In this document: piece by piece, positions 1 through 63,648 of the stretch | How the letters are laid out: every line of letters starts with the position of its first letter | Position numbering within the stretch: the stretch's first letter is position 1 | Origin: a bacterium | GTDB taxonomy: Bacteria; Patescibacteriota; Saccharimonadia; UBA4664; JBBRNT01 | DNA length: 63,648 nucleotides | Assembly: GCA_043767845.1 (NCBI GenBank) | Contig: JAYUFZ010000021.1 | Span: 1-63,648, forward strand | Direction of reading: 5' to 3' | Translations under genes and position numbers: made by a program | The notes under the pieces: generated by a model | What the model was told of the DNA's origin: nothing | The model's input: only the letters and a program-made list of their open reading frames with translations | Database searches by the model: none

Positions 1-1
1 C

Positions 2-106
2 AACTACGGTAAACGCACAACGCTCCGTTCCCAAGGCGATCTGACTGGCGATGGGGTAGTCAATATCTTTGATCTATCGCAGGTATTGCAGGGGTGGGGT
101 CGATAA
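2..106 (+). CDS. 3' end of a dockerin-tailed protein (partial, runs off window start)
   Basis: Frame from base 2 reads NYGKRTTLRSQGDLTGDGVVNIFDLSQVLQGWGR*, the same C-terminal Ca-binding dockerin repeat as the five downstream genes. Confidence 0.9.
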   Translation, partial: NYGKRTTLRSQGDLTGDGVVNIFDLSQVLQGWGR

Positions 107-158
107 TGAGTATAGACACATTAACGATGATTCTCCGCAGCCCAAGGATTTTCAAGAT

Positions 159-181
159 AGACTCCTCACGGAGTCTTTTTT
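159..181 (+). terminator. Intrinsic terminator after the partial dockerin gene
   Basis: agactcc-tcac-ggagtct followed by a T-run. Confidence 0.75.
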
Positions 182-183
182 CT

Positions 184-212
184 TTGTCACAAGCGCTATG
201 GTAGGCTAGTAT
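184..212 (+). promoter_or_regulatory. Sigma70-type promoter for a leaderless transcript
   Basis: TTGTCA(184-189), 17 nt, TAGTAT(207-212), 7 nt, in-frame ATG at 220. Confidence 0.6.
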
Positions 213-219
213 GCTAGTA

Positions 220-2655
220 ATGGCTGACATGCATCCTAAAAATCACACGAGGACTAGTAAGGCAACTCCATCGAATACCCATGGCCGGCCTCAAGTCTTG
301 GGCCGGGCACGGGTCTTGCGATCTACGCCGTTTGGGCGGCGCGGAATTCTTGTAGCGCTCATTGCGTTGACGGCGGCTTTTGGGGTGTTGGCCGTGTTCC
401 GGAGCCGGGGTGCGACGACAGTCAACTACCAGTCGATTGCCCCATCTAATTTCTGCCCTGATACGGCAGATTACAACCGTACGAAACAGATATGGGCGGC
501 GGGCCAGTACCAGCAATTGAAAGATATGGCTGGCGACCCGGCAGGGAGTAACTGGGGTGACGCAGGCGGCTATTCCGTGCCAGAATCTACGGCTACAGCT
601 ATGGAAATGGCACTCGGCTGCGGCGATACCCAGCTTATCAGTGAGCTTGCTGATGTCTATCTTAACGCTGCAGGTACACTGCAGACGGATACGCTCAATA
701 CGACAGCCAGTAGAATGCGCTGGCAAAACAGCACCCAGGGGGAGCAGTTCCTGAGTTCCCAGCAGTGGTTCTACGGTCTGACAAGAACCTTGACTGTCAT
801 TGCGGCTACTCCAGCTGCACAGCGTACTGAACGCATGAATACCTTTGTCTCGACCTACCGGCCAGTTATTAGTGGCTATTACAAATGCTGGATATGGATA
901 GGCTGTAAAGAGTCGTCTGCCTCTAACTTTCACCCAGCCATCAGCTCCTTCATTAATGAGATGTACGATAATGAGAGCACTAAACTTTTTAAATATGGTT
1001 TTGACGACAGGTACCAGTGGCCGGTTGCAGCTGTGGCGCAGCTCTACATGGCCTACAAAGCCGACCCTTCAACCGTGGACCTCACAGGTAATAACTATGC
1101 TGTTACTGAGGCGCAGATGGTGCAGTTTATTAAAGATTCTGCAAAATTACTAAAACAACGCAGTTATCCTAAGCAGCTGACTAACTTACAGGGTCAAGCA
1201 GTCATAGGCTATGATTTTGACCAGGGTTTTCTAAACGACTACCAGACACAATATTCCGGCTACGAAGGCCCTTGCTTCCCGATTATTGAAGCAGCCGACC
1301 AAGCCAAGGCCAACGCTCTTGCTGGTGTTTTATCATATGGTCAAACAAACTCGTGTCAGACTGGCTACTATGTACCAATACCGCCAGAAGCCAGTTCGGG
1401 CTGGGATTTCTCGCATGCTTGGCGCATAATTCCTCTCTACACATCGATGTATACGGTACGGTCACTGGCTGGCACTGATTTCCCGGTGTACAGTGACATG
1501 CAAAAGCTGACGAATCAACTCGCTTACGCTATATCCAATAAAGATATGAATTACCCTAGGTTTAAAAACTTCTGGGGCGGACAGAATGGCTGGTACAGGC
1601 TGAACTATAGCGGTCGTGTGGGCTTCGGCTACGCACCTTGGGCCTACACGACTGCGTTTATGGAGAACGGTTTTGGGCTGCTAGCCGGCTTTAATCCGGA
1701 CTTGCGTGATATGACCCGACGGATACGCGATCTCTTAACCAGTACAAATGCAACTGACGTCGCCAAAGCACGTGATTATTACGCCTTTACCAGGACCGCT
1801 TTTGATTATACGGCCGATAGCTATAGGGATTACGCGACTAATCCGAATTCCAGGTATTGGTATTATTTCCTCGGTTCCGTTCCTCCGGCAAACTTTACCG
1901 TTGGGAGCGCTCCGGCGCCGACCCCCACCCCAACCGCCACGCCTGTCCCAACGCCGACCCCCACCCCAGCACCCACGGCCACACCGGTCGCGATAGCGGT
2001 TCCGCCGCTCGGCAGTGGCTGTCGTCGTATGGAGGCCGAAACTATGATACTCAGCGGTCCCACAGCCAGCACCTACAACCCTTATTACTCAGCATCGGGC
2101 TATGTAGAAAACTTCGGTGTCGCTGGAGCGTATATTGAAACCAGCCAAAGTATTACTACGCCCGGAACTTACACCATGACACTGCGCTATGGGGCTGGGG
2201 CCGCCGCCACCGACCGGGACATATATATTGATGGCACTAAGGTTACCACTTTGAACCTACCCCAAACCAGCACCTTTGCCAGCTGGGGTACGGCCACATC
2301 CAGTGCATTTGCTTTAAATTCTGGGTCGCACACCATCCGCATCCAGACCGCCGGGGGCGCGTATGCCAACCTAGACTACGGCGACCTATGTCTGGTCGGG
2401 ACCACAGTGACGCCAACGCCAGCGCCGACACCGGCTCCGACACCGACGACGGCCCCGACACCAACACCCATCCCAAATCCCTGCACCAAATCCGGCGATA
2501 CCAATTGCGACGGGAAAGTGAACAATATCGACCTCCAAGCTATCCTCTCCAACTACGGTAAGCGTACCTCGCTGCGTTCTTCTGGTGATCTGACCGGCGA
2601 TGGGGTAGTGAATATCTTTGATTTGTCACAGGTCTTGCAGAATTGGGGGAGATGA
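220..2655 (+). CDS. Secreted protein: signal/TM, unrecognised ~520-aa domain, PT linker, CBM6/CBM35-like beta-sandwich, PT linker, dockerin
   Basis: ORF track 211-2655, start moved to 220 by promoter spacing. Basic N-region plus hydrophobic helix ending FRSRGA; CBM-like 'RRMEAE...YTMTLRYGAG...IYIDG...IRIQT...NLDY'; dockerin loops DTNCDGKVNNID and DLTGDGVVNIFD. Confidence 0.85.
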   Translation: MADMHPKNHTRTSKATPSNTHGRPQVLGRARVLRSTPFGRRGILVALIALTAAFGVLAVFRSRGATTVNYQSIAPSNFCPDTADYNRTKQIWAAGQYQQLKDMAGDPAGSNWGDAGGYSVPESTATAMEMALGCGDTQLISELADVYLNAAGTLQTDTLNTTASRMRWQNSTQGEQFLSSQQWFYGLTRTLTVIAATPAAQRTERMNTFVSTYRPVISGYYKCWIWIGCKESSASNFHPAISSFINEMYDNESTKLFKYGFDDRYQWPVAAVAQLYMAYKADPSTVDLTGNNYAVTEAQMVQFIKDSAKLLKQRSYPKQLTNLQGQAVIGYDFDQGFLNDYQTQYSGYEGPCFPIIEAADQAKANALAGVLSYGQTNSCQTGYYVPIPPEASSGWDFSHAWRIIPLYTSMYTVRSLAGTDFPVYSDMQKLTNQLAYAISNKDMNYPRFKNFWGGQNGWYRLNYSGRVGFGYAPWAYTTAFMENGFGLLAGFNPDLRDMTRRIRDLLTSTNATDVAKARDYYAFTRTAFDYTADSYRDYATNPNSRYWYYFLGSVPPANFTVGSAPAPTPTPTATPVPTPTPTPAPTATPVAIAVPPLGSGCRRMEAETMILSGPTASTYNPYYSASGYVENFGVAGAYIETSQSITTPGTYTMTLRYGAGAAATDRDIYIDGTKVTTLNLPQTSTFASWGTATSSAFALNSGSHTIRIQTAGGAYANLDYGDLCLVGTTVTPTPAPTPAPTPTTAPTPTPIPNPCTKSGDTNCDGKVNNIDLQAILSNYGKRTSLRSSGDLTGDGVVNIFDLSQVLQNWGR

Positions 2656-5093
2656 AAATTATGGTAACTGGCAACCCAAAAAATAACAAAACTATCCGGA
2701 AAACGACCAGCCGAGGTGCAAAATCAGCTAGTCGAATATCGGTTTTATCGTCCATGCCATTTGGCCAGCGTGGGTTGCTCATAGCCTTCGTCATAGTGCT
2801 CGCCACCTTCGGCTTGAGAGTAATATTCAGGAGTAAGGCGGCTGTTTCAAGCTACCAAACCATTGCACCAACTGCATTCTGCCCAGACTCAGCAGACTAT
2901 ACCCGCGTCAAGCAGCTGTGGCCGGCGCTTAAGGATCAATATAAGGCCTGGGCTCCGAGTATGCCGTCGCCGAGCTGGGGCAGTAGTGCCGCTTATGTGT
3001 TGCCAGACTATCTGCTCAGCCCATTAGAAATGGCAGTCGGCTGTTCGGATACCGCAATGATAAGCGATATCGCCGAAATTTATTTGGCCGGATCGCAGTC
3101 CAGTGATTACCAGCCGCTTACAGATACTGACGGTGTGACCCGTCGCTACTGGAAAAGCGCCGAGGGCGAGCCAGATACTTCGGCGGCACAGTGGTATGGT
3201 GCCCTCAGCCGAACCCTAGCCGTGATTGCTGCCACCCCTGCGAGTCAACGAACATCCGTAATGAACCAATATGTCACCACATACAAGAGTACAATAGCTG
3301 GGTTTTACAAAAACCGGCTATACACTGCAACCAACTGGCAGGGTGGGGGCGCTGCCGCGTTTATAAACACCATGATTGCAAGGGACTATCTCAAGGAGGA
3401 TACCTATAGCCCGCCAGCTATTAGCAAATACTTATACGGTTTATCTCAAGTATATCTGGCCTACAAAGCCGACCCGAGTACTATCGACCTCGCGGGCAAC
3501 GGCTATCCACTTAGCGAGGCTACAATTGTCCAGACGCTAAAAGATGGTTCGAGGCTGCTCAAGCAACGCAGTACAGCTACTAATCTTACAAACTTGCAGG
3601 GCCGGCCTGTAACCGGCTATAACTACGAGGTTGGATATTGGCAAAACCTAGCAGATAACCAGTACTCCGAATACGATGGCCCGTGCTATCCGATACTCGA
3701 TGGTCCTACTCAAATGTCACTGGCCAGCAATCTCGCATCGTACCTGTCAAATGGCCAAGTCACGTCTTGCACAACTCCCGGCTATCGCGTCCCGATTGTA
3801 CGTAATTACGAAACCAGTTGGGACACCTCGCACATGTATATACCTATCATGTTTTGGCGGGCAATGTACACCATCCAGCCGCTCATTGGATCGGACTTCC
3901 CAATGTATAGCGACATGCAGAAATATGCCAACCAGCTGGCATATGGTGTATCAAATAAGGATATGAACTTGCCACGATTTAAAAATTATTGGAGTGGCAG
4001 CAACGGCTGGGTGAGGTTAAACTATAGTGCGCCAAATGCGCCCTGGCAAACATCGGCTGCCTTCATGGACAATGGACTAGGTGGTATGCTGGGTGGTTTT
4101 AATCCCGACCTGGTCACTATGACACGGCGGACGCGGGATATTATGAATAGTCCAACGGCAGCCGACCAGGCAGCTACTAAGTTCAATTATTCAGTTAAGG
4201 CTACTGACAAGGGTACAGCAGCTGAAGGCACGTTCAATATTTTAGAACCATATTATCGTAATTATGAAACTCCAAGTTCTTACTACTGGTTCCTTTTTCT
4301 CTCCTCCATTCCCCCAGCTAACTTTGTTGCACCCAATGGTAGTGGGGCAACGCCTGTGCCAACGCCGGTTCTGACGCCTGTGCCTACCGCAACGCCTGCC
4401 CCAAGCGCTCAGATTGTCCCAACGCTTGCTGTTGGCTGTCGTCGGATTGAGGCCGAGGGAATGGTTCGCGGGGCTGGCCCGACGCTTACTACTCAAAATC
4501 CGTACTATTCGAGCACTGGCTACGTTGAGAATTACGGGCCAGCAGGAGCTTACGTAGAAACGACCTATCTGGCGGCTAATGGTGGGACCTACAATTTTAC
4601 TCTGCGCTATGGGGCTGGCTATGGTGATACTAGCCGCGATGTATATCTTGATGGCACCAAGCTAACAAGCCTGCTGCTTACGGACAGTGGTTCATTCGCC
4701 ATCTGGACTACTGCCACGACCAGCCCGTTGCAATTGAGTGCCAGCACTCACACCATTCGCTTCCAAGTACCAGGCGGCACATATGCCAACCTCGACTATG
4801 TCGATGTCTGCCCCGTGAGCGTTGCAACACCTACACCGCCACCGACAGCAGCTCCAACTCCGACAGCAACTCCTGCTCTTACCCCAAGTCCCACACCAAC
4901 TTCAACACCGCTTCCCGTCTGTACTAAGTCTGGCGACGCCAACTGTGATGGCCGCGTAAACACGCTTGACCTTCAGGCTGTACTCTCCAGCTACGGCAAA
5001 CGCACAACCCTTCGTTCCCAGGGCGACCTAACCGGCGATGGGGTAGTCAACGTATTCGATCTCTCGCAGGTATTGCAGAACTGGGGCAAGTAA
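2652..5093 (+). CDS. Paralogous secreted protein: unknown domain, CBM6/35-like module, dockerin
   Basis: ATG 2652 overlaps the previous TGA (ATGA). Shares FCPD..DY, GC.D, D.SH and F.N.W.G.NGW.RLNY motifs and the RRIEAE CBM-like module with the first gene; dockerin DANCDGRVNTLD/DLTGDGVVNVFD. Confidence 0.85.
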   Translation: MKIMVTGNPKNNKTIRKTTSRGAKSASRISVLSSMPFGQRGLLIAFVIVLATFGLRVIFRSKAAVSSYQTIAPTAFCPDSADYTRVKQLWPALKDQYKAWAPSMPSPSWGSSAAYVLPDYLLSPLEMAVGCSDTAMISDIAEIYLAGSQSSDYQPLTDTDGVTRRYWKSAEGEPDTSAAQWYGALSRTLAVIAATPASQRTSVMNQYVTTYKSTIAGFYKNRLYTATNWQGGGAAAFINTMIARDYLKEDTYSPPAISKYLYGLSQVYLAYKADPSTIDLAGNGYPLSEATIVQTLKDGSRLLKQRSTATNLTNLQGRPVTGYNYEVGYWQNLADNQYSEYDGPCYPILDGPTQMSLASNLASYLSNGQVTSCTTPGYRVPIVRNYETSWDTSHMYIPIMFWRAMYTIQPLIGSDFPMYSDMQKYANQLAYGVSNKDMNLPRFKNYWSGSNGWVRLNYSAPNAPWQTSAAFMDNGLGGMLGGFNPDLVTMTRRTRDIMNSPTAADQAATKFNYSVKATDKGTAAEGTFNILEPYYRNYETPSSYYWFLFLSSIPPANFVAPNGSGATPVPTPVLTPVPTATPAPSAQIVPTLAVGCRRIEAEGMVRGAGPTLTTQNPYYSSTGYVENYGPAGAYVETTYLAANGGTYNFTLRYGAGYGDTSRDVYLDGTKLTSLLLTDSGSFAIWTTATTSPLQLSASTHTIRFQVPGGTYANLDYVDVCPVSVATPTPPPTAAPTPTATPALTPSPTPTSTPLPVCTKSGDANCDGRVNTLDLQAVLSSYGKRTTLRSQGDLTGDGVVNVFDLSQVLQNWGK
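4991..5086 (+). repeat. 96-bp perfect direct repeat, copy 1 (dockerin second half)
   Basis: Base-for-base identical to 7451-7546. Confidence 0.9.
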
Positions 5094-5181
5094 AGTGTAT
5101 AAACACTTTACTTGTATGACCATGTTTGATAGCGGAAGCTCTATTTATCGCTTCTCTACAGCTCTGTAGCGGCCTACTCGA

Positions 5182-5210
5182 TTGACGCAGCGTCACTGAA
5201 AGCATAAGCT
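5182..5210 (+). promoter_or_regulatory. Leaderless promoter
   Basis: TTGACG(5182-87), 17 nt, TAAGCT(5205-10), 6 nt, ATG 5217. Confidence 0.6.
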
Positions 5211-5216
5211 CTATAT

Positions 5217-7553
5217 ATGAAAGCTAAGCCCAAGTATATACGCGGCGGGCGCACATCCAAATCCGCTTTATTGGACAACGCCCGATTCAGCCGCCCGACT
5301 GTACTAGCCGCCGGCCTAATGGCCTCAGTGATTGGTATTTTTGTGGTGCTGAGGATTTTCGCCGCCTCGCCAATTAGTATTGCACCAGCCGGCTTCTGCC
5401 CAGAGGCAGGCGATTATACGCGTGTTCAACAAAGTTGGGCCACGAGTATGTACGCTCAAAACAAAGCCTACGCCGGCGATCCAGCCGGTACCGATTGGGG
5501 TAACGCCGCCGGCTACAATGTGCCAAGCGAAGTCAGCACGCTACTGGAAGCCGCGATTAGCTGCAAAGATAATAAAATGATTAGCGAAATAGCTGATGTG
5601 TACCTTAATGCGGCGGGTAGCCTGACGCCAGATAGCAATAATGCCGACCCCCGGCTGAAATGGGCAAATGCTACGCAAGGCGAACAATTTCTCAGCTCAC
5701 AACAGTGGTTTTATGGGCTGGCTAGGATGCTTGCGACGGTTGCTGCAATACCAGCCGCCGAGCGAACCGAACGCATGAACACCTTTGTGTCTACTTATCG
5801 GAGCGTTATCGCCGGCTATTACAAATGTTGGATTTGGGCTGGCTGCCAGGAATTTTCCGCGTCGTATCGGGTCCCGCCTTTAGCTACCTTCGTGAATACT
5901 ATGTATGATAACGTCGCCGACAAAAGTACCAATAAGTATGCCCTCGACGACCGCTATCAATGGCCAATGGCCGCCGTACCGCAGCTCTATCTTGCATTTA
6001 AAAACGACCCAACCGTGCTCGATACGGCCCAATATGCAATCACGGAAGCCCAGATGGCGCAATACATCAAAGATTCGGCTCGCCTGCTCAAGCAACGCAG
6101 CGTACCTGAACAGATCACCAATATGGCTGGCCAAACAGTGACTGGCTACAACTTTGACCCGGGCTTTTGGCGCGACTTGTCAGACAATCAATACTCAGGT
6201 TATAACGGCTACTGCTTCCCGATTATTGAGGCTGCCGATCAGACGGCTGCAAATGAGCTAGCTCGGGTTCTCTCAAAAGGGAGCGTCACGTCCTGCCAAA
6301 CGGGCTATGTAGTGCCGGTACCTCAAGATGACCGAACTTCCATGGACTTACCGCATGCTTGGCGATTTATCCCGATGTATACATCGCTCTACACAGTGCA
6401 ACCATTAGTCGGCAGCGATTTCCCAATGCTCAGCGATATGCAGAAGCTTGCCAACCAAGTGGCCTATGTGGTGTCGAACAAGGATGCAAACTATCCCAAG
6501 TTTCATAATTACTTTAGCGGTAGCAACGGCTGGTACCGCCCGAATTATGGTAATAATATTGGCTTTGGATTTGCGCCTTGGATGGCGGGGGCCAGCTTTG
6601 CTGACCAAGGCTGGGGACTGTTGTCGGCTTTCAACCCCGACCTGCGCGATATGACCCGGCGGGTGCGGGATATACTCAACAGCTCGTCACCATCGGACGC
6701 CGCCTTTGCCAACGATTATTATGCTATTACTTGGATATCCAAAGGTTTCACTATAAACGGCTATAAAGACTATGCGAGCAACCCGACGTCCCGCTATTGG
6801 GCGCACTTCTTAGCCTCGGTAGCACCAGCCGGATTTACTTTGGGAAATGTCACGACTCCCGTGCCAACTGCGACCCCCGCACCCACATCTTCGCCATCAC
6901 CAGCAGTCATTTTGAGCAATCCGGCCGCTGGATCAACGATTAGCGGCACTATCGCCAACCCTATGGCCAGTGTGTCGAATCTCGCAGGTGTTTCGAGCGT
7001 CCAATTCCTGCTCGATGGTAACTCGCGACGCTCCGAATCCACAGCCCCATATTGCGCCCTGGCCTACGGCGATGACGGTACGACCTGCGCCGGCAGCTGG
7101 GATACGCACTTTGACTTGCCGGATGCCAGCGCGTCGGCCTACTCACAATCGAGTGTGCCGATGCCAAACGGTGCACATGTCATTACAGTACGTGTCCTCT
7201 CGAGCACTGGCGCAACACTGCTGGAACAAAATACCAGTTTCACCGTGAATAATCTTGCCTCACCGCCAACAACTCCACTTCCGACAGCCACTCCTGTTCC
7301 CACGCCATCGCCGACAGTCCCTCCGACGAGCACTCCGGCGCCGACTTCTACGCCTTCACCGACCAATACCCCGCTCGTATGTACAAAGCTTGGTGACGTG
7401 AATTGTGACGGAAAAACTAATAACTCCGACTTACATATCGTGCTAGCCAACTACGGCAAACGCACAACCCTTCGTTCCCAGGGCGACCTAACCGGCGATG
7501 GGGTAGTCAACGTATTCGATCTCTCGCAGGTATTGCAGAACTGGGGTAAATGA
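5217..7553 (+). CDS. Third paralog: unknown domain, bacterial Ig-like module, dockerin
   Basis: N-terminal domain closely matches the 220-2655 protein (EQFLSSQQWFYGL, YYKCWIW.GC, DDRYQWP). Ig-like 'LSNPAAGSTISG...VSSVQFLLDG...NGAHVITVR...FTVNN'; C-terminal dockerin. Confidence 0.85.
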   Translation: MKAKPKYIRGGRTSKSALLDNARFSRPTVLAAGLMASVIGIFVVLRIFAASPISIAPAGFCPEAGDYTRVQQSWATSMYAQNKAYAGDPAGTDWGNAAGYNVPSEVSTLLEAAISCKDNKMISEIADVYLNAAGSLTPDSNNADPRLKWANATQGEQFLSSQQWFYGLARMLATVAAIPAAERTERMNTFVSTYRSVIAGYYKCWIWAGCQEFSASYRVPPLATFVNTMYDNVADKSTNKYALDDRYQWPMAAVPQLYLAFKNDPTVLDTAQYAITEAQMAQYIKDSARLLKQRSVPEQITNMAGQTVTGYNFDPGFWRDLSDNQYSGYNGYCFPIIEAADQTAANELARVLSKGSVTSCQTGYVVPVPQDDRTSMDLPHAWRFIPMYTSLYTVQPLVGSDFPMLSDMQKLANQVAYVVSNKDANYPKFHNYFSGSNGWYRPNYGNNIGFGFAPWMAGASFADQGWGLLSAFNPDLRDMTRRVRDILNSSSPSDAAFANDYYAITWISKGFTINGYKDYASNPTSRYWAHFLASVAPAGFTLGNVTTPVPTATPAPTSSPSPAVILSNPAAGSTISGTIANPMASVSNLAGVSSVQFLLDGNSRRSESTAPYCALAYGDDGTTCAGSWDTHFDLPDASASAYSQSSVPMPNGAHVITVRVLSSTGATLLEQNTSFTVNNLASPPTTPLPTATPVPTPSPTVPPTSTPAPTSTPSPTNTPLVCTKLGDVNCDGKTNNSDLHIVLANYGKRTTLRSQGDLTGDGVVNVFDLSQVLQNWGK
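7451..7546 (+). repeat. 96-bp perfect direct repeat, copy 2
   Basis: Base-for-base identical to 4991-5086. Confidence 0.9.
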
Positions 7554-9793
7554 CCGTGCCTAAATCTAAAGCAGGAAAACGGACCGAGCCATCCGCAGCG
7601 CCAAAGAAATTTCGTCCAAACTTGATCAAACCGTTCAGCAAGCATTCCTATGTTTATATCCTGATCGTGCTATTCGTGAGTTTTGGCCTATTCGCCATAT
7701 TTCGCAGCCGAGCAGCAGGCAATACAGTAACAGACGCGCCGTATTGCTCTTCCAAGGATACAATTCAAGCCAACGCCCTGTACCTGTCGTCATCTGGTAA
7801 TAATTCCAATCCTGGCACTTTTACGGCGCCTAAGTTTGATCTGCAAGGCTGGACGCCAGAAGCCGGAAAAACCATCTATCTGCGAGGGGGGAGTTATGCG
7901 AATTTCAATGCCGTGTTGTGGGGTCGAACGGTCACCGGAGCTACGAATAACATTGTCATTAGAAATTATCCTGGCGAGCTGCCGATACTGGCTGGAGGTG
8001 CTTCGTTCATGTCGCTTCAATCCTCGTCGGCTCACGACATCGTCGTGCATGGACTCTATTTTCAGTCCTACACCGACTCGGTTATATCCGGTGTAGCTGA
8101 CGGCCCGGCTGGTGGTTTACCGGGCAGGGCCGGGGGCCCGTACAATGTAACTATCGAATGCAGTACGTTTTACCGCACCACATCGGGCCATGGTATATAC
8201 CTCAGCGGTTATGGCGACGTCTATGATGCCGCCAGCAAATTGGCAAATCGTGTACATGATTGGACTATTAAATATAACAATTTTGACGGGCAAGACGATG
8301 CTGCTCCGTGGTACGTTGACGCGCTTGGCGTCAAGCACACCCTAGCCGGCATCCACGGATACCATGTCAACGACGCCTACAATATCCAGATCGACCACAA
8401 CCAGTTTAGCCAAAACCATTATGGTATTCTGGTCTCTACCGATGGACAGAATAATTGGACGATCGAGAACAATTCGTTCTACAACAACACCGTCGCTATG
8501 GGGGTCACTGATTACACAGAACGATGCCCCTATTTGAACGACCCAAACGACCCAAATTCCGGGCGCTGCATGAACTGGACCGACTTTCACGACGTCATAA
8601 TTCGCAAGAATGTGGTGCATTCACTGGCTGGGCAAGTTGCCTTCAAGGCCGAGTCGACCTGGCTGTACAATCAAATGCTCACTTCGGCACCCTATCCAAA
8701 ACCGCTGGCATTCATAGAATCGAATAATACCTTTTACGGCGGATCGTGCCTGGTGCGCTGGAATGGGGTGGCGGGCAGCGCAGGCACTTGCTTCACCGAC
8801 CTATCTTCCTATCAATCGGCGCTCAACGGGCTGGGAGCGCCGATTGATCCGGCTCAAGGCAGTGGCGACTTGGCAATCGACCCGCAGTTTGTGGATGCTG
8901 CACAGGGTAACTTTACGACCAATAACGCCCAAATTAATGCCAACGGTTGGGGGTGCTGCTCAGTTGGCGGTCCCATAGCTACACCAACGCCTTCTCCAGC
9001 CCCATCTCCCATTACACCGACTCCCACGCCGACTCCGGCGGGTATCACAAATGTTCCATGCACTGCCAGCTGCCTATGGCCTGTTTCGCTTGCACCGGCC
9101 AGTGAGCTCTCAGCTGGCCAAGCTGTAACCGTCGGCGTTCGTTGGTCTTCGTCTGCGCCGGGCGCTGTCACGGCAATTCGTTGGTACAAATCGCCGGGAG
9201 ATAGTGGCCAGCATACCGTGAGCCTGTGGTCGAGCGGTGGCGGGCTCTTGTCTCAAGCGACATCTACCGCAGAGACTTCAGCCGGTTGGCAGCAAACTGG
9301 TCTCGCTTCACCCATCAACATTGCGGCGCAGTCCATGTACGTAGCTTCCGTTTTCAACCCTACAGGTGCCTTTAGCTACACGACGGGGGGACTGGCCGCA
9401 GCTCAAACGACTGGCCCATTGACCGCACCAAATAGCGTAAATGGCATATATAGCTATGGCACCTCAGCCACTTTCCCGACCCTTAGCTACCAAGCTACTA
9501 ATTATTTTGTCGATGTTGCCTTTAGTGCTTCGATTGCTACCCCTACACCTGCTCCGACGGTCGTGCCGACTCCCGCGCCAACACCCACTCCGACGCCTGT
9601 ACCAACACCGCTTCCTTCCTGCACCAAGTCTGGCGATGCTAACTGTGATGGTCGCGTAAACTCGCTCGACCTCCAAGCTGTACTTTCGAATTACGGCAAG
9701 CGCACAACCATTCGTGGATCGGGCGATCTAACTGGTGATGGGGTAGTCAACGTATTCGACCTCTCGCAGGTTTTACGGAACTGGGGCAAATAA
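7550..9793 (+). CDS. Secreted right-handed beta-helix (pectin-lyase-like) protein with DUF4082-like module and dockerin
   Basis: 'LYLSSSGNNSNPGT...GKTIYLRGGSY' opening and 'I.I.NN.F' coils typical of parallel beta-helices; 'VTVGVRW...GAVTAIRWYK...HTVSLWS..G.LL...GWQ' matches DUF4082; dockerin at C-terminus; ATGA overlap with upstream stop. Confidence 0.8.
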   Translation: MTVPKSKAGKRTEPSAAPKKFRPNLIKPFSKHSYVYILIVLFVSFGLFAIFRSRAAGNTVTDAPYCSSKDTIQANALYLSSSGNNSNPGTFTAPKFDLQGWTPEAGKTIYLRGGSYANFNAVLWGRTVTGATNNIVIRNYPGELPILAGGASFMSLQSSSAHDIVVHGLYFQSYTDSVISGVADGPAGGLPGRAGGPYNVTIECSTFYRTTSGHGIYLSGYGDVYDAASKLANRVHDWTIKYNNFDGQDDAAPWYVDALGVKHTLAGIHGYHVNDAYNIQIDHNQFSQNHYGILVSTDGQNNWTIENNSFYNNTVAMGVTDYTERCPYLNDPNDPNSGRCMNWTDFHDVIIRKNVVHSLAGQVAFKAESTWLYNQMLTSAPYPKPLAFIESNNTFYGGSCLVRWNGVAGSAGTCFTDLSSYQSALNGLGAPIDPAQGSGDLAIDPQFVDAAQGNFTTNNAQINANGWGCCSVGGPIATPTPSPAPSPITPTPTPTPAGITNVPCTASCLWPVSLAPASELSAGQAVTVGVRWSSSAPGAVTAIRWYKSPGDSGQHTVSLWSSGGGLLSQATSTAETSAGWQQTGLASPINIAAQSMYVASVFNPTGAFSYTTGGLAAAQTTGPLTAPNSVNGIYSYGTSATFPTLSYQATNYFVDVAFSASIATPTPAPTVVPTPAPTPTPTPVPTPLPSCTKSGDANCDGRVNSLDLQAVLSNYGKRTTIRGSGDLTGDGVVNVFDLSQVLRNWGK

Positions 9794-9914
9794 CCCCGCC
9801 TATGCGGGGTTATTTGTATGACCACTCGCAAAGCTCTATTTATAACTTTGGTAGCCTTAGGCACGCTACTTCTAAGACAGTGGCCAATAGCTAAATCTCC
9901 ATCTGCAGCGTCCG

Positions 9915-9943
9915 TTGACCTCGCCCCAACAAAAGCATAAGCT
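9915..9943 (+). promoter_or_regulatory. Leaderless promoter, homologous to the 5182 promoter
   Basis: TTGACC(9915-20), 17 nt, TAAGCT(9938-43), 8 nt, ATG 9952; shares AAAGCATAAGCT with the 5182 promoter. Confidence 0.6.
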
Positions 9944-9951
9944 GTATTTAT

Positions 9952-12090
9952 ATGAAAACTAATTCCAAATACATCCGGGGCGGCAAAATCGCAAAGCCAG
10001 CGCTCATGAGCCGCGCCCCATTCCAGCAACCGACGGTTATAGCCGCAGGCCTCATGGCCTCGGTAATCGGTATTTTTGTGATACTACGGATATTTGCTGC
10101 CACAAATACTTATTACGCGAGCCCGAGTGGAAGTGGCAGTACCTGCACCAGTTCCGCACCATGTGACTTTTTGACAGCCTTGGACCAAGTTTTTGCCGGC
10201 GGCGGCGAAATGGTTGCCAAAGATGGGACTTACAGTTTCAGCAACTATCTCTATGGCGTGAACAATAGCGTTACAAATTCAGTCACCATACGCTCAGAAA
10301 CCAAGTACGGAGCGAAATTAATTTTTGCAGGTGCGGCGGCCGGCAATTTTGCGACCTACTTTTTCGGCAACAACATTACCATGAAAGATTTTGACGTCAG
10401 CGGGTCGGTGCTAGCCGGCGGGATCAATATGGAGAATGGCAGCGGATCGATTATTGGTAATCGGGTGCATGATATTTCGACAGGCGTTTGCAGCCAGACA
10501 GGCGGTATCGAGGTGGGCAAGCGAGTTAATGCAAACGGGCCAAACCCAAATGCGGCTCCCGGGCCATACCTGATCGATAGCAACGTGGTCTACAATATTG
10601 GTGACGCCAGCATGACCAGCTGCAACACGCTACAAGGTATTTACACCAGCGTTGAAGATGCCCTCGTCCAAAACAATGTAATATCGAATGTTGCATCCTA
10701 CTGCCTGCATTCCTGGCACGATACGGCCACAGTGAATTATCGAAATAATAGCATCGACCACTGTGGTTCGGGTGGCATTTTGGTCGGCAGTGGTGACGTC
10801 GTGGTGAGCCAGCACATCGTCCGGGGTCGGATCGATAATAATACTGTTCGCGACAGCGCTTACTGTATTCGCGAATACGCTGGCGAGATTGGCGCTATTA
10901 CCTATCATAATAACAACTGCTACAATAACTCGCTAAATACCCCAGAAATGTTGGCCCGCAACAGAGATGGTGCGATTAATTACCAGGTAGGGCTGACGCA
11001 GGTCAATCCGGGCTATATGAACTATCCCAGCGGCCTAGACCCGCTAGCAAATGGCGGCAACTATGCGCTCGCTGCTGGTAGCGGTCTGATCAACGCTGGC
11101 TACAACGGTAATGCGCCCACGAGCGACATAATGGGCGGGGCTCGACCGAACGGGGCTACAGTAGATGTTGGTGCATACGAATATGGCTCGACTAGTACGA
11201 GCACCACACCAACCCCAGCAGCTACTGCCTCGCCAGCTCCGACTCCAACCCCCAATCAGCAGGCTCAGGCGGCATTCAAGTTGCACTCAGTACCTGGCAG
11301 AATTGAAGCCGAGGATTTCGATATTGGTGGCGAAGGAGTCGCATATCACGATGCCGACCCTACACAGACTGGCAATAATACCAGCTACCGGGCTGGCGAG
11401 GGAGTGGGTATTAGCGATGAGACCGCTGGTACCGATAATGGTAGCCGTGTTGTTGGACGGATCCGGGCCGGCGAGTGGACAGAGTACACTGTGAATATGC
11501 CTTCAACTGATGCTAGCTATAGCTTCACCATGCGGCTAGCCAATCCAACGGCTGGCGGCGTTATCAAACTGCAAATAGGCGACGGTGGGCTGCTCGACCT
11601 GGCCTCGATCATTGTGCCGAATACCGGCGCTTGGGAGACATTTCAGACGACTACCCCGGTCGTGGTTAGCTTACCCGCTGGGCAGCATATAGTCCATCTA
11701 TTATATTTGACCGAAGCGGCTGGCGGGGGAGTGGCCGATGTAAACTGGTTTGAGTTTACTTCAACGAATCAACCAACCCCTACGCCGTCCCCGACGGCCA
11801 CCCCAGCGCCGAGTATCACTCCAAAGCCGACTCCCACGCCGACCCCACTCACTACAACTAAGCCAACAGCGACGCCCGTGCCTACAGCTGTTCCAACTCC
11901 AACTCCCACGCCCACCTGCACCAAACTAGGTGACGTAAACTGTGATGGCAAAGTAAACAATGGTGACCTAAACACCGTTCTCCATAACTATGGTAAGAGT
12001 GTAACTACCCGTGCCCAGGGTGACCTTACTGGTGATGGTGTGGTTAACATCTTCGACCTTTCTCAGGTGTTACAGAACTGGGGTCGGTAA
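9952..12090 (+). CDS. Secreted beta-helix protein with choice-of-anchor-Q-like motif, CBM6-like module and dockerin
   Basis: 'YYASPSGSGSTCTSSAPC', NN-rich coils, 'DIMGGARPNG..VDVGAYEY', CBM6-like 'PGRIEAEDFD.GGEGVAYHD...GEWTEYTV...DVNWFEF', dockerin DVNCDGKVNNGD/DLTGDGVVNIFD. Confidence 0.82.
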   Translation: MKTNSKYIRGGKIAKPALMSRAPFQQPTVIAAGLMASVIGIFVILRIFAATNTYYASPSGSGSTCTSSAPCDFLTALDQVFAGGGEMVAKDGTYSFSNYLYGVNNSVTNSVTIRSETKYGAKLIFAGAAAGNFATYFFGNNITMKDFDVSGSVLAGGINMENGSGSIIGNRVHDISTGVCSQTGGIEVGKRVNANGPNPNAAPGPYLIDSNVVYNIGDASMTSCNTLQGIYTSVEDALVQNNVISNVASYCLHSWHDTATVNYRNNSIDHCGSGGILVGSGDVVVSQHIVRGRIDNNTVRDSAYCIREYAGEIGAITYHNNNCYNNSLNTPEMLARNRDGAINYQVGLTQVNPGYMNYPSGLDPLANGGNYALAAGSGLINAGYNGNAPTSDIMGGARPNGATVDVGAYEYGSTSTSTTPTPAATASPAPTPTPNQQAQAAFKLHSVPGRIEAEDFDIGGEGVAYHDADPTQTGNNTSYRAGEGVGISDETAGTDNGSRVVGRIRAGEWTEYTVNMPSTDASYSFTMRLANPTAGGVIKLQIGDGGLLDLASIIVPNTGAWETFQTTTPVVVSLPAGQHIVHLLYLTEAAGGGVADVNWFEFTSTNQPTPTPSPTATPAPSITPKPTPTPTPLTTTKPTATPVPTAVPTPTPTPTCTKLGDVNCDGKVNNGDLNTVLHNYGKSVTTRAQGDLTGDGVVNIFDLSQVLQNWGR

Positions 12091-12206
12091 CGTGTATAGA
12101 CACGTTACCGATAGCCTCTAATCCTCCCGCATAGGCACATTACCGTACGGACAATACTATTTCGCGTCGAATCGATTGCTTGAAAGAACACCAGGCTATA
12201 TCCTGG

Positions 12207-12725
12207 CTAGGTTATGTTATTTCTCACTGCATACAGAGCGATACTGGCCGCAATCGCAACATTGAGTGAAGCTTTCGTGCCGTACATCGGTATTTCGAGG
12301 ATCTCGGATAGCTTATCGCACTGGCCCTGGCTCAAGCCTTCGGTCTCGCTACCGACAAAGAGGGCAGTAGGAGACGTAAAGCGAGCGGTAAACAGCTCTA
12401 TAGACTTTTGCCGGTTGCATTCAACGGCGAAACACTGATAGCCACCCAGGGATAGGTAGCTGAGTGCAGCATCAAAGCACTCAAAGTAGCGAAAAGGCAC
12501 GGTTTTTTCGGCTCCAAGCGCGCATTTAGCAATCTCGCGTTCATGTCTTGCAACAACGTGGCCTGCCCGCGGGTCTTTAGGAACTTCCGGGTGGGGCGTG
12601 ATACCGACTAGCAGGAGTTCGCTAACCACGCAGGCGTCGGCAGTTCGCCATATTGTCCCAACATTGTGGGCGCTGCGCACATCGACAAGGACCAGGGCAA
12701 TTTTTTGGTGGGGGAGTCGGTACAT
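12207..12725 (-). CDS. SpoU/TrmH-family RNA methyltransferase
   Basis: Motifs 'VRSAHNVGTIWRTAD', 'VGSETEGL', 'IPMYGTKASLNVAIAASIALY'; leaderless TAGACT-6nt-ATG. Confidence 0.9.
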   Translation of the reverse strand: MYRLPHQKIALVLVDVRSAHNVGTIWRTADACVVSELLLVGITPHPEVPKDPRAGHVVARHEREIAKCALGAEKTVPFRYFECFDAALSYLSLGGYQCFAVECNRQKSIELFTARFTSPTALFVGSETEGLSQGQCDKLSEILEIPMYGTKASLNVAIAASIALYAVRNNIT

Positions 12726-12772
12726 ACAGACAGTCTAGCCCGAAGCTATCAAATTAAGAAACTTTATAGTTG

Positions 12773-12801
12773 TTGCAAATTACGCTTATGCTATATATGA
12801 T
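12773..12801 (+). promoter_or_regulatory. Promoter of the cohesin gene
   Basis: TTGCAA(12773-78), 17 nt, TATGAT(12796-12801). Confidence 0.5.
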
Positions 12802-12834
12802 TATGCTAATGATTAAGAGCCGATTGTGAGCATT

Positions 12835-14193
12835 ATGAAAAAACACCTTGGATACCGCATATTTTTTGTTGCTTCGACCCTGAGTGCGCTATTATTATCA
12901 ACTGTTGCCCAGGCTGCTACAAATACCATGGCGTTGTCGCCGGCCTCAAGAAGCATGCAGATAAATACACTCACAAGTTTTAATGTCATAGGTAATAGCA
13001 CAGACACTATCCAGGCTTATGAGGTGAATGTTACTTTTGACCCGACCAAGTTACAATACCAAGCCTCAACAACTGGTGATGGCCCCTGTAGTTCTAGCTT
13101 CTTCCCGTCAGTTGAAACCGTTACCAGTGGGTATGTGGACTTCGCCTGCGTCGCCCTGCCTGGTTTTACAGGCCAGCAAACTGTCGCCACGCTGACCTTC
13201 AAGGCGCTGGTCGGAAGCGGTTCAACTCCTATCTCCTGGGGCCCAGATACCCACATGTCCACTTCGACCACGGCCGATGTCAAGACTGGTATCGCTGGCG
13301 CAACTGTCAGCTTCACGCCAGTGCCAACACCAACCCCCACCCCACCACCCCCAACGCCTACCCCCAAACCGACAGCTACTCCAAAGCCAACAGCGACACC
13401 GGTGCCTACCCCCGTGCCAACCGCCACCCCTAAGCCGGGAACTACTCTAACGCCAGGACCAGCCTCAACTGCTACGCCGTCGCCCAAACCCGTCACACCA
13501 GCTCCTGCAACTGCCACGCCAAAGCCAGCGGCAACCACACCTACCGAAACACCTTTAGTCACTCCGCCAAAACCCCAAATCACCACCTTAGTGGCCATCA
13601 AGGTCAAAGACCCGAAAGGTCAGCCCGTTGAAGGCGCCACCGTCACTCTCGGTGACAAAAAAGCTACTACAGATGCCACAGGTGTAGCCGGATTCATAGG
13701 TATCGTGCCAGGCAAATACAATGTGAAGATTACCAGCGCTAAGCTCGGGTCAATTTCAAAGAGCGTGACCGTACTGGCAAATGACCAAAGCGATGTTCAG
13801 ACCTTCAATATGGTACTCGGTGAATCCTCGACAACTATCTGGCTCTATTGGACACTCGGCGCACTGGGATTGATGATTATCTTAACCGGTATCGTGCTGG
13901 CCATCCGCCGACGCTCTCAGTCAACTCGCCTCGTCGATGTACCAGGTATGACTGCTAGCCACCTAATAAACAGCGCCAACGACGCTCCAATGGTCATTAA
14001 CCTGCCACAGCCAGCCGCACCAGCTCCAACACCGCCCCCGGTCACGCCAACCCCAACTCCTACCCAAGTCATGCCGACTACTCCCGTGACACCTGAGCCT
14101 ATCGTGATAAAGCCCGTGACTCCAGCCGATCCGGCCACGAAGCCAGCCACCGATTCACAAACCAACGACTCGTCCACACCGCCCACGGCCTAG
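12835..14193 (+). CDS. Membrane-anchored cohesin-domain protein (signal peptide, cohesin, long PT linker, carboxypeptidase-regulatory-like beta domain, TM, Pro-rich tail)
   Basis: Signal ending AQA-A; cohesin-like 'MALSPAS...FNV...IQAYEVNVTFDPTKLQY...G.VDF...GQQTVATLTFKAL..GST.ISW'; 'VKDPKGQPVEGATVTL...TDATG...PGKYNVKI'; TM IWLYWTLGALGLMIILTGIVLAI followed by RRR. Confidence 0.75.
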   Translation: MKKHLGYRIFFVASTLSALLLSTVAQAATNTMALSPASRSMQINTLTSFNVIGNSTDTIQAYEVNVTFDPTKLQYQASTTGDGPCSSSFFPSVETVTSGYVDFACVALPGFTGQQTVATLTFKALVGSGSTPISWGPDTHMSTSTTADVKTGIAGATVSFTPVPTPTPTPPPPTPTPKPTATPKPTATPVPTPVPTATPKPGTTLTPGPASTATPSPKPVTPAPATATPKPAATTPTETPLVTPPKPQITTLVAIKVKDPKGQPVEGATVTLGDKKATTDATGVAGFIGIVPGKYNVKITSAKLGSISKSVTVLANDQSDVQTFNMVLGESSTTIWLYWTLGALGLMIILTGIVLAIRRRSQSTRLVDVPGMTASHLINSANDAPMVINLPQPAAPAPTPPPVTPTPTPTQVMPTTPVTPEPIVIKPVTPADPATKPATDSQTNDSSTPPTA

Positions 14194-14211
14194 CTAGCAG
14201 CATTATAACTA

Positions 14212-14240
14212 TTGACATGTAAAGGTACTTATGCTACTAT
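14212..14240 (+). promoter_or_regulatory. Strong sigma70 promoter with extended -10
   Basis: TTGACA(14212-17), 17 nt ending TGc, TACTAT(14235-40). Confidence 0.7.
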
Positions 14241-14381
14241 ACGTGGCATCTCTGGTGGGCAGTGATTTCGAACAAAAAATGCTCATATAAGCATGAGCTT
14301 TTTGGTTGATTTGCTAATGAGACTACTTATGCTTTCGAGCATACTTAGCATAGATCATAATGTAATTCGAAGGACAGTATC

Positions 14382-14600
14382 ATGGCTGGAACAAAGAACG
14401 GCGGTATCAAAGCTGCTATCACAAACAAGCAACGTTATGGTATGAATTTCTACGAAAATATTGGCCGTGCTGGTGGTACTAAAAGCCGCAACGGTGGTTT
14501 TGCAAAAAACCGCGCCCTGGCTGTAGAAGCTGGTCGCCGTGGTGGTTTGGCCTCACGCCGCCGCAAAGCCGAGCAAGCTGAAACTCAGCAAGCTGCTTAA
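14382..14600 (+). CDS. Small KGG-repeat general-stress-type protein
   Basis: Gly/Lys/Arg-rich 'FYENIGRAGG...GFAKNRALAVEAGRRGG', resembling KGG/stress-induced repeat proteins; SD-like gaagga upstream. Confidence 0.7.
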   Translation: MAGTKNGGIKAAITNKQRYGMNFYENIGRAGGTKSRNGGFAKNRALAVEAGRRGGLASRRRKAEQAETQQAA

Positions 14601-14627
14601 TTTTCGTTAGATTTCATCTCTAACCTC

Positions 14628-14655
14628 AAAAAATCCCGCCTAGGCGGGATTTTTT
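14628..14655. terminator. Bidirectional intrinsic terminator
   Basis: aaaaaatcccgcc-ta-ggcgggatttttt between convergent genes. Confidence 0.85.
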
Positions 14656-14728
14656 GTGTTGATAATGGCAGATGGGGTCTCCTGGGGAGGAGATGGTTGC
14701 ACAGATTGGACGGTCGGCAAAGATATGG

Positions 14729-15406
14729 CTACTTTTTGCCAATAAAACGTATTAAGTTGTGCACGCCTTTTTCGTTGTCTTTGTAACTTTCACCGGAGTT
14801 ATCAAGCAGAATACTATCAAAATCCGAGGTGAGTGTAGCTAGCGAAGTAGTATCAAAGAAGCGCTTGGTTTTGCCGTCTGCTTGGTAGCAATCGGCCTCG
14901 AGCATTACACCTTTGCCAAACTCGGGATCTTGTTTCGAGTTAACTAGAGTCGCTAGCAGGCCGCCTTCTTTGAGTACGCGCTTGATCTCATCAAAAATCT
15001 CGGTAGTTGCCTGGTAACTGAAATAGTGTAGCGATAAGTGCGCATAAACTACATCAAAACTGGAGCTAGGGAAGGGGAATGGTTGGCGCAAGTCGAGTGG
15101 CTGGTATGAGATGGTTTCGGTAATAGTCTTATCAGTTCTCGAGCTTGCTATGTCGAGGGCGCTTTGCTCTATATCGGTAGAGGTTACTTGATATCCAAGC
15201 TCGGCGAAGTAGCGACTATCTTGACCTTGGCCGGCGCCGAGCTCTAATATGGAGCCCGTTTTGGGAAAGTGAGGCACAACGGTCTCAGCAAAAATAGACG
15301 GCTTATATAGCCAATTCTCGCCTTTATATTTGTCATGTAGGGCAGCCCAAACATTAGTCATAGGTGTTTCAGCGATTAAGTGATTAACTTGGACGGGCCA
15401 AGGCAC
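14729..15406 (-). CDS. Class I SAM-dependent methyltransferase
   Basis: Motif I 'ILELGAGQGQDS', 'FDVVYAHLSLHYF', 'LKEGG'. Real start may be the internal MTNVW ATG. Confidence 0.85.
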   Translation of the reverse strand: MPWPVQVNHLIAETPMTNVWAALHDKYKGENWLYKPSIFAETVVPHFPKTGSILELGAGQGQDSRYFAELGYQVTSTDIEQSALDIASSRTDKTITETISYQPLDLRQPFPFPSSSFDVVYAHLSLHYFSYQATTEIFDEIKRVLKEGGLLATLVNSKQDPEFGKGVMLEADCYQADGKTKRFFDTTSLATLTSDFDSILLDNSGESYKDNEKGVHNLIRFIGKK

Positions 15407-15857
15407 TATTGTAGCGGCTGATGATGGTGCGGTGGACGCGGCGGTCTTTGCGCCAGTTTACTGCCCATTTGGCGCCGCAGGCGAAGCAGGCGTAGGCGTC
15501 GCGGCCGGATTGCAGAGAGAAATTATTGCAATCAGGGCAAGTGGCACGCTTGGAGAGCCAGGTGTCGTAAGTGGATATGCAGTCGGCAATATGCTCTTCG
15601 TCGACCTCCAGGCCATAGCCGGGGGCTAGTTCGCGGACCACGTCCCAGGCCTCCATCTCCATACTTAAAAGCTCCATGTCGTACTTGTACATGGTGTGGC
15701 CTAGTCGGGCGTGGCCAAGCTCATGGAGAAGCGCAATCCGACCGTTCTCTTCAGTGATTCGGTCGATGTCATAGGTGATAGTTTTGGAAGCAGGGGACCA
15801 CATGAAGTATCCGCCACTCACAAAATTCTGATCTGGAAAATGCTCCAGAAACTCCAC
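15384..15857 (-). CDS. HExxH (ImmA/IrrE-like) metalloprotein with C-terminal Zn ribbon
   Basis: 'ALLHELGHA', 'EMEAW', and CPDC...CFAC. Confidence 0.65.
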   Translation of the reverse strand: MEFLEHFPDQNFVSGGYFMWSPASKTITYDIDRITEENGRIALLHELGHARLGHTMYKYDMELLSMEMEAWDVVRELAPGYGLEVDEEHIADCISTYDTWLSKRATCPDCNNFSLQSGRDAYACFACGAKWAVNWRKDRRVHRTIISRYNSALARPS

Positions 15858-15929
15858 ACACCCTCCGAGTTATTCGTTACAAGTAAGTATAAGGTTTTTT
15901 ACTATCGGTAGCCAGCATAAGCAGTTTGG

Positions 15930-16757
15930 TTAGAGCTTCTCAGCCAGTATTATGGCGCCGATGACCGTGGCGGTTTCTAGGTTTTTTGCCGGCAGGATAG
16001 GGGGTAGTTTGTAGAGTGGGTGTTGGGTCAATAAGTTCTTTTGGAGCAGTAGGCCGAAGCGGTCATAGTGAGTACTCACGCCACCGCCCAGTATCACTAA
16101 ATCTGGAGAGATCATGTCTACCAAGCTAACGATGCCGGCGGCCATATCCCGAGTAATCTCATCCCAGATCTTAGGTTCGAATATCTCATATGCTTCCATG
16201 CCAAAACGCCGCTTGATGGCCCGCCCACTTACCAAAGCCTCAAAATGCCCACGACCACCGCAGCTGCAGAGTGGACCGTCGCGATCAATAACAATATGGC
16301 CACCTTCGATATTGTGGGCGCCATGTTCGATCTTGCCATCAACTACCAGCCCCGTGCCAATACCAGTGCTGATGGTGATGTAGAGCACCCGCTTAAAGCC
16401 GCGGCCATTGCCTTCCAGAACTTCTGCTAGGGCGGCGGCGCTAGCATCATGTTCGAGGCTGACGTGGGCCTTCTTGAAATGCGACTCAAGCCTATGCTTA
16501 ATGTCGAAATTCCGCCATGGAATGTTTGGGGCGTGGAGCATGATGCCATTTTCGAAGTCCAGCGCGCCTGGTGCTACTACAGCGATGCTTTCGACCTTTT
16601 CGGTGCCAGCGATGGCTTCAACGAGACGGGTAATTGCTGTCAGCCCGTCGGCACTATCGGCTGGGGTGGCAAGCTTGTCGGTCACCAGTAACTCGCCGCC
16701 TGGCCGCCGGGTAGCGGCTATTATCTTTGTCCCACCAATATCGACGCCAATCTTCAT
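15930..16757 (-). CDS. ROK-family sugar kinase (glucokinase-like)
   Basis: 'IGVDIGGTKI', 'ITISTGIGTG', 'EGGH', 'CSCGGRGHFE', 'ILGGGV'; leaderless TATTCT-6nt-ATG. Confidence 0.93.
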   Translation of the reverse strand: MKIGVDIGGTKIIAATRRPGGELLVTDKLATPADSADGLTAITRLVEAIAGTEKVESIAVVAPGALDFENGIMLHAPNIPWRNFDIKHRLESHFKKAHVSLEHDASAAALAEVLEGNGRGFKRVLYITISTGIGTGLVVDGKIEHGAHNIEGGHIVIDRDGPLCSCGGRGHFEALVSGRAIKRRFGMEAYEIFEPKIWDEITRDMAAGIVSLVDMISPDLVILGGGVSTHYDRFGLLLQKNLLTQHPLYKLPPILPAKNLETATVIGAIILAEKL

Positions 16758-16847
16758 AGCTTAAGAATAATCCTTATTGGCCAGTCGGTAAAGCTTGGGG
16801 CATACATACTCCAAGCAGCTTTCGGCACACTCCTTACGCTTAAGAAA

Positions 16848-16876
16848 TTGACAATATTTATTATTTGTGTTAATAT
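16848..16876 (+). promoter_or_regulatory. Promoter with no downstream protein gene
   Basis: TTGACA(16848-53), 17 nt, TAATAT(16871-76). Confidence 0.65.
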
Positions 16877-16882
16877 CTAACA

Positions 16883-17092
16883 TTACTCATTTCGGGAGTC
16901 GATCATAGCTGTTGACGGGTAGAATTGGGGCTTTCAAAGTTTGTCATATGAGTGCTCACCTCCTCGTATGCCATGTACCTTCAAAAGCCCCAAATTCTGC
17001 GCATCAGCCAGAACGTACCTACAAGTAAAAACCCTTTGTTGCTGGAGATTCGGCCCGTCCGGTGTCCACTCTTCGGCAACAAAGGGTTTTTA
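16883..17092 (+). ncRNA. Candidate standalone ncRNA (6S-like rod plus long terminator)
   Basis: Nested stems 16921-34/16984-98 and 16945-52/16963-70 around an asymmetric bubble; 16-bp perfect terminal stem 17027-42/17076-91 ending in a T-run. Confidence 0.5.
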
Positions 17093-17176
17093 ATTTTACA
17101 AAAAATACTATCAGATCTGGCTAAGGTATTGTAATCTGAGCCGCTAGTTGCTATAACTAAGATCTAGCGGTGACTA

Positions 17177-17626
17177 ATGGGAGTAGTAGGGGACATGCGG
17201 CAAACGATAAAGACTATTATCGGCGTACTGGTGATCGGCCTGATCGTGGTAGCGACATTTTTATATGGTAATAAGCAACGCCAGGATCAGCTGCGTCGTG
17301 ATAGTGAGGCCAAATCGAAGGCTCAACAAACGGCTAGCGCAACCGTGACACCGACACCCCAGCTAACCACTTCTTCAACCGACCAAGCTCCAGGTGGAGC
17401 AACGGCACCGGTCCCCAAGCCTACTGGCTCAGATCTGCAATACAGTACCACTACAATCGCCGCCGCCGCCACCGATGCTGCCGCCAAGGCACCAACCACC
17501 ATCCCCGACACTGGTGCGGCCGACCTCAGCCTGGCCCCTTTTACCGCGCTGCTGATGCTTGCTATGGCTTACTCCCTCAAAACCAGCAAATCTCGCCTGC
17601 GCCAAGCCGCGCTGCGCGCTTTTTAG
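17177..17626 (+). CDS. Small exported protein with N-terminal TM and C-terminal LPXTG-like sorting signal
   Basis: N-terminal hydrophobic helix, Thr/Pro/Ala linker, IPDTG plus hydrophobic segment plus basic tail; own promoter TTGTAA-17-TATAAC. Confidence 0.65.
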   Translation: MGVVGDMRQTIKTIIGVLVIGLIVVATFLYGNKQRQDQLRRDSEAKSKAQQTASATVTPTPQLTTSSTDQAPGGATAPVPKPTGSDLQYSTTTIAAAATDAAAKAPTTIPDTGAADLSLAPFTALLMLAMAYSLKTSKSRLRQAALRAF

Positions 17627-17740
17627 TCAACCACGACCAAGACTAAGCCCACTACTTTACAGAAGCCCGTTTTCAGGGTAGAATTGTCATACATCACTCC
17701 TAGGAGTGAAATCTTTTTGAAGGGAGCATTTCTAGAAAAA

Positions 17741-18898
17741 ATGCCAAGTAAAGTAACGAACGAAGAAAACATGACCATGGAGGAACTGCTGGCGACCCAA
17801 ACAGGTTTTGGTGTAGCTATTGGTGACGTCGTAGAGGGCGTAGTAATCGCCGCCGAGAAGCACGAAGTCTGGCTGGACCTCGGAGCACGAGGAACCGGCC
17901 TAGTTATTGGCCGCGAGATCGAGCAAGTCCAGGATATCAAGCCTGGTGACACCATTAGTGCCAGCGTGCTCGAGCCAGAATCAGACGAGGGATACGCTAT
18001 CCTCAGCCTTAAGAAAGTGGCCAAAGAAAAAGGTTGGGAACTGCTCGAAGAGCGCTTCAAATCTGGTGAAGTCTTTGCTGTCACTGCCTTTGATGCCAAT
18101 AAGGGTGGTCTACTGGTTGAAATCGAAGGTGTACGCGGCTTCCTGCCCGTATCCCAGCTTTCAGCCGAGAATTACCCGCGCGTTTCCGGCGCCGACAAGG
18201 ATGAAATCCTTCATCGCCTGACCGCATTGGTGAGTAAGCCTCTGCAAGTCCGCGTACTCGACCTCAACCGCCGTGACAATAAGCTGATCGTTAGTGAGAA
18301 AGCTGCCCGCCGTGAAGACACCGAAGGCAAAGTTGCCAAGATGAAAGTCGGCGAAGTAGTCAAGGGCCGTGTTACTGGCGTTGTCGATTTCGGAATCTTT
18401 GTAAATGTTGACGGCGTCGAAGGCCTCGTCCACATTTCAGAAATCGCTTGGGACCGAGTCGATAGCCCTGCTAAATACGTCAAAGTCGGCGAAAGTATTG
18501 AAGCCAAGATTATTTCGATCGACCGCGACAAATTGTCACTTTCGATGAAGCAACTCAAAAGCGATCCATGGCTCCAAGAAATCTCCAAATTCAAGGTTGG
18601 CGATAAGGTCGACGGCAAGATTACCCGCATTACGCCATTTGGTGCTTTTGTGCAGGTTACGCCAGTCATCGAAGCCCTAGTGCATATTTCTGAACTTTCC
18701 GACGACCACGTCGATGATCCCAATAAGCTGGTCAAGCTAGGTGAGGCCAAAGAGTTCAAGATCATTGCCATCGATGCCGAAGCCCACAAGCTAAGCCTCA
18801 GCCTCAAAAGCGGCGAGCGTAAGGCCAAGAAGCCAGCTACTGCCGCAAGCAAAGAGACCAAGGAAGAAGCAGCTTCCGACGACAAGAAAGCAGCTTAA
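17741..18898 (+). CDS. rpsA: 30S ribosomal protein S1 (short form)
   Basis: Repeated S1 motifs 'NKGGL..GFLP.SQL', 'G.VTGVVDFGIFV..GLVHISE', 'ITPFGAFV..ALVHISEL'. Exact start (MPSK or MTME) uncertain; upstream TTTACA-17-TAGAAT. Confidence 0.93.
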   Translation: MPSKVTNEENMTMEELLATQTGFGVAIGDVVEGVVIAAEKHEVWLDLGARGTGLVIGREIEQVQDIKPGDTISASVLEPESDEGYAILSLKKVAKEKGWELLEERFKSGEVFAVTAFDANKGGLLVEIEGVRGFLPVSQLSAENYPRVSGADKDEILHRLTALVSKPLQVRVLDLNRRDNKLIVSEKAARREDTEGKVAKMKVGEVVKGRVTGVVDFGIFVNVDGVEGLVHISEIAWDRVDSPAKYVKVGESIEAKIISIDRDKLSLSMKQLKSDPWLQEISKFKVGDKVDGKITRITPFGAFVQVTPVIEALVHISELSDDHVDDPNKLVKLGEAKEFKIIAIDAEAHKLSLSLKSGERKAKKPATAASKETKEEAASDDKKAA

Positions 18899-19095
18899 TG
18901 CCACTGCGGACCTGCAAGGTATGCCGCACTAAGCGGCCACAAGCAGAACTGGTCCGCTGGACGAAGCCCGAAACGTCCTCCGCCCTGGTGCCCGACATGA
19001 GTCGGCACCGGGTCGGCCGAGGGTTTTATAGCTGCCCGGGGCTATGTAGCGACAAACTTAACAACAACGGTGCAAAGAAGCGAGGGCCACGATGA
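18898..19095 (+). CDS. ylxR: YlxR/DUF448 RNA-binding protein
   Basis: 'PLRTCKVCR...ELVR...GRGFYSC' directly upstream of infB. Confidence 0.8.
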
Positions 19096-20864
19096 GCGAA
19101 CAAGCAAAATCCAATGAAATTATTATCCCAGCGGTCATAGCGGTCGGGGATTTTGCTACTGCGCTTGGCGTACCAGTCACCAAGGTTATTGGTGAGTTGA
19201 TGAAGAATGGCGTTATGGCCACTATCAATGAGCAAATCGACTTCGATACGGCGGCCATTATTGGTTCCGATCTGGGCTTTGAGATATCCGCCGAAGCAGC
19301 TCCCGAAGCTGAAATGCGCATCAAAGACCGCCCTAAGCTGGCTGAGGGCGAGGGCGAACTGCGCCCACCAATCGTCGCTGTTATGGGCCATGTCGACCAC
19401 GGCAAGACCTCGCTGCTTGATGCTATCCGTTCCACGCACGTTGCTGCTGGGGAAGCAGGCGGCATTACCCAGCACATTGGCGCCTATCAGGTTAAGCGCA
19501 ATGACCGTTGGATCACCTTCCTAGACACACCTGGTCATGAGGCTTTTTCGGCAATCCGTGCCCACGGCGCCCGCATGACCGATGTGGCAATTATTGTTGT
19601 GGCGGCCGACGATGGCGTCAAGCCACAGACCAAGGAAGCCATCAAACACGCTGCCGATGCCGGTGTGCAGATTGTTATTGCTATCAATAAGATCGACAAA
19701 CCAGGTGCCGACGCCAACCGCGTCCGCACCGAGCTGAGCGAACTGGGCATTATGTCCGAGGAGTGGGGTGGCACAACGGTGATGGTCGAGGTTTCGGCCA
19801 AGACTGGCGACAATATTGATAAGCTGCTCGACCTGGTGCTACTGGTGGCCGATCTCCAGGATCTGCGAGCCCAAAAAGAAATTATGAGTGAAGGCTTTGT
19901 CGTTGAATCGCATTTAGACGCCGGCCGCGGCCCAGTGGCTACGCTGCTGGTTATGAACGGTACACTGAGCGTTGGCGACTATATTGTTTGTGCCGGCGCG
20001 TACGCCAAAATCCGCAGTCTCGACGACTACCGGGGCAAGCGCATTAAGTCGGCCGACCCAGGCATGCCGGTCGTTGTATCAGGCTTCAAGTCGGTACCAA
20101 CATTTGGCGACCAATTCCGTGAAACGCCGGACGAAAAATCGGCTCGCGACCTGGTGGTGGCTTCCCAGCGGGCAGACTCTATTAAGAGTATGGTTCGCGT
20201 CAAGAAGATAGGCCTCGATGAACTGACTGGCGCCATTACGGCTGGCCAGGTCAAAGAACTCAACGTCATTGTCAAAACCGATGTTGGTGGTTCACTCGAA
20301 TCGCTGACCGAAAGTCTGAATGTTTTGCAAAACAGCGAAGTTGCTATCAAGATTGTTCATTCCGGTGTCGGCGACGTCAGCGAGTCGGATGTGAGTATGG
20401 CCAAGGCCTCGGGCGCTCTGGTACTGGGCTTCAATGTTGGTATTGGCTCGGCCGTCAAGCAGCTCGCCAACCGCGAAGGCGTCAAAGTCCAGCTCTACAA
20501 GGTCATCTATGAACTGCTCGATGACATGCGCGACGTTCTGAGCCAAATGTTGCCGCCGGAGATTATTGAGACTACCGTAGCCACACTCAAGGTGCTCGGC
20601 GTCTTCAAAACTACCAAAACTGCCACAGTCTGTGGCGGCGAAGTGACCGAAGGTAAGGTTACACCGAAAATGAACCTCAAAATACGCCGCTCCAAAGAAA
20701 TTATTGGCAACGGCAAGCTCGACAATCTCCAAAAAGAAAAGCAAGAAGCTCGTGAAGTCTTCGCTGGTGAACAGTGCGGTATGAGTGTGTCCACAGCGAC
20801 GCCAATCCTAGTCGGCGACGTACTAGAATTCTTTACTACCGAATCTCGGGCCAGGACCCTGTAA
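19092..20864 (+). CDS. infB: Translation initiation factor IF-2 (short N-terminus)
   Basis: '[20 protein letters not shown]', '[10 protein letters not shown]', '[10 protein letters not shown]', 'AINKID'. Confidence 0.98.
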
Positions 20865-21202
20865 TGTCTTCCCAGCGTGTTGCGAAGGTTGAAAGCCTCA
20901 TTCGCCAAGTCGTGGCCACGGGACTGTGGACTGAGCTTGATAAAGACGGCGCCCAAGTAACTGTCACCAATGTCGATGCTTCACCCGACCTTCGCAACGC
21001 CAGCGTGTATGTCGGTATATTGGGTGATGAGGCTCAGGGCAAACGGATATTTGACCGAATCGAAGGTATTAAACCTATGATTCAGGCTCGACTGGCCAAA
21101 AGCATGTCCATGAAATACGTGCCGCGCATTCATTTTCGCCACGACACCGGTGGGGCTTACTCTGCCGAAATTGGCCATATCTTAGATACGCTCAAGCAAT
21201 AA
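20864..21202 (+). CDS. rbfA: Ribosome-binding factor A
   Basis: ATG 20864 overlaps the infB TAA; 'VTNVDASPDLRNASVYV', 'KYVPRIHFRHD'. Confidence 0.92.
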   Translation: MSSQRVAKVESLIRQVVATGLWTELDKDGAQVTVTNVDASPDLRNASVYVGILGDEAQGKRIFDRIEGIKPMIQARLAKSMSMKYVPRIHFRHDTGGAYSAEIGHILDTLKQ

Positions 21203-21256
21203 TACCGCTTATGCCTCTGTGGTATGATAATGCTATGAACCAAGCGAGTCTTTAAC

Positions 21257-23608
21257 GTGGCCGAAACAGCGAGTAAACCAGAAGCAGCCAGTTTTTCAGG
21301 GGCGGATTTTTACGCCGGGCTAGAGCCTGGTGGTTACGTGGGCGACAAGCCGGTAGGCCTAGGTGAAACCCCGGCCGAATATACCCTCGTAACCCCTAAG
21401 GGTGAAAGTGTTAAAGTCACCGATAAGCGTGGCCAGTGGCAGGCCGACGCTTTGCTCGGCGAGCTATCACGTGGCGAACTCGTTCAGAGATTAAACCATC
21501 ATGAATCGCTGCAAGCTGACTTGCCGGATGTGGCCTATACCCACCCGGAGCGAAGGTCCGCCACCGAAAACACTACCGTCGCCGAACAGCGACTGCTTGA
21601 GGACAACCTAGTCCAAGCGCTGTCTGAGTATATGGCCGCCCACCCCGACTTTGCTAAAGCTACCGAGGCTACTCACGCTGCCACCGAAGCGCTCAAGAAA
21701 GAGCAACTGGACAGAAACCCAACGGTTACGCCAAAAAAGGAGATATTTGGACTCAAGATTGTTGATACGGCCGACGATCCTGGCCTGGATAAGACCCATA
21801 TGCAGATGGTCGTTTCCAAGGAATTAGCCGACCCAATGAGCCTTTATTTGATTATTCGCAACGAGGGTGCCGATAAGCTTTCGGCCGACACACTGGCGCG
21901 AATGGCCGACTATTTCTATCTTGAACGTCAGTCTGGATCTGGGGTGAGCGCCGGTATCGAAAAGTTGCAATTGCAAATACTTGAAGGCTTCGAAAAGCTA
22001 CCGCCTGAGGGGCGTGAGTTGCTTATGGCTGACTATCTGAAAGCTGGCACAGTGATCAAGGATCACGATACCGGTCAACTCGTAGCCAAGGACGCGCTTG
22101 GCCAGGCCGTTCTCATGCATCTGGAGCGAGCCAATTTACGCGAGCGCCAGCAGCAGGAGCGGGTTGAGCAAGTGGCTTCAGGCCGAGAGCAAGCCGAAAA
22201 AGTCGACCGCTTCCATAAAATTGCTTTGGCCAAAAATAGGCATGAATTACACGCTTTGATCAAGTATTTTGAGGATAAAGGTGACCTGGAAATTGTTCCC
22301 GACGACGAATGGCCGGGTATTGACGCCAGTAGCGACACGGGACGGCAGGTATTGGGTGAAGTTTTGCGACGTGATATGGAAATAGTTGGGTTCGACCAGG
22401 CTAAGGTGGAAAAAGAGCTAGCCGGGCTAAAGACCCTCAAGGAAGTCGAGGCTTATAAGGCAGAATTGCTGGCCGGGCGCCATGTTGACCCGACGGCCTC
22501 AGAAAAGGAGCAGGCACAGGCCGCGGCGGTGAAAGATCACCTGAGAAGTCCGGCTGCAAAAGCGGCGCTCAAAAGCTATTTGGCCCCAGAGATTGAGCAT
22601 CGCCGTAATGAGATTGTTATCGCCCCCCAATTCCGCAAGCTTGTGACCAGATCGGATGTCGCACGGGTGTTATATGAGCAGTATGAGCCAAGTAAGGTGG
22701 TGGAAATCGACGCTCAGACTGGCCAACTGGTGCCCAATAATGGTGTCGGCAAGATTGCTCTAGAAATGGCCGCCCGGGCAGAGACACGGATTGATAAAAA
22801 ACAGGCTGAGTCTGGTCAGCCACCAGAATTTGACGCGGCCGCTGACGCCTACTGGCGAGGAGAGATTGCCGGTGCTAAGACTAGTGATCAGCTACTTTCG
22901 ATACTCGCAGCCTTGAGTCGTGCCGGCTTAGTCGAGCCTGGCGCGAGCCAAAGCTGGCCGCCCACCAAGGATAGTATCGATAATCCCGATGGCAGCGATG
23001 GTCTGAGTTTAAATCTTGGCCGGGCTGCCCGCGCTATAGTTGGCTTTGACCACGCCGTTATTCAGCGGGAGCTACGTGATCAGCTAAAAACTGCCTATAA
23101 TCAACCAGTTCGCGCCGGTGCAAGGAATCCAGACCGGATTATGGCCAGGGCAAATGAGTTGATTGCCGAAAAGACTGGTGCCGATAAGGTCATCTATGCT
23201 GCTATGGTAGAACCCTTAGCTTTTATTACCGCCCGCCACGAAGTCGACCAGCAATTTAGCAATGTGAAGACATCAGTCCATATGGAAGGGATTATGCGAT
23301 CCGAAGCTAAATCTGGGAATGTGAGACAAGATGGTGACAGCTGGGTGCCATTAACCAAATTTGGCCAGGTTTTAGTGCAATCATATCGCATGCGTCATGT
23401 TCGCCCTTTTGATGATGACGCCGAAAGGCAAGCTGCCTCCAACGCCGAAGCTGTCGAGAGAGGGCGGGTGATAGTTGAGGGTAGGCGTGAAGCGGCCGCC
23501 GTTGCAGACGCGCAAGCTATTGAACGCGGTAAAGAGATTGTCGGGGAAAGGCGCGAAGCAGCGGAAGCCGCACGGGCAACCGCCATCCCGCCCGCGCCAG
23601 CAAGCTAG
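21257..23608 (+). CDS. Large acidic helical hypothetical protein with internal repeats
   Basis: 783-aa open frame with ordinary codon use; no recognised family; internal repeats (IVGFDQAKVEKEL / IVGFDHAVIQREL). Confidence 0.7.
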   Translation: MAETASKPEAASFSGADFYAGLEPGGYVGDKPVGLGETPAEYTLVTPKGESVKVTDKRGQWQADALLGELSRGELVQRLNHHESLQADLPDVAYTHPERRSATENTTVAEQRLLEDNLVQALSEYMAAHPDFAKATEATHAATEALKKEQLDRNPTVTPKKEIFGLKIVDTADDPGLDKTHMQMVVSKELADPMSLYLIIRNEGADKLSADTLARMADYFYLERQSGSGVSAGIEKLQLQILEGFEKLPPEGRELLMADYLKAGTVIKDHDTGQLVAKDALGQAVLMHLERANLRERQQQERVEQVASGREQAEKVDRFHKIALAKNRHELHALIKYFEDKGDLEIVPDDEWPGIDASSDTGRQVLGEVLRRDMEIVGFDQAKVEKELAGLKTLKEVEAYKAELLAGRHVDPTASEKEQAQAAAVKDHLRSPAAKAALKSYLAPEIEHRRNEIVIAPQFRKLVTRSDVARVLYEQYEPSKVVEIDAQTGQLVPNNGVGKIALEMAARAETRIDKKQAESGQPPEFDAAADAYWRGEIAGAKTSDQLLSILAALSRAGLVEPGASQSWPPTKDSIDNPDGSDGLSLNLGRAARAIVGFDHAVIQRELRDQLKTAYNQPVRAGARNPDRIMARANELIAEKTGADKVIYAAMVEPLAFITARHEVDQQFSNVKTSVHMEGIMRSEAKSGNVRQDGDSWVPLTKFGQVLVQSYRMRHVRPFDDDAERQAASNAEAVERGRVIVEGRREAAAVADAQAIERGKEIVGERREAAEAARATAIPPAPAS

Positions 23609-24523
23609 CTATTTATTGGCCTGAATTCCAGCTAAAAAGGCGGCTACTGGCATATCCTGGCGCCCGGCGGGCTTGAGTCGCACAATTTCTAAAATGCCGT
23701 CACCGGTGACCATAAAGAGCATTTGGCCGTTGATAATCGGCTCGCCCGGGGTGCCTTTGAGTTGTTCTGGGCTAACGCGGCTAGCGGTGATGATAACATC
23801 GCGGCCGAAGACGGTGGTGCGGCTGCCTGGCCAGCTGAGGTAGGCACGGACTTCGCGCTCCAGACGTGCGGCAGGCTTTGTCCAATCCAGAATGCCGGCA
23901 CTTTTAGGGATGATACCAACGTGACTGACGAGTTTAAGGTCTTGGATCTTGGGCTTGAGTTCTTGAATAAGTATTTTGTTCAATATATCTGATAATAGCT
24001 GAGTACCAAGCATACTCAAGGTCTCAAATAGCTCTGGCTTGGTACTGTTTTCTGAGATAGGAAGCGAGCTTTGGGCGTATACTGGACCGCTGTCTAAGCC
24101 AGCTTCGATACGCATTAAGCTGACGCCAGTTTCGCTATCGCCGGCTAATATGGCGGCCTCAATCGGCGAGGCGCCACGGTATTTTGGCAAAAGCGAGGCA
24201 TGGATATTGACCAGGCCGAGAGGAAAAAGATCGATAATTGCTTGAGGAATAATCTTGCCGTAGGACACAACTACGCCGGCATCGGGCTTGAGCGCTTCGA
24301 TAGCCTCTGTGATTCCCGACAGCTTAGTTGGCTGCAAAACATCAATATGATGCTGCTCGGCCAGTATTTTTACCGCCGGTGGGGTGAGTTGATGATGGCG
24401 GCCGATGGCGGCATCCGGTTTGGTAATAACGGCAACCAGATTATAGCCTTGGTCGATGAGCATTCGGAGGGGCGCCAAACTGAACTCGGATGTGCCGAAA
24501 TAGATGAGCCTTTTAGTCTTCAC
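23609..24523 (-). CDS. fmt: Methionyl-tRNA formyltransferase
   Basis: 'YFGTSEF', 'VVSYGKIIP', 'NIHASLLPKYRGASPI', 'LDSGPV'. Confidence 0.96.
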   Translation of the reverse strand: MKTKRLIYFGTSEFSLAPLRMLIDQGYNLVAVITKPDAAIGRHHQLTPPAVKILAEQHHIDVLQPTKLSGITEAIEALKPDAGVVVSYGKIIPQAIIDLFPLGLVNIHASLLPKYRGASPIEAAILAGDSETGVSLMRIEAGLDSGPVYAQSSLPISENSTKPELFETLSMLGTQLLSDILNKILIQELKPKIQDLKLVSHVGIIPKSAGILDWTKPAARLEREVRAYLSWPGSRTTVFGRDVIITASRVSPEQLKGTPGEPIINGQMLFMVTGDGILEIVRLKPAGRQDMPVAAFLAGIQANK

Positions 24524-25077
24524 GCTAGCTTCTTTTTGTCGCTGGCCGTCAGAGGGATGAACTCTCCATCACTGTCCAGGTGGAAGAGCTTGTTCTTATC
24601 TGAGATACGGTCTAGAAAGATTAGGCCATTGGTGTGGTCGATTTCATGTTGGAATACTCGGGCCAGAAAGCCTTCCACGGTCAGACGCACCTCCTTGCCA
24701 TCGAGATTCAGGGCTTTCACTTTTACCCGCTCGTAGCGGCTGACGTTGCCGTAGATATTGAGCACACTGAGGCAACCCTCGGTATCCTCGACCAGCTTAC
24801 CCTCGGCCTTTACTATCTCGGGATTGATGAAAACGGCAAAACTCCTGTCGGCTTTATCTTCAAAATCATTGCGAATGACGATGAGGCGTTGCATACTGGC
24901 GATTTGTACAGCAGCTAGTGCAGCCCCAAACTCGTGTTTGCGGCTATCTTCCCAGTCTAGGGTGGCGCGGATCATTTCCTCGGCCAGGGCGCGGGTCGAC
25001 TCATCGACAATAGCAACACGCTTAGATTTCTGGTGCAGCAGGGGATTGGGGGTAGTTATGATGTCGTCTTTAGTCAT
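24520..25077 (-). CDS. def: Peptide deformylase
   Basis: 'ALAAVQI', 'EGCLS', 'QHEIDH' motifs. Confidence 0.96.
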   Translation of the reverse strand: MTKDDIITTPNPLLHQKSKRVAIVDESTRALAEEMIRATLDWEDSRKHEFGAALAAVQIASMQRLIVIRNDFEDKADRSFAVFINPEIVKAEGKLVEDTEGCLSVLNIYGNVSRYERVKVKALNLDGKEVRLTVEGFLARVFQHEIDHTNGLIFLDRISDKNKLFHLDSDGEFIPLTASDKKKLA

Positions 25078-25159
25078 AGCACTAGTATCTAGAATCTCGA
25101 ATCAAGAAGCAAGCCTGGGCTCAATTTGACTTACTCGTGCTTGAGAAAACCCATAATCT

Positions 25160-25861
25160 ATGGCATACTTTGGCGCGTTGGCAGAAAGTTTCTGCTGGTA
25201 CCCAAGAAAGAGGTGTGTCGTGGATTCCACGGTGAGTCTCGGTAATTTCGGAAAAGATCTCGGGCTAATGCACGAGCTGGTGTTGGCCGGCCGCAAGCTT
25301 GGCGTTGGTTCTGATTTCTTTAGCAAATTGGCTCATAATCCGATGCTGTTCAGGCGGGTAATCGAAATGGTTAAGGCGGATACTACCAGCTATTCATCCG
25401 AACTCATGGATGTCTCAGAGATCTTCACAGTAATGCCTGATTATCGAGCAAATCTTCAGGCTCAAAGGGCAGCGTGCGACTTCGACACGATCGTGCTGAG
25501 AGATAAAAATCAGCATCTTGGCTCAATTTCCCACCCAGTAGAACTGCCGGATGTGGTCGATACCAGGTATATGCGGATCGATAACCCCAAATCGATCGAA
25601 AAGATCAATTCGATAATCCGAGAGGCAGGGAAACGGCCGGCAAATATTTGGGAGCTGTTTTCTTTCGCTCGGCTCTACCCAGACATTCAGCGTAGTTTTG
25701 TGATAATCGCGCTTGGTACTCCCCTGCGGATCGATTACACGAACTACGGACGCAGTCTTTTTCCCGCAATCGGCGGTGATAGCTCGTGCCGATCACTTAA
25801 ACTGACCTGGTGGCTGCTGCACATGAGCGAAGAATGCCGCTTTCTAGTCACCGACATCTAG
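25160..25861 (+). CDS. Hypothetical protein
   Basis: 233-aa ORF; C-terminal 'RPANIWELFSFARLYPDIQ...IIALG...CRFL' recalls a family I associate with CPR genomes; function unknown. Confidence 0.6.
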   Translation: MAYFGALAESFCWYPRKRCVVDSTVSLGNFGKDLGLMHELVLAGRKLGVGSDFFSKLAHNPMLFRRVIEMVKADTTSYSSELMDVSEIFTVMPDYRANLQAQRAACDFDTIVLRDKNQHLGSISHPVELPDVVDTRYMRIDNPKSIEKINSIIREAGKRPANIWELFSFARLYPDIQRSFVIIALGTPLRIDYTNYGRSLFPAIGGDSSCRSLKLTWWLLHMSEECRFLVTDI

Positions 25862-25907
25862 ATGATCACTGAGCGCTCCGCTTTGGCGGGGCGCATTTGT
25901 TTGCAGT

Positions 25908-27854
25908 CTAGAGCAAGTTCATCGGGTCTAAATCGACCGCCCAGTCGGTACTGGCGAGCTTACTGGCTTCGACGAGGGAAGCGCGTGAGCTGGATTTGAG
26001 GATTATTTGGCGATAGGACTTGCCGCGCAGTTGGTCGCGGAAGGCTGGGGCTGGGCCGATTATTTCGATACCCTTAATTTTCAGCAACTTTGCAGCGAGG
26101 TCTTTGGCTAATTGGTCGGCCTTATCTGGGCTTGTATGGTGAATTGTAAGTTTGCACAAATATTTGAAGGGCGGGTAGTGGAGCAATTTGCGCTGTTCGA
26201 TTTCGTATTTGTAGAAGCCCCAAAAATCGTGTTTAGCAGCCAGCGTTATGGCCGGATGCTCAGGGGTATAGGTCTGGACTATGACTTGTCCGGCCCGGTC
26301 GCCACGACCAGCGCGGCCGCTGACTTGGGATACGAGTTGGAAGGTCCGTTCGCTGGCACTGTAGTCGGGAATGTGCAGCATGGTGTCGGCCGAGACGACG
26401 CCCACCAAGTCGACGGCGGCCAGGTCGAGGCCTTTGGCGATCATCTGGGTGCCAATGAGGATATCGACCTTGCCTGCGGCGAGCCCAGCGTAGGTCGCGG
26501 CTAAGTGTTCATCGTCGGCGCTGTCTTTATCCAGCCGGGCGAGCCTAGCACGGGGGAATAGTTTGGCGACTTCGGCTTCGATGCGCTTAGTGCCACCACC
26601 GAGGAAGCGCATATTGTGGGCTTCACAATCCGGGCAAATGGCCGGCGGGCTTTGGCGTTTGTTGCAGTAGTGGCAGATGAGTAATAGGCTGTCGGCGTGG
26701 AAGGTGTAGGGGATGCCACAATCGGGGCACAGGTTGACCCAGCCACAATCGCCGCAGATCTGGCTACTGGCACTGCCGCGGCGATTAATATAGAGCAGGC
26801 TTTGGCGGCCGTTTTGGAGGGTGGTGGCCAGGGCGTCGATAAGTGGGCCTGATAGGAAGGGATTGCGTTTGAGTAGCTCGCGGTCGCGCAAGTCGACGAT
26901 GGTTGTTTCTGGCAGGGGCTGGTTGTTGGCCCTAGCGGTGAGCTTCACGAGAGTCAGACGGCCTTGCTCGGCTAGGTAAGTCTCGAACAGTCCAGGGGTG
27001 GCCGACCCGAGCACTAGTTTTGCCTTGGTGAATCCGGCCAAGGCGGCGGCGGCAACGATCGCCGAATACCTGGGGTTTTGTTCCTGCTTGTAACTCGATT
27101 CGTGGCACTCATCGATGATGATCAGGCCGGGCTTGGCGACAGGCAAAAAGAGGGCTGAGCGGGGACCGATGACAATTCCAGGATCGAGATTGGTAAAAAC
27201 CTTGTTCCATATATCGGCCCGCTCGGCTTCTGTTTGGCGCGAGTGGGTGCTCAACACTTTGCCCGGGAAGCGCTCTTCGAAAAGTTTGATGATCTGGGGG
27301 GTGAGGGCAATTTCAGGCACAAGTACTATTACACTCTGGCCGCCAGCTAACGTCCGCTCGGCTAACTCCATATAAACCCGGGTCTTGCCTGAGCCAGTAA
27401 TCCCTTGTAGCAGGCAGCCTTTGTTGCTGGCTTCAATCAACTTGATGGCCGCTAACTGTTCGGCATTAAGCGGGGGATAGGTTGGTGGTTTTGGTGACCC
27501 TAAAACTTTGGCTTCCGGTCGCGCGCGGCGCTTTTTGACGATCCCGGAAGGTAAGATAGTCTGCCAAACTGAGGAGATTGAGGCCGAGTAATAGTTTGCC
27601 AGCCAATCGGCAAAACTTAGTAAGTGGGCAGGCAAGGCTTGGTCGAGAATCACTTTGCTGAGCGGCCGGGTGGTAAAGCTGGGTTTGGTGGTGGTGCGGC
27701 GGATAACACCGACGCTAGCTCGGCGGCCGAGCGGCATGGAGACTATTTGGCCCGCTTTCATTCCTGCTGGCCCAGCATAGGTAAAGACGCCTTTGCCCCC
27801 ACCAGTGAAGCTAATAGGCTCAATTTCGTAATAATGCTGTGACTCTTCGCTCAT
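25908..27854 (-). CDS. priA: Primosomal protein N' (replication restart helicase)
   Basis: 'LLQGITGSGKTRVY', 'LVPEIALTPQ', 'IIDECHESSYKQ', Cys-rich Zn region, 'QVSGRAGR'; leaderless TATAAT-6nt-ATG. Confidence 0.97.
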   Translation of the reverse strand: MSEESQHYYEIEPISFTGGGKGVFTYAGPAGMKAGQIVSMPLGRRASVGVIRRTTTKPSFTTRPLSKVILDQALPAHLLSFADWLANYYSASISSVWQTILPSGIVKKRRARPEAKVLGSPKPPTYPPLNAEQLAAIKLIEASNKGCLLQGITGSGKTRVYMELAERTLAGGQSVIVLVPEIALTPQIIKLFEERFPGKVLSTHSRQTEAERADIWNKVFTNLDPGIVIGPRSALFLPVAKPGLIIIDECHESSYKQEQNPRYSAIVAAAALAGFTKAKLVLGSATPGLFETYLAEQGRLTLVKLTARANNQPLPETTIVDLRDRELLKRNPFLSGPLIDALATTLQNGRQSLLYINRRGSASSQICGDCGWVNLCPDCGIPYTFHADSLLLICHYCNKRQSPPAICPDCEAHNMRFLGGGTKRIEAEVAKLFPRARLARLDKDSADDEHLAATYAGLAAGKVDILIGTQMIAKGLDLAAVDLVGVVSADTMLHIPDYSASERTFQLVSQVSGRAGRGDRAGQVIVQTYTPEHPAITLAAKHDFWGFYKYEIEQRKLLHYPPFKYLCKLTIHHTSPDKADQLAKDLAAKLLKIKGIEIIGPAPAFRDQLRGKSYRQIILKSSSRASLVEASKLASTDWAVDLDPMNLL

Positions 27855-27919
27855 ATCTTTATTATACTCTGTTAGACAATTGACTCAGACCAAATGTCAG
27901 GCTATTATCAGATAAGTTT

Positions 27920-29233
27920 ATGAGTACACGAGTTAAGTTTTATCTGATAATGGTTCTAGCGGTCGTTGTGGCCGTTTTCGCGTATCCCCGCGAAGACCTC
28001 ATACTCAAAAAAATCGGTATCAAGAATACTAAGCTCAGTGTTAAGCAGGGGCTGGACCTGCAGGGTGGCGCACATTTAGTCTACGAAGCGAACCTCGACA
28101 AAATTGCCTCAGGCGATAAGGCCACGGCCATGACCAGCCTGGTTGAAGTCATATTACGCCGTGTTAATCCCGGCGGCACCTCGGAAGTTACAGTGCAGCA
28201 AGCTTCCAGCAATAGAGTCATTATTGAGTTACCTGGCGTCAAAGACATTACCGAGGCGGTCAATACCATTGGCAAAACCGCCGAGCTAAGCTTTGTCGAA
28301 GTTCCTGCCAACGCTACGACTCCCGACCAATTCATCCCCACTGGCATTACCGGCAAAGACGTTGATCGGGCCGATGTTGACTACGATACCCAGCGCAATG
28401 AGCCAATTGTGCGCTTACGGCTGAAGAGTGGTGACGCTACTAAGCGCTTTGCCGATATGACCACTCGTATCAATCAAAATGGTAACCGCTTACTGACCTT
28501 GCTCGACCAAGACATCGTCTTTGGGCCAGCTACCGTATCTTCGCCGATCACCGACGGGACTGCCCAACTGCAGGGGAATTTCACTGTAGCTGAAGCCAAG
28601 AATATTGCTCAATTGATTAGTGCTGGTGCTCTGCCGGTGCCCGTCTCACTGGTCGAACAGCGGACTGTAGGGCCAACACTCGGTAAGGAATCGATCGCCC
28701 GGAGTTTGATCGCTGGGCTGATCGGCCTCTCGATAGTGGCACTCTTCATGCTTATTTACTACCGCCTCGCCGGCTTACTGGCCGTCCTAGCTTTGGTGAT
28801 GTACACGCTCATAACGTTGGTCATCTATAAAGTGAGCGCCCTGACCCCGTACACTATCGTGCTGACGCTGGCCGGCATAGCAGGTTTCATCCTCAGTATA
28901 GGCATGGCCGTAGACGCAAATATTTTGATCTTTGAGCGTATGAAAGAAGAACTGCGGGCCGGTAAGAGCTTCGTGGCCGCAGTCGAGGCAGGGTTTGACC
29001 GCGCCTGGTCAAGTATCCGTGACTCCAACGTCTCTACGCTTATCACCTGTTTCATCTTATACAATTTCGGCGCACCAATCATCAAGGGCTTCGCTGTCAC
29101 GCTTGGTATGGGCGTACTTATCAGTATGTTTACCGCCGTCGTAGTGAGCCGCACATTGCTGCGCCGAGTCATCGGTACCAAGATTGGCCGAGACCTACGC
29201 TTCTACGGCATTCGTTTAGAGGAGACCTTATGA
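27920..29233 (+). CDS. secD: Protein translocase subunit SecD
   Basis: 'QGLDLQGG', 'VGPTLG', 'IGMAVDANILIFERMKEE'; promoter TTGACT-17-TATTAT upstream. Confidence 0.96.
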   Translation: MSTRVKFYLIMVLAVVVAVFAYPREDLILKKIGIKNTKLSVKQGLDLQGGAHLVYEANLDKIASGDKATAMTSLVEVILRRVNPGGTSEVTVQQASSNRVIIELPGVKDITEAVNTIGKTAELSFVEVPANATTPDQFIPTGITGKDVDRADVDYDTQRNEPIVRLRLKSGDATKRFADMTTRINQNGNRLLTLLDQDIVFGPATVSSPITDGTAQLQGNFTVAEAKNIAQLISAGALPVPVSLVEQRTVGPTLGKESIARSLIAGLIGLSIVALFMLIYYRLAGLLAVLALVMYTLITLVIYKVSALTPYTIVLTLAGIAGFILSIGMAVDANILIFERMKEELRAGKSFVAAVEAGFDRAWSSIRDSNVSTLITCFILYNFGAPIIKGFAVTLGMGVLISMFTAVVVSRTLLRRVIGTKIGRDLRFYGIRLEETL

Positions 29234-30135
29234 GCAAGCAGTTTAATATTATTGGCAAACGCAAAATTTGGTACGCCATTTCACTCGTTATTATTGTTCC
29301 GGGCCTGATCTCACTTTTTACCAGTGGCTTGAAGCGGGGGATAGATTTTACCGGCGGCTCGTTAATCGAGCTTGATGGTAAGGCCGATACTAATGGGCTT
29401 AGGTCGATAGCTAGCGCCCAGGGCTTTAAAGATATAACAATCTCAAACAGTAGTGACGGTCGCACACTGGTGCGCTACCGCGACGATAAAGACGCGGCCG
29501 GGCGTGAAGCCGACCACCAGACCTTCAAGAAAATCGTTGAGGGGCAAGGTCTCACTGAGGTTCGCTTCGATAATGTCGGGCCGAGTGTCAGTCGCGATAT
29601 TACCCGTAACGCGCTCATCAGCGTGCTACTCGCCTCACTTGCCATTGTTCTCTATGTTGCTCTGGCTTTCCGGAACGTACCGGCGCCTGCGAGCCCCTGG
29701 GCCTTTGGTTTCTGCGCTATCATAGCCTTACTACACGACGCGCTACTTTTGATAGGCATATTCTCCTTGCTAGGGAAATACTTCAACGTCGAGATAGATT
29801 CACTTTTCGTGACGGCCGTTTTGACAGTCATTGGTTTCTCGGTTCATGATACCATTGTAGTCTTCGACCGTATTCGCGAAAATCTACGTCGCGAACGCAA
29901 GGCCTTTGCCGAAATAGTTAACGACAGTATTCTCGAGACACTGGCTCGCTCTATCAATACTTCGCTAACCGTACTCTTCACCTTGCTAGCGCTCTATCTG
30001 TTTGGCGGCCAATCTATCAAGCTGTTTGTCCTGGCACTCCTCATCGGCATTGCCTCCGGAACCTATTCCTCGATCTTCAACGCCTCACCACTGCTCGTAA
30101 CCTGGCAAGGCTTCAAAGACAGGAAGCGCGCTTAG
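29230..30135 (+). CDS. secF: Protein translocase subunit SecF
   Basis: 'GIDFTGG', 'VGPSVS', 'GFSVHDTIVVFDRIREN', 'GTYSSIFNA'. Confidence 0.96.
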   Translation: MSKQFNIIGKRKIWYAISLVIIVPGLISLFTSGLKRGIDFTGGSLIELDGKADTNGLRSIASAQGFKDITISNSSDGRTLVRYRDDKDAAGREADHQTFKKIVEGQGLTEVRFDNVGPSVSRDITRNALISVLLASLAIVLYVALAFRNVPAPASPWAFGFCAIIALLHDALLLIGIFSLLGKYFNVEIDSLFVTAVLTVIGFSVHDTIVVFDRIRENLRRERKAFAEIVNDSILETLARSINTSLTVLFTLLALYLFGGQSIKLFVLALLIGIASGTYSSIFNASPLLVTWQGFKDRKRA

Positions 30136-30150
30136 CTATCCTATTCTGTT

Positions 30151-30558
30151 CTAATGCTTGCCGTTTATATCCGGCCAGGGATATAACATAAGTTTCGAAA
30201 TAGGTATCGTTTTAATAAATCCTTCTTCTTCTATGACTACGGCAATATCTATACCGGTGTTGAGTGATCTCTCCCAGATTAGCTGCTTACAGATATGGCA
30301 ATTCGGGCCAGTAATGGCAAGTATGTTAATCTCACCATGTATGCTCGCGTGAGCAAGCGCTGTTGCTTCTGAGTGCATTGTAAGCGTGTAGGTATCAGAT
30401 ATGTATGATATGCCTTCATACATTTTTCCGCTTTCGGCCAGTACGGCCACTCCATATGATCCGGATTTAGGATACGTCTTGGTGCGAGCAGATTCAGCGA
30501 GCGCCAGCATTTCTTTTTGTTGACTGCTAGTGATAAGAGGGGAGCGAAGTTTTGTCAT
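30151..30558 (-). CDS. Cytidine deaminase-like protein
   Basis: 'MHSEATAL' (HxE) and 'GPNCHICKQ' (CxxC); visibly AT-richer than neighbours. Confidence 0.75.
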   Translation of the reverse strand: MTKLRSPLITSSQQKEMLALAESARTKTYPKSGSYGVAVLAESGKMYEGISYISDTYTLTMHSEATALAHASIHGEINILAITGPNCHICKQLIWERSLNTGIDIAVVIEEEGFIKTIPISKLMLYPWPDINGKH

Positions 30559-30593
30559 GATACTATTGTGATATCACGTCTGGGTAATCTGAA

Positions 30594-30617
30594 AAACCAG
30601 CTGAAATTAGCTGGTTT
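30594..30617 (-). terminator. Terminator of the small Zn-finger-like ORF
   Basis: aaaccagct...agctggttt inverted repeat over the stop codon, T-run on the minus strand. Confidence 0.65.
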
Positions 30618-30783
30618 GTTCTATTTCTGTACTCAACCCCGTCTCGTTCATATGGTCATCAGGTAGTGCTTCAAACTGAGTACTAAAGTTATTCATATCA
30701 AGATATTCTTCGAGAAAGCCACATTCCTTGCAAAAAAGCCCGGAATCGGTCGCTATATAGCTATTTTGGTGTTCGTGTTCCAT
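30607..30783 (-). CDS. 58-aa protein with H..CxxC (putative Zn-binding); below ORF-track cutoff
   Basis: Manual translation MEHEHQNSYIATDSGLFCKECGFLEEYLDMNNFSTQFEALPDDHMNETGLSTEIEQTS*; terminator at its end. Confidence 0.55.
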   Translation of the reverse strand: MEHEHQNSYIATDSGLFCKECGFLEEYLDMNNFSTQFEALPDDHMNETGLSTEIEQTS

Positions 30784-30834
30784 GGTTTTGGTGTCTATCT
30801 GCCTCCATGAATAACCATAACAGGAATTTTATTG

Positions 30835-30876
30835 TTGACAAGCTGTTGTAATCAAAGTAGTATAAAAATTACAACA
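30835..30876 (+). promoter_or_regulatory. Promoter with overlapping inverted-repeat operator
   Basis: TTGACA(30835-40), 17 nt, TAGTAT(30858-63); TGTTGTAAT(30844-52), 15 nt, ATTACAACA(30868-76). Confidence 0.6.
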
Positions 30877-31007
30877 ACAAATACATTATTCTTGATCTAA
30901 AAAGATAAAACGTAGTGCAAACAACAATAAAAACAAATACTAATATCTGTCGTTTCGCAGTCAAAATCTCCACTTTGGCTGACGAAAATCATTGTGAGGT
31001 ACAAGAA

Positions 31008-31049
31008 CAAGCCGGTTTTGATTCTGGGATGGAATCGACCGGCTTTTTT
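31008..31049 (+). terminator. Intrinsic terminator upstream of the wHTH gene
   Basis: aagccggt...accggctt stem with inner gattc/gaatc, then a T-run. Confidence 0.7.
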
Positions 31050-31076
31050 GTGCTGGCAGGGTTAGAGTAGGACATT

Positions 31077-31355
31077 ATGCAATTACTAGAATTTTTTATC
31101 ACCTCCAAAACCCGCCGCAAGATCATCGGCGTCTACACCAAATACCCAGACTTTAGAATGCATGTTCGAGGGTTAGCCAAGATGATCAAAGAAGATCCGG
31201 GCAATGTCCAACGCGAGCTTAAGCGCCTCGAAGAAGTCGGTTTTGTTAAAAGCGATAAGGATGGTAACTCAAAAGTTTACTATGCCAACCAAAAATTCAT
31301 TCTGTACCGAGAACTTCAAAATATGGTTCTAAAATCGCAAACGAGGAGGCGGTAA
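31077..31355 (+). CDS. Winged helix-turn-helix protein (ArsR/MarR-like)
   Basis: 'SKTRRKII...HVRGLAKMIKEDPGNVQRELKRLEEVGFV....GNSKVYYAN'. Confidence 0.82.
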   Translation: MQLLEFFITSKTRRKIIGVYTKYPDFRMHVRGLAKMIKEDPGNVQRELKRLEEVGFVKSDKDGNSKVYYANQKFILYRELQNMVLKSQTRRR

Positions 31356-31522
31356 TGGTCACACGTGTACTTCGCAGCCTGGTCGAGATAATATTGTCAA
31401 ATGAAGGTAGTCGGAGCTATCGGCCCGGGCAAGTCAAAGGCCTCTACCAGCCTGAACCACCGATGGGCTTTGTCTCACGCCGTGATCCGAACTTCTACCT
31501 CCTGAAGCGCCACTCAGCCTAG
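31355..31522 (+). CDS. 55-aa hypothetical protein coupled to the wHTH gene
   Basis: TAATG overlap and AGGAGG SD; MVTRVLRSLVEIILSNEGSRSYRPGQVKGLYQPEPPMGFVSRRDPNFYLLKRHSA*. Confidence 0.55.
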   Translation: MVTRVLRSLVEIILSNEGSRSYRPGQVKGLYQPEPPMGFVSRRDPNFYLLKRHSA

Positions 31523-31558
31523 TTCATGGCTACTTGCGGCAACTGATATACTAGAGGC

Positions 31559-33220
31559 ATGCAGTCGGGAGTGAATAGTTCTAATATTATCGAGCAAATT
31601 CTCGCCAAGCGGGGCATCACTGATGCCACCGCCGTCGAGGCTTTTTTGTACCCCGACTATGGGCGCCACAGCCACGACCCTTTCTTATTAAGCGACATGA
31701 TGGTGGCGGTGAAGCGTATATTGCAAGCGGCCACTCGGCGCGAGCGAGTCGTGATTTACGGCGACTACGATATCGATGGCATCACGGCAAGCGCTGTTTT
31801 GATAGAAGGACTAGAGGCCTGGGGGATTGAGGCAACAAGCTATATTCCGGACCGCTTCGAAGAAGGTTATGGGATTAACCAAGCCGCTCTCGAGGCAATT
31901 CAGCTGGCCGGCGCCGACTTGGTAATCAGTGTTGACTGCGGCATTACCAGCCTCGGCGAAGCACTGTGGGCAAAGCAGCATGGCCTTGATCTAATTATTA
32001 CCGACCACCACAGTGTTGGGCCGACCATTCCGGAAGCGCTTGCGGTTATCAATCCCAAGCGGGCAGGAGACAAGTATCCTTTTAAGGATTTAGCTGGCGT
32101 GGGCGTGGCTTTTAAGCTAATTCAAGCACTTCAGAAGGCGAGTCTTGATCAATCGATGTCGGGTATGGCGATCGGCCAAGAGAAGTGGTTGCTCGATCTG
32201 GTGGCGCTCGGGACTGTCTGTGATGTAGTGACGTTGGTGGACGAGAATAGGCTGCTTGTCCAGTCCGGGCTGAAAGTGCTGCATAAGACCAGGCGCGTTG
32301 GGTTGCGAGTGCTAGCTAATATTGGCGGCTACGACATTGCTGATACCCGTAGCTACCATCTGGGCTATATCCTAGGGCCTAGGTTGAATGCCGCGGGTCG
32401 GCTGGAACACGCCGCTGAGAGCCTCGAACTGTTATTAACTGCTGATCCGCTTCGAGCCGATGCGATTGCCTCAAATCTTGATCGGCTGAATACCGAACGT
32501 CGCGGGGAGCAAGCACGGATAGTCGAAGAGGCCACCGCCCTGGCCGAGCAGATGCCCGGCGATGGTGTCTTGGTGCTGGCCGATGCCGATTGGTCACATG
32601 GGGTAGTTGGTATAGCTGCTTCGAAGCTGGTGGAACGCTTTGGCCGGCCGGTGCTGGTAATGCAAATTCTAGGAGACATGGCCAAGGGCTCGGCCAGAAG
32701 TGTCGCCGGGTTCAATATGGTCGAGGCCTTGCGAGAGAATCAGCAGCTGCTAACAAAGTTTGGCGGCCACCACTTTGCGGCCGGCTACAGCTTGCCCGTG
32801 GCCAATATTGACCAGCTACGCCAGGGGTTATCTAAACTGGCTAATAATCAAATCGATAGCCTGTCTGCGCCGCTGGAAGGCAACGACCAGCTGTCACTTG
32901 ATAACCTGGGCGGCCTGGATCTAGCAGTTGTGGCCGACTTGGATATTCTGGAGCCCTACGGCAGTGCCAACCACAAACCGCTATTTGCAGTCCAGAATCT
33001 CCAGATCACTCAGCTGCGGGCCATCGGTGCCGACCGTAGTCACCTAAAACTTCAGGTGGCCGACGGGGCGGGCCAGCAGCTGGAGGCAATTGGCTTCGGA
33101 CTGGCCAAGCTTTACCCAGATCTGGCCGTCGGCGACAACTGTGGCCTCGTATTCGAGCTTAGTGAGAATGATTTCAACGGCCGCAAGTCGCTCCAGCTGG
33201 TAGTCAGGTCGGTACTATGA
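31559..33220 (+). CDS. recJ: ssDNA-specific exonuclease RecJ
   Basis: 'YGDYDIDGIT', 'IPDRFEEGYG', 'VDCGI', 'TDHH', 'GPRLNAAGR', 'FGGHHFAAG'; leaderless TATACT-6nt-ATG. Confidence 0.97.
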   Translation: MQSGVNSSNIIEQILAKRGITDATAVEAFLYPDYGRHSHDPFLLSDMMVAVKRILQAATRRERVVIYGDYDIDGITASAVLIEGLEAWGIEATSYIPDRFEEGYGINQAALEAIQLAGADLVISVDCGITSLGEALWAKQHGLDLIITDHHSVGPTIPEALAVINPKRAGDKYPFKDLAGVGVAFKLIQALQKASLDQSMSGMAIGQEKWLLDLVALGTVCDVVTLVDENRLLVQSGLKVLHKTRRVGLRVLANIGGYDIADTRSYHLGYILGPRLNAAGRLEHAAESLELLLTADPLRADAIASNLDRLNTERRGEQARIVEEATALAEQMPGDGVLVLADADWSHGVVGIAASKLVERFGRPVLVMQILGDMAKGSARSVAGFNMVEALRENQQLLTKFGGHHFAAGYSLPVANIDQLRQGLSKLANNQIDSLSAPLEGNDQLSLDNLGGLDLAVVADLDILEPYGSANHKPLFAVQNLQITQLRAIGADRSHLKLQVADGAGQQLEAIGFGLAKLYPDLAVGDNCGLVFELSENDFNGRKSLQLVVRSVL

Positions 33221-35376
33221 GTAAGGCTATACTGCAGTACAACCTAAACGACTACGGCACCGATGGTGCGGCACTTATTGAGCGGGCCCTGAGCTTTGCC
33301 ACCAAGGCTCATGAAGGACAGTCACGCAAGAGTGGTTGGCCGTACATCACCCATCCGATAGCTGTTGCCCAGAGCCTGATTGAATTGGGCATGGACGCCG
33401 AGACTGTGGCCGCGGCTTTACTGCACGATACCGTGGAGGACACCCCAGTCACCTTGGCCGACCTGACGGCTATTTTTGGCAAGAATGTCACTGAGCTGGT
33501 TGACGGCGTCACCAAAACGGGCCAAGTCGACCACATGCCCCAGGAGCCGACATCTCGTACTGCCGCCTCGGCCGAGAATATTCGTAAACTGCTGCTTGCG
33601 GTTACCAAAGATGTGCGGGTAATAATCATAAAGCTAGCCGACCGCGCCCATAATTTGTCGACCCTGCAATACCTCTCGCCCGAAAAACAGATTCGCATTG
33701 CCCGGGAAAGCCTAGAAATCTACGCGCCGCTCGCTGATCGGCTGGGCATGGGCGCGCTCAAGGTTAAGATTGAAGACCTGAGCTTTGCCTACCTTTACCC
33801 TGAGGAATATGCCGAGCTGTCGAAACTAATGGCCAGCTATGGCAAATCGAGCCAACGTTACCTCAGCCAACTCAAAAAGCAGATTGGCCATAACTTGGGC
33901 AAAGCTGGGCTATCAGTTATCTCGATCGACGGTCGCAGTAAGCATTTGTATAGTATTTGGCGGAAACTTCAGAAAGCCGACGGTGATATCGAAAAAATCT
34001 ACGATCTTATAGCCGTGCGGATTATCGTCCCCACCGAGAGCGATTGCTATCAGGCACTCGGTATTTTGCACCAACACTACAAGCCGCTTATCTACCGTAT
34101 CAAGGACTACATTGCCGTCCCGAAGCCCAATGGCTACCGCTCTTTGCATACCACGGTCTTTGCTGCCGAGGGCCGGATTACCGAGATCCAAATCCGCACG
34201 CCGCAAATGCATAGTGAGTCGGAGAAAGGGCTAGCCGCGCACTTCTTCTATGATACCCAAAAGGGGAGTAGCAATTATAAAAACTCCAAACTCTCTGGGG
34301 TGCCGTCTAAGCTTGGCTGGGTAAATGGACTGGTCGATGTCGGGCAGCTAGCGGCCAGTGGACAGGATTTTGTCGAGGCCCTCAAAGTCGATTTGTTCGT
34401 GGATCGCATATTTGTCTTTTCGCCAAAGGGTGATCTCTACGACTTGCCGGAAGGCGCGACACCGATAGACTTTGCCTTCATGGTTCATAGCGGGCTTGGG
34501 CTCAAAGTGGCTGGTGCTAAGGTGAACGGCCGCATAGCCTCGCTTGACGCGCCTTTGAATAATCAAGATGTGGTTGAAATACTGACTCGCAAGAATACCG
34601 TTCCGAAGCGGGCTTGGCTTTCCAGCGTAAAGACTGCCAACGCGCGTAGTAAAATCCGTGCTTGGTTCCGCAAACAGAGCTTTGACGACAATTTAATCTC
34701 TGGCCGCAGCCTACTGGAAGCCGAGCTGAAAGCTTGGGGCCATGAGGCTATCAGCATACTAGAGGAAGGCCAGCTTAAGACTGTGGCAAGTGGACTCGGC
34801 TACAAGGACGAGTCGGCCGTGCTGGCGGCGGTCGGCGAGGGGACTGTTTCGGTGGCTATGGTTGTGCGCCGGCTTTTCCCGCCCGAAGAGACCAAGCCGC
34901 TGAGTCTATCGGCTGCTCGATTGGTCAGCACTGTCGGCGGGCATTTAACAGTCCAGATAGCCGGTAGCTCGAACCTCGCTTACCAGCTGGCACCATGCTG
35001 TAACCCAAGCTACCCCCAGCCAATCATTGGTTTTGTGACACGTGGCAAGGGAGTCACTGTCCACGGCCGTAATTGTCCGAACCTGCCGGATGAGAAACAG
35101 CGGATGATCAGCTGTCGCTGGCAGGTCGCCGAAAAACACCTCCAAACACACACCGTTCGGATTGTGGCCGACAATCGTCTCGGCTTGCTGCGTGATGTCA
35201 CGAGTCTTGTAGCCTCCGAGAAATACAACATTACGGCTATTAATTCATACGACAACTCCGAGGGGACCGAATCAACCATTGAGGTCACCGTTGAAGTGCC
35301 TGGTCGCGACCGTTTAGTGGGTCTGATGCGGCAACTTGGGCATGTCGATAATGTCAAAAATGTGCATACAGTTTAG
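33217..35376 (+). CDS. relA: Bifunctional (p)ppGpp synthetase/hydrolase Rel
   Basis: HD domain 'LHDTVED', 'IKLADRAHN', 'GRSKHLYSI', 'PKPNGYRSLHT', 'EIQIRT', plus TGS, Zn-finger (PCCNP...HGRNC) and ACT domains. Confidence 0.96.
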   Translation: MSKAILQYNLNDYGTDGAALIERALSFATKAHEGQSRKSGWPYITHPIAVAQSLIELGMDAETVAAALLHDTVEDTPVTLADLTAIFGKNVTELVDGVTKTGQVDHMPQEPTSRTAASAENIRKLLLAVTKDVRVIIIKLADRAHNLSTLQYLSPEKQIRIARESLEIYAPLADRLGMGALKVKIEDLSFAYLYPEEYAELSKLMASYGKSSQRYLSQLKKQIGHNLGKAGLSVISIDGRSKHLYSIWRKLQKADGDIEKIYDLIAVRIIVPTESDCYQALGILHQHYKPLIYRIKDYIAVPKPNGYRSLHTTVFAAEGRITEIQIRTPQMHSESEKGLAAHFFYDTQKGSSNYKNSKLSGVPSKLGWVNGLVDVGQLAASGQDFVEALKVDLFVDRIFVFSPKGDLYDLPEGATPIDFAFMVHSGLGLKVAGAKVNGRIASLDAPLNNQDVVEILTRKNTVPKRAWLSSVKTANARSKIRAWFRKQSFDDNLISGRSLLEAELKAWGHEAISILEEGQLKTVASGLGYKDESAVLAAVGEGTVSVAMVVRRLFPPEETKPLSLSAARLVSTVGGHLTVQIAGSSNLAYQLAPCCNPSYPQPIIGFVTRGKGVTVHGRNCPNLPDEKQRMISCRWQVAEKHLQTHTVRIVADNRLGLLRDVTSLVASEKYNITAINSYDNSEGTESTIEVTVEVPGRDRLVGLMRQLGHVDNVKNVHTV

Positions 35377-35450
35377 TGAGTACAAGAATTGTTCAATTTG
35401 AGACGATTGCGCCTTGGGAACGGGTATGCTACATTTAGGCCATATAAGGA

Positions 35451-36728
35451 GTGGTTGTGGCAAAACAGTTTCAGAACGTGCGTGGTACCTATGATATCTT
35501 GCCAGAAATGCAGGCCAAGTATGGCTTAGTGTTTGATACTTTTAAAACCCTGACCGACCTGGCTGGATACGGGCGAATTGAGACACCGATGATGGAAGAG
35601 GCTGGTGTTTTCATCCGTAGTATTGGCGATGGGACAGATGTCGTGGACAAAGAAATGTACGTCTTTAAGGATCGGGGTGGTGACGATCTAGCACTGAGGC
35701 CAGAGGGTACCGCCAGCGTGGTACGCGCCTACGTGCAGCACGGTATGGCCAGCGCTCCAAAGCCAGTTAAGCTCAGCTATTCGGGTCCAATGTTTCGCTA
35801 CGATCGGCCTCAAGCTGGCCGCCATCGACAATTCTATCAGGTAGGGGTCGAGGTATTGGGTGATAATTCGGCAAGTATCGATGCTCAGGTTATACTGCTG
35901 GCCTTGCGGTTTTACCAACAGATTGGCCTCACTGGCATTACTGTCCAGGTCAACAGCCTTGGTGACGAAGGGGATCGTAAAAAGTATAAAAAAGCTCTGG
36001 TTGAGTACCTCCAGGCTAATAAAAAGAAGCTCGCTAAGCTTGACCAAGACCGACTCGAAAAGAATCCGCTGCGGGTGCTCGATAGCAAGGAGGAGGCCAG
36101 CCAGGGCGTAGTAGCTGACGCCCCGCAAATCATTAGTTTTTTGTGTGAAGAGTGCCGGGCTCATCTCTCCAGCGTCTTAGAGTACCTTGATGAAATGTCG
36201 GTCAACTATGAGCTGAACGCCCTGATGGTTCGGGGACTCGACTATTATCAACGGACGGTCTTTGAATTTATTGGAAGCCGAGAGGGCGCCCAGTCCAGCC
36301 TTGGTGGTGGTGGACGTTATGACGGTTTAGTGGAGCAATTCGGCGGCCAACCGACTCCCGGTGTCGGTTTCGCGCTTGGTGTAGAGCGAATTATTCTTGA
36401 GCTGGAAGCGGCAGAAGTGAGTCTGCCTGAACCGGCGAAGTCGGAGCTCTACATAGTGAGCCTTGGTGAGCCGGCCCGTCTAGTGGCCTTCAAGCTTATC
36501 GAAGAGTTGCAGGACGCTGGTGTGGCGGCCGTTGGTTCGGTCGACAAGGAGGGGATTGGGGCACAATTGGCCAGGGCTAACAGGCTCGGAGTCGGTCACG
36601 CGGTTATCATAGGCCAAAAAGAAGTTATGGAAAAAACAATTATCTTGCGCGATATGCAGACCGGCGCCCAGGAAATGGTGTCGCTCGGTAAGGCCGTGAA
36701 CGACTTAGCAGTAAGATTTAAGAAGTAG
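35451..36728 (+). CDS. hisS: Histidine--tRNA ligase
   Basis: 'RGTYDIL', 'LRPEGTA', 'FRYDRPQAGRHRQFYQ', 'VRGLDYY', 'GGGRYDGL'. Confidence 0.98.
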   Translation: MVVAKQFQNVRGTYDILPEMQAKYGLVFDTFKTLTDLAGYGRIETPMMEEAGVFIRSIGDGTDVVDKEMYVFKDRGGDDLALRPEGTASVVRAYVQHGMASAPKPVKLSYSGPMFRYDRPQAGRHRQFYQVGVEVLGDNSASIDAQVILLALRFYQQIGLTGITVQVNSLGDEGDRKKYKKALVEYLQANKKKLAKLDQDRLEKNPLRVLDSKEEASQGVVADAPQIISFLCEECRAHLSSVLEYLDEMSVNYELNALMVRGLDYYQRTVFEFIGSREGAQSSLGGGGRYDGLVEQFGGQPTPGVGFALGVERIILELEAAEVSLPEPAKSELYIVSLGEPARLVAFKLIEELQDAGVAAVGSVDKEGIGAQLARANRLGVGHAVIIGQKEVMEKTIILRDMQTGAQEMVSLGKAVNDLAVRFKK

Positions 36729-36737
36729 GAGTTTAGT

Positions 36738-37502
36738 ATGTTTGGATTTTTGCTCATTCCGATTATTTTTATCATTATTGCCGGTTTACGAGTCGTGCAA
36801 CAGTATGAACAGGGTGTCGTATTCCGCTTGGGCCGGGTCGTAAGCGTGACCTCTAAGCCTGGTTTGACGGTTATCATCCCGCTCATCGACCAGATGCGCA
36901 AGGTGAATATGCGGATTGTGACCATGCCGGTGCAGTCGCAAAAGATTATTACCCGGGATAATGTTTCGATCGATGTGGCCGCCGTGGCTTACTACAAGAT
37001 CAATGACGCGATCAAATCGATTGTCGAAATCGATAACGTCATGGCAGCTATCAACCAGATCGCCCAGACGACTGTGCGCAATATCGTTGGTCAGTCGACA
37101 CTCGATGAGGTACTTTCCGATACTGAAAAGATTAATGTGAAAGTCAAAGCCATTCTGGACCAAACGACCGAGCAGTGGGGCGTGGTTATCAATATGGTCG
37201 AGCTCAAAGACATCCAGCTGCCCGATACAATGCAGCGGGCGATGGCCAAGCAAGCCGAGGCTGAACGCGAAAAACGAGCCAAGATTATTGCCGCCGATGG
37301 TGAATACCAGAGTGCCGAAAAGCTCGGTATGGCCGCCGATATCATCGCTGCCCATCCGATAGCCCTCCAGCTGCGCAATCTCCAGGTTTTATCCGAAATC
37401 GCCGTCGAAAAGAATTCTACTATCATTTTCCCCAGTCAGTTCATGGACACCGTCGACAGTGTGAAGAATTTTATGGCCAAAGAACAGGGCAGTGGTAAAT
37501 AA
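36738..37502 (+). CDS. SPFH/stomatin (slipin) family protein
   Basis: '[12 protein letters not shown]', '[10 protein letters not shown]', '[24 protein letters not shown]', 'LQLRNLQ'. Confidence 0.93.
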
Positions 37503-37536
37503 TACTGAGCGGACAATTCGAAACTAAGGAGGCGGT

Positions 37537-37803
37537 ATGACAAATATTTATCAGATACTAACCAATGGCTATGATACTATCTTGGGCATTTTCCCAATGC
37601 AGATCCGCTGGATTATCACGCTCTTAATCCTCGTGGGCTTTGTAGGGGTAGTTTTTCGGCTGGCCAAATCGGGCCTATTGATCTTCATTATTGCTATCCT
37701 ATTTTTGCCGTTGCTCATTCCGGTATTGGGCCATTTCTTTAGCGACATTTATGCCTTTTTCCGGTTCTTGGTCGACCAGCTGAGCAACACGGCGCCGCGC
37801 TAG
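37537..37803 (+). CDS. Small membrane protein
   Basis: AAGGAGG SD; two hydrophobic segments. Confidence 0.65.
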   Translation: MTNIYQILTNGYDTILGIFPMQIRWIITLLILVGFVGVVFRLAKSGLLIFIIAILFLPLLIPVLGHFFSDIYAFFRFLVDQLSNTAPR

Positions 37804-37860
37804 CCCCAGCACACCAAATGAAAGAGGCCAGCACGAAGTGTGCTGGCCTCTGGCGTCTGC

Positions 37861-38502
37861 CTAGACAAGGCAGAACAGTGAACCGTTGAAGGTGAGCTGA
37901 CCGGATGGCCAGATAGGCTCAGGGGCGCTTCCGATGCGCCTGCTGGCCTCGTCCTTGCGCCACTGCACGACTGGCTTGCCGTTGGATTCGATGCGCGGAA
38001 CGCGTACCTCGAGATTGAGCGAGATGGCACAAGTGTCGGGTATCACCTGGCCTTGTATGACGAAAGGGTTTTGGTAGCTCCGGGCTCGCCAGAAGTTCTG
38101 CTCACACAGTTCGGTCAGCCCGGCCCGGGCGCGCGCCAGGTGGGGCGCGTAGTGTTCTGTGATCTGGTGCGCAAAGTCGCGCCGCCAGAACAAGTAGCGG
38201 ACTGCGTAGTAGCTAGGATACTTGGGCGTGTGTAGTGCGTAACGGGCTTGCCAGAAACAGTCGTTGAAGACAAAACCGGCTGTCTCTAGTTCGTCGGGTA
38301 CGCGGCCAATGTCGAGCCGCTCGGTCGGCGGCAAGTACTGCGCGCCGATGCTAGATACTTTGGTGGCAGCCCGCTCCGCTGCGTCCTCGGCGGTTTCGGC
38401 CAGGGACTCGGGCACCCAAGCCGGGATTTGCTTCTGGTTGCTGAAACTGAATTGCAGCATGATCATACGAACGGCGGGCGAGCTGGACAAGGTTTGCTCC
38501 AA
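37861..38502 (-). CDS. Hypothetical protein
   Basis: 213-aa ORF convergent with the upstream operon; no recognised motif. Confidence 0.55.
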   Translation of the reverse strand: MEQTLSSSPAVRMIMLQFSFSNQKQIPAWVPESLAETAEDAAERAATKVSSIGAQYLPPTERLDIGRVPDELETAGFVFNDCFWQARYALHTPKYPSYYAVRYLFWRRDFAHQITEHYAPHLARARAGLTELCEQNFWRARSYQNPFVIQGQVIPDTCAISLNLEVRVPRIESNGKPVVQWRKDEASRRIGSAPEPIWPSGQLTFNGSLFCLV

Positions 38503-38618
38503 TGCAAATGGTGGGCTAGATGTAAAAGAATAACATAATATAACACAATACGTCTAAAAAAACAAGAGTACCACTTGGATTTACCTTGCTAGAATTGGGT
38601 TAGCCGGAAAAGGAGTGG

Positions 38619-39245
38619 TTGATGTCCCAGCTAGAGTTAGTCTTTGGAACAACTAATAGAGGCAAGATTGGTCAGGTCAAGGATGTGCTTGAGCCCGCAG
38701 GGATTCAGGTGATAGTGCTGAGTGACCTTGGCATAGATATGGACGTCATCGAAGATGGTCAGACAGTGGCCGAGAACGCCCGGATAAAAGCTGTTGCTTA
38801 CGCCAGCAAGATCGGCCGGCCGGTTTTCTCATTTGATAATGGCCTCTATTTCGATGAGCTGCCAGACCACTTGCAACCCGGCCTCAATGTACGGCGGGTA
38901 CCGAATGGGCCACCACGGCTCAGTGATACCCAGATGCTTGAGTACTACCTGGATCTCATTAAGCGCTACGGTGGCAGCATGAAGGGTCGCTGGGATTATG
39001 CGCTGGCAATAGCCACACCCGATGGTCGCTTGGCCGAGACCATGATTATTACGCCACGCCAGTTCAGTACCGAGGTGTGCCCGATTTCGATCGAGGGGTA
39101 TCCGCTGGAGTCGATCCAGATTGATCCCGATAGTGGCCGCTACATCGCCGGGATGAGCAAGGCCGAGCGGGCGGCTTTTTGGCAGAAAACGATCGGCGAG
39201 GATCTAGTGCGTTTTGTGCAGGAAAACCGGGCACTGCTGGGCTAA
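38619..39245 (+). CDS. Ham1/ITPase-like non-canonical purine NTP pyrophosphatase
   Basis: 'FGTTNRGK', 'EDGQTVAENARIKA', 'SFDNGLYFD', 'PG..VRR'. Confidence 0.8.
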   Translation: MMSQLELVFGTTNRGKIGQVKDVLEPAGIQVIVLSDLGIDMDVIEDGQTVAENARIKAVAYASKIGRPVFSFDNGLYFDELPDHLQPGLNVRRVPNGPPRLSDTQMLEYYLDLIKRYGGSMKGRWDYALAIATPDGRLAETMIITPRQFSTEVCPISIEGYPLESIQIDPDSGRYIAGMSKAERAAFWQKTIGEDLVRFVQENRALLG

Positions 39246-39305
39246 TTGCAAATATGCTCAATAGATAGTATACTAGGCGCTACCTTCGAGTGAGAGTAGA
39301 GACTG

Positions 39306-39749
39306 ATGCGCGGTGTAGATGTACGTTTGGTCCGTGAGGACGACGAGCTTGAGAACGCAATGCGGATCAGACAGCTGGTATTTACTGAGGAGCAGGGCAT
39401 TCCGGCCGAGCTGGACCAGGACGGACTCGACGACGAAGCAACCCATTTGGTGGCAATCACCGAAGGCATCGTCGTCGGCACCACACGAGTGCGTATGCTC
39501 GATCCAAAGACGGCCAAGGTGCAACGAGTGGCTGTGATGAGGATCTTCCGTCGGCGCGGTCTTGGTGCCGAGCTAATGAACCTCGCAGAGATCTGGGCCA
39601 AGTCTCAGAACAGAGACCCCGTCAAGGTGACGCTTGAGGCCGAGACAAGTGCCCAGCACTTCTATGAAGAGCTTGGCTACATATCCGAAGGAGAAGTATT
39701 CCAGATGGCCGGTATCGACCACATCAAAATGAGCAAGTTGCTCGTGTAG
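39306..39749 (+). CDS. GNAT acetyltransferase (ElaA/YjcF-like)
   Basis: 'IRQLVFTEEQGIP..LDQD', 'RVAV...RRRGLG..LM', 'FYEELGY', 'AGIDHIKM'. Confidence 0.9.
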   Translation: MRGVDVRLVREDDELENAMRIRQLVFTEEQGIPAELDQDGLDDEATHLVAITEGIVVGTTRVRMLDPKTAKVQRVAVMRIFRRRGLGAELMNLAEIWAKSQNRDPVKVTLEAETSAQHFYEELGYISEGEVFQMAGIDHIKMSKLLV

Positions 39750-39767
39750 CCAGCAATTGGCCAAACC

Positions 39768-39796
39768 AAAAACCGCCCACTCGTAAGAGGGGCGGT
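39768..39796 (-). terminator. Terminator between GNAT and transglycosylase genes
   Basis: accgccc-a-ctc-gtaa-gag-gggcggt; the A-run gives a U-tract on the minus strand. Confidence 0.7.
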
Positions 39797-39812
39797 CTTC
39801 AGTTTAAGGCGA

Positions 39813-40436
39813 TTATTTGTAGCCTAACAGGTAGGCAACGTTCATAACCTTGGTTACGTACCATTCGGCGTGGTTGTAGTTAAACAGGGCCGAGTGGACG
39901 TCGCCACGGGCCGCACCACCAGCGCGCAAATAATTGGCACCGGTGAAGATAGCGTCTGTAGCATTATAGATGTTTGATGTTCCGTCGCCGTTACCATCGA
40001 CAGCATAGGCACGGTAGGTACCGGGCATAAACTGCATCGGGCCCTGGGCACCGGCCGAGGAGGCAACAGCTGTGTTGCCAGATTGATTTGTCTCAATCTT
40101 ATGGACTGCAGCGATAACCTGCCAAGGCGTACCCGTGGCCTGCGAAGCAGCCAGGTAAGTGGCAGCAAAGGCCGGGTTGAGGCCAGCAGCCTTCAATTGA
40201 GCCGTGATAAGCTCAATTTGTTTCTGCTTGGCCGGAACGGCAACGGTTTGATTAAAGTCACCAACAGTTTCGCTTTTTGTAGCAAAAGCTGTGGGTGAGG
40301 TAAGGTCAAATTGTAGGGAAGCGGTCGGGGATTGGGCTTGGATCAAGGATATGGTCGCGGCCTGGGCCTGTGGCGTGGGGATCCCACTGGTCAGGAGGGC
40401 TAAGGCCACTACTGAAGATTGTAGAATCTTACGCAT
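39813..40436 (-). CDS. Secreted lytic transglycosylase (SLT_2-like)
   Basis: Signal ending AQA-A; 'WQVIAAVHKIETN' (catalytic Glu), 'SSAGAQGPMQFMPGTY', 'DGNGDG', 'ANYL', 'ALFNYN'. Confidence 0.92.
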   Translation of the reverse strand: MRKILQSSVVALALLTSGIPTPQAQAATISLIQAQSPTASLQFDLTSPTAFATKSETVGDFNQTVAVPAKQKQIELITAQLKAAGLNPAFAATYLAASQATGTPWQVIAAVHKIETNQSGNTAVASSAGAQGPMQFMPGTYRAYAVDGNGDGTSNIYNATDAIFTGANYLRAGGAARGDVHSALFNYNHAEWYVTKVMNVAYLLGYK

Positions 40437-40545
40437 AAAAGAAACTCCTTTGGAGCGCGGGTACCTTTCTCTAGAACAGAGATTATTAGTGATACCCCGG
40501 TACTAAAAAGGCTGCCAAGTAGCAGCTTTTTCAAGGACGCGGACA

Positions 40546-40574
40546 ATATTAACACATTATTGTAAATATGTCAA
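40546..40574 (-). promoter_or_regulatory. Promoter of the transglycosylase gene
   Basis: Minus strand TTGACA-17-TAATAT; ends TGTGTTAATAT like the 16848 promoter. Confidence 0.65.
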
Positions 40575-40663
40575 GTATATTAGCGTCAATACTGTAAAAA
40601 ACAATTGACAAAAATGACGTTTTGATCTTATACTGTGCCTATCCCAAGGTATGGGAGTACCAC

Positions 40664-40789
40664 TTGAAAGGTTGTGTCTTGAGAGATCAAGCAGCTGTGC
40701 AAAGCGAACTGGAAGCAGATCGCCGAGCCAAGAAGCAGAAGCCCAAGTTCGTCAACCGCCGCCCCGCCACCAGGGGAGTACGGCGATGA
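40664..40789 (+). CDS. 41-aa basic protein, first of a five-ORF operon (TTG start)
   Basis: GGGAG SD 6 nt before TTG; MKGCVLRDQAAVQSELEADRRAKKQKPKFVNRRPATRGVRR*; stop overlaps the next ATG. Confidence 0.45.
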   Translation: MKGCVLRDQAAVQSELEADRRAKKQKPKFVNRRPATRGVRR

Positions 40790-41100
40790 GCAATAGCGGC
40801 CCCCATCATTGGCAAGGTATCCGGCTCGATGGAGGGAACCCGACAGCTCGTGTTGCTTTCGGTAGACAGCAATCGGCTACCGAACTGAGCCGCCAGAAGT
40901 TCGATCAGAAGCAAGGTCTGGTCGATAAGATCATTGCTCTGCTTCGGAGCCGCGGCCAGGCCGAAGACCGAGTTCGAGGCACGCTTGTAGGGCGCAATCT
41001 CAGTGTTCAGCGGCTGAAAGAACTGCTAGAGTTCGCCGAGGCTGACGAAGTGAGCTTTCAAGCAATGCAGCGCGCTCAAGCCGGTCGAAAGGCCAGCTAA
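40786..41100 (+). CDS. Small hypothetical protein (operon ORF 2)
   Basis: GGGGAG SD and ATG 40786, in frame with track ORF 40651-41100. Confidence 0.6.
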   Translation: MSNSGPHHWQGIRLDGGNPTARVAFGRQQSATELSRQKFDQKQGLVDKIIALLRSRGQAEDRVRGTLVGRNLSVQRLKELLEFAEADEVSFQAMQRAQAGRKAS

Positions 41101-41441
41101 TGACGACAGCTCACGTTTATCGCAGCCCAGTGCGCCTCTCAGGCGGACAACGACGGCTTGAGAAAGTTAGTCGGACGATTGCTGCCAAGTATGACCACGA
41201 GAAAGCCAAAGTGCTCACGCACAAAGGCAAGAAAGATTTGATCGCGGCCATGCTCCGGGCATTGGGCCAGAGAGAACCCTATCGTATATGTGGAGTTCTG
41301 CTTTCCAGCAAGATCGGCGACGAAACACTCGATCGCACCATTGAACAGTTGGAGAACCGCATGATCACAGAAGGTCATACCGATGAGCTGGAGCAGATCC
41401 AGGCGGGCCAAGAGTCCGCTCAGCCCCGGCAGGCAGTCTGA
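41100..41441 (+). CDS. Small hypothetical protein (operon ORF 3)
   Basis: TAATG overlap with upstream ORF. Confidence 0.62.
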   Translation: MTTAHVYRSPVRLSGGQRRLEKVSRTIAAKYDHEKAKVLTHKGKKDLIAAMLRALGQREPYRICGVLLSSKIGDETLDRTIEQLENRMITEGHTDELEQIQAGQESAQPRQAV

Positions 41442-41704
41442 TGGCCCAGCCTCAGATCTCCGGTCTGGTTCACAACTGCGCCTTCAGCAATCTGGAGAAA
41501 GGATTGCAGGCCGACCGCAAGCATCGCAGCCTGTTTGCTCAGCGTCAGCAGGTCGTATCGCTACTCAGTTCTCTAGGGCGAGAAACCAACTATGTGAACG
41601 GAGTTGCCATCAAAAGCGCCCCAAAAAGCCTGCTGACTAAAGCGATTCCGCGGCTCGAAGCCGAACTCGAGGCACAACGCTCCAGTCGGCAGGTGAGCGC
41701 ATGA
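41441..41704 (+). CDS. Small hypothetical protein (operon ORF 4)
   Basis: TGATG overlap with upstream ORF. Confidence 0.62.
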   Translation: MAQPQISGLVHNCAFSNLEKGLQADRKHRSLFAQRQQVVSLLSSLGRETNYVNGVAIKSAPKSLLTKAIPRLEAELEAQRSSRQVSA

Positions 41705-41859
41705 GCAGTAGCAAGATTGGCCGAGCAGAAGTCGTTGCACGTATCCTGGAGCAGGAACCCGGTTTGACCGCCGATAAGCTTTCCTGTGTTCCCAACAAGG
41801 TCCTCCTCAAGAGAGTCAATAAGCCCAAACCCTCCACACCCAACGCCAAGGCCTCCTAG
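41701..41859 (+). CDS. 52-aa hypothetical protein (operon ORF 5)
   Basis: ATGA overlap and AGGTGA SD; MSSSKIGRAEVVARILEQEPGLTADKLSCVPNKVLLKRVNKPKPSTPNAKAS*. Confidence 0.5.
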   Translation: MSSSKIGRAEVVARILEQEPGLTADKLSCVPNKVLLKRVNKPKPSTPNAKAS

Positions 41860-41865
41860 GCCACC

Positions 41866-41918
41866 CGTCCCGCCACTACCCAGATCCTAACTGGGCGGTG
41901 GCGGGACGATTTGTTTTT
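41866..41918 (+). terminator. Terminator of the five-ORF operon
   Basis: cgtcccgccact...ggtggcgggacg stem followed by atttgttttt. Confidence 0.7.
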
Positions 41919-41933
41919 AGTTATGATGTAGCT

Positions 41934-42296
41934 ATGAATAATGATTGTATTTTTTGCAAAATTGCCCACGCCGAAGAGCGCCAGCTGATCTGGGAGAACG
42001 ACAGATCAGCAGCTTTTTACGACTTACATCCTAAGGCTCCAGTCCATGTACTGATTGTTTCACGAAAGCACTACGCCAATTTACTTGAAGCTTGCACTGA
42101 TCAAGAGATGATGGCAGGATTTTTGACTGACGCACTAGAGGTTGCCCGCCGACTAGGAGTGGAGGAAGCTTTCCGCTATCACATTAATAATGGGGAGGCC
42201 GCCGGCCAAGAAGTCCAACATCTGCACGCTCACTTACTTGCCGCTAAACCTGGTGAAACCTGGGATATGGAAGCCGTCGATCAGGCTCATTTGTAA
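41934..42296 (+). CDS. HIT-family nucleotide-binding protein
   Basis: 'DCIFCKI', 'PKAPVHVLIV', 'QEVQHLHAHLL' (histidine triad); start set by TATGAT-6nt-ATG. Confidence 0.93.
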   Translation: MNNDCIFCKIAHAEERQLIWENDRSAAFYDLHPKAPVHVLIVSRKHYANLLEACTDQEMMAGFLTDALEVARRLGVEEAFRYHINNGEAAGQEVQHLHAHLLAAKPGETWDMEAVDQAHL

Positions 42297-42403
42297 AAAG
42301 TAGTTTTGAGGTTGAAATATAGCCTCAGATAAGCTAGACTTACTTCTGTTTGACCCGCCACAAGCATAACCCGTGCGCGGTTCACCTTAAGGAGGTGATT
42401 TAC

Positions 42404-42616
42404 TTGTTGCAAGTCGTCCGTAAAGATGACAAAGAATCGCTGGAGAATTTAATCCGTCGGTTTAATAAAAAAGTTCAACAATCAGGCGTCCTCGGAATTG
42501 CTAGACGTAAGCAATATTTCGAGAAGCCACTCTCAAAGCGCGAAGAGCGCGAGATTGCTATACGCAAGAGCGCCCGCAAGGTTGCTAAAGCTCGGATGTA
42601 TTTAGGTCTTAAGTAG
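42404..42616 (+). CDS. rpsU: 30S ribosomal protein S21
   Basis: 'VRKDDKESLENLIRRFNKKVQQSG...RRKQYFEKPLSKR'; TTG start at 42404 or 42407 after AAGGAGGTGA. Confidence 0.92.
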   Translation: MLQVVRKDDKESLENLIRRFNKKVQQSGVLGIARRKQYFEKPLSKREEREIAIRKSARKVAKARMYLGLK

Positions 42617-42621
42617 CTCCG

Positions 42622-42831
42622 GTTTCCGGGGCGATATATTCATAGAAAGTGGGTTGCTAGCGCACTGGTAAGCCCTGCTTACCAGTAGAGCGCACACTTT
42701 ATAGGAATATATCGTCTCGGAAACTCGTGTATTGCGAACCAGGGTATGCACCTGTAAGCTGTGCGCTCTGTGGCCAAGCAAGCTTGGCCACGCGCTAGCA
42801 ACCCAGCAGACAGGTACATACCCTGGTTCGC
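42622..42831 (+). ncRNA. Highly structured RNA: two long hairpins with mutually complementary internal loops
   Basis: P1 42622-51/42695-724; H1 42664-86; P2 42734-61/42804-31; H2 42770-91; loop strand 42652-63 complements 42792-803 and 42687-94 complements 42762-69. Confidence 0.7.
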
Positions 42832-42834
42832 AGA

Positions 42835-42857
42835 CAGGCCCCCTGGGGTCTGTTTTT
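42835..42857 (+). terminator. Intrinsic terminator closing the rpsU/structured-RNA transcript
   Basis: caggccc-cctg-gggtctg then ttttt. Confidence 0.7.
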
Positions 42858-42889
42858 GTGTTAGAATGAGGTAAAGATTAAGGAAATAT

Positions 42890-43333
42890 ATGTCTTTCGT
42901 ACAAAAAATTAGTGATGAATTGACCGAGTCGATGCGTGGTGGTGACACCGAGCGCCTGGCAGTACTACGCTTGCTGAAAACCAGTCTCAAGAACGAGCAG
43001 ATCAAGGTCATGCACGAGCTGAGCGATGAAGAGGCGCTCAAGATTGTTATCCGTGAGGCCAAGCAGCGCCGTGACTCGATAACGCAGTTTGAGGCTGCCG
43101 GACGCAAGGATCTGGCTGATGCCGAAAAGGCCGAACTGGTATTGATCGAGCAATATTTGCCCAAGCAGTTAGACGAAGCCGAGCTTGCAAGCATAGTTGA
43201 TAAGGTGATTTCAGAAACCGGTGCTACTACCAAGGCTCAAATGGGGCAGGTTATGGGGCTGGTTATGAAGCAAACAGCTGGCGCGGCCGATGGTGGGTTG
43301 GTTTCTAAGCTCGTAGCCTCAAAGCTGGCATGA
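42890..43333 (+). CDS. yqeY: GatB/YqeY domain protein
   Basis: 'LRLLKTSLKNEQI', 'REAKQRRDSITQFEAAGRKDLA..EKAEL.LIEQYLP.QL', 'MGQVMG'. Confidence 0.93.
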   Translation: MSFVQKISDELTESMRGGDTERLAVLRLLKTSLKNEQIKVMHELSDEEALKIVIREAKQRRDSITQFEAAGRKDLADAEKAELVLIEQYLPKQLDEAELASIVDKVISETGATTKAQMGQVMGLVMKQTAGAADGGLVSKLVASKLA

Positions 43334-43794
43334 TAAGCCTCGATATTACTGGTGACTTGCCAGCCGGGCTGTCGACCAAGCCTTTGCAGACGGTTGTTGG
43401 CTTATTGAATGACCTGCCCAGCCTGACAACGGCTAGTGGTCAGGTAAATCTATTGTTTACCGGCGATGAGGAAATCCAAGCCTTAAATAATGAATACGCC
43501 GGCAATGACTACGCGACCGACGTCCTGAGCTTTAGCTATATCGAGGATGGCGGGGAAGCGATCGATGGGGTAATCGGTGAAATGGCTATTAGCCTCGAAA
43601 CAGCCGCCGTGCAAGCGGCTAAGGCAGGGACCGATCTTGATACTGAGGTGGCTCTGCTTGGCCTGCATGGTATTCTGCACATATTGGGGTATGATCATGA
43701 AGAGACCTCGGCCAAGACTTATATGGACGGCCTGCAGGCTCAGATTATGCACGAAGCAGCCTTAGACTATAGGGATTTTGGATGGCTTTCTTAG
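43330..43794 (+). CDS. ybeY: rRNA maturation RNase YbeY
   Basis: 'IQALNNEYAG.DYATDVLSF', 'GEMAIS', 'HGILHILGYDH'. Confidence 0.94.
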   Translation: MISLDITGDLPAGLSTKPLQTVVGLLNDLPSLTTASGQVNLLFTGDEEIQALNNEYAGNDYATDVLSFSYIEDGGEAIDGVIGEMAISLETAAVQAAKAGTDLDTEVALLGLHGILHILGYDHEETSAKTYMDGLQAQIMHEAALDYRDFGWLS

Positions 43795-44147
43795 TTAGCT
43801 TGCGATATGCCTTAATTGGCCTCTGGTATATCCTCAAATCCGAGCGCAATGCCCGGATACACCTACTCGCGGCCGGCGCTGTATTTAGCCTTGGCCTATT
43901 TCTGGGCCTTTCCAATGCTGAGCTAGCGGCTATTTTCTTCGCCATATTGCTGGTTTTTCTGGCCGAGATTATGAACACTGCTATTGAGAAGACGCTTGAT
44001 TTGATAGACTCCAAGCGACGGCCGGAAATTAAGCTCATCAAAGATATGGCGGCCGGCGCGGTGCTGGTGGCGGCCGTGGGGGCTACGATCATCGGCACAG
44101 CTATTTTTTACCCTTATGCATTGGAGTTTTTGTGGCAGCACCGGTAA
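43782..44147 (+). CDS. dgkA: Diacylglycerol/undecaprenol kinase (DgkA family)
   Basis: 'ERNARIH', 'EIMNTAIEKTLD', 'KDMAAGAVL'; ybeY-dgkA synteny. Confidence 0.92.
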   Translation: MAFLVSLRYALIGLWYILKSERNARIHLLAAGAVFSLGLFLGLSNAELAAIFFAILLVFLAEIMNTAIEKTLDLIDSKRRPEIKLIKDMAAGAVLVAAVGATIIGTAIFYPYALEFLWQHR

Positions 44148-44674
44148 TAGTGATGATTGGCGCGCCCGGGGCGGGTAAGGGGACACAGAGCGATATTTTA
44201 GCCAAGCGGCTGGGTGGTGTGCACCTTTCCAGCGGCCAGATTTTACGCGATAGTGCCGATCCGCAGCTAGCGGCCACAATGGCCCGGGGTGAGCTTGTGG
44301 ACCTGGATTCACTTAAGCGTGTGGTAGGACCCAGGCTTGCACAGGTACCGACCAATGTGCCCATGGTCCTCGATGGCTTTATTCGCCTACCTGAGGATGA
44401 AGCTTGGCTGGCTCGGCAATTGGGCAAGGTCGGGAGGGTGATCAATAAAGTTGTTTATCTGGAGATCGATGAGGCAGAGGCGGATAAGCGCAACATCGCT
44501 CGCCATCGCGGCGATGATAATGGCGCAGTCTTGAAGCGCCGGTGGGCAGACTTTCGTCATCAGACTATGCCGGTGATCGAGTCCTTACGCAACGCCGGAC
44601 TGCTGGTAACTATTGATGGTCACGGCACGTTTGATGAAGTCGCGGCTCGGATTCATGAGGCGCTTGGTGACTAG
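44132..44674 (+). CDS. adk: Adenylate kinase (short LID)
   Basis: 'IGAPGAGKGTQS', 'HLSSGQILR', 'LDGFIR', 'RGDDN'. Confidence 0.85.
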   Translation: MAAPVIVMIGAPGAGKGTQSDILAKRLGGVHLSSGQILRDSADPQLAATMARGELVDLDSLKRVVGPRLAQVPTNVPMVLDGFIRLPEDEAWLARQLGKVGRVINKVVYLEIDEAEADKRNIARHRGDDNGAVLKRRWADFRHQTMPVIESLRNAGLLVTIDGHGTFDEVAARIHEALGD

Positions 44675-45407
44675 AATAAAAACAATAACTGAGATCCAGG
44701 CGATGCGCGAAGGTGGTAAGATCCTCGCCGCGGTGCTTGGGTACCTGCAGAAACAGCTGGTGGCTGGCATTACCCCGAAGGAATTATCAGCTTTAGCGGA
44801 AAAGGAGCTCTTGAGGCTTGGCGGATCACCTGTCTACGTTGAAGACTTCCCAGACATTATGTGTATTTCGGTCAACGACCAGGTCCAGCACGCGATTCCT
44901 TCCACCGATCCACTGGAGCTGGGCGATATTGTAAATTTCGACTTTTGGATGAGCTATAAGGGCATGATTACCGATGCTGGTGTGACAGTTGGCGTTGATG
45001 AGATCTCGGCCGATGCCGCCCGACTGATCGAGGCCACCCGGTCGGCGCTCTACAAGGCTATTGCCGTGCTCAAGGATGGTGTGCGGGTGGGGGATATCTC
45101 GGCGGTTATCGAGGCTCGTTTGCGCCAAGATCGGCTGGGAATTGTTAAAGACCTCTCCGGGCACGGCGTCGGCCACGAGCTGCATGAGGAACCTGGTATT
45201 CCCAATTTCGGCCGTGTCGGCAAGGGGCCAATTCTAAAAAGTGGCATGACCATTGCTATCGAGCCAATAGCCAATCTGGGTAGCGGTCGGATTTACGTCG
45301 AGCCCGATAATTGGACGCTAGTCTCGGCCGATGGCAGCTGGTCGTCACAACATGAGCATACGGTGCTCATTACTGATAGCGGCTCAGAGATATTGACCAA
45401 GCTCTAG
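44667..45407 (+). CDS. map: Methionine aminopeptidase type I
   Basis: GTG start 44667 (MTRIKT); 'CISVNDQVQHAIP', 'GHGVGHELHEEP', 'AIEPI', 'SSQHEHTV'. Confidence 0.96.
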   Translation: MTRIKTITEIQAMREGGKILAAVLGYLQKQLVAGITPKELSALAEKELLRLGGSPVYVEDFPDIMCISVNDQVQHAIPSTDPLELGDIVNFDFWMSYKGMITDAGVTVGVDEISADAARLIEATRSALYKAIAVLKDGVRVGDISAVIEARLRQDRLGIVKDLSGHGVGHELHEEPGIPNFGRVGKGPILKSGMTIAIEPIANLGSGRIYVEPDNWTLVSADGSWSSQHEHTVLITDSGSEILTKL

Positions 45408-45506
45408 CCTTAGGGTGCTATAATGGATTAAAGCTTTGTTCAGCTGCTTGCCCAAGACGGCTTCGAACACTATAATTAAGCAGATATAAGCTAGTCAGGA
45501 TAAGAC

Positions 45507-46742
45507 GTGGCCACAAAACAAACCGAAGAAACCTATATTGGCCTCGACATTGGTAGTACCAAGGTAACTTGTGTGGTTGGTCTGCACGAAGAGGGCGCCG
45601 CCTTTCCGAGTGTTATCGGTGTTGGCGTGGCTCCCACGAACGGTATGCGCAAGGGCGTGGTTGTTGACATTGAAGAGACAGTTAGCTCGATTACTGCCGC
45701 TGTCGATGAAGCAGAGCGTATCTCGGGTATCGGGATTGACCGTGCGACCATTAGTATAGACGGCGCACACGTTACTAGTATGAATTCCAAGGGTGTCATC
45801 GCCGTCGGCCGGGCCGACCAAGAGATTACCGTTGAAGACTTGCGCCGGGCCGAGGAGGCAGCAACAGCTGTACAGCTGCCGCCGAACCGCGAAATTCTCC
45901 AAGTATTTCCACGCTCCTATACTGTCGATGGCCAGACCAATATTAAAGACCCAGTGGGCATGAATGGCGTCCGACTCGAAGTAGAGTCCCATATTATTAC
46001 TGGCGCGACACCGGCTATCAAGAATCTGAATCGCAGTATTTATCAGGCTGGCATCGACATCGAGGGCCAGGTTCTTGTGCCGCTGGCTGCTGCCCGGGCA
46101 GTGCTTAGTAAGCGTCAGAAAGAGCTCGGAGTTGCGTTGGTAGATATTGGTGGTGGTACAACCGGACTAGCTGTTTACGAAGAGGGCGACGTACTGTACT
46201 CCAGCGTGCTACCGATCGGTGCCGGGCATATTACCAATGACCTGGCCATTGGGCTGCGTACCAATATCGATGTGGCCGAGAAGATTAAACTCAAATACGT
46301 GAAAGCCCATCCAGGTAAGGTCAACGTGAACGAGAAGATTCGGATCGAGGAGCTCGAGGGCGAGGATATGGTCATTTCACGCCGGGAGCTCAACCGTATT
46401 GCTGGTGCCCGCCTGGACGAAATCTTTGCCATGGTTCGGGCTGAGCTGCGCAAGGTGGGCAAGGACGTCATGCTACCTGCTGGCGTGGTCTTGACCGGTG
46501 GCGGAGCCAAGCTTGATGGTATCGAAGAGTTTGCCAAGGAAGCTTTGCGTTTGCCGGTGACTATTGGTAAGCCAGAGGGATTGACCGGCATGGTCGATCG
46601 GATTTCTGATCCAGCCTTCGCGGCACCGATCGGCTTGATGCTTGAGAATATGACCCATGCTGGTAGTGGCTCGAGGCCAGCGCCGGCGCTTGGCAAAACT
46701 GTCGAGCGTATCAAAAAGATGCTCGGCAACCTGCTGCCGTAA
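45507..46742 (+). CDS. ftsA: Cell division protein FtsA
   Basis: 'GLDIGSTKV', 'GMRKGVVVDIE', 'DPVGMNGVRLE', 'VDIGGGTT', 'VLTGGGAKL'. Confidence 0.98.
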   Translation: MATKQTEETYIGLDIGSTKVTCVVGLHEEGAAFPSVIGVGVAPTNGMRKGVVVDIEETVSSITAAVDEAERISGIGIDRATISIDGAHVTSMNSKGVIAVGRADQEITVEDLRRAEEAATAVQLPPNREILQVFPRSYTVDGQTNIKDPVGMNGVRLEVESHIITGATPAIKNLNRSIYQAGIDIEGQVLVPLAAARAVLSKRQKELGVALVDIGGGTTGLAVYEEGDVLYSSVLPIGAGHITNDLAIGLRTNIDVAEKIKLKYVKAHPGKVNVNEKIRIEELEGEDMVISRRELNRIAGARLDEIFAMVRAELRKVGKDVMLPAGVVLTGGGAKLDGIEEFAKEALRLPVTIGKPEGLTGMVDRISDPAFAAPIGLMLENMTHAGSGSRPAPALGKTVERIKKMLGNLLP

Positions 46743-46763
46743 TCACAGCCAGATTTGAACCCG

Positions 46764-46782
46764 AAGGCCTAACGGCCTTTTT
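46764..46782 (+). terminator. Terminator between ftsA and ftsZ
   Basis: aaggcc-taac-ggcctt then a T-run. Confidence 0.55.
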
Positions 46783-46972
46783 TGGTATTTTGGAAGCACT
46801 TTGAACACATTATTTATAGGCGGAAATAAGCCTCTAAAAAGTGAACAAATAATTTGCATTGCCTGATGTAATCGCCTATACTCAGGTTGTGTAAACGTTG
46901 CCTCGGCGCGTTTAAGAGTGAAGTTTGTGGTAAGGACTCTAGTAGTCAAATCAAAAGAGGTAAGTGAGGTAT

Positions 46973-48439
46973 ATGGCTGAGATACTTCCAGAGGTTGAAA
47001 CCTTTGCGCGTATAAAAGTAGTCGGTATCGGTGGCGGTGGTACATCTGCTGTGGAGCGGATGATTAAGTCGAAATTGCAAGGCGTAGAGTTTGTGGCGGT
47101 TAATACCGATGCGCAGGCTTTGCACTATTCGCACGCGCCGCGCAAGGTCCATATCGGTAAGCAGACCACTCGCGGCCTTGGCGCCGGAGCTGATCCTGCT
47201 GTCGGTCGTAAGGCGGCTGAAGAGAGTGAAGAAGACATCATCCAGATGCTCAAGGGCTCGGATATGGTTTTTATTACGATTGGTGCCGGGGGTGGTACGG
47301 GTAGCGGTGCCGCACCTCTGGTGGCTGCGGCCGCCAAGGAGACAGGCGCATTGGTGGTGGCCATTGCTACCCGGCCGTTCACCTTCGAAGGCGAGCGCCG
47401 TAAACGCAATGCCGACGCCGCTATTGCTGAGCTCAAGGACAATGTCGATACGCTCATCACCATCCCCAACGACCGCTTGTTGCAGATGATCGACCGTAAG
47501 ACTTCGCTACTCGACGCCTTTAGTGTCGTCGACGAAGTTTTGCAGCAGGGTGTCCAGGGTATTTCCGACTTAATTACCATCCACGGACTTATTAATCTCG
47601 ACTTTGCCGACATTAAGGCTATTATGAGCAATGCCGGTTCAGCGCTCATGGGTATCGGCAAAGCTGGTGGCGAGAACCGGGCTATTGAAGCTGCCCGCCA
47701 AGCCATCGACTCGCCATTGCTCGAAGTTTCGATCGATGGTGCCCACGGCGTATTATTCAACATTACCGGTGGTCGCAGTATGACCATGCATGAAATCGAT
47801 GAAGCCGCTAAAACTATTACCGATGCCGTAGACCCGGATGCCAATATTATCTTCGGTGCCGTGCTTGATGAGACGCTGGATGATGTTATTAAGATTACAG
47901 TGGTTGCTACTGGATTTGATGGCGTCAAGAGTCGCGACCGGGTGGAGATGAACCAAGGTGGCTATCAGAGCCCAGTGCTCATGAGCGATGCCCGCAAACC
48001 GTTTATTAATGAAACACCGCGTAGTTACCGCGAGCCTGAGCCGGTGAATGTGCCAGAACCCGAACCTATGCCAGCTTATCGCCCAGCCCAAACGTATACT
48101 CAGCAGCCCATGATACCACCGCGCCGTAGTGGGCTTGCAAGTATTGAGCCTGAGCCAGAACCCGAGCCAGTACACCAAAAGCCGGCTTTCCGAGAGCCAG
48201 AGCAGCACACTCAACCGAGTAGTAAACAGACGCATAGCTACCTCGAGGAAGAGCCAGAACCAACTTTTGATGAGCCGCAGCCGATTGAGCGCTCAGTGCG
48301 CGACTCACAGCCTAGGGAGCAGCACGAACTGCGCGCCTCGCATAACCCTAGAGAGGCTTCAGAATATGCCGATCTTTCCAGTGCCGCTAACGACGATGAC
48401 CTAGATATTCCAGCTTTCATTCGCCGGAAGGTCGAGTAA
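46973..48439 (+). CDS. ftsZ: Cell division protein FtsZ with long acidic Pro-rich linker
   Basis: 'VGIGGGG', 'NTDAQAL', 'GGGTGSG', 'INLDFAD', C-terminal '[10 protein letters not shown]'; GAGGT SD before ATG 46973. Confidence 0.98.
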
Positions 48440-48456
48440 GAATACACGCAAGTGTC

Positions 48457-48493
48457 CTAAGAATATCCCTTCAATAAGGGATATTCTTAGTTT
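48457..48493 (+). terminator. Terminator after ftsZ
   Basis: 15-bp perfect stem ctaagaatatccctt-caat-aagggatattcttag. Confidence 0.75.
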
Positions 48494-48605
48494 AAGTGGG
48501 ATTGAACTAGATTTGTGTACAGGTAAAAACACCGTAATTAATTTATGTGTTCAGGACTTGGGAGGCCGGAAACGGCCGAATTGTAGGGCTAATTTATCTT
48601 GCCGA

Positions 48606-48614
48606 TGTGGATAA
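48606..48614 (-). promoter_or_regulatory. Perfect DnaA box upstream of nrdR-nrdJ
   Basis: TGTGGATAA is the reverse complement of TTATCCACA. Confidence 0.5.
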
Positions 48615-48706
48615 GTTGGGCAAAAAAGTTGGCTTTATAGCACTAGAAAAGCAAAAAATACAAAGTGCTTGTGTCCACTTAGCACTAGCGTTATAGTAAA
48701 TAGCAA

Positions 48707-48722
48707 CCACGCTATATGTGGG
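48707..48722. promoter_or_regulatory. Possible NrdR box
   Basis: Reverse complement contains CcAcATATAG, a partial match to the CwAtATaTwG core, just upstream of nrdR; no clear second box. Confidence 0.3.
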
Positions 48723-48746
48723 GGTAAGAGCAGAGGGGACCGGCTC

Positions 48747-49202
48747 GTGACATGTAGAGAATGTAGCTATCTTGACTCCAAGGTTATTGAATCGCGTGAC
48801 CTCGATGAAGGCTCAACCATTCGCCGCCGCCGGCAATGCCTAAAGTGTGGCTATCGTTTTACGACTTATGAGCGTATTGAGACACAGCATCTGTCAGTGG
48901 TAAAGAAAGATGGTCGCCGGGAGCCATTCGAGCGCGATAAAATGGCCGGCGGTATTTACCGAGCACTAGAGAAGCGCCAGGTATCGATCAGCTTGATAGA
49001 AGACATGCTCAATACTATAGAGCGCGCTATCAGGGGCAGGGGAGAAGCTGAGGTGTCCAGCGAGATGATCGGCGAGGCCGTCATGGCAGCCTTGAAGGGA
49101 ATCGACGACGTAGCCTATGTGCGCTTTGCCAGCGTCTACCGCAGTTTTACCGATGTAGCCAGCTTTGAGAGAGAATTGGAGCGCTTAAAAGCGCGTCACT
49201 GA
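48747..49202 (+). CDS. nrdR: Transcriptional repressor NrdR
   Basis: GTG start 48747; 'CRECS..DSKVIESR', 'IRRRRQCLKCGYRFTTYE', ATP cone, 'VAYVRFASVYRSF'. Confidence 0.97.
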   Translation: MTCRECSYLDSKVIESRDLDEGSTIRRRRQCLKCGYRFTTYERIETQHLSVVKKDGRREPFERDKMAGGIYRALEKRQVSISLIEDMLNTIERAIRGRGEAEVSSEMIGEAVMAALKGIDDVAYVRFASVYRSFTDVASFERELERLKARH

Positions 49203-49320
49203 AATTATTACGAGGGTTGGAGGGTGTTGTGTTGTCGTCTGCAAATTCACAGGCGGCCACGCACTAGCAGCTAACCTGCTAGCGGACTTTGAAAAGTTTT
49301 GTTAAGTATATGAATTCCTC

Positions 49321-49377
49321 GCTGGGCGGATGGGGGAGTATTTGTAGAGGGTACAAATACTCCGCTACCCGTCCAGC
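49321..49377 (+). promoter_or_regulatory. Long hairpin in the nrdJ leader
   Basis: Perfect 12-bp inner stem 49335-46/49352-63 plus outer stem 49321-29/49369-77. Confidence 0.5.
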
Positions 49378-49435
49378 AATCCGCAGTCGGGCAACACCAA
49401 GAAGCCCGCGTCTGCGGGAGGAGGAAACACCAAAA

Positions 49436-51694
49436 GTGAGTGCAACCGCATCAACTCTGCTGCCCCGGCGTGCCGGGGGATACGCAAGCATCAAGAGTGA
49501 GGTCGACAAGCTCGATCCGAGCAAGACCTTTATCCCTGGCATCCATCTGTACGCTACTGAGCGGTTCCTGGCTGGTGAGCAGCGCGAGCGTGATGACGAG
49601 TTCTACTACCTCTGCTACCGCTTGCCGGACTCGATCATCGAGCCCTACAAGACGCGGAACGTGCGCTGGGGCTTCCCAATCGGTGGTGGCAACACCCTGG
49701 GCGAGATCAACTGGTACTCCAAGTACTCGCGGGTCAAGCTCGACCAGACCAAGGAACGGTTCTGGGAGGGTTGTCGCCGAGTGATCGAGGGGATGTACTC
49801 CATTCAGAAGGAGTACGCCCTCTACCATACCCTTCCCTGGAGCGACGACACGGCGCATACTTCGGCCGCGGAAGCCTTCGACCGGCTGTTTGCCGGCAAG
49901 TGGAGCCCGCCCGGGCGCGGCTTGTGGATGATGGGGACCTTCTTCGTGAACGGCCTCCGCGATTCTAGCGCGCTGCAGAACTGCGGCTTCCTCTCAACGG
50001 CCAAGATCGGCTACCAGGGTTTCGACCCGGCCTTCCCGTTCATGCGGCTCATGGAGATGAGCATGCTCGGCGTCGGTGTCGGCTTCGACACCCGCGGCGC
50101 CGGTCGGCTCGACCTGCATCAGCCCATCCACAACAGTAACGATCCGATCGTTATCGATGACAGCCGCGAGGGCTGGTATGAGTCGGTCGCCATGCTGCTG
50201 CGCAGCTACATGCTGCCTGAACAGCTGGCTGTGCGCTTCGACTACAGCGAGATCCGACCGCTGGGGGCACTGATCGGCGGCTTCGGTGGCCGGGCGGCTG
50301 GTCCTGACCCGCTGATCCAGCTGCACAGGCGGCTGCATCACCTCCTCGACTACCGCAAGGGGGAGCAGCTGACGTCCAGTGACATCGTCGAAATCATGAA
50401 CATGATCGGCAAGTGCGTCGTGGCAGCCAATGTTCGTAGCTCGGCCGAAATCGCCCTCGGTGACCCCACGGACGAGGACTTCCTGGACCTTAAGAATCCG
50501 GCGGTCAATGCCGAACGGCTGGGGTTCATCCCTGGCCCCGATGGTTCGCCGATGGTTGGGGCCGACAAGGTCTGGCTCAAGGCTAAGGGAGGTGGTTGGG
50601 GGTACACCTCGAACAACTCAGTACTGGCTGAGGTCGGCATGAACTATGCGGGTGTTGCCCGCCGTACCGGAATCAACGGAGAGCCGGGATATGTCTGGCT
50701 GGACAATTGCCGCGGCTATGGTCGGATGGCCGACCCGCGCAACGACAAGGACCATCGGGTCATGGGCGTCAACCCCTGTGGCGAGCAACCGTTGGAAGAC
50801 AACGAGCTCTGCACGCTGGTCGAGACTTACCCCACGAATTGCGCCAACCAGGCTGACTACCTGCGGACGCTGAAGTTCGGCTACCTCTACGGCAAGACGG
50901 TCACGCTACTCATGACCCACTGGCCGGAGACAAATGAAAAGATGATCCGCAACCGGCGTATCGGTACCTCCATGTCCGGCCTGGCGATGTTCGTCGAGAG
51001 CAAGGGCTGGGCCGAGCTTGGCAAGTGGCAGAACGCTGGCTACGCCGAGATCCTGCGTTGGGACAAGATCTACTCCGAATGGCTCGGTGTGCGTGAGTCC
51101 ATCAAGGTCACGACCATCAAGCCCTCCGGCACCGTCAGCTTGCTGTTCGGTGTGACCCCCGGCGCGCACTGGCCGACAGCCCGTTCGCGCTACCTGCGCC
51201 GACTGCGCTTCACCATCACCGAGCTGATCGCTGATGCCATGAAGGCGGCTGGCTACCACGTCGAGCCGAACAGTGACAATCCCGATGTAGGGGTTGTCGT
51301 GACCTGTCCAGCACTGGGTCCCGATATCCGAGGCGACCGCGAAGTGCCGCTGTGGCAGAAGGTTGCCCTCGGCGCCCAGTGCCAGCGTGACTGGGCAGAC
51401 AATGCCGTCTCTTTGACGGCCTCGTTTGTCCCGAGCGAAGCTGACCAAATCGGTGAGATCCTCAAGGCCAACGACTTCCGTCTGAAGTCGATTTCCTTCC
51501 TGCCGCTCGGCGAGGACGACAACGATACGCCCTACCCGCAGATGCCTTACCAGAAGGTGCCGGACGCGGATTGGCAGGCTCTGGCCGATGCCATCGGACC
51601 GCTCGACTGGGACATGCTCTACGCCCAGCCGATCGCCCCCGAGGGTGAGGCCTACTGCACCACCGACGTCTGCGAGCTGCCGGCTCGCGACTGA
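49436..51694 (+). CDS. nrdJ: Class II (AdoCbl-dependent) monomeric ribonucleoside-triphosphate reductase
   Basis: 'WSPPGRGLW', 'SALQNC', 'SMLGVGVGFD', 'NVRSSAEIALG', 'NPCGEQ', 'TTIKPSGTVS', C-terminal 'YCTTDVCE'; GTG start after GGAGGAGG. Confidence 0.95.
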   Translation: MSATASTLLPRRAGGYASIKSEVDKLDPSKTFIPGIHLYATERFLAGEQRERDDEFYYLCYRLPDSIIEPYKTRNVRWGFPIGGGNTLGEINWYSKYSRVKLDQTKERFWEGCRRVIEGMYSIQKEYALYHTLPWSDDTAHTSAAEAFDRLFAGKWSPPGRGLWMMGTFFVNGLRDSSALQNCGFLSTAKIGYQGFDPAFPFMRLMEMSMLGVGVGFDTRGAGRLDLHQPIHNSNDPIVIDDSREGWYESVAMLLRSYMLPEQLAVRFDYSEIRPLGALIGGFGGRAAGPDPLIQLHRRLHHLLDYRKGEQLTSSDIVEIMNMIGKCVVAANVRSSAEIALGDPTDEDFLDLKNPAVNAERLGFIPGPDGSPMVGADKVWLKAKGGGWGYTSNNSVLAEVGMNYAGVARRTGINGEPGYVWLDNCRGYGRMADPRNDKDHRVMGVNPCGEQPLEDNELCTLVETYPTNCANQADYLRTLKFGYLYGKTVTLLMTHWPETNEKMIRNRRIGTSMSGLAMFVESKGWAELGKWQNAGYAEILRWDKIYSEWLGVRESIKVTTIKPSGTVSLLFGVTPGAHWPTARSRYLRRLRFTITELIADAMKAAGYHVEPNSDNPDVGVVVTCPALGPDIRGDREVPLWQKVALGAQCQRDWADNAVSLTASFVPSEADQIGEILKANDFRLKSISFLPLGEDDNDTPYPQMPYQKVPDADWQALADAIGPLDWDMLYAQPIAPEGEAYCTTDVCELPARD

Positions 51695-51704
51695 TCACAC
51701 AATC

Positions 51705-51748
51705 ATGGCCAGCTTCTTCTTCGGAGGAAGTTGGCCATCTTGCTTTTT
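51705..51748 (+). terminator. Terminator after nrdJ
   Basis: 15-bp stem (two G-U) with cUUCGg tetraloop, followed by ctttgcttttt-like T-rich run. Confidence 0.7.
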
Positions 51749-51756
51749 GGTAATGC

Positions 51757-52215
51757 TTGCAATCAATTTGCAGTAAAGCCATGATTAGTACACCTCGCCT
51801 TCAAGGAGTACGTATGCAAATTGACATCGGCCACAGAGAAACCATTGAGCTAAATGCCTCAGAAGAACTGGGCCATATACTGCGTGACATCCGAATCACA
51901 TACGATGCCATACTGGCCACATTGCGGATTAGTTGGCCGATTGACGGTACTTGGATCGAGTGGGTTTCAATCCCTCCATGGTGGTCAGTATTTAAAGACG
52001 CATCTCAGCACCAGTGGGCGCCGCCTGGTGATAAGAAAAGCTTTGTGCTTGGAGATGGTGAGAAGCTTGATTTCGCCCCACTGATTTATGACTACCGCAC
52101 GAAAGACTTTGTGCACCATTCTGATATCTCTGTTCAGGCAACAGCTAGTGGCTGGCTGGTTACGAGGGATATTTACGGAGATGAATACACTATGCTGCTG
52201 ATTGCGAGCGCATAA
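51757..52215 (+). CDS. Hypothetical protein
   Basis: Open frame coupled (TAATG) to the next ORF; start uncertain (51757, 51781 or 51814). Confidence 0.55.
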   Translation: MQSICSKAMISTPRLQGVRMQIDIGHRETIELNASEELGHILRDIRITYDAILATLRISWPIDGTWIEWVSIPPWWSVFKDASQHQWAPPGDKKSFVLGDGEKLDFAPLIYDYRTKDFVHHSDISVQATASGWLVTRDIYGDEYTMLLIASA

Positions 52216-52652
52216 TGAGCCAAGGCGTGGCAATCGAAGCCTTCTTTGACCGGTTCATTGCAGAATGCCTGGAGCACCCAGAGATCATTAGCCGTATCAG
52301 GGTCATGGGTGTGACTGGCAATGGACTGGTGGTTACGGTTTGCGAACCGTCCAACGGCTACTTCAAAATTTGCAGAGGCGGGGACGAATCGTTAGTGATC
52401 ATTGAGCTGGCGCCAAGCTTTCTCGATCCATCTTTCGTGCCGTCGCTGGCCGAAGTTAAAACCAAGGCCTTGTATCGCAATGGTGCTGCCATCATTACCA
52501 CCCACAACGGCGAGTTATTTCTGTCCCGTTACAGCCAGCTGGACGACAATAAGTCCGAGCATCTCGGCGATTTCCCAAGCGGTGTGGCTAGGCTGGGGTT
52601 TCAGCCAGTCGTGCTGTGGCGCCAACCTATGAAGGTCGGTGGTGCGGCCTAG
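52215..52652 (+). CDS. Hypothetical protein
   Basis: 145-aa ORF followed by a hairpin and T-run. Confidence 0.55.
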   Translation: MSQGVAIEAFFDRFIAECLEHPEIISRIRVMGVTGNGLVVTVCEPSNGYFKICRGGDESLVIIELAPSFLDPSFVPSLAEVKTKALYRNGAAIITTHNGELFLSRYSQLDDNKSEHLGDFPSGVARLGFQPVVLWRQPMKVGGAA

Positions 52653-52705
52653 CCGGTGTTTTGTCTCAAGCAGACGAAATGCCGGCGTTTTTTGTTGGGG
52701 GCCGT

Positions 52706-52885
52706 TTGACAACTCAAACAACCAAGGTATATAGTAACTCCCATGAAGTCCCATATTGTCGCAGTCATGAATGTCCTAGCAGTCTCGATTAAGAGCCTGG
52801 ACCTTCGCGTACCCGACAACCTAGAGACTTAGCCCAACCCAACCAGCAATTATTCGACTAAGTCTCTAGCAATAGAGGCTTTTTT
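52706..52885 (+). promoter_or_regulatory. Leader-peptide transcription attenuator
   Basis: TTGACA-18-TATAGT promoter; 1:2 (52781-86/52824-29), 2:3 (52821-32/52858-69, 12 bp perfect) and 3:4 terminator (gtctcta-gcaa-tagaggc-TTTTTT). Confidence 0.75.
52743..52832 (+). CDS. 29-aa Val-rich leader peptide
   Basis: MKSHIVAVMNVLAVSIKSLDLRVPDNLET*; four GTC codons within nine codons; stop lies inside segment 2. Confidence 0.65.
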   Translation: MKSHIVAVMNVLAVSIKSLDLRVPDNLET

Positions 52886-52936
52886 GATAGCTAGTGGGGA
52901 ATTGACAACCCGATCCATCCAGTCAAAGGAGCAAAT

Positions 52937-53230
52937 GTGGCAAAGCCCCGAGTAGATGTGGCAGTACCGAGTTGTAAGCTGAGCTTTGGCGGCCAGCAAC
53001 CATCCTCGCCTCAGTCGGTGATTAATGCGCTTGTGGCTCATGGCGTTGAGGTAGATGAGCGCGACGAGCAGTTCAGCAAGCGTATTTCCCGCGGTTGGTC
53101 GCAAACAATTCAGCTTCCGCAGGGTTGCGAAGTCGACCAGCTACGAGCAGCGCTCTCACCATTGGGCGCTCTTCTCACCCCCAAGAACTACGACAATCTT
53201 CGACCCTACCAGGGAAAGGCCCAGTCATAA
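52937..53230 (+). CDS. Hypothetical protein, first gene after the attenuator
   Basis: AAGGAG SD 5 nt before GTG. Confidence 0.6.
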   Translation: MAKPRVDVAVPSCKLSFGGQQPSSPQSVINALVAHGVEVDERDEQFSKRISRGWSQTIQLPQGCEVDQLRAALSPLGALLTPKNYDNLRPYQGKAQS

Positions 53231-53448
53231 TGGCTAACCATGCGGATAGGCAAGCATCGATGCACAAGACCTACGAGCTCCTTGCGCACCTCAACCCCGA
53301 CCGCATCCGCCGACTGTTCGAAGGCGTCACGGTTGTGAAGCCAAAAGCACACAAAATCCGCACCGGCGCGCGGGTGGTCATCGACTACGGCGGCCTTGAC
53401 GAAGCCGCACGTCATCGTCTTTTCGCCCACGGCCGTTTCCTTACCTGA
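53230..53448 (+). CDS. 72-aa hypothetical protein
   Basis: TAATG overlap; MANHADRQASMHKTYELLAHLNPDRIRRLFEG..., in frame with track ORF 53095-53448. Confidence 0.55.
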   Translation: MANHADRQASMHKTYELLAHLNPDRIRRLFEGVTVVKPKAHKIRTGARVVIDYGGLDEAARHRLFAHGRFLT

Positions 53449-53461
53449 AAGGTTCACAACT

Positions 53462-53611
53462 GTGTCCGCAACCGATGCCCAACTCGAACAACTCGAAGCC
53501 ATGAAACGCGCGGCCTTGCTGCCCAAAGTGGCGCCACCAACCGCCCCAATGGACCCCAAGCTCGAAGCTGAGCGTGACGCCTATGTCGCTGGCCTCAGAC
53601 ACAGCGATTGA
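53462..53611 (+). CDS. 49-aa hypothetical protein
   Basis: GTG after AAAGG; in frame with track ORF 53396-53611; followed by a 13-bp hairpin at 53636-65. Confidence 0.45.
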   Translation: MSATDAQLEQLEAMKRAALLPKVAPPTAPMDPKLEAERDAYVAGLRHSD

Positions 53612-53687
53612 TTGACCAACCGACCATCCATTTTTGGCCCCAGAACGCAGCAGCGTTCTGGGGCCGCTTCATGCTATTATAGGTGTG

Positions 53688-53945
53688 ATGCAAGTTACTA
53701 TTTTATACCCAACCCACAGCCCTCTAGAGCGCGAGGCCGAAGTGTTGGCTAAGCGCCTATCTGACTTTCGGATTGAGCCCCGGATGGTCAATAGTGAGAG
53801 CCGGGAGTATGACGCCATGCGTGAAACATATAGCATTCTCGGCTCGCCGGCGATTTTTTTGACCCGTGATGACGGCAGCATGGTCGAGAGTTGGCAGAAT
53901 AGCTGGCCGCTGGCTGAAGACATCAGTTATTTGTACCACATGTAA
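53688..53945 (+). CDS. Small thioredoxin-fold-like protein lacking CxxC
   Basis: 'YSILGSPAIFLTRDDG.MVESW' resembles the thioredoxin cis-Pro region; leaderless TATTAT-7nt-ATG. Confidence 0.55.
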   Translation: MQVTILYPTHSPLEREAEVLAKRLSDFRIEPRMVNSESREYDAMRETYSILGSPAIFLTRDDGSMVESWQNSWPLAEDISYLYHM

Positions 53946-54214
53946 TGCTAGTAGTAATCATGGTCACCTTCATCGATCTGGCTAGCATTATTTTCAATGT
54001 GCTCATTTTTCTGCGAGTTATACTGAGCTGGTTCTCCAAGCCGGAGAGTAGCCGCTTTCATAAATTTGTTTACGATCTGACCGAGCCACTACTCGGGCCA
54101 ATTCGCAAATTAGTCCCAATGGGCGGTGTCATCGACGTGTCTCCGATAATTGCCTACATTATCTTGCAACTGCTCTCGACCGGCGCGCATATGTTGCTGG
54201 GAAAGTTGGTTTAA
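53945..54214 (+). CDS. yggT: YggT family membrane protein
   Basis: 'RVILSWF', 'LTEPLLGPIRKLVP.GG.IDVSPII'. Confidence 0.93.
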   Translation: MLVVIMVTFIDLASIIFNVLIFLRVILSWFSKPESSRFHKFVYDLTEPLLGPIRKLVPMGGVIDVSPIIAYIILQLLSTGAHMLLGKLV

Positions 54215-54261
54215 GCTATACTATAGCCACAATCTGACATACATCCCCGCCGTCGGCGGGG

Positions 54262-54426
54262 TGAGTGGCCATCAACCACGAAGGTAGCCGAAAGAACGTC
54301 CTAGGACTAGTAGAACCGGCCGCACGGCGAGCGTAAACGTCCAATGAAGTCCACCAAGCAGGGTGGCACCTTCCGTATTTATGACGGGGCCCTGCAAATC
54401 GTGGATTTTTTATTTGCTAAAGGAGT
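54262..54426 (+). promoter_or_regulatory. T-box riboswitch, ultrashort-stem-I (actinobacterial ileS) type
   Basis: Stem I gtgg-ccATCaa-ccac with Ile AUC specifier (54271-73); stem II 'tagccgaaagaac...tagtagaacc'; antiterminator gcaggg-TGGCACC-ttccgt/acgggg-ccctgc. Confidence 0.85.
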
Positions 54427-54430
54427 TTAT

Positions 54431-57370
54431 ATGAAAAAAGTTGGCACGGCAGATTTTCCGGCGTTTGAGGCAGAAATGCTTAGGACCTGGGAAAGCGAAA
54501 AGACGTTTGAGAAAAGTATGGAACAGCGCAAAGATGCCCCAAACTTTAGTTTCTACGATGGGCCACCGTTTGCTAATGGCTTGCCGCATTTCGGTCACTC
54601 ACTCGTCACGGCTATCAAAGATTCGCTGGGGCGCTACAAAACGATGCAGGGGTATTACGTGGCCCGCCGCAATGGCTGGGACTGCCACGGCCTACCCGTC
54701 GAGTTTGCCATCGAAAAACAGCTTGGTGTGAGCGGCAAGAGGCAGATTATGGAAGAAGTTGGGCTGGAAAAATTCAACCAAGCCTGCCGGGACTCGGTAT
54801 TCCTCTACAAAGCCGATTGGGAAGCCTTCTTCCGGCGCATTGGACGCTGGACGCAGACCGAAGAGGCCTACGCCAGTATTGATCGCGATTATACCGAAAG
54901 CGTTTGGTGGGTGCTGGGTCAAGTGAACCAAAAAGGCCTGCTCTATAAAGGCTACAAAAGCATGCCGTACTGCCCGCGCTGCGAAACGCCGTTATCCAAT
55001 TTTGAGCTCAATGAAGGCTACAAAGACGATGTCAGTGATCCGAGCGTCTATGTGAAATTTGCTGTGGTAGGCAAGCCTGGCACTTACTTCTTGGCCTGGA
55101 CGACGACGCCCTGGACGCTGGCTGCCAATAGTGCGCTGGCCGTTGATGGTAAGGCTGATTATGTAAAAGTCGAGTTACTTGATGATGGTGATAGCTGGAA
55201 AAAAGGTGATCGATTGATACTAGCTAAGGCCCGATTGGACGTACTTGATTTACGCAAAGCCGAATATAAGGTTCTTGAGACCAAGAAAGGTAAGGAGTTG
55301 GCTGGGACCAAGTATCTGCCTTTGTACAATGTCGAAAGGCTGACCGATTCCGAAAAAGTGGCGGCTTACCAAATGTATGTCGATAGCTCGGCCAGTATTG
55401 AAGACGGTACAGGTATCGTCCACACTGGTACGCGCTATGGCGAGACCGATCTTGATCTCTGTTTGCGCATGGGCTTGCCGATGATCGAGACGGTTGACCG
55501 CAGTGGGCATATGACCAAGGTTTTAGGTGACGAAATCGGCGGTATGTTCTTTAAGAAGGCCGATAAATACATCATTGAGGATCTAACTAAGCAGGGCAAA
55601 ATCTTTGCCGCTGAGACTTTTAAGCATACCTATCCATTCTGCTACCGCTGCGACAGCCCTCTCTTGTACTTCGCGATCACTACTTGGTTTGTGGGGGTTT
55701 CGACTATCCGTGACAAGATGCTTAAAACCGCCCAAGAGATCAACTGGACACCAGGGCACATTAAGGACGGCCGCTTTGGCAAGTGGCTGGAGGGCGCCAG
55801 GGATTGGGCCATTAGCCGCAACCGTTACTGGGGCGCGCCGCTGCCTATTTGGGTCAATGAGGCCGATGAGAACGACTACATCGTTATCTCTAGTATGCAG
55901 GAGTTGCGTGACCTCGCTGGCGAGGATACCCAGCTTGACGATCTGCATCGGCCGTTTATCGACGAAGTGATATTTGAAAAAGATGGCAAGAAGTACAAGC
56001 GTGTCGAAGAAGTTTTTGACTGCTGGTTTGAGTCGGGGAGTATGCCCGTGGCCCAGCAGCATTATCCTTTTGAGAATAAAGAGGTGTTTGAGAAGTCGTT
56101 TCCGGCGGACTATATCGGCGAGGGCCTCGACCAAACCCGCCTGTGGTTCTATGTGCAGCATGTGCTAGCAACTATCCTTTTCGACCGACCGGCCTATAAG
56201 AATGTGCTCGTCAACGGCATGATCATGGCGGCTGATGGACAAAAGCTGAGCAAGCGGCTCAAGAACTATCCGCCGGTTGAGGATGTCTTTGGTAAAGAGG
56301 GGGCCGACACGTTGCGTTTCTATCTGCTCGGCAACGACCAGGCCCTCAGCGCCGACTACATGCGATTCAATCGGGAAGCGATGGTCGACATCCAGCGCAA
56401 TGTGTTCTCAACCCTTTGGAATACACTCAGCTTCTTATCGATGTATGCAGAGATTGATAAATGGCAGTCGACCGATAAGCTAGTACAGCCTAAGTCAAAG
56501 AGCGTTCTGGACCAATGGATCCTCGCGCGCTTGAATCAGACAATAGGCGAGATGACGGTGGCTGCTGATAAATATGAGATCGCGGCTGCCCTGCGGCCAC
56601 TGCGCAACCTCGTCGATGACCTGAGCAATTGGTATGTCCGCCGCAGCCGTCGCCGGTTCTGGAAAAGTGAGGACGATAGCGATAAGGCGTCGGCTTACGC
56701 GACATTGCATTACACGTTGGCTCGCATTTGTCAGCTCCTAGCACCATGGGCGCCGTTTGCCGCCGACAAAATGTGGCGGGAGTTGATGGCTGGGACTGAG
56801 GAAGCTGTGAGCGTTCACTTAAGTGACTGGCCGAAGGCCGAGAAGGTCGATAAGAAAATTCTTGAATCTATGTCGTTAGCTCGCCAGGTTATAACCGAAG
56901 CACTAGCACAGCGTGCAGAAAAGGGTAGAAAAGTCCGGCAACCATTGAGTCGAATGGTATATTCCTTACCAAATAAAATAGTCCTGGGGGATGATCTGAA
57001 TCAAATTATTATGGATGAAGTTAACGTAAAATCGTGTAACGAAATAGTTTCCCCAGATGGTAAGCTTGCTTTCTATGTCGACTTGAACACAGAAATTACT
57101 CAAGAGCTAGCACGCGAAGGCCTGGTCCGCGAAGTGGTGCGGCACGTCCAAACAGCGCGCAAAAATACTGGCCTGGACGTCGACGACCGCATAAATTTGG
57201 CGCTCATAACTCCCAACGAAGAACTACAAGCAGCCATCGAACAATTCGACAAACTAATCATCAAAGAAACTCTGACCACCGGCTTCAGCCTTGAACTTGG
57301 CGTCCGCGACACCACCCCGCCGGTCATGGCCAAGGAGGGCGGGCTGTGGGTGGAGCTGAGTAAGGTATAA
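54431..57370 (+). CDS. ileS: Isoleucine--tRNA ligase, type 2 (eukaryote-like)
   Basis: 'FYDGPPFANGLPHFGH', 'GWDCHGLPVE', 'AWTTTPWTL', 'DWAISRNRYWG', 'KLSKRLKNYP'; AAAGGAG SD before ATG 54431. Confidence 0.98.
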   Translation: MKKVGTADFPAFEAEMLRTWESEKTFEKSMEQRKDAPNFSFYDGPPFANGLPHFGHSLVTAIKDSLGRYKTMQGYYVARRNGWDCHGLPVEFAIEKQLGVSGKRQIMEEVGLEKFNQACRDSVFLYKADWEAFFRRIGRWTQTEEAYASIDRDYTESVWWVLGQVNQKGLLYKGYKSMPYCPRCETPLSNFELNEGYKDDVSDPSVYVKFAVVGKPGTYFLAWTTTPWTLAANSALAVDGKADYVKVELLDDGDSWKKGDRLILAKARLDVLDLRKAEYKVLETKKGKELAGTKYLPLYNVERLTDSEKVAAYQMYVDSSASIEDGTGIVHTGTRYGETDLDLCLRMGLPMIETVDRSGHMTKVLGDEIGGMFFKKADKYIIEDLTKQGKIFAAETFKHTYPFCYRCDSPLLYFAITTWFVGVSTIRDKMLKTAQEINWTPGHIKDGRFGKWLEGARDWAISRNRYWGAPLPIWVNEADENDYIVISSMQELRDLAGEDTQLDDLHRPFIDEVIFEKDGKKYKRVEEVFDCWFESGSMPVAQQHYPFENKEVFEKSFPADYIGEGLDQTRLWFYVQHVLATILFDRPAYKNVLVNGMIMAADGQKLSKRLKNYPPVEDVFGKEGADTLRFYLLGNDQALSADYMRFNREAMVDIQRNVFSTLWNTLSFLSMYAEIDKWQSTDKLVQPKSKSVLDQWILARLNQTIGEMTVAADKYEIAAALRPLRNLVDDLSNWYVRRSRRRFWKSEDDSDKASAYATLHYTLARICQLLAPWAPFAADKMWRELMAGTEEAVSVHLSDWPKAEKVDKKILESMSLARQVITEALAQRAEKGRKVRQPLSRMVYSLPNKIVLGDDLNQIIMDEVNVKSCNEIVSPDGKLAFYVDLNTEITQELAREGLVREVVRHVQTARKNTGLDVDDRINLALITPNEELQAAIEQFDKLIIKETLTTGFSLELGVRDTTPPVMAKEGGLWVELSKV

Positions 57371-57394
57371 TAGATACCTAAGCAAAGAGGGCGA

Positions 57395-58501
57395 GTGAAC
57401 TTACGATTTCTCAAAAACTTTGATTGGTTGCTGTTTGGCGTCACTATCCTGCTTGTGGTGATCGGCCTGCTTGTCATCTACTCGACGTCGTTTAAAGCGG
57501 CTGTTCATCTGGCGCCGGCCGACGTCCGCAATCAAGTTGTCTTTGCCGCCATTGGCCTGCTAGCGCTTATCGGCGTCGCCCAGATCGACTACCGTGTTTG
57601 GTCGAAAACGACTACTTGGATGTACTTTGCCGCCCTTAGCCTTCTCTTAATAGTTCGCTTTGCGGGCAAAACAGTGCTTGGCGGCCAACGCTGGATCAAT
57701 CTTGGTTTTTTCCAATTGCAGCCTTCGGAACTAGTGAAGCTGGTCTTGATCATTGTGCTTGCCAAGTTTTTTAGCGAGCACTACGACCGCATGGATCGGC
57801 CACGCTACCTCTTCCAATCCATGGTATTCATGCTTATTCCGGCAGCGTTGGTAATGAGCCAGCCCGATCTGGGGACGGCCATGGTGCTGACCTTTATCTG
57901 GCTTGCTATGGTGCTCTCGACAAAAGTGCAGAAGAAGTACCTGGCAGCCATTTTTGTACTGGGGGCTATCAGCTTGCCGATCGTGATTGGCTTCCTCAAG
58001 CCATACCAGAAAGCACGCCTCGTAACCTTCTTTAACCCGACGGCTAATCCTTTAGGCAGCGGCTACAATGTGGTGCAATCAACTATCGCCGTGGGAAGTG
58101 GCCAGTGGTTTGGTCGGGGACTAGCTGCCGGGAGCCAGAGCCAGCTCAACTTCTTACCGAGCCAGCATACTGACTTTATCTTTGCCGTTTTGGCTGAGAA
58201 ATTGGGTTTTGTAGGGGCCTTACTCCTGCTTTTTCTATTTGCTGCACTCTTATTGCGAGGTTTAGTTATAGCCTGGCGCGCCCGTGACAGATTTGGCATG
58301 TTCCTAGCAATCGGCATTGTAGCCATGCTTTTATTCCACATGTTCATCAATGTTGGCATGAACATTGGCATCATGCCCGTCACCGGTATCCCGTTGCCCT
58401 TCGTGTCCTACGGAGGAACCAGCTTGATTATCGGTATGGCCGCCGTCGGTATCCTCGAAAGTATTGCCGTTCGCCGCAAGAAGATTGAGTTCGGAGCCTA
58501 A
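57395..58501 (+). CDS. rodA: Rod shape-determining protein RodA (SEDS)
   Basis: 'GGQRWINLG..QLQPSELVK', 'QPDLGTA', 'GYNVVQSTIAVGSG', 'PSQHTDFIF', 'TGIPLPFVSYGG'. Confidence 0.95.
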   Translation: MNLRFLKNFDWLLFGVTILLVVIGLLVIYSTSFKAAVHLAPADVRNQVVFAAIGLLALIGVAQIDYRVWSKTTTWMYFAALSLLLIVRFAGKTVLGGQRWINLGFFQLQPSELVKLVLIIVLAKFFSEHYDRMDRPRYLFQSMVFMLIPAALVMSQPDLGTAMVLTFIWLAMVLSTKVQKKYLAAIFVLGAISLPIVIGFLKPYQKARLVTFFNPTANPLGSGYNVVQSTIAVGSGQWFGRGLAAGSQSQLNFLPSQHTDFIFAVLAEKLGFVGALLLLFLFAALLLRGLVIAWRARDRFGMFLAIGIVAMLLFHMFINVGMNIGIMPVTGIPLPFVSYGGTSLIIGMAAVGILESIAVRRKKIEFGA

Positions 58502-58554
58502 AGCGCCGTCGATCGAGCGTGTTATACTTCTAGTAATTATTTTGAGGGAATCAG

Positions 58555-58947
58555 ATGGGCGCAGAATTAGGAGCTCCAGAAGACAGCCAGGCGGAGCAGA
58601 GCGGTGAGTCATCGGTGGATTACGATGCCTTGTATAAGGCGGAGCATCCCGATGCCGAGATGGATCCTGCTAGGGCAGAAGCGATGGCCTACGCATCAGA
58701 CGAATCGGAAGTAAAAATGGACGGCTTGCTGAAATCAGCCCTTGGCCAGGCAGAAGGCACGGCAGACAGCGCCCGAAACGCTACCGAGCAGGAGAGGATT
58801 GCCCGAGCTATCCCAGATCTTATAGCTGCTGATTCGGCGCGCGTTCAGGCTAATAGAGAGGCTGAGGCTGCCGGCCTTGCTTTCGATCAAGAGGCCGCAG
58901 CTACGCCCCATGAGGCTTCCCCCGAGGTAGAGTCCAAGCAGGATTAA
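58555..58947 (+). CDS. Acidic Ala/Glu-rich hypothetical protein
   Basis: GAGGG SD-like sequence; 130-aa low-complexity helical ORF. Confidence 0.55.
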   Translation: MGAELGAPEDSQAEQSGESSVDYDALYKAEHPDAEMDPARAEAMAYASDESEVKMDGLLKSALGQAEGTADSARNATEQERIARAIPDLIAADSARVQANREAEAAGLAFDQEAAATPHEASPEVESKQD

Positions 58948-59042
58948 CTTGCTGAGGCTTTACAACCGAAGCGAAACCTGATAATATTTGTGAGTTATTT
59001 GAGCGCTCTGCGCCCATAAGAAATTAAGTAAAGAAGACACAC

Positions 59043-59342
59043 ATGCAAGCTATAATTATCGCTGGCGGAAAACAATACATCGTCACAAAAGACCAAACTT
59101 TGAACATCGACCTGCTCGGTGACGCCAAAACTATTGAGTTCGAAGCCTTGATGACTATTGACGGCGACAAAATCGAAGTCGGTACACCAGTCGTTAAGGG
59201 CGTTAAGGTAAAAGCCGACGTACTTGGTATGGTCAAAGGTGAGAAGCTCGAGATCATGCGTTTCAAGGCCAAAAAACGCAGCAAGGTACATACTGGCCAC
59301 CGCCAGAAATACTCCGAGATCAAGATCAGCTCAATCGGTTAA
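59043..59342 (+). CDS. rplU: 50S ribosomal protein L21
   Basis: 'AIII.GGKQYIV', 'GTPVV.G.KV.A', 'KGEKL....FKAKKR....GHRQ.YS.IKI'. Confidence 0.96.
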   Translation: MQAIIIAGGKQYIVTKDQTLNIDLLGDAKTIEFEALMTIDGDKIEVGTPVVKGVKVKADVLGMVKGEKLEIMRFKAKKRSKVHTGHRQKYSEIKISSIG

Positions 59343-59354
59343 TAAGACTCAAAT

Positions 59355-59381
59355 AAAACCACCGACCGCGGTGGTTTTTTT
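59355..59381 (+). terminator. Terminator after rplU
   Basis: aaaaccaccg-accg-cggtggtttt then a T-run. Confidence 0.85.
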
Positions 59382-59426
59382 GTTCGCATGATATCTGGTA
59401 TACTAGGGGGAGTATGAGGGAAATTC

Positions 59427-60197
59427 GTGGCTAAAATAATAGCTTTGGCCAATCAAAAAGGTGGCGTTGGTAAGACAACGACCACTATTAATCTGGGCGC
59501 TTACCTGGCCAAAGAAGGGAAGCGCGTGTTGGTCGTGGACCTGGACCCCCAGGGCAATACCACCAGCGGCCTGGGTGTCGATCGCAAAACTGTCCAGCAA
59601 GACCTCTACCATGTCTTGCTCGATGACATCGCCCCAGCCAAGATTATCCGTAAAACCAGCTTTCATGGCATGCAGCTGTTGCCCGCCTCGGCCGTGCTAG
59701 CCGCCGCCGAAGTAGAATTGGTAGGTGCCGATGCCCGTGAGTTCAAGCTCAAACGTGCCCTCCGCCAACTCGACTACGACTTTGTGCTCATCGACTGTCC
59801 GCCATCGCTCGGACTCCTAACGATTAACGGCCTGGTGGCCGCCCATGCCGTCATAATTCCCGTACAAGCCGAATACTACGCGCTGGAGGGTCTTGGGCAG
59901 CTGATATCGACTATTGGTCGCGTTCGCCAGGGCTTGAACCCAGAACTAGATATACTTGGCGTACTCTTGACCATGCACAATGGCCGCACAACACTTTCTG
60001 GCCAGGTACACGATGAAGTGAAGCGCCATTTTGGTGAGAAGGTCTTTGACACAGTCATCCCCCGCAATGTGCGGCTTGCCGAAGCACCCAGCTTCGGGCA
60101 GCCCATCTCGCATTTCGACAAATGGAGTAAGGGCGCCAGAGCCTACAAGGATTTTGCCAAAGAAGTAAGTAATCGGTCTAAGGGAGAAGTGAAATGA
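59427..60197 (+). CDS. parA: Chromosome partitioning ATPase ParA/Soj
   Basis: 'ANQKGGVGKTTT', 'DLDPQGN.TSGLG', 'IDCPPSLG', 'IPRNVRLAEAPSFG'. Confidence 0.97.
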   Translation: MAKIIALANQKGGVGKTTTTINLGAYLAKEGKRVLVVDLDPQGNTTSGLGVDRKTVQQDLYHVLLDDIAPAKIIRKTSFHGMQLLPASAVLAAAEVELVGADAREFKLKRALRQLDYDFVLIDCPPSLGLLTINGLVAAHAVIIPVQAEYYALEGLGQLISTIGRVRQGLNPELDILGVLLTMHNGRTTLSGQVHDEVKRHFGEKVFDTVIPRNVRLAEAPSFGQPISHFDKWSKGARAYKDFAKEVSNRSKGEVK

Positions 60198-61078
60198 GTA
60201 CACAGAAAAGCAGGGGATTAGGCCGCGGGTTCGACGCCTTACTGCCGACTGGCGTTACCGACCCCGAGTTTGACGTGACGGCCAAGATTGGCGGTGGCGT
60301 AGCCGAGATCGATGTCGAGCTTATCGCTCCCAATAGGCAGCAGCCGCGCCAAGCTTTTGGTGAAGCTGCCTTGACTCAACTGGCCGACTCGATCGCGGTA
60401 CACGGCGTCCTACAGCCAATTGTCGTAACCAGCCTCGACAATGGCCGCTTCGAGCTGGTCGCCGGCGAGCGGCGCCTGCGGGCTTCGAAGCTAGCTGGCC
60501 TTAAAACCATTCCGGCGCTGGTGCGCAGCTTCGACGAGCAAACCAAGCTAGAGCTGGCGCTCATCGAGAACTTGCAACGCGAAGACCTCAACCCACTAGA
60601 AATTGCCACCGCCTACCGCAAGCTGGCCGATCAATTCTCGATGACGCTCGACCAAATAGCGGCTCGCGTCGGTAAGGATAAATCGACAGTCTCCAATGCT
60701 ATGCGGCTTTTGAACCTTCCAACCGAGGCCAAGCGGGTACTGGCCGCCGGCGAGATTACCGAAGGCCACGCCAGGACCATCCTGATGCTCGACGACCCGA
60801 TCAAACAAGCTTTACTCTTGCATACTATCAAGACCAAGTACCTCAGCGTTCGTCAGGCCGAGGAGTTTGCCCGTGGACTGCGCGAGAAAGTTGGCGGTAT
60901 CGAGAAAGCTCATAAGCGGATTGAAAACTCCAACGAACTGACCAAAACTCTGAGCGAATACCTTGGCACCCGCGTCACCATGCGCAGTACCGCCAAAGGT
61001 GGCCAACTAACCATCGACTACTATTCGGACGAAGAACTGGAACGCATCTACGCTGCCATCCGACACGTCACTGAGTAG
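60194..61078 (+). CDS. parB: Chromosome partitioning protein ParB/Spo0J
   Basis: 'GLGRGFDALL', 'QPRQ.F', 'GVLQPIVV', 'AGERRLRAS', 'ENLQREDLNPLE', 'EGHAR'. Confidence 0.97.
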   Translation: MSTQKSRGLGRGFDALLPTGVTDPEFDVTAKIGGGVAEIDVELIAPNRQQPRQAFGEAALTQLADSIAVHGVLQPIVVTSLDNGRFELVAGERRLRASKLAGLKTIPALVRSFDEQTKLELALIENLQREDLNPLEIATAYRKLADQFSMTLDQIAARVGKDKSTVSNAMRLLNLPTEAKRVLAAGEITEGHARTILMLDDPIKQALLLHTIKTKYLSVRQAEEFARGLREKVGGIEKAHKRIENSNELTKTLSEYLGTRVTMRSTAKGGQLTIDYYSDEELERIYAAIRHVTE

Positions 61079-61167
61079 CTCGAATGCCCTCAACCCTCAA
61101 CCCTCAACTCCGAAGCCTAACGGCCTGCGTTTTTCGATGTAGTTCGTTCTAGCTCGCCCTAGCCTTG

Positions 61168-61287
61168 CGAGCCACCTATTTAGATGCAGATCGCGGAGGG
61201 CTGAGCACCGTAAATGAGGCGCACTTAATGGTGCGGTGAATGCGGAGCGCAAAGCCCAACAATGATATGCGCTAAATAGGTGGCTCG
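61168..61287. repeat. 120-bp palindromic REP/MITE-like element between convergent parB and lepB
   Basis: Perfect 16-bp terminal inverted repeats CGAGCCACCTATTTAG (61168-83 / 61272-87) enclosing nested imperfect stems. Confidence 0.6.
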
Positions 61288-61929
61288 TTAAAAGAACTTG
61301 GCGTTGGCGACGGGTAGGAGGCGCATAACAGCCTCACCAACAATATAGCTCGATGGCAAGAAACCCCACTCTCTAGAGTCGAAGGAGCCATTCGGGAGAC
61401 GGTTGTCACCCATAACGAATATTTGGCCGGTGGGTACTGTATCGTCGACGGTGCCAAGTGAGATATCGGAGCTTAAGGTGAGGCCTTTATCGGGGTCGAA
61501 ACCTTCTGGATTGGCATTATTGTAAATGGTTACCTTACCGTCTTTTACGACAACTCGCTCGCCTGGGAGGCCGATTACACGCTTTACGAACACCAGTGAC
61601 GGATCTTTGGGATAGTGAAAGACTACAATTTCGTCACGCTTTGGTATGTAACTATCTTGTTTGCCAAATAGCTTACTTATTTTAGACCCAGTGGCGCCAA
61701 GCTTGGAGATGATCAGGTAGTCCGACTCATGGAGCGTGGGGGTCATACTAGTGCCCAGTACGTGGAAAGCTTGGAATACGAAATTGTGCAAGATGAGTAC
61801 GATAGCTATGGGAACGATTACCCAGTTCAGTATCCCAAACATGACAGTCTTTAGTACCGACAAAATACTGGTCGCGGTATTGGATTCTTCGGTATTGGTT
61901 GTGTCGCTGTCGGTCAGTTTGGGTGGCAT
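61288..61929 (-). CDS. lepB: Signal peptidase I
   Basis: TM then 'GTSMTPTL' (Ser), 'FVKRVIGLPGE' (Lys), 'FVMGDNR', 'DSREWG'. Confidence 0.96.
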   Translation of the reverse strand: MPPKLTDSDTTNTEESNTATSILSVLKTVMFGILNWVIVPIAIVLILHNFVFQAFHVLGTSMTPTLHESDYLIISKLGATGSKISKLFGKQDSYIPKRDEIVVFHYPKDPSLVFVKRVIGLPGERVVVKDGKVTIYNNANPEGFDPDKGLTLSSDISLGTVDDTVPTGQIFVMGDNRLPNGSFDSREWGFLPSSYIVGEAVMRLLPVANAKFF

Positions 61930-62129
61930 AAGTATGGATCCTGGGTATGTTGATGACGTGGCAAGCGCGACGCCTTAGTCTATAAGTATAGTGCCAAGGG
62001 TAGGTGCGGGCAAGCAGATTTCCTGGACGCTTTCAGGTTGTTCACAGCTTTATAGATGGTAGTAACAGCTTTGGGCCAGGGGGTCGGGTTGCTTTACCGG
62101 AGCGAACTAAAAAGTTATACTTTAGGGCA

Positions 62130-63648
62130 ATGGATAAGTCCGACAGAAATCATTTTGGTGGCCAGGGGAGCAATGGCCCGCGGCGGGTTGATGGGCCGCT
62201 GCGACAAGTGCGCCGACCTATGACAGGGCAGCCGCTGCCGCGTCCGGTAGTTGGGCAATCAGTGGGTGAATCGGCACCCTCCACGGCAAACCCGCTAGCC
62301 ACCCCAGCGCTGGAACGGCCAGTATTCACCTATCCGAATTCCCGGAAACGCGGCAAAAAGAAATCGTGGTTTAAGCGCTTGCTCCTGCTACTGGCTTTGG
62401 TACTGGTAGCCGGCGGGTTGTACTTCGGTGTCAAAATACTGCTTGCTACCAATAAGATTATTAACCGCAATACGACCAATGGCGCCCCCGCTCTGGCTGG
62501 GGCCATAGACGCTACCAAGCTGCGTGGCGAAGGAGACGGCCGAATCAATATTTTGCTCCTTGGCGTCGGTGGCGTCGGTCATGCCGGCCCCTACTTGAGC
62601 GATACCATCATGGTGGTCAGCATCGATCCTAAAACCAAGGATGTGGCCATGCTCTCTATACCGAGAGACCTGTGGGTGTCGATCCCGGGTTTTGGGAGCG
62701 CCAAGATCAACGCTGCCTGCTCCTATGGCGAGACTGAGAACTATCCGGGAGGCTGCGGCGCGCTTGCTAAAGCAACAGTCGAAAAGATTCTCGACCTGCC
62801 AATCCATTACTACGTTCGAGTCGATTTTAGTGCCTTTAAGCAAGCTGTTAACTCGGTGGGTGGCGTCGATATTCTTGTAGATAAAGCCTTGAGTGATCCA
62901 TACTATCCAAACGAAACCGACGGCTACGCCCCACTCTATATCCCCGCAGGCCTCAAACACATGAATGGCGACCTCGCCTTACGTTATGCTCGCTCACGGG
63001 AGACGACGAGCGATTTCGACCGCGCCGCCCGCCAGCAAAAAGTAATCGTAGCCCTCAAGGAAAAAGCCTTGTCGCTGGGAACTTTAACCAATCCGGCCAA
63101 AATATCCGGCCTTATCGATAGCGTTGGCGACCATGTAAAGACCGATCTCCAGTTGTTTGAAATTAAAAAGTTAGCCGAGCTGGTCAAGGATATCGACTCT
63201 ACCAAGATCATAAGTAAGGTACTCGACACGTCGCCCGACGGATTGCTGGTGGATCACTCCGGCGATGAACGCGGCTACATTGAGCTGCCTAAGTCGGGTG
63301 ACTTTAGTGATATTCGAAACTTCGCGCACTCCATCTTTACCGATAGCTATTTAAAGTCCGAAAGTGCCCGAGTCGAAGTCCAGAATGGGACTTTGCGCCC
63401 GGGACTTGCGGGGACGGTCACCAAGCTCTTGACCAGCTACGGCTACAATGTCACAAGCACTGTCACAGCCGCCGACCAATATCAGGCCACCACCTTGATA
63501 TATGACTATACTGGCGGCGCAAAGCCATATACGGTACAATACCTGGAGAAAAGATTTGGAGTAAAAGTCCGTAAGATGACGCCCGCCACCGGCGACCCCG
63601 ATATTCGCATAATATTGGGCAATGATTACAAGACGCCGACCGCTGGCA
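62130..63648 (+). CDS. LCP (LytR-CpsA-Psr) family glycopolymer transferase with LytR_C domain (partial, runs off window end)
   Basis: Manual translation from ATG 62130 (TATACT 8 nt upstream): basic region, TM, 'RINILLLGVGG.GHAG..LSDTIMVVSIDPKT..VAMLSIPRDLWV', 'YARSR..TSDFDRAARQQ', 'VEVQNGT...GLA'. Absent from the track because it has no stop in the window. Confidence 0.92.
   Translation, partial: MDKSDRNHFGGQGSNGPRRVDGPLRQVRRPMTGQPLPRPVVGQSVGESAPSTANPLATPALERPVFTYPNSRKRGKKKSWFKRLLLLLALVLVAGGLYFGVKILLATNKIINRNTTNGAPALAGAIDATKLRGEGDGRINILLLGVGGVGHAGPYLSDTIMVVSIDPKTKDVAMLSIPRDLWVSIPGFGSAKINAACSYGETENYPGGCGALAKATVEKILDLPIHYYVRVDFSAFKQAVNSVGGVDILVDKALSDPYYPNETDGYAPLYIPAGLKHMNGDLALRYARSRETTSDFDRAARQQKVIVALKEKALSLGTLTNPAKISGLIDSVGDHVKTDLQLFEIKKLAELVKDIDSTKIISKVLDTSPDGLLVDHSGDERGYIELPKSGDFSDIRNFAHSIFTDSYLKSESARVEVQNGTLRPGLAGTVTKLLTSYGYNVTSTVTAADQYQATTLIYDYTGGAKPYTVQYLEKRFGVKVRKMTPATGDPDIRIILGNDYKTPTAG

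Follow-up and report, generated by a model that had tools for sequence, protein, structure and literature searches.

Three dockerin-bearing paralogs of a Saccharimonadia genome belong to a widespread, uncharacterised family of all-helical domains that may cleave acidic polysaccharides

The window analysed here, a 63,648-nucleotide stretch of a sediment Saccharimonadia (Saccharibacteria) genome, contains three intact plus-strand ORFs encoding multidomain proteins, referred to below as paralogs 1–3. The gene of paralog 1 (positions 211..2655, 814 aa), an ORF with Pfam matches to CBM_35 (2e-13) and Dockerin_1 (3.6e-5), codes for a basic N-terminus and a hydrophobic signal/anchor segment, followed by an all-helical domain (418..1905, residues 70–565) without a Pfam, NCBIfam, or PDB match, a Pro/Thr (PT) linker, a CBM35/CBM6 module (2026..2385), a second PT linker, and a type-I dockerin (2494..2634) with two Ca-loop repeats, DTNCDGKVN and DLTGDGVVN. 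The stop of this gene is overlapped by the start of the paralog 2 gene (2643..5093; ORF and Pfam evidence), which encodes 816 aa from the TTG at 2643 or 810 aa from the alternative ATG at 2661 chosen by the gene caller. Paralog 2 has the same architecture as paralog 1, including CBM35, and its helical domain (2850..4328) is a divergent copy according to both the conservation table and the tree. In paralog 3 (5217..7553, 778 aa), a Big_7 Ig-like domain (1e-6) replaces CBM35 between the helical domain (5376..6845), which is sister to that of paralog 1, and the dockerin. The CBM_35 scores of paralogs 1 and 2 (51 and 45.5 bits) clear the cut-off of 28, and the Dockerin_1 scores of paralogs 1–3 (24.3, 22.9, and 20.8 bits) lie close to the cut-off of 22.9, with paralog 3 falling just below it.

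The row of dockerin genes comprises five members in total, all on the plus strand. The fourth (7550..9793), whose start overlaps the stop of the paralog 3 gene, encodes a protein with a NosD/right-handed beta-helix, DUF4082, and a dockerin, as assigned by Pfam. The fifth (9952..12090) combines an N-terminal domain without a Pfam match, in which beta-helix-like repeats were recognised by eye, with CBM6 and a dockerin, and its leader peptide is nearly identical to that of paralog 3. All five proteins show both D-x-N/D-x-DG dockerin loops. A PDB sequence search with the two beta-helix passengers returned no match, and they therefore give no help on the substrate. The row adjoins a cohesin gene (12826..14193, plus strand; Pfam Cohesin 27.1 bits, cut-off 24.1), located 700 bp downstream, whose product is a candidate anchor composed of a signal peptide, one cohesin, a PT linker, an Ig-like domain (CarboxypepD_reg), a transmembrane helix, and a cytoplasmic tail. 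Pairing of the dockerins with this cohesin is assumed here from the presence of the domains.

An earlier note on this DNA, made by reading the sequence alone, had described the N-terminal regions of the three proteins as paralogs of an unrecognised domain of about 520 aa carried on dockerins. The paralogy is well supported: the helical domains of paralogs 2 and 3 share 47% and 60% identity, respectively, with that of paralog 1 over about 490 aa (the full-length proteins share 53% and 55%), and phmmer E-values of 8e-123 and 1e-200 between the paralogs exclude chance similarity. All the motifs listed in the note are found in the alignment (FCP..DY, E.A.[GS]C.D, QW[FY]...R.L, GPC[FY]PI/GYCFPI, D[FTL][SP]H, and F.N[FY][WF].G.NGW.R.NY), as is the contrast that it drew at DDRYQWP, a motif that paralogs 1 and 3 keep but that is substituted in paralog 2. 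The proposed length was not borne out, since the domain spans about 490 aa (residues ~70–565 of paralog 1), and although dockerins are present in all three proteins, CBM35/CBM6 or Big_7 and two PT linkers lie between them and the helical domain. A six-frame HMM scan of the window found these three copies only. An origin of the three copies in faulty assembly was ruled out, as they are far too diverged for mis-assembled repeats. At 47–60% protein identity synonymous sites are saturated, which makes dN/dS unsuitable for comparing the paralogs.

Word-index homolog searches found next to no relatives, the index being swamped by the PT linkers, but an exhaustive HMMER search revealed a family of 447 sequence clusters at E ≤ 1e-3, 312 of them at E ≤ 1e-10. 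A genome scan located 118 loci in many phyla. The family is thus far from rare, being widespread across bacterial and archaeal phyla, with members in cultured Rhodanobacter, Noviherbaspirillum, Daejeonella, and Parapedobacter, and also in DPANN archaea. The only close relative (P0003, 47–49% identity) comes from the NCBI MAG GCA_964572315.1, where it is followed by two beta-helix dockerin proteins (one Pel9A-like, the other RHGA/pectate-lyase-like) in synteny with the window. Signal peptides are present in relatives, and Pfam analysis of 50 members detected Laminin_G_3, a sialidase-N lectin, BACON_2, a T9SS sorting tail, and dockerin as accessory modules.

The view that the domain belongs to an uncharacterised family held up. 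Pfam gave no match to the core in the three paralogs or in 50 full-length members, nor in 21 domain sequences even at E ≤ 10; NCBIfam gave none in the three paralogs or in 10 distant relatives; and the PDB, searched by sequence and by profile, yielded dockerin matches or noise only. Relatives are named "hypothetical protein" at NCBI, and in the literature found on dockerins, cohesins, or CAZymes of Saccharibacteria the helical family is not described. Novelty is judged here from Pfam, NCBIfam, the PDB, and NCBI names, so that a recent CAZy family lacking a structure or Pfam model would escape this comparison.

Structure prediction and Foldseek searches, which the note had proposed as a check, were performed for two family members. 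The AF2 models of the paralog 1 domain (pLDDT 88.5, pTM 0.91) and of a second member (pLDDT 94.3, pTM 0.91) are both all-helical with 13–15 helices. Neither has a significant match in the PDB (best E 0.039, TM at most 0.42), and for one of them BFVD viral structures were also searched with no significant match. The highest-probability, non-significant matches of both models are (alpha/alpha)6 CAZymes: in one list GH127 7exw (E 0.039), PL17 8bdd (probability 0.66), GH162/GH144 beta-1,2-glucanases, and PL8, and in the other GH105 4ce7 (probability 0.66, TMt 0.42), PL33 8r6z (0.57), and GH63 YgjK (0.54). Alpha-solenoid proteins unrelated to glycans occur in both lists as well. Of the (alpha/alpha) type suggested earlier, the all-helical build and the nature of the top matches stand, whereas the assignment to a toroid is not statistically significant; a closed toroid with a cleft is inferred. 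Filing under any GH or PL family was dropped, given that neither model had a significant Foldseek match. Membership in the heparinase II/III-like group (PL12/15/17/21 type) was also rejected, as hhalign of the family profile against the heparinase-II/III-like proteins encoded next to relatives gave a probability of 0.2; the Hepar_II_III Pfam model matched none of the 50 full-length and 21 domain sequences.

Conservation was evaluated in 120 other cluster representatives. The DDRY and D.SH residues, singled out in the note for mutagenesis, are among the most conserved of the family: the second Asp of the former (D266) is present in 96%, and the Asp (D399) and His (H402) of the latter in 98% and 100%, respectively. 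Similar levels were found for W461 (100%), R463 (97%), N453 (96%), R405 (94%), and E178 (91%). Comparison of the DSSP strings of the models with the conservation data places E178, D266, and D399–H402–R405 at helix N-termini. Paralog 1 keeps 40 of the 43 family-conserved positions, including E178, D266, D399, H402, R405, N453, W461, and R463, and paralog 3 keeps 38. Paralog 2 keeps only 31 and has a branch length of 0.67, longer than the 0.25 of paralog 1 and the 0.31 of paralog 3. It retains D399, H402, and R463, but carries R405→I, W227→R, Y462→V, and W270→Y replacements and, by profile alignment, D266→S. Since R405, W227, Y462, W270, and probably D266 are lost, paralog 2 is probably catalytically altered, as had been anticipated, with either a changed specificity or a non-catalytic binding role.

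The gene neighbourhoods of relatives point towards polysaccharides, although no more than roughly one in three of the long loci shows an obvious glycan context. Of 54 long loci, 14 contain genes for GT4, Wzx, WbpM, or a UDP-sugar dehydrogenase, the family gene usually being flanked on both sides by GT4 genes, and in an Acidimicrobiia MAG two family copies flank GT2, Wzy, GT2, and GT4 genes. Five Chitinophagaceae-type loci, polysaccharide-utilisation loci (PULs) of Bacteroidota, share the order SusC, SusD, an unknown protein, isochorismatase, the family gene, two amidohydrolases, Gfo/Idh/MocA, and a heparinase-II/III-like protein, while a Gemmatimonadetes locus contains the family gene together with three NosD beta-helix proteins. 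Inside biosynthesis clusters, a polymer-modifying enzyme would fit as well as a cleaving one.

The accessory modules of the window proteins are in line with these contexts. The nearest PDB entries to the paralog 1 CBM35 include the Xyn30D CBM35 4qb1 (E 1e-10) and the CBM35s 2w3j (5e-8), 2w47, 2w46, and 2vzp, all of which we take to be the uronic-acid-binding CBM35s reported by Montanier et al. 2009 and Sainz-Polo et al. 2014. The idea that the helical domain is glycan-active, put forward in the note, is thus backed by indirect evidence that runs in one direction, namely CBM35, the dockerins, the beta-helix neighbours, and the location of relatives in EPS/O-antigen clusters and PULs. We regard it as somewhat probable that the domain represents a hitherto undescribed enzyme family that cleaves glycans, its targets being acidic polysaccharides. 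The domain of about 490 aa would be the catalytic module of exported, all-helical, alpha/alpha-toroid-like enzymes, with cleavage of acidic (uronic-acid-containing) bacterial surface polysaccharides as the likeliest activity. In the Saccharimonadia genome the family is triplicated, and its copies appear cellulosomal in build, with a Sec leader, a putative catalytic module, CBM35 or an Ig-like domain, and a type-I dockerin. The three paralogs and the two beta-helix dockerin proteins may dock onto the membrane-anchored single-cohesin protein, which would yield a small glycan-cutting toolkit at the cell surface, plausibly directed against cell-envelope or EPS polymers of a host or the environment.

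The active site of such an enzyme would be formed by the family-invariant polar residues located in one long loop and at the N-termini of every second helix, the candidates being Y121; E178 and Q185; D266; D399-x-S-H402-x-x-R405; Q436 and Y439; and N453 ... N459-G-W461-Y-R463. Two chemistries can be envisaged, acid/base hydrolysis by D266/E178 with D399, or beta-elimination in which H402 or a Tyr serves as base/acid while Arg and Asn neutralise the carboxylate. The conserved residues do not discriminate between a hydrolase and a lyase; we lean slightly towards a uronate-directed mechanism.

Known (alpha/alpha)6 CAZymes (GH105/GH88 unsaturated uronyl hydrolases, GH127, GH144/GH162, and PL8/PL17/PL33) are likewise all-helical proteins of ~450–500 aa with 13–15 helices and, like the family models, have conserved polar residues at the N-termini of alternate helices; the kinds of accessory modules and genomic settings (PULs and EPS loci) are also common to both. 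However, the family has no match to them at E ≤ 1e-3, a TM of no more than 0.42, and no sequence or profile similarity, and it differs in its motifs (GWD-x-SH-x-RR, NGWYRVNY, and YCN-x-x-x-D-x-x-W) and in its beta-hairpin insertions. Polymer cleavers with an alpha/alpha-barrel are found inside exopolysaccharide clusters, as exemplified by AlgL (PL5) of the alginate operon and by BcsZ (GH8), which is encoded with cellulose synthase. Relatives of the window domain resemble them in being exported alpha-helical proteins of about 40–55 kDa encoded among GT, Wzx, and Wzy genes, and UDP-sugar dehydrogenases in several of these clusters imply uronic-acid polymers, as in alginate synthesis. There is, however, no detectable homology to AlgL or BcsZ, and the window copies lie in a dockerin/cohesin cluster rather than a biosynthetic one. 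If the family is enzymatic, it would extend the known glycoside hydrolases or polysaccharide lyases by a family whose fold variant has yet to be solved, and over 400 sequence clusters now called "hypothetical protein", encoded in O-antigen/EPS clusters and PULs of many phyla, would gain a function. The members in cultured Rhodanobacter, Noviherbaspirillum, and Daejeonella make this hypothesis testable in laboratory strains.

Remodelling rather than cleavage of the bacterium's own or host surface glycans could be performed by a polysaccharide-modifying enzyme, for example a uronate C5-epimerase working on the polymer or an epimerase/isomerase of the AGE type built on an alpha/alpha scaffold. 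Many relatives lie in Wzx/Wzy clusters between glycosyltransferase genes of the same orientation, the NosD-type beta-helix neighbours share the fold of alginate C5-epimerases, and His, Arg, and Tyr abound among the conserved residues, as they do in epimerases of alpha/alpha fold. Against this, the family also occurs in catabolic SusC/SusD loci beside a heparinase-II/III-like protein, its fusions to CBM, dockerin, and T9SS tail are typical of secreted degradative enzymes, the ORF/Pfam survey found no glycosyltransferase or flippase in the window cluster, and no profile similarity to any epimerase family was seen; we consider a modifying enzyme improbable.

It is quite improbable, in our estimate, that the domain is a non-catalytic, adhesin- or lectin-like helical repeat that binds glycans or proteins during host attachment, with the conserved residues as the binding site. 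The earlier note had allowed for a binder, and the presence of TPR, ARM, and importins, which are non-enzymatic alpha-solenoids, in the Foldseek lists, together with the intact ORF of paralog 2 despite its loss of several conserved polar residues, is compatible with such a role. A role in adhesion or degradation has also been speculated for dockerin and lectin-domain envelope proteins of Saccharibacteria (Wang et al. 2023, PMC10633639). However, the invariant Asp-x-x-His with Arg, Asn, Glu, and Asp at 90% or more across hundreds of bacterial and archaeal clusters looks more like catalysis, binding is already provided for by dedicated modules (CBM35 and Big_7) in the same proteins, and GT operons and PULs are typical settings of enzymes. 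A lytic enzyme acting on peptidoglycan or a secondary wall polymer, such as a lytic-transglycosylase-like alpha-superhelix that breaches the host wall or remodels the bacterium's own, is highly improbable, since SLT70, at rank 13 of one Foldseek list, matched weakly (probability 0.03, TM 0.10), no lysozyme-like or SLT signal was found by Pfam or profile, CBM35 and the EPS/PUL contexts indicate non-peptidoglycan polysaccharides, and a class-A PBP context exists in one locus only, that of P0010, a relative on a compact CPR-like contig that has the Cys-containing insertion of the window clade and directly follows the PBP gene rather than adjoining glycan genes.

Returning to cleavage of acidic polysaccharides, the order of a predicted catalytic module, PT linker, CBM, PT linker, and dockerin is the same as in cellulosomal enzymes of Clostridia and Ruminococci. 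The differences are that the host is a reduced-genome Saccharimonadia bacterium, that a protein with one cohesin and a C-terminal transmembrane helix is the candidate anchor, in place of a multi-cohesin scaffoldin with SLH/sortase anchoring, and that the window cluster has no cellulase or hemicellulase family and dockerin scores at the Pfam threshold. Non-cellulosomal cohesin and dockerin modules reportedly occur across the three domains of life (Peer et al. 2009). The window would provide a compact, genetically linked candidate cohesin–dockerin display system beyond cellulolytic Firmicutes. Among Saccharibacteria, Candidatus Southlakia epibionticum has an essential dockerin-domain envelope protein, SEML1_0315, for which host-glycan adhesion or degradation has been speculated (Wang et al. 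2023, PMC10633639); it resembles the window proteins in being a Saccharibacteria protein with a dockerin. The window proteins offer concrete candidates for the surface enzymes of Saccharibacteria thought to act on host glycans.

A more far-reaching scenario, which we consider unlikely as a whole, is that the domain is a new CAZy-class (GH/PL) family with a toroid variant lacking any solved relative, ancestrally the "housekeeping" depolymerase, in many phyla, of Wzx/Wzy-made acidic surface polysaccharides, which in Saccharibacteria was derived from Actinomycetota, triplicated, mounted on a minimal cohesin–dockerin surface system, and directed at host glycans. Paralogs 1 and 3 would then cut a host envelope glycan while the degenerate paralog 2 holds it, and, if this is true, host attachment or host range would depend on the family. 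The acquisition from a parasitised Actinomycetota lineage is suggested by the tree, where the nearest non-CPR clade to the Saccharibacteria copies is Acidimicrobiia-like.

Three consecutive genes on the forward strand, paralogs 1, 2 and 3, are intact and encode proteins of 814 aa (positions 211–2655), 816 aa (2643–5093, counted from a TTG start; the gene-caller version, P0005, begins at the ATG at 2661) and 778 aa (5217–7553). Their paralogy, proposed in an earlier note made from the sequence alone, was confirmed: the full-length identity to paralog 1 was 53% and 55% in a three-way alignment, in which all motifs listed in that note are visible, the phmmer E-values were 8e-123 and 1e-200, and a six-frame scan with the family HMM found exactly three copies in the window. 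All three proteins have a basic N-terminus followed by a single hydrophobic segment (a Sec signal or an anchor). The common N-terminal domain, with identities to paralog 1 of 47% for paralog 2 and 60% for paralog 3, comprises about 490 aa (approximately residues 70–565 of paralog 1) rather than the estimated 520 aa. It was also described as carried on dockerins; type-I dockerins are indeed present (24.3, 22.9 and 20.8 bits for paralogs 1, 2 and 3; Pfam cut-off 22.9), but they are not attached directly, since a Pro/Thr linker, a CBM35/CBM6 module (51 and 45.5 bits in paralogs 1 and 2; Pfam cut-off 28) or, in the same position of paralog 3, a Big_7 Ig domain detected by Pfam, and a second Pro/Thr linker intervene. 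Paralogs 1 and 2 have a common leader, which differs from that of paralog 3; the latter (5217–5370) resembles the leader of the fifth dockerin protein of the window (9952–10105), with the pattern MK.K.KYIRGG...PTV.AAGLMASVIGIF V.LRIFAA, and these two proteins carry unrelated passenger domains despite their nearly common leader.

Two further leader-plus-dockerin proteins come after the paralogs: the fourth is a NosD/beta-helix protein with DUF4082 (Pfam), and the fifth has a CBM6 behind an N-terminal domain without a Pfam match. The five dockerin genes are followed by a gene (12826–14193) for a cohesin protein comprising a signal peptide, one cohesin, a Pro/Thr linker, an Ig-like domain (CarboxypepD_reg), a transmembrane helix and a Pro-rich cytoplasmic tail. 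It is a minimal membrane-anchored one-cohesin 'scaffoldin', whereas cellulosomal scaffoldins are multi-cohesin proteins. The dockerins of the window (2455–2655, 4890–5093, 7350–7553, 9590–9793 and 11890–12090) are nearly identical to one another, as are the three of a related MAG (L001, genes ending at 2679, 4478 and 7045), where about 20 residues preceding the dockerin are also identical among the three genes. The dockerins of the two genomes differ strongly, and this likeness within and difference between genomes suggests that the dockerins evolve in concert, by gene conversion, with a cognate cohesin. The remaining genes of the window are housekeeping ones (IF-2, S1, PriA, SecD, RecJ, RelA, HisRS, RNR); the best named relatives of IF-2 belong to Saccharimonadia/Saccharimonadales (66–69% identity). 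Public runs containing this stretch are sediment and freshwater-sediment metagenomes.

The domain was considered uncharacterised in the earlier note, and our searches agree with this. No match to the core of the three paralogs was found in Pfam, NCBIfam or PDB sequences; the cores of 50 full-length relatives had no Pfam match, the cores of 21 domain sequences remained unmatched in Pfam even at E ≤ 10, and ten distant relatives had no match in NCBIfam. Profile searches against all PDB sequences returned dockerin matches or noise only, and relatives named by NCBI or IMG are always 'hypothetical protein'. Confident AlphaFold2 models were obtained for residues 70–570 of paralog 1 (model 1, 21-sequence alignment) and for a Rhodanobacter homolog (model 2, 83 sequences), with pLDDT of 88.5 and 94.3, respectively, and pTM of 0.91 each. 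Both are nearly all helical, with 13–15 helices and a few beta-hairpins, in line with the (alpha/alpha) type suggested previously; neither had a Foldseek match in PDB at E ≤ 1e-3, and a Foldseek search of a viral structure library gave no match. The sub-significant list for model 1 consists mostly of (alpha/alpha)6 CAZymes, including GH127 7exw (E 0.039), GH162 6imu, PL17 8bdd (probability 0.66), GH144, PL8, GH15-like and trehalase structures. For model 2, the top-probability entries were GH105 4ce7 (0.66, TMt 0.42), PL33 8r6z (0.57) and GH63 YgjK (0.54), with unrelated solenoids interspersed. From these lists, the fold is plausibly a divergent alpha/alpha toroid, a lead rather than a demonstrated membership. 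The family itself is unannotated, and neither a sequence relative among characterised proteins nor a significant structural neighbour was detected. Modular, dockerin-borne CAZymes of the alpha/alpha type are already known as a kind of system.

Comparison with 120 other cluster representatives revealed 43 positions conserved in at least 80% of sequences. In paralog 1 numbering, the polar ones among them are Y121 (93%), E178 (91%), Q185 (94%), D266, the second Asp of the DDRY motif (96%), R317 (88%), D337 (84%), D399 (98%), H402 of the D.SH motif (100%), R405 (94%), Q436 (93%), Y439 (88%), N453 (96%), N459 (90%), W461 (100%) and R463 (97%). According to the DSSP strings of the models, E178/Q185, D266 and D399-H402-R405 map to the N-termini of consecutive helices, and a long loop carries the NGWYR motif, a placement which, we infer, would be typical of toroid active sites. 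In the family alignment, the Cys pair GWGC ... YCN is conserved in most members but absent from the window clade; the window clade and the family protein P0010 instead carry, past the CFPI motif, an insertion of about 25 residues that adds a different Cys pair (C-FPI ... S-C), and only paralogs 1 and 3 have a KCWIW.GC pair. These differences between the window clade and most members suggest alternative disulfide patterns.

When 1.84 billion cluster representatives were searched exhaustively with HMMER, 447 clusters matched at E ≤ 1e-3, of which 312 reached E ≤ 1e-10 and 37 reached E ≤ 1e-30, and a scan of species-representative genomes confirmed 118 family loci. Their hosts are Acidimicrobiia, Actinomycetota, Planctomycetota, delta-, beta- and gammaproteobacteria, Bacteroidota, Verrucomicrobia, Gemmatimonadetes, Elusimicrobia, Omnitrophota, Saccharimonadales, Methanosarcinales and DPANN archaea, and include the cultured Rhodanobacter sp. 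DHB23, Noviherbaspirillum spp., Daejeonella sp. and Parapedobacter sp. Signal peptides are present on relatives, and accessory modules in the family comprise Laminin_G_3, sialidase-N lectin, BACON, a T9SS tail, CBM35/6, Big_7 and dockerin.

The neighbourhoods of 80 genome loci (flanks of up to 8 kb) were surveyed by clustering neighbour ORFs and annotating the recurrent ones. GT4, Wzx flippase, WbpM-type dehydratase or UDP-sugar dehydrogenases, indicating Wzx/Wzy-type clusters for the biosynthesis of surface polysaccharides, were found in 14 of the 54 long loci; typically, two GT4 genes in the same orientation flank the family gene, as in Noviherbaspirillum, Accumulibacter, Ideonella, Comamonas, Rhodanobacter, Syntrophaceae and Smithella. 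The immediate neighbours in Noviherbaspirillum sp. ST 5-3 encode a Wzy-like protein, GT4, two UDP-sugar dehydrogenases, WbpM and a DegT aminotransferase, and in an Acidimicrobiia MAG two family copies bracket GT2, Wzy, GT2 and GT4. Noviherbaspirillum EPS clusters contain two family copies (L058, 7770–9293 and 13471–15297; L054), the second of which (604–608 aa) starts with a leader like that of a lipoprotein, and a long linker of Pro-Ala repeats precedes its domain. A different setting is a Bacteroidota polysaccharide-utilisation locus (PUL), kept in five loci of Chitinophagaceae/Terrimonas/Sphingobacteriales (L044, L046, L052, L059 and L067), with the order SusC, SusD, an unknown 479-aa protein, isochorismatase, the family member, two amidohydrolase_2 proteins, a TAT-signal Gfo/Idh/MocA oxidoreductase and a heparinase-II/III-like protein. 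A Gemmatimonadetes locus resembles the window in combining a family member with three NosD beta-helix proteins.

The biosynthesis clusters contain genes for uronic-acid precursors and the PUL a heparinase-like neighbour; together with the beta-helix partners and the window CBM35, these point to acidic polysaccharides. Among the solved structures nearest to this CBM35 are Xyn30D-CBM35 and the CBM35s 2w3j, 2w47, 2w46 and 2vzp, which bind uronic acids. On balance, we lean towards a new family of exported enzymes that cleave acidic polysaccharides of bacterial surfaces, with the domain as their catalytic module; its role would be analogous to those of AlgL and BcsZ in biosynthesis operons and of GH/PL enzymes in PULs, and it may be either a hydrolase or a lyase. 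An enzyme that modifies polymers rather than cleaving them, such as an epimerase, seems unlikely, and a non-catalytic binder or adhesin is a slightly poorer candidate. A muralytic enzyme is very improbable. In the saccharibacterium of the window, the glycan-cleaving module would be displayed, along with a CBM and a dockerin, by a cohesin protein anchored in the membrane. For a cultured Saccharibacterium, an envelope protein with a dockerin domain has been reported as essential, with the speculation that host glycans are its target (Wang et al. 2023, PMC10633639); the window cluster offers specific candidates for such host-glycan-directed activities.

Paralog 2 retains 31 of the 43 conserved positions, compared to 40 in paralog 1, 38 in paralog 3 and 34 in P0003, a family protein from an NCBI MAG. 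Its robust losses are R405 to I, W227 to R, Y462 to V and W270 to Y; the replacement of D266 by S has a high posterior probability in the profile alignment but is alignment-dependent, since three-sequence MAFFT pairs EDTYSPP of paralog 2 with DDRYQWP. Its branch is the longest of the three (0.67 versus 0.25 and 0.31), and the ORF is still intact, with the CBM35 and dockerin retained. Altered specificity or loss of catalysis, as the earlier note supposed, is the reasonable reading of this divergence.

On the maximum-likelihood tree, paralogs 1 and 3 are sisters (support 97), and the three paralogs with P0003 form one clade (support 100), to which P0007 and then a clade with Acidimicrobiia sequences are next-nearest. 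P0003 is the only protein in the close clade of the window (47–49% identity), and its gene is followed by two beta-helix dockerin proteins, as in the window. Leaving aside P0007, which is unplaced, the Saccharibacteria clade has its nearest relatives in an Acidimicrobiia-like clade (L003, an Acidimicrobiia MAG, and L007, an Actinomycetota MAG). Since Actinobacteria are the hosts on which cultured Saccharibacteria grow (Wang et al. 2023, PMC10633639), this gives a hint, with an arbitrary tree root and a support of 88, that the family may have been acquired from the host lineage. The family recurs in ultra-small, host-dependent lineages of DPANN (Pacearchaeota/Woesearchaeota loci L006, L012, L030 and L047), Omnitrophota (L010) and CPR (L041 of Saccharimonadales and the CPR-like contigs L084 and L085), and two copies from ultra-small-prokaryote lineages, P0011 and P0153, have dockerin-like tails.

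Follow-up and report, generated by a model that had tools for sequence, protein, structure and literature searches.

Transcription attenuation by leader peptides is a textbook form of gene control that is usually coupled to amino-acid biosynthesis. In the enterobacterial attenuators (trpL, hisL, leuL, thrL, ilvL/ivbL and pheL), a short open reading frame with a Shine-Dalgarno sequence and runs of cognate codons precedes the cognate biosynthetic genes. In the bmrB-bmrCD system of Bacillus subtilis, slow translation of a short upstream ORF, whichever amino acid is concerned, reportedly favours the antiterminator over the terminator; antibiotic-responsive attenuators of this type precede resistance or efflux genes and have ORFs led by a Shine-Dalgarno sequence. 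Leaderless leader ORFs have also been described. In the experimentally studied ilvBNC operon of Corynebacterium glutamicum, transcription starts 1 nt from the start codon of a leader that has no ribosome-binding site, and the RNA forms three hairpins: an anti-antiterminator, by which the leaderless start is shielded, plus an antiterminator and a terminator (PMC11857589). The peptide, IlvL (MTIIRLVVVTARRLP), contains a dense run of Ile, Val and Leu, and the leader controls branched-chain biosynthesis. Leaderless polycysteine short ORFs in mycobacteria (the “Cys ribulon”) form the first cistron and are read by the ribosome as a sensor for the genes of the operon (10.1101/834739); these carry Cys runs and act on translation, by unmasking a downstream ribosome-binding site.

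Our literature search found no paper describing leader-peptide attenuation in Patescibacteria. Here we analysed a stretch of 63,648 nt from a Saccharimonadia genome (the whole of which we will henceforth refer to as the window), in which a model working from the letters alone (the sequence-only reading) had proposed a valine-sensing attenuator in front of three small genes. Among known systems the leaderless ilvBNC attenuator comes closest, and the locus shares with it a leaderless start, a three-hairpin layout and an expected short terminated transcript (all of them predicted here from sequence and folding). Unlike in ilvBNC, the first pairing segment is the very 5' end of the RNA and would pair across the whole ORF, the peptides (23-33 aa) have no conserved run, and what follows the leader is a set of orphan genes, or of tRNA genes in some relatives, in a presumed auxotroph. 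The enterobacterial attenuators share with this locus the alternative pairing of segments 1:2, 2:3 and 3:4 (here as predicted pairings), a stop codon placed such that a ribosome masks segment 2, and an intrinsic terminator with a U tract, whereas Shine-Dalgarno sequences, cognate codon runs and cognate biosynthetic genes are all absent from the Saccharimonadia leaders. In contrast to the Cys ribulon, these leaders have a T-tract terminator as their output and lack a run of a single residue; nor do they carry any pointer to antibiotics. On the evidence below, we consider it probable that the locus is a cis-acting transcription attenuator, read by the ribosome on a leaderless mini-ORF and representing a family that some of the Saccharimonadia have conserved.

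The unit lies on the plus strand, and its upstream border is the terminator (15-bp stem and T run; 52652..52697) of a preceding orphan operon (51757-52652). Immediately downstream is a promoter at 52706..52735 (TTGACA at 52706-11 and TATAGT at 52730-35, separated by 18 nt) that matches 11 of 12 consensus positions and was the sole sigma70-like site found by a consensus scan of both strands between 51500 and 54500. The leader ATG, at 52743, is 7 nt past the -10 box, which places the predicted 5' end of the RNA at or adjoining the start codon. The leader ORF (52743..52832), identified from its translation, codon usage and comparison with relatives, has 29 codons followed by TAG and encodes MKSHIVAVMNVLAVSIKSLDLRVPDNLET. 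Codon-usage log-odds amounted to 0.15-0.48 bits per codon in the reading frames given here, with negative values in the other two frames. Further downstream, a Shine-Dalgarno sequence (AAAGGAG, 52925..52931) precedes ORF1 (97 aa, 52937..53230), followed by ORF2 (72 aa, 53230..53448), which is translationally coupled to ORF1 through a TAATG overlap, and by ORF3 (49 aa, GTG start, 53462..53611). The unit ends in a closing hairpin of 13 bp with a 4-nt loop (53636..53665), which has equivalents in relatives; its T tail is weak in the window genome and T-rich in the relatives. As a side observation, a look through sequencing runs for this stretch turned up no RNA run, and four DNA runs contained the same organism only, together with one strain variant that begins downstream of the attenuator unit.

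We then considered how the leader RNA may fold. Segment 1, the 5'-terminal GAAGUCC (52745..52751, nt 3-9 of the RNA), takes in part of the start-codon region and, in minimum-free-energy folds, pairs with segment 2, thereby closing a hairpin round the whole ORF. Segment 2 (52821..52832; CTAGAGACTTAG as DNA, CUAGAGACUUAG as RNA) has the stop codon (TAG/UAG) as its 3' end. It is separated by a C/A-rich and G-poor spacer (52833..52857), the loop of the 2:3 helix, from segment 3 (52858..52869; CTAAGTCTCTAG as DNA, CUAAGUCUCUAG as RNA), whose sequence is exactly the reverse complement of segment 2 and which serves as the antiterminator's 3' arm. The resulting 2:3 helix is a perfect 12-bp duplex (-14.6 kcal/mol). 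Segment 3 shares 10 nt with the stem-loop of an intrinsic terminator, 9 of them in its 5' arm; this terminator (AAGTCTCTA-GCAA-TAGAGGCTT, 52860-81, followed by T6 at 52880-85) has a 9-bp stem and a GCAA loop and is modest in strength (-10.0 kcal/mol). The parts named in the sequence-only reading (leaderless ORF, GTC codons, 12-bp pairing, GCAA terminator with six T, three downstream ORFs and closing hairpin) were all found where it had put them; segment 1, to which it had assigned no coordinates, was placed by the fold. An additional hairpin within the body of the ORF (52756..52819), which appears whenever a copy of the leader is folded to minimum free energy, is possibly an RNA polymerase pause hairpin.

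Such an overlap between antiterminator and terminator is seldom produced by chance. Specifically, of 5000 dinucleotide-shuffled leaders, 1.7% had an antiterminator that overlapped the 5' arm of the terminator and reached 8 bp, 0.1% had one that reached 10 bp, and none had one of 12 bp. Across all sequence examined, 23 out of 661 terminator-like sites (3.5%) had an overlapping antiterminator of at least 8 bp, and 6 of those 23 belong to the leader family. Two other antiterminator-like matches in the window (at 15198 and 31748) were rejected as they lie inside coding sequence, as was a micro-ORF operon (40629-41918), which is without such a leader.

We found the same module in six other Saccharimonadia (CPR) genomes, with IleRS 54-72% identical, at the same chromosomal position, where it precedes a conserved gene of 85 aa as well as yggT and ileS. 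The seven leader copies span 52743-52890 in the window, 8103-8250 in L009, 8386-8546 in L036, 1854-1990 in L001, 8538-8676 in L003, 979-1106 in L040 and 8519-8652 in L016. All six relatives have an equivalent promoter at the same place, and the distance from the -10 hexamer to the ATG or GTG is 6-7 nt in 7/7 copies. The conserved 85-aa neighbour gene has the same spacing, and leaderless starts therefore look normal in this lineage. Relatives' leader ORFs begin with MK, and AUGAAG is invariant in the copies that start with ATG (the start in L016 is GUG). Their spacers are likewise G-poor, T tracts are present in all copies, the terminator overlaps segment 3 in every copy, and a Shine-Dalgarno sequence comparable to that of ORF1 precedes the first downstream gene in 6/6 relatives. 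Apart from a weak site in L036 (9/12 matches) at the 3' end of the unit, we detected no other sigma70-like promoter in the interval that separates the leader promoter from that of the next conserved gene. A metagenome scan with the 85-aa neighbour returned 5 loci, none of which carried the module and in which ftsZ abuts the 85-aa gene. A phage origin was also considered and rejected: a leader-pattern scan of viral contigs gave 32 chance matches, none of them leader-like.

The alternative pairings are conserved as structures. Over seven core columns of the 2:3 helix, 49 out of 49 cells are paired, with compensatory double changes at columns -3, -1, +3, +4 and +5 (covariation was counted in Python on manual anchors, MAFFT alignments of the leaders being structurally inconsistent). 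The 1:2 pairing (5-9 bp) is mostly invariant, with one covarying column (nt 7 with segment 2), and is absent from the L016 fold. The minimum-free-energy fold of the full leader consists of 1:2 plus the terminator in 6/7 copies; masking nt 1-30 yields the 2:3 fold in 7/7 copies, and a ribosome mask at the stop codon yields the terminator in 7/7. When transcripts are cut after segment 3 and carry no ribosome, 2:3 is the most stable fold in 6/7 copies. Finally, a ribosome at the first in-frame stop codon would cover at least two thirds of segment 2 in 6/7 copies, compared with about 12% in shuffles (footprint -12/+14), and would do so in 7/7 copies with a footprint of -15/+12 (counted by hand). 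The 1:2/2:3/3:4 logic claimed in the sequence-only reading, with 1:2 as a putative pairing, recurs in six further genomes, with base-pair covariation, a stop codon at segment 2 and no second promoter. Together, the recurrence of the leader parts in six genomes and the lack of another promoter for the downstream genes give good support to a ribosome-read attenuator.

These alternative hairpins, the best-supported feature of the leader, could in principle also form a switch that something other than the ribosome sets (a protein that binds RNA, say, or an uncharged tRNA or small ligand), with the ORF being incidental. The presence of tRNA genes 3' of the leader terminator in three relatives (one of them, a true tRNA-Pro gene in L009, begins 20 nt past the leader T tract) would fit such a switch, which we nevertheless think improbable: an ORF of 23-33 codons runs from +1 to segment 2 in 7/7 copies despite bodies that are not alignable, and the 2:3 loop shows neither structure nor conservation. 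Furthermore, there is no correspondence between the codons of the leaders and the tRNAs that follow; a single CCG in L009 matches tRNA-Pro(CGG), while the Thr codons of L016 (ACA and ACG) mismatch tRNA-Thr(GGU). No Rfam family matched the leader at the gathering threshold, nor did any when the limit was relaxed to E=5, and there is no T-box-like specifier or conserved bulge; a T-box riboswitch was rejected on these grounds.

If the leader is read by the ribosome, the following sequence of events can be proposed. Transcription from the strong promoter would begin at or next to the AUG, and a 70S ribosome would load on this 5' AUG while the RNA is being made. A ribosome keeping in step with RNA polymerase would reach the stop codon and cover segment 2, allowing 3:4 pairing and termination at about 52885. 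One lagging anywhere in the ORF would disrupt segment 1 and the ORF hairpin and set segment 2 free; the freed segment would form the 12-bp 2:3 helix and polymerase would read into ORF1-3. If no ribosome has loaded, 1:2 together with the terminator is predicted to be the most stable fold, which would also bury the start codon; given that 2:3 is already the most stable fold in truncated RNAs, the state without translation could, however, be read-through rather than termination. Since a lag anywhere in the ORF would free segment 2, the signal may be the speed at which a hydrophobic-rich peptide is translated, and would thus report general or hydrophobic amino-acid supply, or ribosome stress, and not valine in particular.

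The sequence-only reading had assigned the signal to valine. GTC Val is found at codons 6, 8, 11 and 14 of the window leader and GTA Val at codon 23, meaning that Val accounts for 5 out of 29 codons, four of which fall inside nine codons. If the physiological signal were a shortage of Val-tRNA that stalls ribosomes at the four GTC codons, the leader would be a Val-specific or strictly branched-chain attenuator. Such a signal would agree with the Val density of the window peptide, with the NVVVII of L009 (the only copy that resembles it in Val content, and one that recalls IlvL), with the presence of Val within codons 4-8 in 6/7 peptides and with a pooled I+L+V content of 32% versus 22% (P=0.0013). 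However, the number of Val residues per peptide across the seven copies is 5, 5, 3, 3, 1, 2 and 1, at varying positions, so that the conservation of Val codons in homologous leaders, proposed by that reading as a check, did not hold. The pooled Val excess (11% versus a background of 7.5%) falls short of significance (P=0.05), the enrichment of F, L and M is no smaller than that of Val, and GTC is not rare here, being the commonest Val codon (32%). In addition, nothing connects the genes downstream with Val metabolism, and ribosomes stalled at codons 11 and 14 would be beyond the footprint able to cover segment 1. We thus see little chance that valine is the signal sensed. No run of one amino acid that would mark a specific signal was found in the leader peptides, and the copies have in common only a general enrichment in hydrophobic residues (41% versus 27%, P=3e-5). 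In the window copy, the four GTC codons would make valine one among several effective triggers. The apparent valine sensor dissolves on comparing relatives, an example of how the codon content of one copy can mislead.

The same hydrophobic enrichment, together with a recurring G-hydrophobic patch, could be explained in another way, namely by a stand-alone gene for a hydrophobic micro-protein of 23-33 aa that acts in trans and has its own terminator, with the hairpins serving mRNA stability or folding, or by a dual function as in Sinorhizobium peTrpL/rnTrpL. Trans-acting peptides and sRNAs derived from attenuators are documented (PMC7298713, PMC6614838). A strong promoter plus a terminator would give an abundant RNA of about 140 nt, and L001 and L003 share the pattern ...G(A/L)F..G.IL.G(D/N)A with synonymous codon differences, which hints that the peptide itself may matter. 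Outside this pair the peptides are not alignable, though, and the hydrophobic patches (10-12 residues) are too short for a membrane helix. A micro-protein would also leave unexplained why segment 3 overlaps the terminator arm with covariation, why the stop codon lies at segment 2 and why the downstream genes, including tRNA genes, are promoterless; with no partner gene nearby, such as an Rgg-type receptor, we regard it as rather unlikely. A pheromone was rejected as well: there is a slight likeness to short hydrophobic pheromones of streptococci, but no Rgg-type neighbour, and conservation is lacking at the C-termini. A module resembling type I toxins, in which a small hydrophobic toxin is encoded by an mRNA locked through 5'-3' pairing, would likewise account for the small hydrophobic peptide and for the predicted pairing between the 5' end of the RNA and the 3' portion of the ORF. 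Considering that the consensus scan detected no minus-strand (antisense) promoter in the window or L009, that the hydrophobic stretch is again too short for a membrane helix, and that the module keeps a fixed place in the synteny and is followed by genes that run in its direction and lack promoters, we hold such a toxin to be very improbable indeed.

What the attenuator would control differs between genomes, as the content of downstream genes is different in every genome that carries the leader, and no tRNA gene was found in the window. ORF1, ORF2 and ORF3, described from the sequence alone as small genes of unassigned function, proved to be true orphans in family and homologue searches. Specifically, Pfam yielded no family for ORF1-3 or for the downstream genes of relatives, PHROGs, NCBIfam and PADLOC none for ORF1-3, and word-based searches with ORF1 and ORF2, as well as an exhaustive phmmer search with ORF1, returned self-matches and repeat-protein noise only. 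A tblastn search of all island proteins against 80 related loci also gave no match. ORF1 is weakly related to the first downstream gene of L036 and of L016. A single-sequence AlphaFold model of ORF1 was uninformative (pLDDT 48), while a model built from a four-sequence alignment reached a pLDDT of 69; a fold search with the ORF1 model found generic ferredoxin-like domains only (best E=0.09). With moderate confidence, the model suggests that ORF1 is a ferredoxin-like alpha/beta domain.

CPR bacteria are devoid of amino-acid biosynthesis, and Saccharimonadia are presumed auxotrophs. The starvation or host-detachment response put forward in the sequence-only reading is speculative. Equally speculatively, and with considerable doubt on our part, the leaders may be lineage-specific leaderless attenuators that read overall translation speed, and through it the amino-acid supply from the host, and that gate tRNA genes and fast-evolving small ferredoxin-like proteins as a ribosome-directed regulon of the starved or detached state. 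A conserved, compact switch of about 145 nt would provide a simple reporter in organisms whose genetics is very difficult to approach. It would also offer a first handle on how these epibionts sense their translational or nutritional state, and would point to what responds to it, namely small proteins of unassigned function and, in some genomes, tRNA genes.

The putative attenuator unit sits in a variable stretch of a Saccharimonadia (CPR) genome that was recovered by assembly of a sediment metagenome, with the GC-rich class II ribonucleotide reductase gene (nrdJ, 49289-51694) on one side and a conserved block on the other. This block comprises an 85-aa gene (53688-53945), yggT (53945-54214; Pfam YGGT, E=3e-20) and ileS (54344-57370). 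All elements of the unit listed by the sequence-only reading were found in place. The promoter TTGACA-18-TATAGT (52706-35; 11/12 consensus positions) is the sole sigma70-like site in 3 kb on both strands, and the ATG of a 29-codon leader ORF lies 7 nt 3' of its -10 box (from 52743; peptide MKSHIVAVMNVLAVSIKSLDLRVPDNLET; GTC at codons 6, 8, 11 and 14). Segment 2 of the leader RNA (52821-32) ends in the TAG stop and is a 12-nt perfect complement of segment 3 (52858-69), which overlaps the terminator (52860-85; 9-bp stem, GCAA loop, T6). When the leader was dinucleotide-shuffled 5000 times, antiterminators that overlap the terminator arm attained 10 bp in 5 cases and 12 bp in none. ORF1 (97 aa), which has a Shine-Dalgarno sequence, is overlapped by ORF2 (72 aa) through TAATG and followed by ORF3 (49 aa) and a closing 13-bp hairpin (53636-65); codon statistics prefer these reading frames.

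As ORF1 and ORF2 lack sequence relatives, related loci were gathered via IleRS (80 loci, best identity 72%). The same leader module was found 5' of the 85-aa gene in 6 of these, giving a family of seven copies: the window (52743-52890), L009 (8103-8250; leader peptide MKSFGTNVVVIISAPVKGLLLFVHQEASFR), L036 (8386-8546; MKSQKMCVQLTTTRRQALALGVLIVAARSERLL), L001 (1854-1990; MKSVRVNLISNGAFVGFILIGDA), L003 (8538-8676; MKRSANVMYQQGLFLAGIILMGNA), L040 (979-1106; MKPVIYFNMIDLHCAGLILFEVF) and L016 (8519-8652; (V)KTTPQLMKRYYRGFALDLFIVAPRC). In most other relatives nrdR or ftsZ directly adjoins the 85-aa gene, and the module is thus lineage-restricted and fixed in position. The attenuator lies directly 3' of the reductase terminator in L001, L003 and L009; in the window, two orphan genes intervene (51757-52652; 152 and 145 aa, ATGA start/stop overlap, own strong terminator), a pair found in 0/80 related loci. 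The orphan proteins of the variable stretch are absent from all 80 loci and have no match in Pfam, PHROGs, NCBIfam or PADLOC.

A -10 hexamer precedes the leader start codon by 6-7 nt in 7/7 copies. In all genomes read, the 85-aa gene has its own -10 box 6-7 nt ahead of its ATG and is therefore leaderless; given this shared spacing, leaderless mRNAs appear normal in the lineage. The leader 5' end, AUGAAG(U/C)C, is nearly invariant and in 6/7 minimum-free-energy folds pairs with segment 2 (the 1:2 helix), enclosing the whole ORF in a hairpin; leader nt 7 covaries with its partner (U:A, U:G or C:G). On a manual alignment, the 2:3 helix is paired in 49/49 cells over seven core columns, with compensatory double changes at five. 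Segment 3 overlaps the 5' arm of the terminator by 4-10 nt in every copy, while the terminator stems themselves vary. All seven copies have their first in-frame stop at segment 2, which a ribosome terminating there would thus cover; it would do so in 6/7 copies under one footprint assumption, compared with ~12% in shuffles, and in 7/7 with a -15/+12 footprint (hand count). Simulating a ribosome by masking nt 1-30 yielded the antiterminator in 7/7 copies, and masking the stop region yielded the terminator in 7/7. These sequence features are best explained by a ribosome-read attenuator on a leaderless ORF. A switch governed by some factor other than the ribosome would leave the conserved ORF unexplained, and we consider it improbable. 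From the leader promoter to the promoter of the 85-aa gene, the only further sigma70-like site is a weak 9-of-12 one close to the 3' end of the L036 unit, and the downstream genes thus depend on read-through.

The sequence-only reading had the attenuator sense valine and had staked this on conservation of the Val codons. These are unconserved across the copies: the leader peptides contain 5, 5, 3, 3, 1, 2 and 1 Val at varying positions, Val makes up 11% of the pooled residues (background 7.5%, P=0.05), and no other Val codon is used more often in this genome than GTC. A valine-specific sensor is accordingly a poor candidate, although the switch itself stands. What the leader peptides have in common is a general hydrophobic enrichment (I+L+V 32% vs 22%, P=0.0013; I+L+V+F+M 41% vs 27%, P=3e-5). 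This bias, as well as the similarity between the L001 and L003 peptides, would be accounted for by a stand-alone hydrophobic micro-protein or a dual-function unit; that reading is unlikely and explains neither why segment 3 overlaps the terminator, nor where the stop lies, nor why the downstream genes are promoterless. A type I toxin is very improbable, as a consensus scan of the window and L009 found no antisense promoter and the hydrophobic residues form too short a stretch for a membrane helix.

The genes 3' of the attenuator differ per genome, comprising 1-3 small, co-oriented, Shine-Dalgarno-led ORFs and then a terminator, and none belongs to a Pfam family. Word-based searches with ORF1 and ORF2 returned only the queries themselves, and an exhaustive phmmer search with ORF1 across 1.84 billion representatives yielded just three more matches, all weak and to repeat proteins. 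Shuffle-calibrated local alignments of downstream genes gave z 3.4-4.7 in 4/55 pairs (ORF1 with the first downstream gene of L036 and of L016; L001 with L003 and L009). A profile built from ORF1 and the L036 and L016 genes matched only those proteins and one close relative of the L016 gene. From the alignment of these four sequences, AlphaFold predicted a beta-alpha-alpha-beta-alpha-beta domain for ORF1 (pLDDT 69), for which Foldseek found generic ferredoxin-like domains only (HMA, ACT, NIL; E 0.09 or worse); the model hints at a ferredoxin-like fold, which is not an assignment. The stretch upstream of ORF1 (52904-52931; ATTGACAACCCGATCC...CAAAGGAG) resembles that upstream of the first downstream ORF of L009 (8351-8376; ATTGAAAACCGAGATCAAAAGGAG), and because of this similarity the two gene sets may share ancestry, with proteins no longer alignable.

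In three lineages, promoterless tRNA or tRNA-like genes lie directly between the attenuator terminator and the first downstream ORF. L009 carries a true tRNA-Pro(CGG) (8266-8339; Rfam 46 bits) starting 20 nt 3' of the T tract. L016 (8654-8857) and its close relative L086 (10-215) carry a tRNA-like gene with a ~30-nt hairpin insertion, in which the two loci differ by compensatory changes, and after it a tRNA-Thr(GGU)-like gene; L036 has one tRNA-like gene (8683-8759). Those of L016 and L036 were detected at a relaxed threshold only, and default ARAGORN and Rfam miss all except the tRNA-Pro. The leader codons do not mirror these tRNAs.

Several further observations concern the neighbourhood. The 85-aa protein, which has no Pfam family, is encoded immediately 5' of yggT-ileS in ~40/80 Saccharimonadia loci. 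A second related strain from the same sediment sample (run X1, record 5), whose contig begins at 53653, downstream of the attenuator, matches the window at ~85-90% over 53653-53758 and 54229-54990; where the window has 53758-54229, holding the greater part of the 85-aa gene and yggT, this strain has 470 unrelated letters. Long inverted repeats occupy the same intergenic position in L036 (8546-8680, ~130 nt, after the terminator and before the tRNA-like gene) and in L081, which lacks the module (868-985, ~115 nt, flanked by ftsZ and the 85-aa gene); insertion/deletion events at this hotspot may have left them behind. An operon of small, basic, translationally coupled orphan ORFs with a TTGACA promoter (40629-41918), flagged from the sequence alone, is similar in style to the genes 3' of the attenuator and has no attenuator-like leader.

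In the proposed mechanism, a ribosome keeping pace with RNA polymerase to the stop would mask segment 2, and the terminator would form. A ribosome lagging within the ORF would leave segment 2 free and segment 1 unavailable, allowing the 2:3 helix to form and ORF1-3 to be transcribed. We infer the timing of these steps, a pausing role for the ORF hairpin and the physiological trigger. With no ribosome, the 1:2 helix plus terminator is the most stable predicted full-length fold, in which the start codon would be buried too; the untranslated state could nevertheless be ON rather than OFF, because in RNAs cut after segment 3 the 2:3 helix is the most stable ribosome-free fold in 6/7 copies.

Literature searches turned up no account of leader-peptide attenuation in Patescibacteria. 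The closest known system is the ilvBNC attenuator of C. glutamicum, in which transcription start and leader start codon are 1 nt apart and the first hairpin both shields the leaderless start and serves as anti-antiterminator (PMC11857589). Mycobacterial leaderless polycysteine short ORFs share the idea of a leaderless sensor but act at a different level, on translation (10.1101/834739). Unlike these systems, the Saccharimonadia family lacks any single-residue run, pairs its extreme 5' end across the whole ORF, and stands ahead of orphan or tRNA genes in a lineage that lacks amino-acid biosynthesis. Whether the untranslated state is ON or OFF, efficient translation would keep the unit off and slow translation would turn it on.
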